Assembly (NCBI GenBank): GCA_040954595.2
Contig: CM082596.2
Location: 4,608,181-4,672,180 of the forward strand
Direction of reading: 5' to 3'
Origin: Balanoglossus misakiensis
Lineage: Eukaryota > Animalia > Hemichordata
Length of the DNA: 64,000 bases
Shown here: positions 1-64,000 of the stretch, one piece after another
Layout: each line of letters opens with the position of its first letter
How positions within the stretch are numbered: position 1 is the stretch's first letter
The notes under the pieces: model-generated
Told to the model about the DNA's origin: nothing
Databases searched by the model: none
What the model saw: the letters and a program-made list of their open reading frames with translations, nothing else
Position numbers and translations under genes: made by a program

Positions 1-1010
1 CCGAGGCAGCTTTTGTTGACATGTTTACACACTTCTCTGGTGCGATATATTTGGCATCCTAGCAAAACAGTGTCTGGAATATTATTTTATCATTTCCGCC
101 AGAGTTTGGTGTACTTGTGACCATGTTGACATTGGTTGGCCTCCATATGAATATGACAGCTCAATGTCGATGTCACTATGGCCACCATATATTGGCCTCT
201 GTTACCATGGTCACTGCAGGTTTGCACCTTTGTTGCCATGTCTACCATAGGTCAACATCTTGGTTACCATATAGTGGGGTCTGTGATTCAAATTCTACCA
301 CAGATTAGTGCCTGTGTTACCAATTCATAACCAATGTTAACGCACAGCAAAAATCAACTATCCAATCACATCAGACTTTCTACTTGAATCCCATCTGCCT
401 AACATTTTCACTTCCACCATTCTATACCGAACAGAGACTTCAGAATTCTTTTTTGGAGTTCAGGCAAAAAAGAACGCTTCACTCACTCAGCAAAGCTGAG
501 TACGTAGGCGCACATACACGCACACGCCCACGTACACGTCAACCGTATTGCGACACCACACACCACACATTATACGGAAACGTATTGTACGATAGAACGC
601 CATGGGTTACGGCTGACGATCTACGTACAACAATGACTAACACCACCACAGAAGTATATATAAATGACATCAAATGGAAAGGCATTTTCATGTTAATGAC
701 CGTGTTTCTATATTTGCACAGTTATGCAGGGGGGGGGGGGGGGACATTTGAATATGTTAGGGCATGATCAATGGCCTTCATTGTTAAATGCATGTGGAAT
801 TTTAACTTTAGAAACAGTAAGGTCAAACTCCAATGGTATTGATATACAATTACATGTACTTTCAATGACCAGCACATCAGATTTTAGACAAAACTACATT
901 CAAAACTCATAAATTTACCGAGAGCTCAGAAAAAGCCAGGAAGTGCAGAGAATTTCTGTAATACACACAAAAGTTACGATGTATGCTCATACGCTACCAT
1001 AGAGAGTAAA

Positions 1011-1073
1011 TACTGTAAAACGGGAATTTTTCACAAACTTCGCGAGAGCCAAAAAAAGACCCGTTTTACAGTA
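1011..1073. mobile_element. Minimal MITE-like remnant with 14-bp terminal inverted repeats including TA ends
   Basis: TACTGTAAAACGGG ... CCCGTTTTACAGTA perfect inverted repeat; internal TTTTCACAAACTTCGCGAGAGCCAAAAAA recurs (reverse-complemented) at ~46970-47019. Confidence 0.65.
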
Positions 1074-4000
1074 TCATGGTTTTAACTGAGCAGGCTTAGT
1101 AAATCATCGGTCGAAATTACAATCGTTGGCTGCGTGCAGTATTTTCGCAACAGGAAGGTGGGGATTACCAGAATATGATAAATTCCAGGCCGGTCGTTCC
1201 GAGCAAGGTGACAGTCAATAGAATCGCTGTTTGGGCGGCTGAAGAGTACTGGTGACAGAGCTATGCCATTAGTTTAATACACGCTGGATGTGTACGTTGT
1301 CAAGGCTAGAACTGTTACTCACCCCCCACACGCACATTTCCACATATATGTAAAGTACCAAAGTAAGTACACTTTTAAAATTAGCTCACACCTTCCTGAA
1401 AATAAATCAAAATACATGTATGTCCAAACCCTAACTCATTTTACCAAACGTCTAGGGTTAGGCTTGCTTTCTGTCAACTAACATCATCACATCAGAGGAG
1501 GAATTATTTCAACATTATTTTGGTCAGATTTTATGTTTTTTTGCTCACTAAAATCCTGAATTTTCACCTGTCAATTAATTTCGATTTAAACCATGATTCC
1601 AGCCTCTAACAACAGTGGTCACTCTCTCTGGAAGAAGTACGACCCCCATCATCATCATCACTACCATCTTACACACAACGAGCTGAACTCCAAACTTGGC
1701 CAGTAGGAAAATACATAAACAAACACAGTAAACCCAGTACACTGACTATTATTAAAAGATTGCAATGGTACTTGGGATGCAGAGGTATTTTTATTTACAA
1801 TTAATCCCACCCTCGTGAGTGTTAAGACTAAGTTAAGAATACCTTAGATTACGTGACACAGCCAACAAATCTAAAACTCTATTTTTATGGTAAAGTTGGA
1901 CCTGTACAACAGACGAGAGAGGGTTACTTTCATGTCATAAATACTCCTACGACATGATTTTGATCAATACCGGAAATGGTGTCCTGATAGTAATCACACT
2001 ATAATCCCCACGTGAAGGGGGTGAGTTGACCCGTGACATCCGATAGGATAGCAGTGTTCTTGTCGCAATTATAGAGAATCAGCCACTACCCAAAAAGTTT
2101 GAGTAAACCATCCAAACTTATCGCCATGACAATGAAACACATTGTTACACCACATAGTCAATCCTGTCTCATATATTCCTCCACCGGATAAATTTGCTTA
2201 CCAGGACAACATATGAAACTATGATCGATGTACTTGATATTAAATAACAGCTAAAAATGACAAAATGTCAAACATTGGGGACTTGTCCCATTTTATCCTT
2301 ATCAGTTCAAAACAATTAGCAAAGATAGAGACACTGTGCTATCATGGTAAGTCACTGCAAATCACCAAATTGATGGATGTCTCAAGAATGGTCAAGTCGG
2401 CTAAAACATGTTAAATGGCCCATGTACCAAGTCACAGCTGATGAAGCCCTCTAATGGGAAATGTGTTTCTATCAATCGTAGCCAGACCATCACCACACAA
2501 ATCTGGTGTAAGTGAGCTACCAAAGGGCAACCTGACCAGCATTTGGCCTGAACCAAATTCTTGTCACAGTCTTGTTCAATTAAATATGCAAATAAGATAA
2601 CAACATGCATGGTATGCCTATCAAATTATCAGAATAATGAGTACAATATGACCTTGTAGAAAGTATCCTATGCTGTATGTCGACCAAACTTTCAGAATTA
2701 TACAAAGTCCAATTTGCTCCTGTCTACCCATGATTCCCTTTGGTAGGGACGAAGCCAACATCACAGATACCATATAGGCTACCACAAACAATGATTCATA
2801 TAATTTTTGACCTGCTTCTAGTCTACGGTGCTTCCTGCAAATGTGCTCGAACATGACCCAATTCCAAATTTGAACCCAAGACTTGTCGCCCACTCCAGGG
2901 TCAAAGGTCAGCTGGCATAAGAATGGGCCCAACTTCGACAGACAGTGCCTAAGTGTATCACTTGACCACATTCCAGCCCTAGGGGGCTCATAAGCAACAC
3001 ATATATTTTGGACATCTCTTTTACAAAGTTGAAATGTTTGTGACTGTCCAAAGCTGTATACTTGAGACGTCAATTTTTGCTTTACGGGACTTCCATCTAG
3101 CTACCTTAACTTCAATCCTGTGTTACAATGTGCGGTTAACCTTTAGCATTTGACCTTTGGCCTCCAGCAGTCTTTCTTCACACAAATCCAGAAGTTATCT
3201 CTCTTCGGACAAAAGAGATGAATTCTTCTGCATTACTTCATAAAGCCCCAGTAGATATAATACATGCATTTCAAAATGCCAGGATCCAGTAGAGTCTTTA
3301 CGTTGTTACTGCCTATAAATTATTACAAGGGATTTTTCTAAAATGTATGAATGGAACCCAATATGATGGAGATGTAAACAGATATGGCATGTTTACATCC
3401 TGACACAGTATATGACCGACAGGTCTGTGTGCGCTATGCTTTTCAGGATTATTGACATTTTCTTAGAGAATTGAACATACTGTTTTTTTACACATTAAAT
3501 CCAAACAAGAAAAAATTTGCATATTTCATTTCATACATGTATAAATATATTTAATAATTTATATGTTTGTAGGTATTGAAAATCTATGATGATTTTAAAA
3601 TACGCTATTACCCTAGCCCCTTGCTCACTCCCCCAATTCTATGTTGTCCAATTTCTTCCTTGGTACAGCTGACGTGTTGGAACACTGACCTTAAACAGGT
3701 CTAATTTTAGGTGAGCATATATGTACATGTATCAGATTCTGACATTGGATCTGATCGGCCTAATGGTCAATAACACTACTGGTATTATTAGTGGGAAAGT
3801 TGCTGTGTGGCCCACACCAATTCTATACATGAACCACCCTCAAGTATGTATTTGAACTTCGACAATGTTCTTTGGATCTATTCAGTTCTGCTGTCTGAGA
3901 TTTGCACATTTTCAACCAATCAGATAACCAACAATTAATTTACACCAGCCCGCATTTGAATAACCAACCTCTCTGTCACCCAATGACCTAACCCCCACAC

Positions 4001-6780
4001 CCCAACAATAAAATCCCTCCCTAAATCACTCGCCCTCATTACTAAAACCCAACCCAAACCAGCCAACCGTGGGTCCCACAACTTCCAAGCGCAGAGTCAC
4101 AGCCTGACCCAGTTTCAGTGCGATAACCCACCCGACTCATTGACCCACCGCCAAAACCGACTTCCAACCAAACTAACCCCCCACCCCACCCCACCCTCGG
4201 TTACACCAACCAACCATTCCATCACAAATCCATCCACTGAAACAATATGGGTGAGAGACCCCCCTACACAATTGCTGGAGCTCTCTCAGCTGCGAGGACA
4301 GGTACAAATTTCCATCAACAACTGTTATTAATAACATACCAGAGCAATTCACAGGCTTCTTTGAAGCCTAGTCTGTGTGTGATCAAATTGATTTCCTCCC
4401 TTATCCACCGCTCAAGCTATTTCCTGTCACAGACATTTATATCTACAACCTTTCACTATCTAATCTACTGCCTTGACCTTCTGTGACCCCTGACCCCCAC
4501 TCAGGTTCAGTTATGTAAATATCGCAAAACAAAGCTATCACTTGGTCTTTAAAACAGTCACTATTCAAAATGTTAATGGTTCACGATTTATTTGGGGGGA
4601 GGGGAGGGGGGTTGGCTTTATGCTAACAACCCCTGTGATGTTCAGATCCATACATCATGACTCTGTCAAGTATTTTCCCAAGAGGAATGCATACATGTAC
4701 CTACACCGAGAAGCCATGATTAAGACTATACCGGCTTCATTTATCCTACCACCGGCACGGCAGCGTCCATTTGCAAAGTGATGACTAGCACAGAGAACAT
4801 CTGGGGATGACAGTATCGATACAGATTCGAATCAACAAGTGTGCCGATCAGGACTGAACTCGATAAAACTTCACCAAGAAAAATGTCCACCACCCCCTGC
4901 ATTGTGATAGTCACTTGAAACTTTAGGTTTTGTGGATTTTCACCGACTGGAATAATAGGTTTGGATGGACAGCTGCTCTTTGCTTAAACCATCCCCAGCA
5001 TTTTAAACAACCCAGTCCAAATCTGCTGACTCGTTACTTTTCACTATACTGGAAATTTCGCGATCATGGAGCAGAACTGATCACATAATATTGTGCTGCA
5101 TCATATCAAAGTACAGACAAGTGGCCCAAGGTTGCGTATGATCTTACAGTTTCCATGACGGTTGTGTCATTTTTCAGCTTTGTGGGAAATGCCACGATTG
5201 GCATGCTGATCATATGTTGTCTATTAGGCTCAAGATGAAAACCAGGCAGAGTTCCAGGCTCCATTAGTGAGGGAATGTCCAGACCACAACTTGGAGTGAT
5301 TCCCTGCATGTTACTCTCATTCACTTTATACTTTTTTGTAAAACACGGAGATAATTGAATAAAGTTGAAAAATTATGAAAGAAAGCAACATAATTTTCTT
5401 ATCACAACCAAAAAACAAAGTGATTATGCTAAGGTGCCATCCCAATGCAATCGATCCAACGGGCAGTTGGTCAAAAGGGTCAATGTCCTCTGTCATCTGG
5501 AGCCAAATTGGGGTGTTCTGGAACCAACTGGTTGCCATATCAATCAAAATTATCTCTAGACATACACGTACGATAAACATTCAGTTATTAATCACATGAC
5601 ATTATGTCTTGTTGAGATGATAAAATCCCAGGAACATTTATGTCTGTGTTGGATTTTCTGTGACATTAGGGCAAGGTTGTTCTCATGCGACAACAACCGG
5701 CCTCCTATGAAACTAAAAGTGATAATATGCTAAAATTTACTTGAAAAAAATTAAAACAGATAGAAATCAGCTCGGTGCAAACCACTATTCATGGAGGGGG
5801 CGTTGGATTATAGTAAAGGTGACTCAATGATATTAAATACTGTGGAATTGACCATTTATGGGTGGCTGTTCGGTAAAGATCATAGCAAATGGCGAAAAAT
5901 GTGGATGCGATTTCGCTATACTTGAAAGAAACGATCCCTCATTTTAATGCCAAAACGCAAGGCCGGACCGTGTTGGAAATATACACGCCCTCTGTTACCC
6001 ATTCACTTCAGTGTGTCAAATTGTGAATGGTTGTGTTGACATTGAATACCTATGTCGGACAGCACTAAACTACTAAAACATCTGTAAAATCGAGAAACCT
6101 GTGGGAAAATCTACCCCATATGTCCAACTTAATATCAAACACAGGACTCGAAAATACCGGGTTTGCCAGAGCAAATATGTACTACGACCCAAACCAAACA
6201 CATTTACATTCAGTGAGCATGGACGCATTATTACACATGCTGATTTCGTCATGCTGAATCGAATATACACTGCAATAAACTTCAACGTGTTGTTTGCCCG
6301 CTGTCACTATGTATACATCCGTGTGATTAAAATTTGGGAGAGAATAGCTGTCATAACACCACTGTGGCTTCTTGGAGGGGGTACGGCCCTCCCCACGGCC
6401 GCCCCCGAAAGCTTTCGGCGAGCGCCAGCGAACGACGTTGCATGCGGAGAAATGGTGCAAAATTTTATGAATGAAAACACTGCTGTATGCAATGCCCACA
6501 TGATTGGCACAGTGCGAATGGCCAGGCAGAGAGATACGGTACCATCGACACGATGGAATTGTATAGGGTTACAAGCCAGAAACAACAAGAGTTTGGAGCC
6601 TATCCCAGTCCCACTCGGTAGTACAGTAGTGGTGCGGCACGGGTGTATTACTATGACAACGGTATCCCCACCCAGAATAATGACGGCTAGTTCAGGGAGG
6701 CAAAACTCCATCCTACCCACGGAACATGTCAACTTCGTCCCCTTTTGCAAAAAACTGACCCCTTCCAAAACACTACTTAC

Positions 6781-6803
6781 TCATCTATACGCTTGTCCGC
6801 CAT
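6781..6803 (-). CDS. Probable first coding exon (MADKRID[E/D]) of an unidentified gene extending left beyond the window
   Basis: CAAG-ATG-GCG start context followed after 23 nt by a consensus donor GA|GTAAGT, inside a CpG-rich promoter-like region; no convincing downstream exon found in 1-6780. Confidence 0.45.
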
Positions 6804-7430
6804 CTTGAACCCGGTCTTAACTGGCCCTCCTTTCGATCTCACATGGCTGTTGTTGTGCTGTCCTAAAATCCGTACGGTGAAATCAGTAAAAACTGGTAGA
6901 AAATGTTTAAAACCGTCAATTCCCTCAGTGCAACACTGAAACCGAAGGAAATGGGTATGGCCGCCTCACCACGACTATGTGAACTTCTGTCGTCGCACGG
7001 TACAGTATAGTTCCTAAAGTAATGGGCAGTTTCTCGCCTCCTCCATACTTTCCCGCCTGTATTCTCCCACAGTTGACTTGCTGGGTGTAAACAAGTTTCG
7101 GTAAGGCCAAATAAATTTACCAAATATCGACGAAATTATCATTTCCGCTCCGAGCCTCAATCAATGCGGAGGGATATCCGTACAGAAAACAACGTAGCGA
7201 GGTAGCGAGTCAATGTTATGCTAATCAGGTCGAAGATTTCTTATCAAGCTGATTCATATTATGGGGCTTGTGAAGACATCCGGATTGCAGGCAATTTTTG
7301 GAACACCAGTTTTCACTGACATTTGACAGATTGGTTGAAATTAATCACGGGGGATCTCTCCCGCGGCTGAGGAGGCAAACTTTGACAAAATTGTGGCCCA
7401 AACAGCATGAACACTTTACATAAATGTAAA

Positions 7431-7621
7431 CCAATCAAGACGCAGACAGCCATGTGATTGTACACTTTATGAATGACCCTATCTTGACGTCACATCAGTC
7501 GCCTAGGAAACGAAATTAAGATGATGACGTTACCGGATGAGGCGGAGCAACGTTTGTTTATTTACTGATTTCGGTTTGTTTGTTTTAATCAAATTATATA
7601 AGAGCTTGGCTGTACTTCAGT
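7431..7621 (+). promoter_or_regulatory. Promoter-like motif cluster (CCAAT, CRE, forkhead-like, TATA, Inr-like)
   Basis: CCAAT 7431-7435; TGACGTCA 7485-7492; TGTTTAT/TGTTTGTTT ~7555-7585; TATATAA 7595-7601; TCAGT 7617-7621. Confidence 0.35.
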
Positions 7622-9359
7622 GACGGCTGAGTGTCAATCTATGGAAGTCGTTGAGGGTCAGTGAGGCATTGCGTGTTAAAGGTTCCAGAAAGTGATTCTT
7701 AAATTTGGAATTATTCTGAGAGAAACGAAGAGGTTCATTCACTATTTCGTTGAAGAAAATCTGTACGCGTTATCTGTCTCTCTCGCTCATCTCACTAGGT
7801 GTAAAATAATGCAGTATTTCTGAAGCTGAGAGTTTTGGTGTTATTTTACTCATTATCGTCGGGACACAATTCTCCAATGTCGCAGTTAATGTATCGCCGC
7901 GGAAGTGCTAAATTACCAAGTCGTGAATATCCGTGAAGTCGGATCACTGAGGCCCATATTGCGGTCAAGACATCAGGTCAACTGCGGCTTCTTCCCGGCG
8001 TCCATCTTTCCATCACTCGTTTTTTTCACTTTCAATCTGTGTGGTATAGGCCTACGGAGCTGTATATGTGATGGTTTGTTTGGACCACATCTTGAACTAT
8101 AGACTGAATAGGGGCGGGTGATTAATGATATCTCGTATGCAGAGGTCAAGCATCGATACCGTCCAGCCACGCACCAGCGGAATTTAGGAAATATTATTAA
8201 ACCATTGTTACACGGTTGGATAGACAAAAACATCCGAGGGCGCACTTGTTAAAAGTTCGCGATAAAGTGCATTGACCTGGGCATGAGTTCCGGCGCGGCG
8301 GCTACGCCCAAAACTCCACCCATGGTCTACCATCAATCACACGTGAACAGGACCACCAGAATTCACAAGCAAAACACAGTTTTACGCAGAGAGACACGTA
8401 CACAAGTTTTATTGTAACAATATAGCACTTTGTATTTTGCTTTCAAGTTTGAACGAACTGTGAATGCGAGTAACTGGAGCTAACACTATGAGCCAATGCA
8501 TGTGTATTGCTGAGGAATACAAGCATATAAACACCAAACAATGGTCAATGAATGATTCCACAAAACTTTGATTACCAGTACAACTGTTACTCAGTCCCTC
8601 TGTGATCATAGATTACAATACATGTTGGTGTAAACTGCTCACCCAATGGGCTATGCATATGGCTGAGCACCAAGAGCGCCCTCTATCTCTGCTGACGAAG
8701 ATAGAAAACCCTTGATACAAGTTTTACACATAATTGCTTAGTAAATGTATGCACAACACACAATCTCCGCCCGCAACTCACAATTTCTCTGAATCACAGT
8801 ATTACTTAGTACGGATTAATTTGGCAGTGTCAATAGGCAAAAAATTCCAATCACTCGTTTCTGATTTGTGTGTGTATGAAGCTCACACAGGCTTAGAACT
8901 AAAGGAAGGATCATTTTGATTTGTTAACAACGGAAAACCAAATATAAAGACAAACATATACAAAAAAGCACTAATTACAATATCAGAACATTACTATACT
9001 TACATTTAAAATATAAGAACATTACCATACTTAATTACAAATCAAATAAAGAGCTACTTTGAATTGTTTACTTGCACTTTCCCTAAAGATGCAAAGTTCA
9101 CTAACCATGGTTGATTACTTTTCAGGAGCAACACGTGTGTAGCACTCCAAGAATCAACAGAGATGTTTTGACCAATATGTGCAATAATGGAGATTTCGTC
9201 AAAGAGAGATGTTAATTGAGACATTATTACTATCTAGAGGTGACTGTATTCCTTTGATCATACAGCCGTAAGCTTCCTTACATTCTGTTGTCTTCCTATT
9301 ACCACGGTAACAAGACTTAAGAAGATGCAGTTTGAAACATACGAGCATCTAGCTGAGCA

Positions 9360-12300
9360 TTACACTATACAAATGACTTCATCATCATCCTTTTTTGCGT
9401 GAGAGTGTCCATCAGTCTTGGCTCTCTTGTGACTTGACAACGGACAGTGCTTTTTGTGTCGCTTCCGAAGCCGCTTCCTGTGATCTGGCGACATGCGGCA
9501 TTCGGTGACGATGACATCACAGTCATTATCGTTGCTGATAGTAGCACCTGTTTCAGGCCGGCTGCCTGACCTGCCACTGGTTTCCTGTACCTGGCTCTCG
9601 CCCTGAGAGGAGTTACAGTGGTTTCCTTGGCGCCTGAAAAACGGCGATATGTTTGTCTGTGCCATCCCCTTGACCAGCCGGTGCTTCCTACAGACCGGGG
9701 GCCAGGGTGTCTTGGCCTTCATGCTCATGCGTGTGGTGCTCTTGATAAACTTCTTTGCGGGCTGTGCAACGGGGGGGTTATTCCTGAAGTGAAACTCTTG
9801 CCTGGCCCGGGCTTCTGTTGCCTCCTCCTCGTCGTCACTGGACAGAAAGATAACATCGACGGCGCTCGATTTCGCCTCTGCATCTTTCCCGCGCCCTTCC
9901 ACGGCAGGTTCGGTTTCGCGTGAATTCGTCACGCGCTTTCTTAATAAGTCAGACGTGACGCTGGGCGACGCGGGGCCCACGCCATTCGGCATTGTGACGA
10001 AAACTTCGTGAGAACTCGAAGTGGCCGAACAGGAGCTTGTGCCTGGACTAGGACCGGAACCGGAGTCGTCCTGCTTCTTTTCTTCGCCGTTTTCAACTAT
10101 GACAAAAACATTCTGCCGGGGTTCCTCGAACAGCAACTTCCGGAGGCTCCTCATGTGAGCGCCGCGCGGCGGGTCATCGTTACACACGTCAATGTCACCC
10201 TCGTCAGAGTCGCTTGCATTGTTTCCAGGTTGACCGCCTGCATCCTGCTGCCCGCGATCCGGTGACCGCGGCTGCACATTCCCGCGATCTGTCGGACTGC
10301 TGACGTCCCCTGCACTGGCACAGTTGGGGGACTGGCGGTACGGGTGTCCCCTGAGCCTGTTGAACACCGGGGACCTCCCCTGGCTGGGCGTGCAGCGGGC
10401 AGGCGCGACTGGTGTGTTGGCCACGTGTGGCATTTCCGTGATGTCCAAGAATCTGTTGGTGCCGGGCGTGGGTGGCGACAGGTTCATCACGGATCTCGGT
10501 GTCCCCGCTCCCAAAAAATGCGACCGGGAATGGAATTGATTTGAGGTTATCCTCCATACAAATGATGGTGGAGTCATCTTCTGAGTTGCGGTACCCTCTG
10601 CGTTCTCTGTCAAGTAAATTAAAAGATTACCATTAAAATCATAAAACAAGAATAGATTCTTTAAAGATTAAATCAAAAGATACATCCGTATTCCTCGCCT
10701 TATTAGGATCCGACGAATGAATGTATGAACTGGACTCTTCACCATCATTGTTTGAAAGTGATTTCAGCCGTAATACGGTCTCTGATTCAGTGAGTGTAAA
10801 ATTAATTTCTGATTGGCGCGTATGTGTTCAATTGTGATAGACTAGCACAGCATGTTCAGACGACCAAAACAGAAACTCACCTTCTTGCAAATGCTGTTTA
10901 CAATCATCACAGGTCCAATTCATTGTGCTCGACTTCAAATCAGAACATTTCATGTGAGTGCCTGCCGAACCACACATGTGACAGATTGTTATTTCCCATT
11001 TGCTGAGAAAGAAAAAAAAAACACACACAAGCATTATATCCACACTTTATGAAATGTTAATCTATTTTCTGTTCAAAATGTGACATAAAATACCAGTGTT
11101 TTAATAAGCATACTTTGAAACATTCAATTTCAATTTCTGATTCTCAATCCTTACCTTCGGTTCTTACTGTACTGTCTGCCATCAGGACACACGCAGTTGG
11201 CAGCATCACATTTACTGTGCCTCTCTAACAACTCCTGGAATGCATTCTCCTCCAACTCCCATGACGCATCCCTGGAACAAACACATCAACAAAAAATATC
11301 CACTTCATTCACTGATAAATTCCACAATCTTGAGTATTTTGAAAGTTTATGTTATTCTACACGTGGATATATAGTGAATCAATGTTCGACCACACACAAC
11401 TTCCATCCCACTTGTAGACACGAGAGTGAAAAACTTGCCAAAATGAATAATCGGGTCTCTACCATTTATTCATTTGGGCAAGAATTTTTACTCTCATTCA
11501 CCAACATTTAAAAAAACTTACTGTTCTGGCACATAGATCCCAAACTCCTGCATTTCCTTCAGGAATTGGTCTCGGTTATTGCATATAGGGCAGCGGAAGA
11601 AGTAGTACCCAGCATTTAATGCTTGGTTCTGAAAAGTTAAGAAATTTCAACATGTCAGCATCTTCTAAACCCCATAGGGACACACTGGATAATTTGAATG
11701 GCCGTTAAGTTCCTCTTGCCCATACGTCACCCTCTCACTCACCTGGACACAATCTCTGTGAAGCCAGCTGTTCTTACAGCACGGTGTCTTCACGATATCC
11801 AACATATCGCTGCTATCAACCATCATCATGCAGATGGGGCATTTGCATTTCCGCGGTTTCTTGCCGTGAAGCTCTTGTTGAGGACGGTGGTCTTTGCAGA
11901 AGGAGCTGCAAAGGTTGGAATGTCGAGCATTACAAAACAAACAGGACAACAGTTGCCAAATTTTGTTTGCAGTTAAAAGGGAAGCGGTCGTTATGCAAAT
12001 TAGCCAAGTCTGTATCAGAACACCACTGCTCACGGTGACTCACCTGAAGTGTCCAAAGAACTGAAACAGCGATCCATTCTCTTTGCCACACGGGAAGTGG
12101 AATTTGAGCTTGCAGGACGGTACCACACATCCGATAGTGGCTCCCTTCTTATTGCAGTAGGTGCAGGTCAGTCGAGAGCCTCTCCTCTGTTCTTTCGCAA
12201 TGTCCTTGAGAAGGAATCCCTGAATGCCTTCGCTGTCTTCACCACGTTGGCTGAGTGCACTGGCAAACAGCTGACAACAAAAACGTTGGATGTTAACATT

Positions 12301-12910
12301 CGTGATTAATCAGATGAGATGAGCATGGCTTGAATATTTATTGATAATTTGCATAATTAATTCAGAAATCAGATATATACGCAGTTCTGGGTTTAGTGAC
12401 CTTAGCCTAGGACAATTTGTGTACAAGACTCACTGCACCACAAAATTCCCTGTTCAAATCAATGTAACAATGTTGCATGAATATCAAGTAATAAAGTATA
12501 AATATGCACTAATTAGCACATACAGCCCGTATTTGTAATTATCAGGGGATGTTGCCAGGAATGAGTGTGTGTTGTTGAAACAATTACCAACTTACCAGAC
12601 AGTAGTAATGAACTGTTGTGTCTTTATAGGAATACAGTTTACCACAGTGCAAGGGATCATCCGTGTTGTGTTCACAGAAAAAACACACTCCTGTGTGATA
12701 ACAACAAAATAACAATATTAATGTATATAAATGTTAAAAGCATTTAACAAAGGCTATATAATATGTCGAGTATTTCTAAATTTACATCAAAATATTATAG
12801 TACCTTGTGCAAGTCCTCTTACGTAAAAAAACATCATTTGAAAATAAGATTGATTTACCTTCTGCAACTGGAGGTCTCGGGAATATTGCCTGTTTCTTCT
12901 TCTTCGACAT
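9360..12910 (-). CDS. G2E3: G2E3/PHF7/pineapple-eye-like PHD/RING zinc-finger protein lacking a HECT domain (8 coding exons)
   Basis: Phase-consistent GT-AG exons 12859-12910, 12596-12690, 12044-12270, 11743-11905, 11522-11628, 11155-11271, 10881-11002, 9360-10606. Family motifs [99 protein letters not shown]2E3 vs PHF7 orthology not resolvable by eye. Confidence 0.88.
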
Positions 12911-14207
12911 GCCAAATTATTTCCGGTGTCCTGCTTTTCCCGACAGTTTGTCTTCAAATATCTTAAAATGAAAACAAGCAAGAATTATTCATGGAAATTA
13001 TTTCAAATTCTGCATAAGCTGAGTACCGTTTTCCCAATAAAATGTCTAGTTATACACGGATTTTTGGAGTTTGTGGGAGTGGGTGGGGCATATCTAGTAA
13101 CTTAGTAAGCCTTTCCTTGTTTGTCCATTTCCCAAACAAAGTGCAGGTATGTGAAATCTTTTCTACATCGATCGACTAAGTTTGCAATATAATAACAGCT
13201 AGTACACTTAAGTACAAATTCCAGCTTGGATTTTAGTTGTGTGGTACGAGACCTTAGGAATTAGCTGCCCTTTAATTTGCATGCAGACACTTCAATTGTT
13301 CATTTCAAACGTTCACGTTTCATGCATTTGAATACGCCGCGCTAACTTTCACTATCAAAGTGTTATGCGGAAAAACTCAATAATTACGCTGGTCTGGATT
13401 AAGTGTCAAACATGATCATTTTGTGTACACCGATCTATCTGTCTTGTACAGATACAAATCTGTGAACAGTATTCGTGGTGCCCTGCCTAATTAGAGTACG
13501 CGGCTTCTGTGTATATTTGGTTGGCCATGATTGGCCTATCCGGACACAGACACAAACGTACACATATTCAAAACTCACAATATAAATAAAGTCGTCAAAC
13601 GAACGATAAGAAGTCTTTTTCAGTGTGGATTTATCACTACTTACAGTTTGTCTTTTTGTGGTGATTATTTTTCTTTGAAACCCACAATCGCATTCGACGA
13701 TCACGTTTCAAAAGCAACGGACAGAGCCGCATGCCCCTTCCGGAATCTTTCGGCGGCGGAGAATGGCGGGTAAGTATGTACACAATGATTGATTACGTTT
13801 AACGCAAGAGTTGATGACGACGGGTTTACATATGAGGTCAGACTTGAGGTTAGTATTTACACTCAGTCACAAGCAGCCAGCAGCTTCTTAACCGGGTGCA
13901 AATCATCCGCTGTCTCAGACTATCTCCTTATAAACTTGATAAGAGCTTTATAGATGATTAAAAAAACAGAATTTGGGCCCGTTGCTCATCTCAAATGCAT
14001 CGAGTCAGCTACTTTGCCCCTTCTTCATAGCGCCCGCAGTGGTAAAGTTTTCCTACTTTTGTTTACATTTCCGGTATCGATTGACAGCTTCGCACCTGCC
14101 TCTCGTCAACATCCCCACATCTGTTTATCGATCGGGTGTTTACATGATGTTGCATAGGTACTACAGACTAAATCATATTGACCTTTGACATAATGGTATT
14201 GTGAAGA
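12911..14207. promoter_or_regulatory. Bidirectional promoter / 5' UTR region between G2E3-like and KLHDC genes
   Basis: Head-to-head starts 1.3 kb apart; CpG-rich patch ~13690-13780 with + strand donor GG|GTAAGT near 13770. Confidence 0.55.
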
Positions 14208-17200
14208 ATGAGTACCACTGCCATGGGAGATAATGAAACATTAGAAAGTACGGAAGGGTCATCTGTTCCTGCAAGAAGAAGTGGTCATGTCGCTGGTATA
14301 TTTGGTGACAATCTCTATATCTGGGGTGGCTATCTGGTAATGTTACTTATTAAGTCTTTGTGTGTGTGTGTGTGGTGGGGGGGGGGGGGGGGGGTATGTA
14401 CAAACATGTATGTATGTGTGTGTGTGTTTCTTTGAGAGAGAGGTGCAGAAAGTGGGAATAGCTATGTGATGTATGTCATAAAAGCCAATCTGATTGGTCA
14501 AAACAAAAGTTGTTGGTTTCTTCATCAACTTCAGTGTATCTGCTGAGCCAATCAAAACCATTGCCTTATTAGTTATAAACAATATCGACATCTGACCTAC
14601 CAGCAGAACTCGCATAATGTTCACGTGAATGTTTCTTTAACTTGCGCAAGTATCAATCATTTGAACAAAAATATTACAGGCAAACTTCTTCGTGACTTGA
14701 CTCATGATTTGTGTCACATGTTTAGGACTTGCCTGGGAGTCCCCTACCAATAGACCGTTATCTGCCCCCAGCTGAATTATGGGTATATAGCATTGAATCA
14801 GAGAGTTGGTAAGTTACATTAACATTTGTAAGCGTTTGCATTCATCCCTATCTGCACTTCATATAGAACCAACTCATTATGAATGTTACAACTAATCTAA
14901 ATAAAGTTGCAACATCAGTCATGCAAACATGTACGTCATATCATCATCTAATATGCCACAGGAAGTTGGAGGAAACCTCTGGAGCTATCCCGCCTGGTAT
15001 GTCAGGATGTGCCACTTGTGTGATTGGGGAATTGCTCTACGTGTTTGGTGGATTTGAGAAAAATGAAAATTCAAATAAGGTGAGGATTGTGTATCGTTAA
15101 ATGTGAACACCCATTTTTGTTCATTACTGGGAATCTATTGAATTTTCTGGCGTAAATGGTTATTGATAGACTGCGCATTTCCTTTCAGTTGCATTGTTTG
15201 AATCTCCGAACAAAAGTATGGTGTTTGTTAACAAACAAGGGGGATGTACCGAGTCCAAGAGACAAGACTATATCCTGGACGTATAAAAATAGGTATGGTA
15301 ATTTATCTGCGTATAGAATCATGCAATTTTAACTTCTGTGAGGTATTGAAATTCGTAAGCTTGATCAAAGTCACGTTTTTACACACATTACAGATATAAA
15401 ATAGGTGTGTTTGTTCACCATTATTATTTCAGGATATATGTGTTTGGTGGTTTTGGTCCCGAACCTCAAAAAACTTCGAGCTATGGTCAGTGGTTGTGGG
15501 ACAGTTCCAGCAGCTGGACGCCGGTAAGTCCAGACTACCCAGCTTCAAATAGTCACTTGGGAAATAGCTATGCATAATGTAGCTAGCTTGGCAATGATTT
15601 CAACCTTTTAGGCTGTGATGAGATGACAGCAAAATGTGTGATGAATCTAGATCACATTCATAGATTCTTCATAGGCATGATACAACAGTGACAGACAAAC
15701 TGATTTGAGGCAATTCATATGTATATATATACACAGGACCAAGGGCGTGGCTGGAACAATCACTTATATTCCTATGATGTTGAAACAGGGATATGGACAG
15801 AAGTCAAAACCATGGTGAGAGTTCTGTTATTACTACAAATGTACTTGATTTCGCCTCTTAATTCACAGACAGGAATTAAGACACCCACAATTTGAGTGTT
15901 TAGGATAATGACTTAAATTTATTGGTTTTATTGTTGTTGATAGGGAGAGTGTCCCTCTGGTAGAGCAGCTCATGCCGGTGCAGTTGTGGGAAACCAAGTT
16001 TTTATTTTTGGAGGAAGACATATTGTAAGTTTAAAAGTAGAACACTATGACTTGGGGAACGAGGAAAACCCAGATGGAGGACCAAACATTGCTTATAACT
16101 TTGATTTGTGACTTTTGTAGTACATTGTATTGACAATGTGATTTGTGGGCTGACAATGCTTGGTTTTATTTTTTTGTTTCCAGCAATACCGTCTCAATGA
16201 TTTACACTGTCTGAATTTAGACACCATGCAGTGGTCTGGGAAGTAAGTTTGAAATGCTTTAAATTTATTTACATTTTCATTCATGACAAAATAATGATGT
16301 ACATGTACTACATGTACCTTATATTGATGAATCAACATTTAATGCTGGTAGTAGTACATAAAATTCAAGGATTCATTCATTCTATTATTTCAGGATTCAG
16401 TGTTTGGGGGAACAACCTGTTGGCCGCTCCTGGCACACGTTGAACACAGTCAGCAGTAGACATATCATATTGTATGGAGGATTTGATTCAGAGTGTGTTC
16501 CTCTAGGTAAGGGTAAACAGCTCTTGTCTGATGCTATTTCAGTTTCACAACAAGCAAGACTTTCTCCCCAATAGAAAACAAACTTGTTTTTAATAGGGAT
16601 TCAATCTTTCAATATTTATGTGGTGGATGTCAAAATATGCTGATGTTTATTTTTGTTTATTAAGGTGACTGTTGGGTCTTGGATACACACAACATGGTAT
16701 GGACACAGTTGCCAGTGCCTTCCAAACCAAGGTAAGGCTTCCAAGATATCAGAATGTGAGACATTGTCCACACCACAGACTTTTGAATTAACCAATGACT
16801 GCCTTGATCAAACCCACATATATTTGTTTGTTAAAAAGTATAGTGACATTGTAGGGTCTCAATACTTTGTGCAAAATTACTGGAGCCATTGGATCGATAA
16901 TACACAGTTCTAGTTAAACTCTTAGTTTCATTCCTTCACAATTTAGATTATGGCATACAGCCTGTACCACATCTACCGGTGGGGAAATCATCATTTTTGG
17001 TGGCTGCAGTAATAATATATTAGGACTGGATGATAATCAACACTGCAATGATGTGATACATATTTATTTTTCACCAAAGTCACTTCTGAGGTATGTATCT
17101 ACCCACCGCCATTATTTTAAATGTCTGAATGGTAATACAATGCTGCTATTTCAAAGGTTTCAAAGACAATTCCTTCCGAGAATATTGCCAAATAGAGAAA

Positions 17201-17414
17201 TCCCCCCTTTAGCAAAATGTATTGATTTCATTGCAGGACAACCTTGGACGCAGTGGTCAAGCATAAAGATGTACTCTCCCAATATTTACATCACCTACCG
17301 AGGTCAATCATAGAGACACTAGAGAAAAGAATGAACACAACAATAAACAGAACCCTGACACCAAGCTCTGCCATGAACAATGTGCACAAGAGACATTCCT
17401 GTCTGGTGTCATAG
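14208..17414 (+). CDS. KLHDC2: Kelch domain-containing protein 1/2-like (cullin-RING C-degron substrate receptor), 12 coding exons
   Basis: Exons 14208-14336, 14726-14808, 14962-15079, 15189-15292, 15433-15523, 15737-15814, 15944-16024, 16184-16242, 16394-16506, 16665-16731, 16947-17090, 17237-17414. Kelch repeats RSGH..WGGY, FGG, PSPRDK, GWNN, RAAH..FGGR..RLNDLH, GRSWH, PRLWH; C-terminal BC-box-like SPKSLLR..LDAV. Confidence 0.9.
14359..14428. repeat. (GT)n and poly-G microsatellite in KLHDC intron 1
   Basis: TGTGTG run, a long G run, then a further GT run. Confidence 0.8.
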
Positions 17415-18215
17415 CCTTTGCCGTGTCAGAGTTTGTAGTTTAGTGTTGCAGTACCGTCCAGTGTGTGATTTCAATTCTGTCACCTGGTTTCAGAGCCTTA
17501 ATCGAAGGAAAGAAATACGACTCAGACATTGTTATATTCTATGCAACTCTTTGCCTCTGGAGGCAGTGTTCTAGACTGGCTTTTTGGATCAAATAGAGAG
17601 CACTGTTCAGGGGAAAACAGGGTCAGTCCGAGAGAAACCGAGTTATGCCATTAATGTAGAAAAGTTGATGTTTTGTGTGCAGAATTTTTAGTAATGTTAG
17701 CATGTTTTACAGAGTGTGAAGGACAATATTTTTAGAAGTATTAAAGAATTATTTAAATATTATCACAGTAAGAAAACTTCCTGGTTCACAGCAATTATGT
17801 ATAGTTTGTGATTTGTTTTCAACTACTCAACTTTCTGATCATGACAAAATTTTGTAACTGTAACAAATTTCAACCTTACTTCAACAAATGTTCTATCATG
17901 ACAAGTAAAATAAAGGAAGTTCAAACATGCTCTTATGTGTTGTGTGCAGTTATATCCAGAGTTGGGTTTGCAGAGATTCAGGAAAGTTCAAGACCGAAGG
18001 AGGCTCCGAGCTCTAGGCCTTGGGGAAAAGATGACTGCAATGAAATGATGGCACAGTTGCTTTTAATTTGTACAAACATTTATTTTCTTAGAAACTACTG
18101 AAGTTACAATTGAGTGACAGGTGGTAGACAGTATCTCACTTTACAGTTATCCAGTTTGTGGTTTAGTTCATAACAAAGAATTTCACACAGAAACAAATGC
18201 ATCTGCTTGTCCACA

Positions 18216-19253
18216 CTACTCTTCATCTTCCTCAAATGTTATACTTTGACTGTCGTACTGAAACACTTCCTCGGAGAAAATATCTTCCGGAAGTTCCTCT
18301 TCCAAATTTGGCATGTACGTTGGGAATGGTGGATACTCTGTTTTCGTCAGCTTGGAGTCCTTCAAGACGACAAATGATGTATGGTGCCCGGGGACCGACC
18401 CCTGCACGTACAGTATGTTGTATCTCGTGTTTACTCTCATGATCTTCAGGTTGACTACAAAGCGAAGCTGGTTGCCCATTTGTCCCGGCATACGCTTGCC
18501 TTTCCTCACTCTGGACGGTCTGGCAGAGCTTCCGACGGCGCCGATCTTCCGGTGGGTCTTCGTGGCGCCGTGCGACGCCGGCTGACCCTTCATCCCCCAT
18601 CGTTTCATGACGCCCTGGAAGCCGTGTCCGACTGACTTGGACGTGACGTCTACATACATCCCCGGCCTGAAGTGTGCAGCATACAGGGGCATGCCGGGCT
18701 GTATCTTAGCGTCCTCTGTTATTCGGAACTTGATCAATCTCTGCTTCACGGGAACGCAGGCCTTCCGAAAGATATCCGCGTACTCCTTTTCTACGTACCA
18801 CGGAGATGCGTTCTTCGCACCGACATACAAGTGGGCATATTTTTCCCCAGTCTCTGATGGTGGTAAGTAGTCAATAACATTGCAATCCTGCACCTGTAAC
18901 ATGGTTGTGGTGATCCGTTCTCCACTTTTCGTCCACATGGGGACCATCCCTAGCTTGATCGCAATGATGCCACAGCGTTTACTCCTCTCTGTCCATTTCT
19001 CAACCGGCCAGGGTTCATTCCTCAGAGGACTGGGTCTCAAGAGGTGCTGAACTCTTCCATAGTCGTGGGTGAACTGCAAGTTATCTGGAGTAATGTCACT
19101 TTCAATGTGGGCCTGACCTGGAGGGAGGGATGACACGCATCGCCTGTTTTGAACTGCATGGGAGACGGCCGTGGAGATTCTGTACTCGCACTTCAAGGAA
19201 ATCCCCCTGAAACAGGTCGGTAACATTTTCTGAAAGCATACGGTAAGTGACAT
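18216..19253 (-). CDS. MRPL3: Mitochondrial ribosomal protein L3 (uL3m), uninterrupted ORF
   Basis: 345-aa ORF with uL3 motifs GIIAIKLGM, HFRPGMYVDV, GHGFQGVMKRWG, PASHGATKTHR, KGKRMPGQMG, YVQGSVPG, PPFPTY; true start may be the second Met (MLPTCFRG). Confidence 0.95.
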   Translation of the reverse strand: MSLTVCFQKMLPTCFRGISLKCEYRISTAVSHAVQNRRCVSSLPPGQAHIESDITPDNLQFTHDYGRVQHLLRPSPLRNEPWPVEKWTERSKRCGIIAIKLGMVPMWTKSGERITTTMLQVQDCNVIDYLPPSETGEKYAHLYVGAKNASPWYVEKEYADIFRKACVPVKQRLIKFRITEDAKIQPGMPLYAAHFRPGMYVDVTSKSVGHGFQGVMKRWGMKGQPASHGATKTHRKIGAVGSSARPSRVRKGKRMPGQMGNQLRFVVNLKIMRVNTRYNILYVQGSVPGHHTSFVVLKDSKLTKTEYPPFPTYMPNLEEELPEDIFSEEVFQYDSQSITFEEDEE

Positions 19254-20031
19254 CTTGTTACAAGGTTCGTAAGGAGTCGATCAGGACAACTTACACTACT
19301 GATCAGTTCGATCTTCGTGCTCCTGCATCCAGCATGTCCCGGGGAACATTGCATTGTGGGTAGGTCAGAAGAGTCAACACTGTCGACAGAGGGCGTTTGT
19401 ATTTCCGGTAAATGCGTGCAGCAAATGCTGTCTGCACACACGATCAGCCGGCGTCGTGTTGAAGACCGTAGAAAGACTGATACTGAAGCCTGCTGAAGTA
19501 TACCGATGTTCTTGTAAAAGTCGTTCGTGATTAAGTTTGATAAGTATAATTCACTGTGTATACGGACTTGTGTGGATCACCCGGCACCGAGCGAGGAAGA
19601 CGACATATTGAAATTGACATTACTTCGGCGTTGCATCAGTTTGCAGCTGATGGTGGTCTAATTGTGACGGCCTGGAACTTCGAAGCCCTAAAATAACCCG
19701 ATCTTGTAAATGTTGAATGCACAATATGACCACGCAGATCAACAGAGAAGACAGCTAAAGAAACCAAGTGGTTTGATGTATTGAATGTAGACATATTGAT
19801 ATCACGTTGTAAAGTAATAGAACATTGAACTTTGAAGTTGTGAGGACAATCTTGGGATAACAAAAAGGTACGTATTTTTCTCTACCAACCATAAAATAAT
19901 GTATATGCTTATTAGTTAACCAGATCCATAGTTTAATGGGGAAAACCTGAACTTTCTTTACCAGCTGAGTAAACAACATAAAACCCACTGTTACATATTT
20001 GAAGATAAGAATATCCTATTTTCATGACTAG
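19254..20031. promoter_or_regulatory. Bidirectional promoter / 5' UTRs of MRPL3 and CDKAL1
   Basis: Head-to-head starts ~780 bp apart; + strand UTR donor AAG|GTACGT at ~19867 and acceptor TAG immediately before the CDKAL1 ATG. Confidence 0.55.
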
Positions 20032-23000
20032 ATGCCAGTTTGTGAGCAAGCCATAGAAGACATAGAAGATTTTGTATCAGGGACAGATTTAACACCAAAT
20101 GACAGATACAATGTCAAGAAAGATATTGTGCCGAGGGCAAGGAAACACAAGATCGTCAAGGCATCAGAAGAAAAAACATTCGCGGATAGGTGAGTTATGT
20201 TCTTACGGTATGTTGTATTATGAACATTTTCAAATGTGTAAGAATTCTCAAAAACAAAAGTGCTTATTGTTGTCATTTCTTTCCAGCATCATTCCTGGCA
20301 CTCAAAGTATTTATGTGAAAACCTGGGGCTGTTCTCACAATAATTCCGACAGTGAATACATGGCTGGACAGTTGGCTGCATATGGCTACAAAATCATAGG
20401 TGAGTATGCTAAAAAAACAGTGAAACTTGACTGATCATCAATTACTTCTCCACAACAAAAAAACAACATACACTATAAAACAATTTTTCTCTGCTATGGA
20501 AACACCCAACATTTGCCTGAAACACTTTTTGACTTGGTGACCCCCCTCCATCACCCAATTCCAAAACAGGGTGACCTCCCCCATGAATCCATCACCCCAG
20601 GCCAAAGAGATTGACCAGTCCCTTAAAATGTTTTTGTGCAGATAAGGAAGAGGAAGCAGATCTTTGGTTACTGAACAGCTGCACAGTGAAGACTCCGGCA
20701 GAAGATCATTTCCGCAATTCCATCAACAAAGCAAGGGATCTCAACAAGTACCTAGTGGTGGCAGGGTGTGTTCCCCAAGCTCAGCCCAGACTGAACTACA
20801 TCCACGGCGTCAGCGTTGTTGGCGTTCAGCAAATTGACAGAATCGTGGAAGTTGTGGAAGAAACTTTCAAGGGTGAGTAATTCTCTCTACCTTAAATAGG
20901 TTTTTGCTACCTAGGTGAGTGATTAAAATCTGATGTGGTCGACTGACTGACAAGATGGCAGATTTTCTTTTAGTACAATGAACTGGGAAGCAAAAGCAGG
21001 AAATGGATCTGTTTCTATAAAAAAATAACCATCTCATTACTTGTTTTTCTTTGAACCAGGTCACACTGTCAGGTTGTTTGGACAGAAGAAGAAAGATGGA
21101 AAGAAAACAGGAGGTGCTCCCCTAAGTCTGCCAAAAATTAGGAAAAACCCACTCATTGAAATAATTGCCATTAACACTGGGTAAGTAGATGACCTGAGCT
21201 TTCTCCATTGGTGGTGAAAGGGTTAAGAGACCACTGTAACCAGTGACCAATGTTCTTTGTTAATTTTCATTTATAGATGTTTGAATGCGTGTACATACTG
21301 CAAGACGAAACATGCACGCGGAGAACTGGGCAGTTATCCAATAGAGGAATTAGTAGAAAGAGCTAGACAGTCTTTTCAAGGTAAGTACTACACTATTATT
21401 TCTTAGATGAAACAGTATACTGTAACACAGACATCACAGTGTGTATTTATATCTTTTACTTGTTTTGTTAAATGTTAGAGGGTGTCTGTGAACTCTGGCT
21501 GACAAGTGAGGACACAGGAGCCTATGGTAAAGACATTGGTGTGACAATAGTGGATTTGCTGTGGCAGTTAGTGGAAGTGATCCCAGAGGGGTGCATGTTA
21601 CGCATTGGAATGACAAATCCTCCTTACATCTTGGAACATCTTGAGGTGAGGTTATATCTGAAAGTTTCCAAGGTAGTGGGGCCACTCTCTGATTTGAGGT
21701 TTTGTAAGTTTGCTAAAAGTTACAGCCACACAATTTACTTGCACAGCACATCAATAATATGTACCACTGTATTTTATGGCTTTTGTTGATAGGAAATCTC
21801 CAAGATCTTGAAACACCCCAGAGTCTATTCATTCTTACATGTACCAGTTCAGTCTGGTTCGGACAGTGTCTTGATGGATATGAAAAGAGAGTATTGCTCT
21901 GATGACTTCAGACATGTTGTTAACTTCCTCAAAGAAAGGTGAGAGTCAATGTATTTTGTTAACCAATGCATCGATTTCAAGTGATCAGACATACGATTGT
22001 AACCTTAGTACAAGATTTCACCACCAATCATTTGATTTTTTTACTTTCAGGGTTCCAGGTGCTACCATAGCAACTGATATTATTTGTGGATTTCCCACAG
22101 AAACTGATGAGGTGAGATGATCATTTCATGACACAAGTTATCTGACATGTTGGTCACACATTATTGCATTTACAACAAGCCTGGTGGCAATCCATGCCTT
22201 GGCTACACTAGCATCTGGATCTGATATTTTTTAGCAACTGCAATCTAATAATTATTTTATCATCATCACTCGTATTTTATTTCAGGATTTTGAAGAGACC
22301 ATGAAATTAGTCGACGAATTCAAATTCCCCAGTTTATTTATCAATCAATATTTTCCGAGACCGGGAACGCCTTCTGCCAAAATGCCACGCATACCAACCA
22401 GAGAGGTAAGTTGACATGAACAGGTGAAAAAAAACGGAAGTGTTCCTTTCTGGCTGTGATTTTGTGACATTTTGAAAGAAACTGATCAAATGTTTGTCAA
22501 TCTTTTCCTTAGGTCAAGAAGAGAACCAAAAAATTATCGGAATTATTTCAAAGCTACAGACCGTATGATCACAAAGTTGGCGAGAGACAACATGTGCTGG
22601 TCACAGAGGATTCACATGACGGCAGATTCTATGTTGCACATAACAAATTTTATGAACAGGTACAGGATTATGTGATATGTATAAGAGTGTAATGTTGAAC
22701 AATCACGGGCCAGGTTATTGTGATCGATGGCAACATGGGAAAATTCTCGGCACACTGAACTCCTTCACAATCTTTATTGTCATTTCTGTCAGGTTTTGGT
22801 TCCTCGGAAAGAAGAGTTTCTGGGCAAAATGATTGAAGTGAAGATAACATCAACTGGCAAGCACTACCTGATAGGAGATCTGATCACAGAGTCAGAACTA
22901 GTGACACCATCCATCAGTAAACCACTGCCCAAGGGAGTCGTGTCCGGAATGCAACTTGTAAGTCAGAGGTTCTCAAATCAAGTTACAATTTTAAAAGTGA

Positions 23001-23200
23001 GCATGCTGATAGCTGTCTTCTTAGGAACATTCTGAACATTAATTCTCAACATTTTTGCTTCTCATCTGCAGACTTCAGAAGATCACGCCAACTCCCCAAG
23101 TAAAGCCAGACCCTGGTTTGCCATAGCTGTCTATGTGGTCATCACTGCTGTTATTTTGGACATTGTGAAAATCGCTTACCAGTACCTCGTCAGCAGATAG
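20032..23200 (+). CDS. CDKAL1: Threonylcarbamoyladenosine tRNA methylthiotransferase (radical SAM, tail-anchored), 12 coding exons
   Basis: Exons 20032-20189, 20287-20399, 20642-20872, 21060-21180, 21277-21380, 21479-21645, 21793-21938, 22051-22111, 22286-22405, 22513-22659, 22793-22957, 23072-23200. UPF0004 motifs [24 protein letters not shown]; radical [11 protein letters not shown]; TDIICGFP; TRAM domain; C-terminal hydrophobic segment [15 protein letters not shown]. Confidence 0.96.
20490..20626. mobile_element. Right end of a non-autonomous DNA-transposon-like repeat (AGGGACTGGTCA terminus, TTAA junction)
   Basis: TGACCAGTCCCTTAA at 20612-20626 is the inverse of AGGGACTGGTCA at 39885; CATCACCCAATTCCAA shared with ~39963; left boundary approximate. 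Confidence 0.55.
20878..20966. repeat. Dispersed repeat fragment, second copy at 46742-46820
   Basis: TAAATAGGTTTTTGCTACCTAGGT[G/A]AGTGAT[T/G]AAAATCTGA ... CAAGATGGCAGATTTT in both places. Confidence 0.75.
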
Positions 23201-23411
23201 TTTCTATGACAACTGAATCATGTTGGGAATCTCGTTTTATCAGTCTGGTGATTGAGACTGAATCTTGAGGACTGTTTTATTGAAAATTTACACATTTTTT
23301 CTTTCTTTGCCTGGCTATTAAGTAATAAATTGTTTAGTATTGGCTGGGTTATTGTGACTGCTGAAAGTCTTGATACAGAACACTGCATTGTTGTGCACTT
23401 TCTAAAAAGAC

Positions 23412-23453
23412 AATAAACCAAACTTAATTTGAAATAAACCAAACTTAATTTGA
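23412..23453 (+). repeat. Exact 21-bp tandem duplication containing the probable CDKAL1 poly(A) signal
   Basis: AATAAACCAAACTTAATTTGA x2. Confidence 0.8.
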
Positions 23454-25812
23454 TGGTACATTGTGTACTTTATGTGTCAGTCTGTCATAAAGTATGGCCT
23501 GGGAGAATGTGAGTGACAAATAATGTCAAGAATGTACATTTTCGTTTTGAAGTGCGCCATCAACGATAATCCTTGTCTAAGCGTCTGCCCTCAGCGTCAT
23601 GTAGGAGAGCAGCTGATCGATACGAACACACTGCAATGTTGATGATTGATTTTTCACGTTTGCACAAGGATTTAGAATTTATTTCAGCTCATCGGACCCA
23701 CTCAAAGCATTCACTGGACAAGGTAGAGTAGGCCAGGTAAGTCTGTAGTTTAGATTTTCAACGAATTTGAGAATATAACGGTGATTATGGCATGCAACCG
23801 GTTAAGCGTCCGGCGGCGTCCATAGTAATGTATGGTTGTTGTTTTGTTGATCATCATGTGTGTTCTGCCACCCAAATAATTCCGTCCATCTATCCATCGA
23901 TCGATCGGCGGATCGACTTCATTAAATGGCAACAGTTTTTTTCTAACCCGATCACACGTCTAAAAGGATGTCCAAAACTCTGATATACAATCGCGATCGG
24001 ATCGGAAGCAACGTTGTTTATACTGTATAGTATGATATTTTTGAAGTGCAGTTTGACCCTACTCTAGACTGAGGCAATGTAAGTCAATGTGGGTCTCCTC
24101 TTGGGATGTAGCAGATCAAGGCAAGGGCATGCAAGGAAATCGGGCAAGGCGATCAAACACGGAATCTTCGGTTACTGTGAATGGGATTCTTGCAAGCCAA
24201 TAAAATAGGGACGCTGTTTCTTTTTCAAAGAGCCTATAAAAAGCTTGTTGTATAATGCAGGGCCCAGTATAACCTGGCTGGTGATGGTGTGAAAGGCGCG
24301 ATAAACCATTCAGAAATCGATTTATATTGTTATCAGAAGGAGGGGCAGTCGACACTAATATTTCAGACCCGACCTCCACATAATTAAAATCCAAACAAAT
24401 GTTCAGCGCATGTTAAAAATGAAATATACATTTATAAGGACCTGTTCACACAATCCATTTAATTAACAGTTAACAAGGTTATTGTAATGAACGCGTGAAT
24501 TGTTAAATAAAAAAATGATCAACTTTAAATGTTTGTTTATGCACCTATACTGGATAGATTGGAAAATGACAAAAACAGATTCCTGAAATGATCAGCAAAT
24601 ACTTGAGTACTGCGCTCATTGCATCTATGCATACTTCTGCTTTAATCCTTCACACGGACATAATGAGTCAACCATTTTGGGTGGGGACCCCAGATTTCAT
24701 ATTTATAGTATCAAAATCATAAATTTATAAACCTGAAAACACATCCTTTGATAAAATCACATTAATATTAAATATCAATTGAGCTATACCATGTGGCAAT
24801 ATGCAGATAGATACAACAGTGACCCATTGTTATATATCTGTGCTATATTTAGTTACAAACACAAAATGATCAATGCATTTATAAATTTGTATTGTCTGGT
24901 TTGCTGTGACAACTGTTGGCTTGACACACAAAGATTGGGATCTTTATTAATTGTTTTATGGTTTTACCACTCTATCAGTAACCCAGTAGCGAAATTGGGT
25001 CAACCTGTTCAGTTTGTCACAAACTATGCAGAAAATAGGTACAATATGATCAGAGACTCACCCCCCCCCCCAGTCATATGCCTATACATAATCTGCAAAC
25101 AACCAAGATGTATTGATTGTCTAATACAATACAGCAACAATATGGGTCTGGTGAATTAGTTGTTAAACTTGTAAGTCTTTGTATTCCAGTTTACAATGCA
25201 CTATAAATACAACAATATGGATTGTTACGGTGTGTATATCCATTGATTGATAGATGTCAAACACATTACTACCTGTACATGTGGACACTTGACTTTAACT
25301 ACAAACAGCTGTAACACTATTACAGACATGATAATATGAGTTCATGAGGACAACAATAGTGCCTCACCCATTCAACAAAGCATCACATGTGTTACTAACA
25401 ATGGACAAAGAATTCATTGAATGATTGTAATGTAGACAGTACCTAATCCCACATGTTCATCACCCATTGATGTGTGTATGCATCTTAGACATATTGTGTC
25501 CTTGATGGTGTGGTACAGGTTGCAACTAGACACACTGGCAATGGCATCCTTTAGAATTTGAACACAATACATCTTGTACATTGTCCACTTTTAAACAGGC
25601 CAGGAAAGAAGGTTGACCCAAGTCTCTGGTGCCTGGACAATTTGTTGTACAGGTTGACCTTGTGAGTCTCGCGTGCCTGGTCTATTTTTTGTACAAGTTG
25701 ACCTTGGAAAAGTCAAAATGTAGGTGTATACATGTAAATCATAACGTGTGTAGTTTTATAGGTGATCTAATATTCTCAGGTTTATCTCTTCTAAGTTCTA
25801 GATGTGCTGAAA

Positions 25813-28800
25813 ATGGATGATGCAGACCAAGACGTGTACGTTGCCCAACTGAAGGAAGTCTTTGACAGCTGCGACACACTGAGGAATGGCAGACTAGGCA
25901 GAGAACAACTAATACAATTATGTCACAAATTGCAACTAGATGATCAAACTGATAATTTATTAGATCAGCTGCTTGACGATGACGATCCCAATTCTAAAGT
26001 GAGTCTGTGTTGTATTTTGTTTGCAGTGATCTCTTGTTATTGATGTATATTATTATTACCAATAATTGCACACATGCATGCTTTGATTTACTGTTTACTG
26101 TTTTACTGTTAGCATTGAAAAGAAAACAGTTTGGGCAGATTACAGTATATTTTTCTATGAGTGTTCTGTCCTATTTTAAAATCACTTTAGGTTGATTTTG
26201 ATGAGTTCAAGGAAGGGTTTGTGCTAGTCTTATCCAATGCTGTAGAAGAAATAGAAAGTGAAATAGAGAGTGATGAAGATGACGATGAAGATGATTACAG
26301 TGCAGCAAGTAGCAATCATAACTATGCAGGTAAGGAATTGACAAAATCGGGGATAGATGTCTTTACTACCAGTAATCAGTTATGTTGATTCATTTGAAGC
26401 TTTAAGAATACAAACGTTAGATCTTCATTAACGTTTGAACACAGACTGCTGTGGATATTTATGTCTATTATACTTCATCCCTCTAGTCCAAGCTGACGGA
26501 TCCGCTTACACAATCCAAGACGAGAAAGACAGAAATGAAGAAGACGAACACGCTTTGGAACCCAAGTATGTCAAAGACGGCAAGAGATACGGAAGACGAT
26601 CCAAACCAGATTTCACAGAATCTGAAAACGACTACAACACGACAGAGTATTCTGACACAGATGTAAGTTACCAGTCACCCAGGCAAACACCAAGGTCAAG
26701 GTCGAATAGCAGGTCGAAAAGACTGTCCTCAATAGGAAGCGCGGAGGTGAGTTCAGAGGGCAAAGTTCACATAGGTCATCTATCACAAATGCGTTATCCA
26801 CAGTCCTGGGCCTGAAGTAATTAGAAATTCCAGAGATTCCAATTGGATCTGTAACAGGGTATACAATATTTTATATGCAGCCCTAACAGCTCATAAGTTC
26901 ACTGATGATGAGTGTTGCATTTTCATTTAATGGCAGAGTATTGATTACGACGACGAAGACAAAGATTCTGGGGGTGAGGACAGTGATGGCTCAGAAGAGA
27001 GTAAGAAGAACGAGAAGAATGAAACATTCGAAGCTGAAGGTATGTGTAATCTGCTGATGTTTTTGTATTTGTGTCATTAGTGTGTGTGTGTGTGTGTGAG
27101 AGAGACAGTATCATGAGTCGTATAGTATTCTAACCATTAATCTGATGATCTTATATCTGTTTGAAGGACAACTAGACACTCCCTTGAGTTTGATGGACGT
27201 AACAAGCCCAACCGATGAAGTTCAAGTCAAAGCCATCTGGGATGACGTCGGAGTTGGACAGAACGGATACCTGGACATCAAGGAATTGGCCATCGTGTGC
27301 GAACACATCGGAATGGAAGGGATGAGCCAGGAGGAATTTCAGAACCTCTTCGAGAAACTTGACGTAGATGGTGACAGACGCGTCAGTTTTGACGAGTTTG
27401 TGCGCGGTTTGTTTATCCACGGATCGGTGTCCGCGCATGCACTTTCGACGTCGCCCTCAGTTCACTTACTTTCTGCGTCGCAGAAATCAAAGTTGCGAAT
27501 GGCAATGAACAGTTCAGCGGACGATTTAATCCGTACGGCCACACCGTCGTTTCTCACTACTGGACACGAGTCTGTATGGCTTTCTGTTCTTGATCCAGAT
27601 AACTCAGGGTGAGTTCTACCAACTTCTCACAGAACTTTTTTTTTCTTCAGACAGTAGAATTTCATCACAACAAGCAGATAATCACTGTCTAACTGTGTAA
27701 CCATTTCACCACCATTTAATCACGTGTGATGGTCAACGCTTGGCATTGTTAACGATAAGATTGGTAGAAAGTCTGTGGTTGAGTTGGATGAGAGATTATT
27801 CACTTTCACCCTGTATTAAATTGAGTTTGCTCATGGAAAGATATCATTTGAGCTAAATGTGAGGTTGCATCCATTTCATACTTTGAGTAGCTACAAACAG
27901 GTCTTGAAACTGCCAAACTGGACAGTTTGGTGGTGTGGGAAGTTAGTGCTTGAAAAATGGAGTGTTAATTCAAAAAATGCATAAGACAGTTAGCAGAAAA
28001 TCCAAAATAGTGATGAAATTATTACTCACATGTTAGCCTTTGCATGTACCATGTTCAGGTGAAAGGTTGTATGCTCTAGGGGGCGCTGTTGTTCCCAACC
28101 TCAATAAGCTAATCGAAGTGACTCATAGAGGGCTCACTACATTCAGCTATCGTCATCACACCTGTTCACATGTAAATTTTTTAATGATCCAAAAATAACA
28201 CTATTTACGAAAATGAATTTGTAATATTAAATTGTACACGTAGTTGAATTTTGCAAAGCTGACTTGGATTATGCAGCTTTTTTGCACAATTTTCCCCTGA
28301 AATTTTGTGTTTTTGGTTCAAATACTTTTTTTTGCCTACCATATGTTTGCGTGAGTGTCAATATGTGCGTGGACATTTCATGCACGCAGAAACATATTGC
28401 AGTGGTTTTACAAGGATAAATTGAATGACAGCAGTTGCATTGATATTAAAATTTCTACTCTAGGTCATTCAGATGACGTAGAGATGTTAGTATATCAACC
28501 AAACATGGCTCGGTCCAGCCATATTTTGAGCAAAGCAGGCTGTTATATTTTTTTGTTTGGCTATTTATATAATTAATTATATGTAAAGTACCATCATGTT
28601 TCGGAAATATTTTGATGAGTTTTTGCCGTACAGCAAGCAAAATCCGAAAGTTCAGGAGAAGGCAAAGGAGAAACAGAAAGCTGGGGAACGTTCCGATGCC
28701 GATGGGTAAAATAATGGATTTTGTTTATTGGATTATTTATTGCCGGTTGTATGTCATCCGAATGAAATATGATAGGCAGCTGTGGTTTGTGTAGGATGCT

Positions 28801-31800
28801 TGGTTTTGTTTGTTTATCAGAGTTGTCTTTTGGAGTTGTCAGGTCTGGTTATGGTTGATTAGTGGGTTAAGTTGCCAGATGAAGATGATTGTATGGAAAG
28901 TCTTGTCAAATGAGGATACAATCATAATGCTTATTAAAATAAAATTCATCATTGTCTTGTTATAATTTCTATGTTTTTTCAGTTGCATATTATTTTTGCT
29001 TCACCTGTCATGCTTGTTTTATTTTAATTTGCATGTTAGGTTTGTCCAACCAGATGACGTAGCTCAACAGTTTCAATCTCAGGGAATACACAATCCACAT
29101 GAAGTACTGGAGGTAAGAACCAACAGCAATGAATTCAAAACACATGTGATACATGGCCAAAAAAAAAAACTTAACGTTGTAACCCACTGACATTTATGTG
29201 GTAACAGCTTGGATAAATTACCAAAGATTAAACATTAAGTGCATGTGTATGGTCAAATTTACCACCTTGGTTTATTCCAAGTCCATTGCTTTTTACAGTT
29301 AAGTTGGACCTGGGGGAATAGGGTGAGAAGGTTTTAGTAGCTTATTGACAGGCAGTGTTCCTATTGACAGGCATTGGACGTCGATGCTGAGGGTGGGAAG
29401 ATCAACGTCCAGGACTTATCAACAGCTCTGGAGCATGTGTTGCTAACAACTGGCGATGACAATGGTGTCTACCAAGCCGCACTGACCACCTACCAGAGGG
29501 AACTGAAGCATCTGAAATCAGAGCTGGACGTTGTCGTCAACGAACGGGAAAAACTGAAAACGGATCTGTACGAAGCCAACGCCAGGAATGCGACGCTGGT
29601 GCAAGAAGTGGACGACAGGCAGGCCAGCCTTGAAAGGACCATGGAAAATCAAATAACGTAAGTGAACAGTGGGAAAATGATGGAATGCATTAGGGACATG
29701 GCAAGATACATAGACTTTTGGTATGGCAGAGTTACTGCAATGGTGTCAGAGTTCAACCATAATAATAGCCTTGCAATGTTACTAAATTTAACCAACAAAC
29801 TGAAAATACAGCTGTACCAGTAGGATGGCAACAATTAATCATGTTCCCAGCTATTTTAGTTTTAATCTAATGTTTCACTCGCACATGCTGCTAATTTGTG
29901 CATATTTGAAGTGATTTTATGCATTGGTTGACAGGGAAGCTGAGAAGAAACACCACGAGAAGATCAACAGCCTACAGGTGGAGATCGAGAATGAGCGCGA
30001 GATGATGTCGTCGCAGGCCGGCAGACAGAAACAGCAGCTGGAGGAAATCATCGATCAGCTGAGAGGGGAGGAGTCGCTCCTGAAAGAGAAGCTGGCCCTG
30101 CTGCAGAAGGAGAACAACCGGCTGAACACGGATGTGGTGGATTTGGCGGAGAAACTGGAGGAGTACGAGAAGACGAATCAGAAGTTGCAAAAGGACGTGG
30201 AGGATTTCAATAGACTTCAACAGAGGGTAGGTGTGGACTGTGTGTGTTTGGAAGGACTGAGTCGGTCATTAGCTGACACAAGAACTTGATAGAATTATGA
30301 AAGGCTTGTTTAATGTACTCCTTGGTACAGTATGTAATCTTGGATTATATTTGGATTGTGAAAATTGAGTTAATTACTGTAGTACCCGAAATATACAGCA
30401 CAGAATGAATCCTGTCATATCACAACCTTATCACAAGTGTGGTTAAATAATGACATGTCTGCAATTGCTGTCATTATAGTAATGAATATTAATGCCCATG
30501 TCATGATTATATGCCATAATTCTTCAAATAATTTCCATATAATTGAAGCATATTGTCCCTTTCACAACTGGTGTACAGTAAAACCCAATTGAAAAAATCA
30601 CCAGAATTCAATCAATATTGCAAGAGTTAATTATATGTATCTGGTAGTAGGAATCAGCTTCATTGATTTGGTGTACTTGCGGACAAATCTTATTTAAATG
30701 TCATTCATTTCAATTACTGTTCCTAATTTAATTTTAAGATATAAAACGCCCCTACAAATCCCTATGAATGTAATGGACAACCCCTATGTCACATGTTATC
30801 ATCTCATCTCGCTTGCTTCCTCCCCTTCCCATGATTCATGTGGGTACACAGTTAGCCGAGTTTGAAGCCCAAGAAGATCACATCAATGAGAAAAATGTTC
30901 AGTTTTACCAGCAGAACTTGAAAGAGTATCAGGAACAGAATAGAGTAAGTCTGACCAGAGATACATATGTGTGCATCTGACTTGTTTGTTATCAGTACTT
31001 TTGTAGATTTCGTTGTTGTTTGTTATCAGTAGATTTATAGATTTTGTTGTTTTTGCAGCATAATTTGGAGTCAACATGACACATTCTCGTTTGTCCATTT
31101 ACAGGGTTTGAGGGACGAGAACGACGAACTCATCCAACAGATTCAGCTTCTCCAGCAGCAGTTATCAGAGCGTAAACTTCGGAGGAGAGGTAGCCGATCG
31201 CGGGATCCCTCCAAACCAAACAGGAATGGGTCCGTCTTGTCAGACTACGCCAAACCAACTGTCATCAAAAGAAGGGGCCCACTGTCTTCCACAGGTCAGT
31301 ATTACCATTAGTGCATCCACGGTTCAAACAGTGGTTAGAGGGTGTTTGTATACAGTTACCTGTGCAAATGTTTCTATCAATTTGTCATTGGAGCAGTTCT
31401 CACACAAGCCATCATTCCTGGTTTGTACCATAAACACAGACTAAATCGGTTTGATTTTCTTTTTCCCCAGAGGATGAATCAGAAGATGAAGTCGACGGAT
31501 CAGCTTCCATTTCTGGTAAGAGGAAACGCCGTCAGCTTCCTGTTGCTATGAGATCAGGTGGGGATGGGGGGTCCAATGAGGATGAAGATTATAGCAACAA
31601 AGCTCAGGATGATTGTAAGTTGCGCTGCTATTGGACGATTCGGCTAGAAGACACCAAGTAGCAACAACCATGCATGATGTGCCACAAATCCTAAACCCTA
31701 AGCATTGGTCCCGGGGTGGTGTAGTATGTGTAGTGTAGATAGACACAAGATGTAATGAAAGTAGAAAAGTTTAATATGGTAGCAGTAGTTTTAATTGAAT

Positions 31801-34800
31801 GTTTATGTTAGTTGATTTTTGTTACATGAAGTGTTTATGTGCATGTCTAATTACTTGAGAAGAAAAAAGGAATGAAAAAAGGTCTTGATGAAAATATTTA
31901 CATGTATATCTTAAATCAGCTCACTTCAAGGCTTGGCTAGTTTTTTTTTAATGGAAGCTATTATTGAAGTGTCTGAATTTGTGCATGATACACGGAAAAG
32001 TGAAATGAACCTAACTTGCCTTTCAGCTGCCAAACATGCAGAAGAGATCGAAAACTTGAAGAAAAGTCACAACCAGGAGATAAACGAATTGAGGGTTAAT
32101 TTTGAACGAGAACGAAAGGACATCGAACAGGCTTACAAAATGGAGATAACCGACCTTGAAGATGACATGGCCACAGCCAAGGAGGAATTTGCCAAACAGC
32201 GGGACAGCTGGAGAGCGACAATCGAGGATCAGGAAAAAAGTGCCAAGGAAGAGAAAGACGACAGGGAAAGAAAGTTCCGGAAAGAAAAAATGCAGCTGCA
32301 AGAAGAGTTCGACAGAGAAAAAATGGAACTTCTGCAAAAATTTGCGAGAGAGAAATCCGATTTGAGAGACAAATTAGAGCAGGAATACAATGAGGACTTG
32401 GATAACAAAATAGCGAATGTGAAAGAAAATTTGTTGAAAGAGCGAGCTGATCTGGAGGACCGGTACACCAGGGAGAAACTTGAGATAGGGCAGGGATACG
32501 CCCGGGAGAAGACGCAGGTAGAGATGGACCACAAACGGGCAAAATCCGAACTGGAAGTTCAGTTCACGGCAGAAAAGTCGCAGCTGCAGCAGGACCAGGA
32601 AAGGGAGAAGGCAGAGTTGGAGCGCATGTACAAGAAGCAAATGGCCGAGCTGGAGCAGATATTTGTCAAGGGTGAAGCTGGTTTGAAAGGTCAGCTCCGG
32701 GCGGATTTTAACGAGCTCCTGGAGCAACACAAGCGGGAGTTGGAAGCGTCTATGGAGAAGGAAAAGCGAGACATGAAGGTGATGTTTGAGAAGGAGAAAG
32801 AGGAACTGCAGAGAGAGGTGGATGCGGAAAAGTCCCGGCTCGAGCGGTCGTTCCGGGATGACAAGATGGGAAATGAAGAAAAGGCGAGGAAGGAACTGGA
32901 AGAGGAGAAAGCAAACATGGAGAGTAAACTCAGGCAAAAAATCAAAGTGAGTGTAAACTTGTGTACAGGATGCAGCAGCATTGTCAATCAATTCTGATTT
33001 CTCTTTGCCAGATGTAGAGAGGATCACATTTTGCAGAGAGCTTGGTCTTGATCATTTTCTCAGCTTGACACAGCTTGTAAATACTCAGATCTTAATAGTA
33101 TTTATCCAGTCACACTAAGTAAGTGGCAAAAAAATTATGAATGTTCGCTTTTGTAGAGGGAGATGGAAAATGCATTTGTGGAGCAGATTGAAAGAATAAA
33201 AGACGCACATGAAGAAGAAAAAGAAGATTACAAGAAAGAGATTCAGATGCTTCAGGACAAGTTACAGAAGGTAAGAAAGGGTTGATTAGACACATTGCTT
33301 AGTCTGCCACAACCTTCTCTTGGTGTTGAAGCTGAACAATTCATACACCTTCCAATGACTGACCCATTGATTTAACATTAAACTGTTACGTGTTCTTCAG
33401 ACACAATCAAATTTGGAGAAGTCTGAGAAACGCCAGAAAGCCCTTGAAGTTGAGAGAGAGGAAACAGTGACTTCTATGAAGACACAGACATTACACGCAG
33501 CTCAGCAAAGAAGTACATTTGATAAGGTATGTCACATCCACAGTGTCATCAGAAACTATGAATCTGCAGATGTTTATATACTACACGTAGCTTCCAATGT
33601 ACCATGTCTTCCCTCTGTAGAAACTTGTTGACACACAACATGCAAAGTATAGGAAACACACTGTATTGTACCGTATATGCAGATTCATGTGCATGTAGTA
33701 ATGCTGTGTTGACCTCTGACACCCATCAACTGTCAACAATGTAAAGTCACAGCATTACCAGCATATGTGCCAAAGCAATGCACAATGGCTCTCTGTGATA
33801 AGCTTTTCCAATCACTCATCAGTTGTAGTAGTGTATGTGCACAGATGTCGCTTTTAAAGCTGGGATTATCAATCTGACATTATTTTGCTTTGCCTTGAGT
33901 GAGGATTTGCAGACCTAGATGCTATCGGAACTGTTTTCCCAAATCCTAAAGTTCATTTGACCTTACAATCACCAATGTTTTTTAAACAAAACAAAAATTC
34001 ACATACGAACTGACCATAAAAACCCAGCTCTGCCTAGCCATGCCTAATTGCATTAATTTGTACTGATTACAGCCTGTAGAGGATAGACACATGTATACAG
34101 CTTCACCACGCAGCTCACCCAAAACAATTCATAGAAAACTCCGAGACAAGGAGAAACTTCTCACAAACAGGGTACAATTCCATTCCTATGTACAGTTTTA
34201 TCAGTAATGTGGATGCACTCATGAATGCATAATTTCCTATCATCTCTTGGTGCAGGGTATTTTTCTCTTCTATTTTTTATTCTACCATACAGAGGTCAAA
34301 TATTTTCTCCACTCACAGAGGGTGCTGTCGATTTCTGTGTGTGGGGCTTAGAATGTTTAACCTCTGTGTGTTCATTGAAATAAACGAAAGATACATTATT
34401 GTCATGGTTTGTTTAAATACACCATTAAAGATCATTTTTTGCACCTGGCTGAACTATAGTTGCTTCATGTTTCATTAAAATTGCACTGTGTGTTTCAAGT
34501 GGTACAATTTATGATATCTTCTTGGGGGGAAAATGGCAGTTCTTGCTAGCATCTACTATTGTCTGATCAATGTATGTAATCAGACATGCTGGTTGAAATA
34601 CGTTTTGTATTCTAAACAAAATCGTTGCTTCCTTTTGTATGTGGACAGTTTTTACCGTTCTTCAAGTCAGATCAGCCACCAACTGCCAATCAAAACACTG
34701 ATCAAAGTGTAACAACAGTAAGTTATGGAATGCTCTGGTCTAGCCTTGGCATCTGATGGAGATGTAGCATTGGTGCATAGACCGACGTAGTGTCAATGTA

Positions 34801-37382
34801 TCAGGACATAGATGGGTCTAGTGTTTTTGTACATATGTACACATGTAGGACAGATGTAGTGTGATATCAGCAAAAGGCAAATTGGGATATACCTGCAATG
34901 GACAGTGTAGTGTAGGAGGTAGATTTGATGTAGTGTGGGAATCCTGGATAGATGACATACCTTAGCACCCAGTATCAACATCGGAATGGGAACAGAAGTG
35001 AGATTGTAGAAAAACACCAACCGTTGTATCAACTTATCCAGTTGGCCACAATGTGCATACTAGCTAACCCAGCTACTCTTTAGTTCTCCCTATTTCATCA
35101 CCTATGCTATAGCTGTAGATATATTAATGGTAAGATTGCATGGATAGCTCTCTAAAATGTAAACTTAATCAGCATCAGTAAATGCTATAGGACATGCTTT
35201 TATTTTGCTGTATCAATTAAAATTGCTTATTGAGCTGTTAATACATCTATTACCAGTATTCTTTCCTTCTCTGTTCCATCTTTTATTATTTGCACGTGTT
35301 AATGTTTTAATCCAGTCATAGTTTCATTTACAACTTTCTACTAACCCCTCTACTAACCATACTGTGCAATCCTTTCCATAAGGCCGCCTATGAGGACATG
35401 GACAAACAAAAGAATTTATTAGAATTAAAAGTAAGGGCCTTGGAACAGAAACTGAAGACCAAGACCCATCTGGAGGGAGTTTCAAAGGGCGTGCAGGCCA
35501 CGGCGTCGGTCAATTGGAAAATGACGCAGACGTTCGAAGAGAGTTTTAAGGTCAGGGGTAGAAATAACAGCACACAGACTGAGATAAACGTGCAGTCGAG
35601 AGCCCAGCAGACCGTAGTGGAAGGCGTCCGACTGAACACAAAAGTCAAAATGACTCAGACTTACACGGAAACGCTTTCTAAAAGTGTGCAGTTTCCTGAC
35701 GTAGAAGGGAAGGGCTGGCTGAATTGGCTGTGGAATAAAGATGACAACACAGCAAGCCACGCTGTTCAAGCCACTGTGATAACAGTCCAGAGAGGGGTCC
35801 AGACCCTAGACGATGGTGCGGGCAAAAAGAGGGGAGACAGCCAAACTCAAACGGCATTCGATGATTTCATGCCAAAGACGAGATTTCGAGTGATGCAGAC
35901 ACAAACTGACCAGAAGACCAGAGTTGTCTCAGTCCAAACTTCCGATGATTTTATGCCAAAGACGAGATTTCGAGTGATGCAGACACAAACTGATCAGAAG
36001 ACCAGAGTTGTCGCAGTCCAAACTTCCTCAGAGGAAAAGATAGAAACATTCGAACAGAAAGTACAAACAGACAATGAATTATTAGAATCACTGGTTTTGG
36101 AGTCTCCGTACAGACAAAGAACGCAACTGACAGAGGTTGGCTCATACTTAGTTCAGCTCTTTGTCACTTTCGGCCCCGCTGTCTCGATAACTTGAAATGA
36201 CCCTGTTGTCTTTGGCATTGTGACGGGTCATTCTATTGGCTAAAATGGGTGTGTGAAGGTCTAATGAGCTGCGGTGGTGGAGCTTCTTCCATGCTTGTCT
36301 TTTGTCAAATTGAACATTCCTGAATTGTATGAGTCGAGTAATGGGTACGCATTTCCTTGAGATTGCCAATTCTTGGCTTAAACGGCAATTACTGAGTTAC
36401 TGAAGATATGATTTTGTGATCATGTCAATGATTTTGTCGTTTTCTTTCAGGCAAAACTGGAAATGTTAGAAGAGGAACGCGGCACTCTGAAGAGAGACCT
36501 CAAAGAGGTGAACCAAAAAGTAAGTGTGTCTTCAAGGCAGGAAAGTTGGAATCACATTTTGAAATGACTGTGATACACAAAACGGGATTCATTAACAGTG
36601 CCTTTCCACATTGGTAGGCCAGTGATTCTTTTTAGCACACTCTTAGCAGACAGCTGGATATCGTTGCTAGTGCTCGCATTAACATTCGCCACATTTGATC
36701 TGTTTTGACCAGTTGCTGGAAGCAAGAACGTCGCTGTCACTTTCGCAGTCACAGCACATCCGGGAAATGCAGCGACTGCGCGACCAGCGAAGCGAGGTCA
36801 CCGAGAAGGAAGTGCACGCCGTCACCAGCAAGTTGGCCGAGAGGGAAACCCAGCTGCAGGAGATGGAAAGGGTCATCCGAGAGAAAGAGGAAGAGTTGAA
36901 CAAAGGGTTGAACAAAATCAAATTGGAGTACGACGGAGAGATCAAAGCGCTGAGGCAAGACAGGGTGGAGATGGACAAGAAGCACAGATCAACCAGGGGG
37001 CTGTTGGATGATTATGTCATCAAACTCAAAGAACAGGTGGGTAGAGTGCATCATGGGATGATGTCTGGTGCAGTATGGGTAGGGTAGAACAATGGACTTT
37101 CAAAGAAATGGCGCAAATTCAGAGTGACCAAGTGTTCGTAGATTTTCACATTGTTGTCACATAGTTCAAGTTCTGGTTTCTGTTTTTCACTCGCAGCTGA
37201 ACAAGTCCACGAAACGTGACATGCTGCTGAAAGAACTATACATAGAGAACTCGCAGCTAATGAAAGCCTTGGCCCAGACAGAGGAGAGGGAGAAGACAGC
37301 AGAGCGAACCGTTTACCAGTTGAAAGACAAAAACAAAGCCCTGGCAAGGCTGCTGAAGAGAGTTTGCCCAGCGGCCTTGTAG
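25813..37382 (+). CDS. NIN: Ninein / ninein-like centrosomal EF-hand coiled-coil protein (dynein activating-adaptor family)
   Basis: Core exons 25813-25998, 26191-26329, 26487-26746, 26937-27039, 27167-27608, 29040-29112, 29371-29657, 29935-30226, 30852-30944, 31105-31294, 31471-31614, 32027-32946, 33157-33270, 33401-33526, 36451-36519, 36713-37036, 37197-37382. Signatures QLKEVFDSCD, VDFDEFKEG, EPKYVKDGKRYGRRS, FEAEGQL, LDVDGDRRVSFDEF, LRDENDEL, LLKELYIENSQLMKAL..PAAL; probably co-orthologous to NIN and NINL. Confidence 0.93.
28634..28705 (+). CDS. NIN: Candidate 72-nt cassette exon of ninein (KQNPKVQEKAKEKQKAGERSDADG)
   Basis: TTTTTGCCGTACAG acceptor, GG|GTAAAA donor, phase 2-2 matching the host intron, open and purine-rich. 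Confidence 0.5.
34073..34171 (+). CDS. NIN: Candidate 99-nt cassette exon of ninein (PVEDRHMYTASPRSSPKTIHRKLRDKEKLLTNR)
   Basis: TTACAG acceptor, AGG|GTACAA donor, phase 0-0, open frame. Confidence 0.45.
34649..34717 (+). CDS. NIN: Candidate 69-nt cassette exon of ninein (FLPFFKSDQPPTANQNTDQSVTT)
   Basis: Pyrimidine tract + CAG acceptor, ACA|GTAAGT donor, phase 0-0, open frame. Confidence 0.45.
35383..36135 (+). CDS. NIN: Large (753-nt) probable alternative ninein exon encoding a TQT/VQT-repeat region
   Basis: TACTAAC x2 branch region, AAG acceptor at 35382, 251 open codons in phase 0, weak donor GAG|GTTGGC (otherwise reads to TGA at 36195). Confidence 0.7.
35860..36027 (+). repeat. 84-bp (28-codon) tandem duplication inside the TQT exon
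   Basis: 35860-35943 and 35944-36027 encode DDFMPKTRFRVMQTQTDQKTRVV[S/A]VQTS; 3 differences (TTC/TTT, GAC/GAT, TCA/GCA). Confidence 0.95.
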
Positions 37383-39193
37383 CGACACACACACAATTCA
37401 GTGTTCCCATTGGCTACTTCAAGATGATGGTCTATTGCTATTGGCTGTTCAGTCAACAGTTATTCATGTGACAATACAAACACAATGCAGGTTATCCACA
37501 CTGACTTCCATTGTTCATTGTGAGTGACAATAGATTTTTATGGACCAAATTGTGTCCCTGAATTACTCTAATACACTTTGATTTAATAGCATGCCTTTAT
37601 AGCGATTTTGGATTTTAAGTAATGAAAATGGCATTGTTGACGTACAATGTACCTCAAGCATTCCTTACAAACTGTTAGAACTGCTGGAATTCCGAGTCAT
37701 GGAACCCTGTTTTGAAAGTTTCAATATCAGGGGGGTTCAGTAAATTTGCAGAGCGTTCTGGGTTTAATGTGAATTTTTCTAAATTATCCATACAATCAGT
37801 GCTTTAAAGTGGTATCATTCTTGTAAGTTATTTTGTCTTTTTTTCTGTCCACCTATGAAGGCCGGAGTAATTTTAGAACCTATGTGAATGCCTTTTTTAT
37901 CAATTATGGACCAAAATCTAACCATGCTTTGGTGCCTTATCTAATCATCTATACTTTCCTTGAGTGTCCATGGCTAATCATTTACTAGTAAATGTTAAAT
38001 CAAAACTACAATGCAATTTTAGCATTGAAAGAAAAAGAATCTTTTAAAACCAAACTGAGCTTTTTTTTTACAATGGTGTACATTATCTCTGCTAGAGCAA
38101 TTTAATACAGATTTAATTAGTGATATGCTGTGAAATATATACATATTTTGTATGAAGATATACTAAATTATTTCTGTCTTTCTACAAAAGGGCTTCTAGT
38201 TTTACTGACCGTATGACATTGATTTCTAATGTGAATTCTGATAGAGCAATGCTAAAATTCTTAAAATTTTGTAAAGATTTTGAATTAAAAAAATCATGTG
38301 ACTCCTTACATACTCTTCAATGATGTAAAATTTGTATGAAAAATGTAAACTTGATTTTGTTTTTGACAACGATTTCTCTCCATATTTATAAATATATTAT
38401 TATTATATATAATATATATACAGTGTGTGTGACTTTTATATCAGTATGGTATAGTATTGGGACAGGAATTTCATAGCTTTCAATGTGTGTGTGATTTTTA
38501 TGTGTTTTTATATTTTATTATTTATAACTTGAACATTTTATGATCTTGTGCTAATTATTTATTGATATGCAACTTCTTGGGATACAGAGATACATTTTAT
38601 ATGCATGTTTCGTTTATTTTATGGTAAGGCTTCCTAGATAAACAATAAGCAATAAGAAAGGAATTAGAATTTTGAACCAAAGATTTGTTTATTCTGAAGA
38701 AAAATAATTGAGTGTTTAGCTTTTCTTTCAGTATTACTTGCTTTATATCATGAATGAATACCTGTGTATTCATGTACATCAGAACCACGTCCATTTTAAT
38801 CATATTCCTATGGAGTACAATCAACAGCATAATTCAACCTTGAAAGATTTGACAAAGTACTGGAAAAATTATGTCATAAAAATGGCAATCATATGTTTTC
38901 TTTTCTGTTTTAATAGTATAATCATTGTCATATGTTTAGCATAAAATCACAGGGATTACATGCTTTTTTATGATTGTCAAAAATGTTATGTCAATAAACC
39001 TTGATTGTGAAAGTAGAAGTGGTTTCATGTAATTTATTTAGACTTCTTTAATATTTATGGTAGCTACCACACATGTTGTCTACTGAAGTTATGGAGGGGG
39101 GGGGGGAGAATTTGTTCCTTTCATGTGTGGTGAATGGCGCCCCCAACGACAATTTATAGAGTACGAAATGATACAAGAACCCCGGCCCAGAAA

Positions 39194-39703
39194 GGTTATT
39201 TTCTCCAAAAATTGAATGTTTATGAAGACAAAAATAACCGCCGAGCGACGGCTCTTACACCAACAAACACACAAGATTTGGAAAGATGAAGAACGTACGG
39301 TGGCATACCTTGCAAACTTGTCGCTCATCTATTCATGAATCTCCAAACAGGCCCAGGTGTGCTTGTGTCGGTGATGTCCGTCCAGGTGTACACGGTGGTC
39401 CGACTTGGGGCGCTGCGCTGAACTGAACTTCCGCAACAGATCAAAGACGAACCGTACACGCGTATTCCCAGAGACTTTGGTGTGAAAGAAGACAAAAATG
39501 CGAGTCAGTGAAAGAACGACCGAGCGCGACAGACATTCCTGCTTGTCGTCTGCAAAATTCATTCCTGTAGAATTTTCAAGAGGCGACGAGGCTGAACCCG
39601 TTTTCAGAACAGGTCTGCCTAAAAAGTTACTGAATAATAAAACCTTACCTAAACTACCTGCTGCGTACGCTGCACTCCAGGAAGTATAGTCTCGCTCCAA
39701 GGC
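39194..39703 (-). ncRNA. Candidate unclassified structured non-coding RNA / orphan transcript
   Basis: CpG-rich island between two convergent 3' UTRs; several hairpins with G-U pairs on the minus strand; upstream TATA and Staf-like motif; no recognised family. Confidence 0.35.
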
Positions 39704-39723
39704 ACAAATGCGCGTCCGTGTTT

Positions 39724-39861
39724 TGTATATAATATCCTGAAAGTTCCATATTCCTTATCGACAGGGACAGCGACTGCCATTACAGAATCTACAGGAAGTA
39801 GCAGTCGACGGATAAAGCACTGCACCATGGGAAATCACGCACATCAGGCTGGGCATGCGCA
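39724..39861 (-). promoter_or_regulatory. Promoter-like elements facing left: TATA, ETS-like, Staf/ZNF143(SPH)-like, NRF1-like
   Basis: TTATATAC (minus) 39725-39732; CAGGAAGT 39792-39799; TTCCCATGGTGCAGTGCT (minus) 39816-39833; GCATGCGCA 39853-39861. Confidence 0.4.
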
Positions 39862-39884
39862 GCTCGCTCTGCTCTGTACAGGTC

Positions 39885-39990
39885 AGGGACTGGTCAGTTT
39901 CTTCAGCCGGGGGGGGGGGGGGGTGTAGTCTATTGGAAAAGTGGGTGTGCCCCCCCCCCCCCCATCACCCAATTCCAACACGGCCCATCA
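39885..39990. mobile_element. Left end of the same transposon-like repeat family as 20490-20626
   Basis: AGGGACTGGTCAGTTTCTTCAGCC + poly-G, poly-C, CATCACCCAATTCCAA. Confidence 0.55.
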
Positions 39991-42900
39991 TGTTAAACTG
40001 CACACATCTTTTCTGACATTTCATATCTGTCATTTGCCTTGTACTTCTAAGCGCAGGTACAACACACAAACCCAAACACTGCACAAACAACACATCACTA
40101 TGGTAAAAAGATACTTTTATTTGAGAATCTTGGTAGAATATTGTATCTGCAATTTGAAAAAAAATCTGAATACAACATATGCCAGTAACACATAAACCTA
40201 AAGCAAAAAGAAACAAAATTAAAGAGTAATATATGTCGTGCCGACGACCCGTGCAAAAGTGTAAACTTTACAAAGGTGAAACTACATGAAATACAGCAAT
40301 GTCAACAAAAAAGTAATAATAACAGTTCCAGTATATTGTTGATAATCATTGTGACATGTCTAAAGAAGTAATTCTTGCATATTTGGAGATAACTCTGTTC
40401 GAAGCTGCACTAATTTAAATCTGCCGATATCACAACTAAAAAAAAATTTCTAGCGTGATAGATAACATGATTTCTACTTCAAATATTTTTTACATAGTGT
40501 TTTAATACTTGTGTTAGTTTGTGATCATACCTCCATGATACCATATTGTGGCAGTCTAAAATAAGAAGATTTATTCACCATTTGAGTGAATTAATATTAA
40601 TGCTCTTGGTATAACGAACGCAAATAAATTGGACCAGGTTTAGAAATAAGCAATACACATAATGTGTATGCATACCTTGAACCTTACCAAGTTGACGTAT
40701 AAAGGGTGTCAAACATTTTTTATGTAAATAGCAATAATTTTTTCCATCACATTTGATGATTCTGCTCAAGCCGTAAATGAGTCCTTTCGGGTGGAGAATG
40801 AAGATCTCGTTAAAACATCGGTATCTGATTAGAAAGTAACTCGTTTATCTAGTAATTAATTACCCAGCAATCAACGCTACAAACCACGCTCAGTTGATAT
40901 CACAGATACCATTGCTCAATTCAAAATCACTCCCATCATACCACCCTCTGAATTTGGTACAGTCTGATTAAACAATGGGTTGGTCCGGTCCACTGTGCAG
41001 GATAGGGGTGATCACTGACCATTCTTTATTTCACATGTGCATGAAGCATATATATAAATCCTTGTTAATACATTAGGTACATCTTGATTCTGAAAACATT
41101 AGCGGTATACATTTGTGACCTCTGAACCTGTTAAAATATTATAGGATAGATCATTGGATCCCCAGACAAACTATCAGAAAAGTACCAAAAATTTGAAATT
41201 CAAAATGGCTACCAATGTCTTGCTCGACTGTACAGGGAATAAAAGGTTTACCTCCATTAAAATTATCTTGTTTCCAAGAAAATGAAAACAATAAAATGCA
41301 ATTTATTTTAGCTGGAGTACATGGAGTACAAAACATACTATATATCACTGGTTAGACTGTTATAGAGATCTGAAGAATATTGTAAATGTTAATGGACACT
41401 CCTTTCCAAATAATGTTTAATCTATTTGCTCTGTTCAGTGATTACGGTACATTAGAATATATTGGCCGAGGTTATGAAACTGAATCCCAAAGTATTGGAT
41501 AAATTCTGGCAAGACATCCAATATCAAACAAAAAACACTACACGATGCTTAGAGTTTGTCATTCGGAATGGGTACAGGAAGTGTGACATTCGACCTATGG
41601 ACATAAAGGGCCCTCGTCAGAAAAAATAACACCACAAATTGGAAGTAAAAAGGCTGACAAACAAGTTTAAACATTTAAAGTGTGCTGGGAATTCTTTTAA
41701 GAATTTGGTCATTCTGAACTGAAATTTGTGTGAGAAATGTTGCAAGAATGGGTTTTCAATTTACTGGTCCCTCTACTTCTTCCCTATGACTAAAAGTACA
41801 GTAAAATCCCTATTTAATATTTGCATCACAACCGATTTTAAATTCCAAAACAATTTAACTAAGGGAAATTTTGGCTTGATGGTGACTGCAAATTATACCG
41901 CAAAAGCCACATGTAGCTTTTGGTGTCTGGTGTTGATTTGGGTGTCAGACAAGACGATCTGTAAAGCTTACTGTTTATTTCAGTCATTATTTGGAAGATC
42001 CTCATTTCAAGGGAAGACTGATTTTCTGTTCAAAATGTTAAGATTGTGGCCGTGTTACCATAAGTTCACATACACCCGGGCCCTCATAAACAGTGGAAAG
42101 ATACGAAAAATAAAATTTGATGTTCTGTAAAAATACATCTGACAGGAACAGATTTATACCTCCTGACTGGAATATTGTCACCTGACAATACATAGTTAAA
42201 TGCTAAGCTCAAAGTGTTTCTATCATCTTAATGGCCAGGGGAGACTTGGTTATTCAGTTTTAATAATATATGGCTTCACATTTTTACTCCTGAAGAGTCT
42301 CAATCGAGTCAATGTCGAACTATAGTAACGGGGAGTGAAAGGCTTAAATATGGTGGGCACTTGCTAAAACGTCTCACCATTTTTTAGTCATATCACTGTA
42401 AAACTGATTGAAATATTGGGTGAACACAAATGATAATGCCATCACTTTGAAATTCAATTATTGGCAGTAACTTAACTGTGATTATTTGTGTAAGCAGTAG
42501 ACAAGAAGAGCAAGAAATTGTTATAAAATGTTCAAAATATAATTTCTGATACCATCGCCGCATCAAAATGACGCTTACAAATTTTCTGACACAATAACTT
42601 GTATGTAACCTCTTGAATATACCAATACATGTGATATAAGCAGGTAGGCTATAAATTGGTCACTACATGATCCTTGCTAAGATATAAAACCCATGCTGAT
42701 TGGTTGAGAAAAATCCCATAATAGTATTACTGTTACTGACTGACTAATCAGCATCCAGCATGTTTCAGTCCACGTAAATGGTCGGCCATTTTTTCTTAAG
42801 ATAAGAGCACCTTGCTGTAACTTTGTCAGAGATTATCTACCGTAGCATCATTCTAACACACTGAAAATCTAAACTTTTATTTCCAATTTCTTGACTCAAT

Positions 42901-43473
42901 ATTTAAGTCAGTAGTCTTTCTACAAACTCCATGACACCCTTTTACCTTAACATGATTGTATACATCAATTTGAAAAAAAAAAATTATATTCCAGATTGGT
43001 AAAAATATGTATTAAAAAGTTCACCATTTGACATAATACAATGCTCAGAACTGAATTCAATTCTTTTTTAATAATAAAAAAAAATCTATGTTAGACTACA
43101 CTAAATTGAACAGCTGTTGGGCCAAGGTATGGTTTTACTGCTAAGGCTTCCCTTCAAAAAATAAAATCTGTTTTCTGTATTCACACAGAAAAGTATCAAT
43201 CTTCGGAATCCCAGACAGGAATGTTGAAGGAACTGGGTTATAAGTAGACGGCGACTGCATTACCGTAAGAACAAACACCACGAGGTTCAATGCGTCAATC
43301 ATTTCAACCCATTGGTGCCTGTTTCTGTATTTTTCAGAACAGCCCTGGTATATACACACAACACAGTGGGTGGTTCCATTTCGCTGGTATTGTAGGGGTG
43401 TAATGGTCTCAATCTAGGGTGATTTGTTGATTGTTTGCTTGTGACGGCGAAGAGAGATGTCCACAGATCATTT

Positions 43474-63020
<19,547 letters not shown>

Positions 63021-63564
63021 TCTGGCACTGGGACCAACTACAGTAGGTTAGGTGGACACCAACAACTGGACAGCTGACAAAACAAAGGCACCCTTGGAGA
63101 TTTCGGTGAAAAAGCCCTCTCTTTTGGAATCAAAGCAACGTCGTCCCCTTCAGACTGGTCACCAGTGAGAACAAAAGGGTTGGAACACCTATGAGATTAC
63201 GTGGAGCTGGAGTTATCGAGGTTGAACGGAAACTACTTCACATGCAAGACGCCATTTTGTATCGTCGCAAATGTGAAGCTGCTATGAATCATGGGATAGA
63301 AGCGGAAATTGAGACAGTTATTTTGGAAGAATGCACGACGTTTAGTTCCTTTTCATTGAGGGTTGAAATCGTGCGACAATTGCGCACTCCTGCCAGACTT
63401 TTTAAGTAGGTACGAAAATATCTCGTTCTGTACGAGGCCAGAAGTTTGATGACCCTTGATTACGCACGCATGCGCAAGGTATCTGTTCTACAACGCGGAA
63501 GTGCAACACCGCATCCAGCTGTTACGTGTTAGTTTGTTGTGCTTTTTGAAATGAAATTGTAATC
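63021..63564. promoter_or_regulatory. Bidirectional promoter between Ena and SRP9
   Basis: Starts ~545 bp apart; GCCATTTT (YY1-like) ~63251, CGCATGCGCA (NRF1-like) ~63467, CGGAAGTG (ETS-like) ~63496. Confidence 0.6.
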
Positions 63565-64000
63565 ATGACGTATATAACATCGTGGGAAGAATTTGCCAAG
63601 GCTTCGGAGAAACTATATCTCGCCAATCCAGACAAGGTAACGAATGATTTTTTGATATGCGAGTCACAAATCCCAGTTCCTCGCCGGCCGGTGCAAATCA
63701 TGACCCGCATTGGTTGTGAAACAAACATGTGGGAGTCTCATGCCACATTACATGTACACTCGCGTCAGCAATGGATTCACAAATCAGCGAGGCCTACCAG
63801 GTATATACATGTACCACAGTGCGGTGGTCGAACGAAGGGCAGCCCGAAAAACAACGCATTGCAGTCCTTTGTCTAACACGATTTATACAATTACAAAGAC
63901 AAGATGGCGTACATGTTTCTTGTTCAGTACACATGACTGAAAATCATTTTTTACCCCTTTCAGGTTCGCTTTGTGGTCAAATACAGACACTGTGATGGGA
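63565..64000 (+). CDS. SRP9: Signal recognition particle 9 kDa protein, 5' part (truncated by window end)
   Basis: Exon 63565-63636 MTYITSWEEFAKASEKLYLANPDK, exon from 63964 VRFVVKYRHCDG; matches SRP9 WEEF..AEKLYL..P.K.R.V.KYRH.DG. Confidence 0.93.

What the first reader, a model, noticed from the sequence alone, without database searches (positions are those of the whole stretch)
35339..36195. Ninein exon carrying an array of about 14 LC8/DYNLL-type binding motifs
Seen: a 251-codon phase-0 exon inside the ninein coiled-coil region, low in heptad character, with six TQT (KMTQTF, NSTQTE, KMTQTY, SQTQTA, MQTQTD x2), four VQT (RGVQTL, VSVQTS, VAVQTS, QKVQTD) and four variants (KGVQAT, HAVQAT, RAQQTV, KSVQFP), mostly 11-17 aa apart. 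Established: [K/R]xTQT and GVQT-type motifs bind the LC8 hub; multivalent arrays occur in ASCIZ/ATMIN and Nup159; ninein is a dynein-dynactin activating adaptor. Inference: a splice-switchable LC8-ladder module in ninein that could rigidify or relocalise the adaptor or titrate LC8. I know of no such array in vertebrate NIN/NINL. Flanking exons (33526 and 36451) join in frame without it.
Basis: partly seen in the sequence, partly recalled or inferred. Interest (0 to 1): 0.85.

Follow-up and report, generated by a model that had tools for sequence, protein, structure and literature searches.

The report
LC8 ladder in acorn-worm ninein
One exon of an acorn-worm ninein gene (a centrosome protein that switches on the dynein motor) has grown from a short ancestral exon into a conserved row of 12-14 short motifs that likely bind many copies of the small clamp protein LC8 and would turn a predicted floppy gap in ninein's rod into a stiff spacer; neither binding nor exon skipping has been shown.

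Summary
Exon 35383-36135 (753 nt, AG/GT, phase 0) lies in an acorn-worm ninein/NINL gene and encodes 14 QT-centred sites (6 TQT; shuffles average 0.46, 0 of 20,000 reach 6). RefSeq models of Ptychodera and Glandiceps carry the same exon with 12 and 13 sites; anchor columns are invariant in 27 of 36 cases against 44 of 148 elsewhere. New here: the exon's first 26 residues match a 42-residue exon at the same junction in echinoderm nineins, so the ladder likely grew inside an old coiled-coil cassette exon, by tandem duplication that is still going on (84-nt repeat). Of 113 other ninein-family proteins, 112 have at most 2 sites per 200 residues; one brittle-star isoform has a separate, unalignable array. 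LC8 binding is inferred from motifs only, and just 2 of 14 sites break none of the published rules, which fits a cooperative KANK1-type rod better than strong single sites. 'Splice-switchable' is unproven: no RNA run was listed, and no skipping isoform appeared for the two species with the ladder. Multivalent LC8 arrays are known, human ninein has one weak site, and this scan noted similar ladders on other DNA.

The parts
35383..36135 (+). The exon: 753 nt, 251 codons, phase 0 at both ends
   Evidence: AG/GT ends and open frame; same ends in Ptychodera P0001 and Glandiceps P0002 models, 56% and 48% identity
35383..35460 (+). Coiled-coil head (residues 1-26), homologous to the start of the 42-residue exon of sea-urchin and other echinoderm nineins
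   Evidence: Scores 43 against five echinoderm heads; the orthologous heads are the best windows of their whole proteins (42, 48; next best 21, 24). Predicted helix, pLDDT 74-85 over residues 1-20
35479..36072 (+). Array of 14 QT-centred LC8-type sites (10 with T/V-Q-T anchors, 4 non-canonical), mostly as pairs 11 residues apart
   Evidence: Q invariant in 11 of 12 gap-free site columns across three species
35716..35742 (+). Conserved G-W-x-x-W-L segment inside the one long (26-residue) gap of the array; candidate hinge or second docking site
   Evidence: Conserved in all three species; short helix 112-120 in a low-confidence model; function inferred
35859..36027 (+). Recent 84-nt tandem duplication; each 28-residue unit carries one TQT and one VQT site
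   Evidence: TRF period 84, 2.0 copies, 96% matches; 3 differences, 2 silent; absent from Ptychodera and Glandiceps
33401..33526 (+). Upstream flanking exon (phase 0), with one further TQT at 33470-33493
34073..34171 (+). Small phase-0 exon (99 nt), used before the array exon in the Ptychodera X2 model
   Evidence: tblastn 62% to P0001; weak donor score 2.3
34649..34717 (+). Small phase-0 exon (69 nt), used before the array exon in the Glandiceps X3 model
   Evidence: tblastn 52% to P0002; splice sites
36451..36519 (+). Downstream flanking exon, resumes the coiled coil
25813..37382 (+). Whole ninein/NINL coding region (EF-hand N-terminus, coiled coils, conserved C-terminal tail)
   Evidence: Collinear tblastn to P0001 and P0002; open frames; tree of the orthologues

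Best explanation
The exon encodes a conserved row of 12-14 QT-centred motifs that likely bind LC8 dimers cooperatively, which would zip the two chains of the ninein dimer across a predicted disordered ~200-residue gap and turn it into a jointed rod between two coiled coils. Shown: the exon, the motif excess, anchor-focused conservation in three acorn worms, the 11-residue pair spacing, the homology of the head to the short echinoderm exon, and lineage-specific changes in site number. Inferred: (1) the segment is disordered alone; (2) LC8 binds, helped by the flanking coiled coils that hold two chains in register; (3) pairs 11 apart (3-residue linkers) stack LC8 dimers tightly, the 7-10-residue linkers and the one 18-residue linker act as joints; (4) the loaded array adds very roughly 45 nm (scaling from KANK1) between the N-terminal dynein-dynactin-binding half and the C-terminal anchoring tail, and could oppose the fold-back proposed for ninein, so that reach and activity would depend on LC8 supply and, if the exon is skipped in some cells, on splicing. 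It is unlikely to be a tether to dynein, since LC8 filled by two ninein chains has no free groove (recalled knowledge).
For: Motif excess, 0 of 20,000 shuffles. Invariance by offset: Q 11 of 12, -1 and +1 each 8 of 12, other offsets 1-4 of 10-12; anchors 27 of 36 vs 44 of 148 other columns, Fisher p 9e-7 (columns not independent and sites chosen on the window sequence). This is the pattern published for the LC8 motif (PMC6607443 section 9). QT dipeptides 14 vs 3.5 expected, while S/T-Q is not enriched (8 vs 5.2). K, R or another large residue at -3 in 13 of 14 sites. Sites were re-multiplied independently: 28-residue unit here, 14-residue unit in Glandiceps. AlphaFold gives no fold: 205 of 251 residues below pLDDT 50 (only 3 sequences, so weak). 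KANK1 L2 forms a rod from at least 15 weak sites with 3-4-residue linkers (PMC12803091). Coiled coils next to LC8 sites raise affinity (PMC12017986 passage). A human NIN peptide binds LC8 weakly.
Against: No binding was tested or modelled. Only 2 of 14 sites here (5 of 12 in Ptychodera, 6 of 13 in Glandiceps) break none of the published position rules; 4 have anchors not seen among the 79 binders of Table S4, and 6 have a large hydrophobic residue at -4. Many TQT peptides do not bind LC8 (32 non-binders in the same table). In ASCIZ a 3-residue linker gave off-register, heterogeneous complexes (PMC10046861 passages), so mixed linkers may not give a uniform rod. DYNLL1/2 were absent from the human NINL pull-down (PMC4617706 passage). 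The rod length and the effect on fold-back rest on analogy alone; only three species carry the array.
Confidence: 0.6

Rival explanations
1. LC8 binds, but the array works as an ASCIZ-type heterogeneous sensor or store: partial, dynamic occupancy that reads or buffers LC8 at the centrosome or basal body rather than forming a rod.
For: Mixed linker lengths (3, 7-10, 18) and mixed site quality resemble ASCIZ, where such mixing favours partly filled complexes. Site number differs between species (14, 12, 13).
Against: The first eight sites keep the same register in three species, and the array sits between two coiled coils of a structural dimer, as in rod-forming clients.
Confidence: 0.17
2. On the separate question of splicing: the exon is constitutive in the acorn worms that carry the ladder, and only the small 99-nt and 69-nt exons before it are optional, so there is no splice switch.
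For: No Ptychodera or Glandiceps protein lacking the exon among 88 hits, although single-block inserts of 37-159 residues split other species' isoforms into separate clusters. The two models differ in the small exon, not in the large one.
Against: Weak donor (score -0.2, below 24 of 25 others); phase 0/0; the Saccoglossus model lacks it; the echinoderm counterpart is present in 5 and absent in 6 of the 11 echinoderm models aligned, both states within Amphiura. The 6 and 7 members of the two clusters could not be listed, so a hidden skipping isoform is possible.
Confidence: 0.5
3. The repeats serve another partner or role: an ATM/ATR-type S/T-Q phosphorylation cluster, or a self-associating beta-structure with a threonine ladder.
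For: The segment is rich in T, V and Q (14%, 11%, 11%); 8 S/T-Q dipeptides.
Against: S/T-Q is not enriched over shuffles (2,295 of 20,000 reach 8), whereas QT (0 of 20,000) and V/I-Q (19 of 20,000) are; half of the sites have V, I or Q before the Q. No strands or solenoid in the model, no match in Pfam and none better than E 0.26 in the PDB.
Confidence: 0.1
4. The array is a near-neutral product of repeat expansion in a tolerant linker; any LC8 binding is incidental.
For: A recent duplication made 2 of the sites; the array is confined to one branch of acorn worms; most nineins manage without it.
Against: Anchors are conserved well above spacers between Ptychodera, Glandiceps and this species, the frame is intact in all three, and a brittle-star isoform has its own array near the same place.
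Confidence: 0.1

Closest known systems
KANK1 linker L2-LC8 rod (PMC12803091; abstract, Discussion part 1 of 2 and passages read)
   Same: About 15 individually imperfect LC8 sites in about 220 residues, short 3-4-residue linkers, one longer hinge, next to a coiled coil in a microtubule-organising adaptor.
   Different: KANK1 binding is measured and its sites are mostly non-canonical; here 10 of 14 anchors are T/V-Q-T, linkers alternate short and medium, the array is one exon, the host is a dynein activator, and nothing is measured. No sequence relationship was tested.
ASCIZ/ATMIN and Nup159 multivalent LC8 clients (Table S4 of PMC6607443; PMC10046861 passages; Nup159 as described)
   Same: Many TQT-type sites in a disordered stretch; duplex formation expected.
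   Different: ASCIZ is a transcription factor with strong sites and heterogeneous complexes; Nup159 has strong sites with 4-5-residue linkers. Neither interrupts the rod of a motor adaptor.
Vertebrate NIN and NINL (PMC12651242 parts 1-2 of 3; PMC6429586 abstract; PMC4617706 passages)
   Same: Same family: the acorn-worm gene is co-orthologous to both. Both have a large alternatively spliced exon (NIN exon 18, NINL exon 17), and one human NIN peptide binds LC8 weakly.
   Different: The vertebrate NINL insert maps about 250 residues upstream of this junction (Saccoglossus residue ~830 vs 1084) and holds 0-1 such sites in 4 pairs examined. No vertebrate protein scanned has more than 2 sites per 200 aa.
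Myosin Va exon B (passage and reference titles in PMC3078936; primary papers not read)
   Same: An alternatively spliced exon in a motor-associated coiled-coil tail decides LC8 binding, which stabilises the coiled coil.
   Different: One site completed by a tiny exon, against a 12-14-site ladder in a 250-residue exon whose skipping is not shown.

Membership tests
Ninein/NINL family | N-terminal EF-hands, long coiled coils and the conserved C-terminal tail, collinear with known members | tested here: met
   All exons match P0001 and P0002 in order; those proteins carry EF-hand Pfam domains and recover NIN/NINL across animals
Ninein/NINL family | Orthology to vertebrate NIN and NINL | tested here: met
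   Hemichordate orthologues form a clade (100/100) with echinoderms as sister (99/97); vertebrate NIN and NINL form one clade (100/100); 24 of 115 proteins used, the window protein itself not included
Ninein/NINL family | Activates dynein-dynactin and localises to the centrosome | not testable with these tools
   Known for vertebrate proteins (PMC12651242); assumed by orthology
Multivalent LC8 clients (ASCIZ, Nup159, KANK1) | Several motifs with a T/V/I-Q-T anchor, beyond chance | tested here: met
   10 canonical anchors; 0 of 20,000 shuffles
Multivalent LC8 clients (ASCIZ, Nup159, KANK1) | Anchors conserved above their spacers | tested here: met
   27 of 36 vs 44 of 148 columns, three species
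Multivalent LC8 clients (ASCIZ, Nup159, KANK1) | Flanking residues fit the published position preferences | tested here: inconclusive
   2 of 14 sites break no rule, 8 break one, 4 break two by my hand-coded reading of PMC6607443 section 9; LC8Pred itself was not available
Multivalent LC8 clients (ASCIZ, Nup159, KANK1) | Motifs lie in an intrinsically disordered region | tested here: inconclusive
   Low pLDDT and no fold, but from 3 sequences only; composition unlike the neighbouring coiled coil
Multivalent LC8 clients (ASCIZ, Nup159, KANK1) | A self-association domain nearby | tested here: met
   Coiled-coil head in the exon and coiled-coil exons on both sides; dimer state inferred from the family
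Multivalent LC8 clients (ASCIZ, Nup159, KANK1) | Measured binding of several LC8 dimers | not testable with these tools
   Needs ITC, SEC-MALS or EM; no complex was modelled
Regulated cassette exon | Symmetric phase, skipping keeps the frame | tested here: met
Regulated cassette exon | Both inclusion and skipping seen in transcripts of one species that has the ladder | tested here: inconclusive
   Inclusion in two RefSeq models; no skipping isoform among 88 hits; no RNA run listed
ATM/ATR S/T-Q cluster domain | Excess of S/T-Q dipeptides | tested here: not met
   8 observed vs 5.2 expected, 2,295 of 20,000 shuffles reach it

The most novel reading that the evidence does not exclude
Ambulacrarian nineins have twice (acorn worms, and a brittle star) evolved an optional LC8 ladder near the same point of the rod, so that splicing and LC8 supply together set the length and stiffness of a dynein activator: a tunable strut of up to about 45 nm that holds ninein open and sets how far its motor end reaches from the centriole or basal body.
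Probability: 0.22. Interest if true: 0.72.

Novelty: new variant of a known kind. Interest (0 to 1): 0.48.

Why it matters
LC8-built rods have been shown in few proteins, and eight literature searches returned no report of such an array in ninein. Here a before-and-after series exists at one exon junction: no exon, a 42-residue coiled-coil exon, and 220-251-residue versions with 12-14 sites. That makes it a natural test of how LC8 ladders arise, of the linker rules proposed from KANK1 and ASCIZ (it alternates 3-residue and 7-10-residue linkers), and of whether stiffening ninein's distal rod relieves the fold-back proposed to limit its dynein activation. Its reach is limited: one branch of acorn worms, a known type of interaction, no measurement.

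Tried and rejected
RNA evidence: no RNA holder listed for 31900-37400, so no reads were laid; this is no evidence either way. No genome is held for the window, so paralogues and an LC8 gene could not be sought. The isoform members of the Ptychodera and Glandiceps clusters could not be listed. Pfam: no family on the exon ORF at E 0.1. PDB sequence search with the 3-sequence profile: 6 hits, best E 0.26, mostly designed coiled coils on the head. ESM Atlas: best score 0.83, no usable lead. Profile search of 1.84 billion representatives: 2 hits, P0001 and an unrelated repetitive protein P0116 (E 1e-4), rejected. The profile did not match the Amphiura X6 array or the echinoderm short exon, so homology of the head rests on position plus the ungapped scoring, and the brittle-star array is treated as independent. 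Equating this exon with vertebrate NINL exon 17 was rejected. An S/T-Q cluster was rejected. No LC8 complex was modelled, since no call supplied an LC8 sequence; the LC8Pred matrix was not rebuilt. Tables S1 and S3 of PMC6607443 could not be read; S3 holds the NIN binding data. Look-alike stretches in the scan's other windows: none.

Full report
The gene. The window holds a ninein-family gene on the + strand from 25813 to 37382. Its exons match, in order, the ninein-like proteins of the acorn worms Ptychodera flava (P0001) and Glandiceps talaboti (P0002), mostly at 60-90% identity, so the window is very likely from an enteropneust. A tree of 24 of the 115 proteins retrieved puts the three hemichordate proteins in one clade (100/100), sister to echinoderms (99/97), with vertebrate NIN and NINL as one clade (100/100): the gene is co-orthologous to both (the window protein itself was not in the tree).

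The observation. The exon is 35383-36135, 753 nt, AG/GT, phase 0 at both ends. Shuffles of the same residues give 0.46 TQT and 1.07 [TVIS]QT on average; 0 of 20,000 reach the observed 6 and 11, and the same holds with one copy of the internal repeat left out. Q-to-Q spacings are 11,16,11,16,11,26,11,16,18,11,17,11,15: six pairs 11 apart (an 8-residue motif plus 3), separated by longer steps. An 84-nt tandem duplication (35859-36027; 3 differences, 2 silent) accounts for four sites. Five exon paths, with and without this exon and the two small exons before it, all give open frames.

It is a real coding exon. A search with the exon among proteins of 441-2000 residues found 2 of 1,094 candidates, P0001 and P0002, at 56% and 48% identity over its whole length, spliced at the same ends. 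Whether those RefSeq models rest on RNA reads I could not see. Across the three species the Q is invariant in 11 of 12 gap-free site columns, the -1 and +1 positions in 8 of 12 each, other offsets in 1-4 of 10-12; anchor columns 27 of 36 against 44 of 148 for the rest of the post-head exon (p 9e-7; columns are not independent, and sites were picked on the window sequence). Ptychodera has 12 sites and Glandiceps 13, the latter with its own 14-residue repeat.

Where it came from. At this exact junction the Saccoglossus model has nothing; three sea-urchin models and one unnamed transcript contig have 42 residues; Amphiura has an isoform with nothing (X8) and one with 159 residues (X7); five other echinoderm models, amphioxus and Owenia have nothing (16 proteins aligned). 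The first 26 residues of the acorn-worm exon match the start of the echinoderm insert: score 43 here, and the orthologous heads are the best windows of their entire proteins (42 and 48, next best 21 and 24, mean -16, SD 10). So the ladder most likely grew inside an old ambulacrarian coiled-coil exon, on the Ptychodera-Glandiceps branch (grouped at 89/85) unless the Saccoglossus model simply skips it. It is not the vertebrate NINL cassette, which maps about 250 residues upstream and holds 0-1 such sites in the 4 isoform pairs examined.

How far it is spread. Of 113 other family proteins scanned, 112 have at most 2 [TVIS]QT per 200 residues; these include 68 vertebrate-type proteins but not human NIN or NINL. 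The exception is Amphiura isoform X6 (P0044), which leaves the common path one exon earlier and has 5 such sites (2 of 20,000 shuffles; not corrected for the 113 proteins looked at) plus three TMT/CLT-type sites under a pattern that I widened after seeing them. It does not align with the acorn-worm array and lacks the conserved C-terminal tail. A profile search of 1.84 billion representatives found only P0001 and one unrelated repeat protein.

Does it bind LC8? Not tested. The conserved anchor is the one described for LC8 (PMC6607443: passages, section 9 and Table S4 read). QT is enriched (14 vs 3.5) and S/T-Q is not (8 vs 5.2), which argues against an ATM/ATR cluster. Against strong binding: by my hand-coded version of the published rules only 2 of 14 sites break none, 8 break one and 4 break two; the VQA, QQT and VQF anchors are not among the 79 binders listed, and 32 anchor-bearing peptides in that table do not bind. 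That profile, many imperfect sites with short linkers, is what PMC12803091 describes for KANK1, where isolated peptides fail but at least 15 sites together form a rod, with 220 residues spanning over 50 nm (abstract, Discussion part 1 of 2, passages). In ASCIZ, however, a 3-residue linker gave off-register species and 6-9-residue linkers gave uniform ones (PMC10046861 passages), so a mixed result is possible. AlphaFold gives a helical head, a short helix on the conserved tryptophan segment, and no fold elsewhere (205 of 251 residues below pLDDT 50), weak evidence from three sequences. One human NIN peptide (2017-2025) bound LC8 weakly by ITC (Table S3 unreadable), whereas DYNLL1/2 were absent from a human NINL pull-down (PMC4617706 passage).

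Mechanism. Ninein binds dynein-dynactin through its first ~600 residues and anchors through its tail; a fold-back of the distal half onto the middle has been proposed as a control (PMC12651242, parts 1-2 of 3). The exon lies about 300 residues from the C-terminus, between two coiled coils, outside the motor-binding part. I infer that LC8 dimers zip the two chains across the gap into a jointed rod, very roughly 45 nm by scaling from KANK1, so that LC8 supply sets whether this part is a slack hinge or a strut. Odds: LC8 binds the array about 0.8; it acts as a structural spacer, given binding, about 0.75; together 0.6.

Is it a splice switch? Open, about even. For: symmetric phase; a donor that scores -0.2, below 24 of 25 other donors in the window; both states at this junction within Amphiura; absence from the Saccoglossus model; precedent in myosin Va exon B (passage and reference titles in PMC3078936) and in NIN exon 18 (PMC6429586 abstract). 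Against: among 88 hits, Ptychodera and Glandiceps each gave one cluster, with the exon, while single-block inserts of 37-159 residues split other species' isoforms; the 6 and 7 cluster members could not be listed. No RNA run was listed for the window.

Novelty. Multivalent LC8 clients are known, as are a single LC8 site and large alternative exons in ninein. Searches for ninein with LC8 and TQT (2 papers), ninein with DYNLL1 and related terms (25 of 43 listed), ninein with hemichordate (1 paper), Bsg25D with cut up (15 of 34 listed) and LC8 with cassette exon (19 of 21 listed) showed, in their listings, no report of an array in ninein; PMC12135376 has no mention of LC8 or DYNLL and PMC12017986 none of ninein. 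The library lacks most subscription papers. This scan has noted LC8-type ladders in other genomes (9 findings), among them a KASH-type protein; I did not check them. Verdict: a real, conserved, lineage-restricted variant of ninein, most likely a cooperative LC8 ladder; interest 0.48.

Noticed in passing
P0044 (Amphiura filiformis isoform X6) residues 1203-1445: A separate array of 5 [SIV]QT[DE] sites plus TMTD/CLTD-type sites in an isoform that lacks the conserved C-terminal tail; not alignable with the acorn-worm array, so possibly a second origin of an LC8 ladder in ninein.
   Followed up: partly
window 34073-34171 and 34649-34717: Two small phase-0 exons, both conserved; the Ptychodera X2 model uses the first and the Glandiceps X3 model the second, so they are likely alternative, perhaps mutually exclusive.
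   Followed up: partly
window 35716-35742: G-W-x-x-W-L segment conserved in three species in the middle of the array; could be an amphipathic helix binding a membrane or another partner.
   Followed up: partly
window 36136-36195: If the weak donor at 36135 is missed, the frame runs 19 more codons to a TGA, giving a ninein that ends after the array without its tail; no AATAAA/ATTAAA in 36136-36450.
   Followed up: partly
window 33470-33493: One more TQT in the upstream exon, kept in Glandiceps and not in Ptychodera; probably inside a helix.
   Followed up: no
P0112-P0114 (beetles, residues ~745-785), P0092/P0094/P0005/P0012 (fish, ~570-625), P0093/P0095/P0098/P0099/P0105 (amphibian NIN): Single LC8-like sites ([SIV]QT[DE] and similar) recur at matching places within several lineages' nineins, hinting at an older, low-valency link between ninein and LC8.
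   Followed up: no
window 20000-23160 (+), 18219-19280 (-), 43772-53329 (-), 9363-12039 (-): Neighbouring genes that look like a CDKAL1-type methylthiotransferase, mitochondrial ribosomal protein L3, an Ena/VASP protein and a PHD-finger protein; names recalled from the translations, not tested.
   Followed up: no
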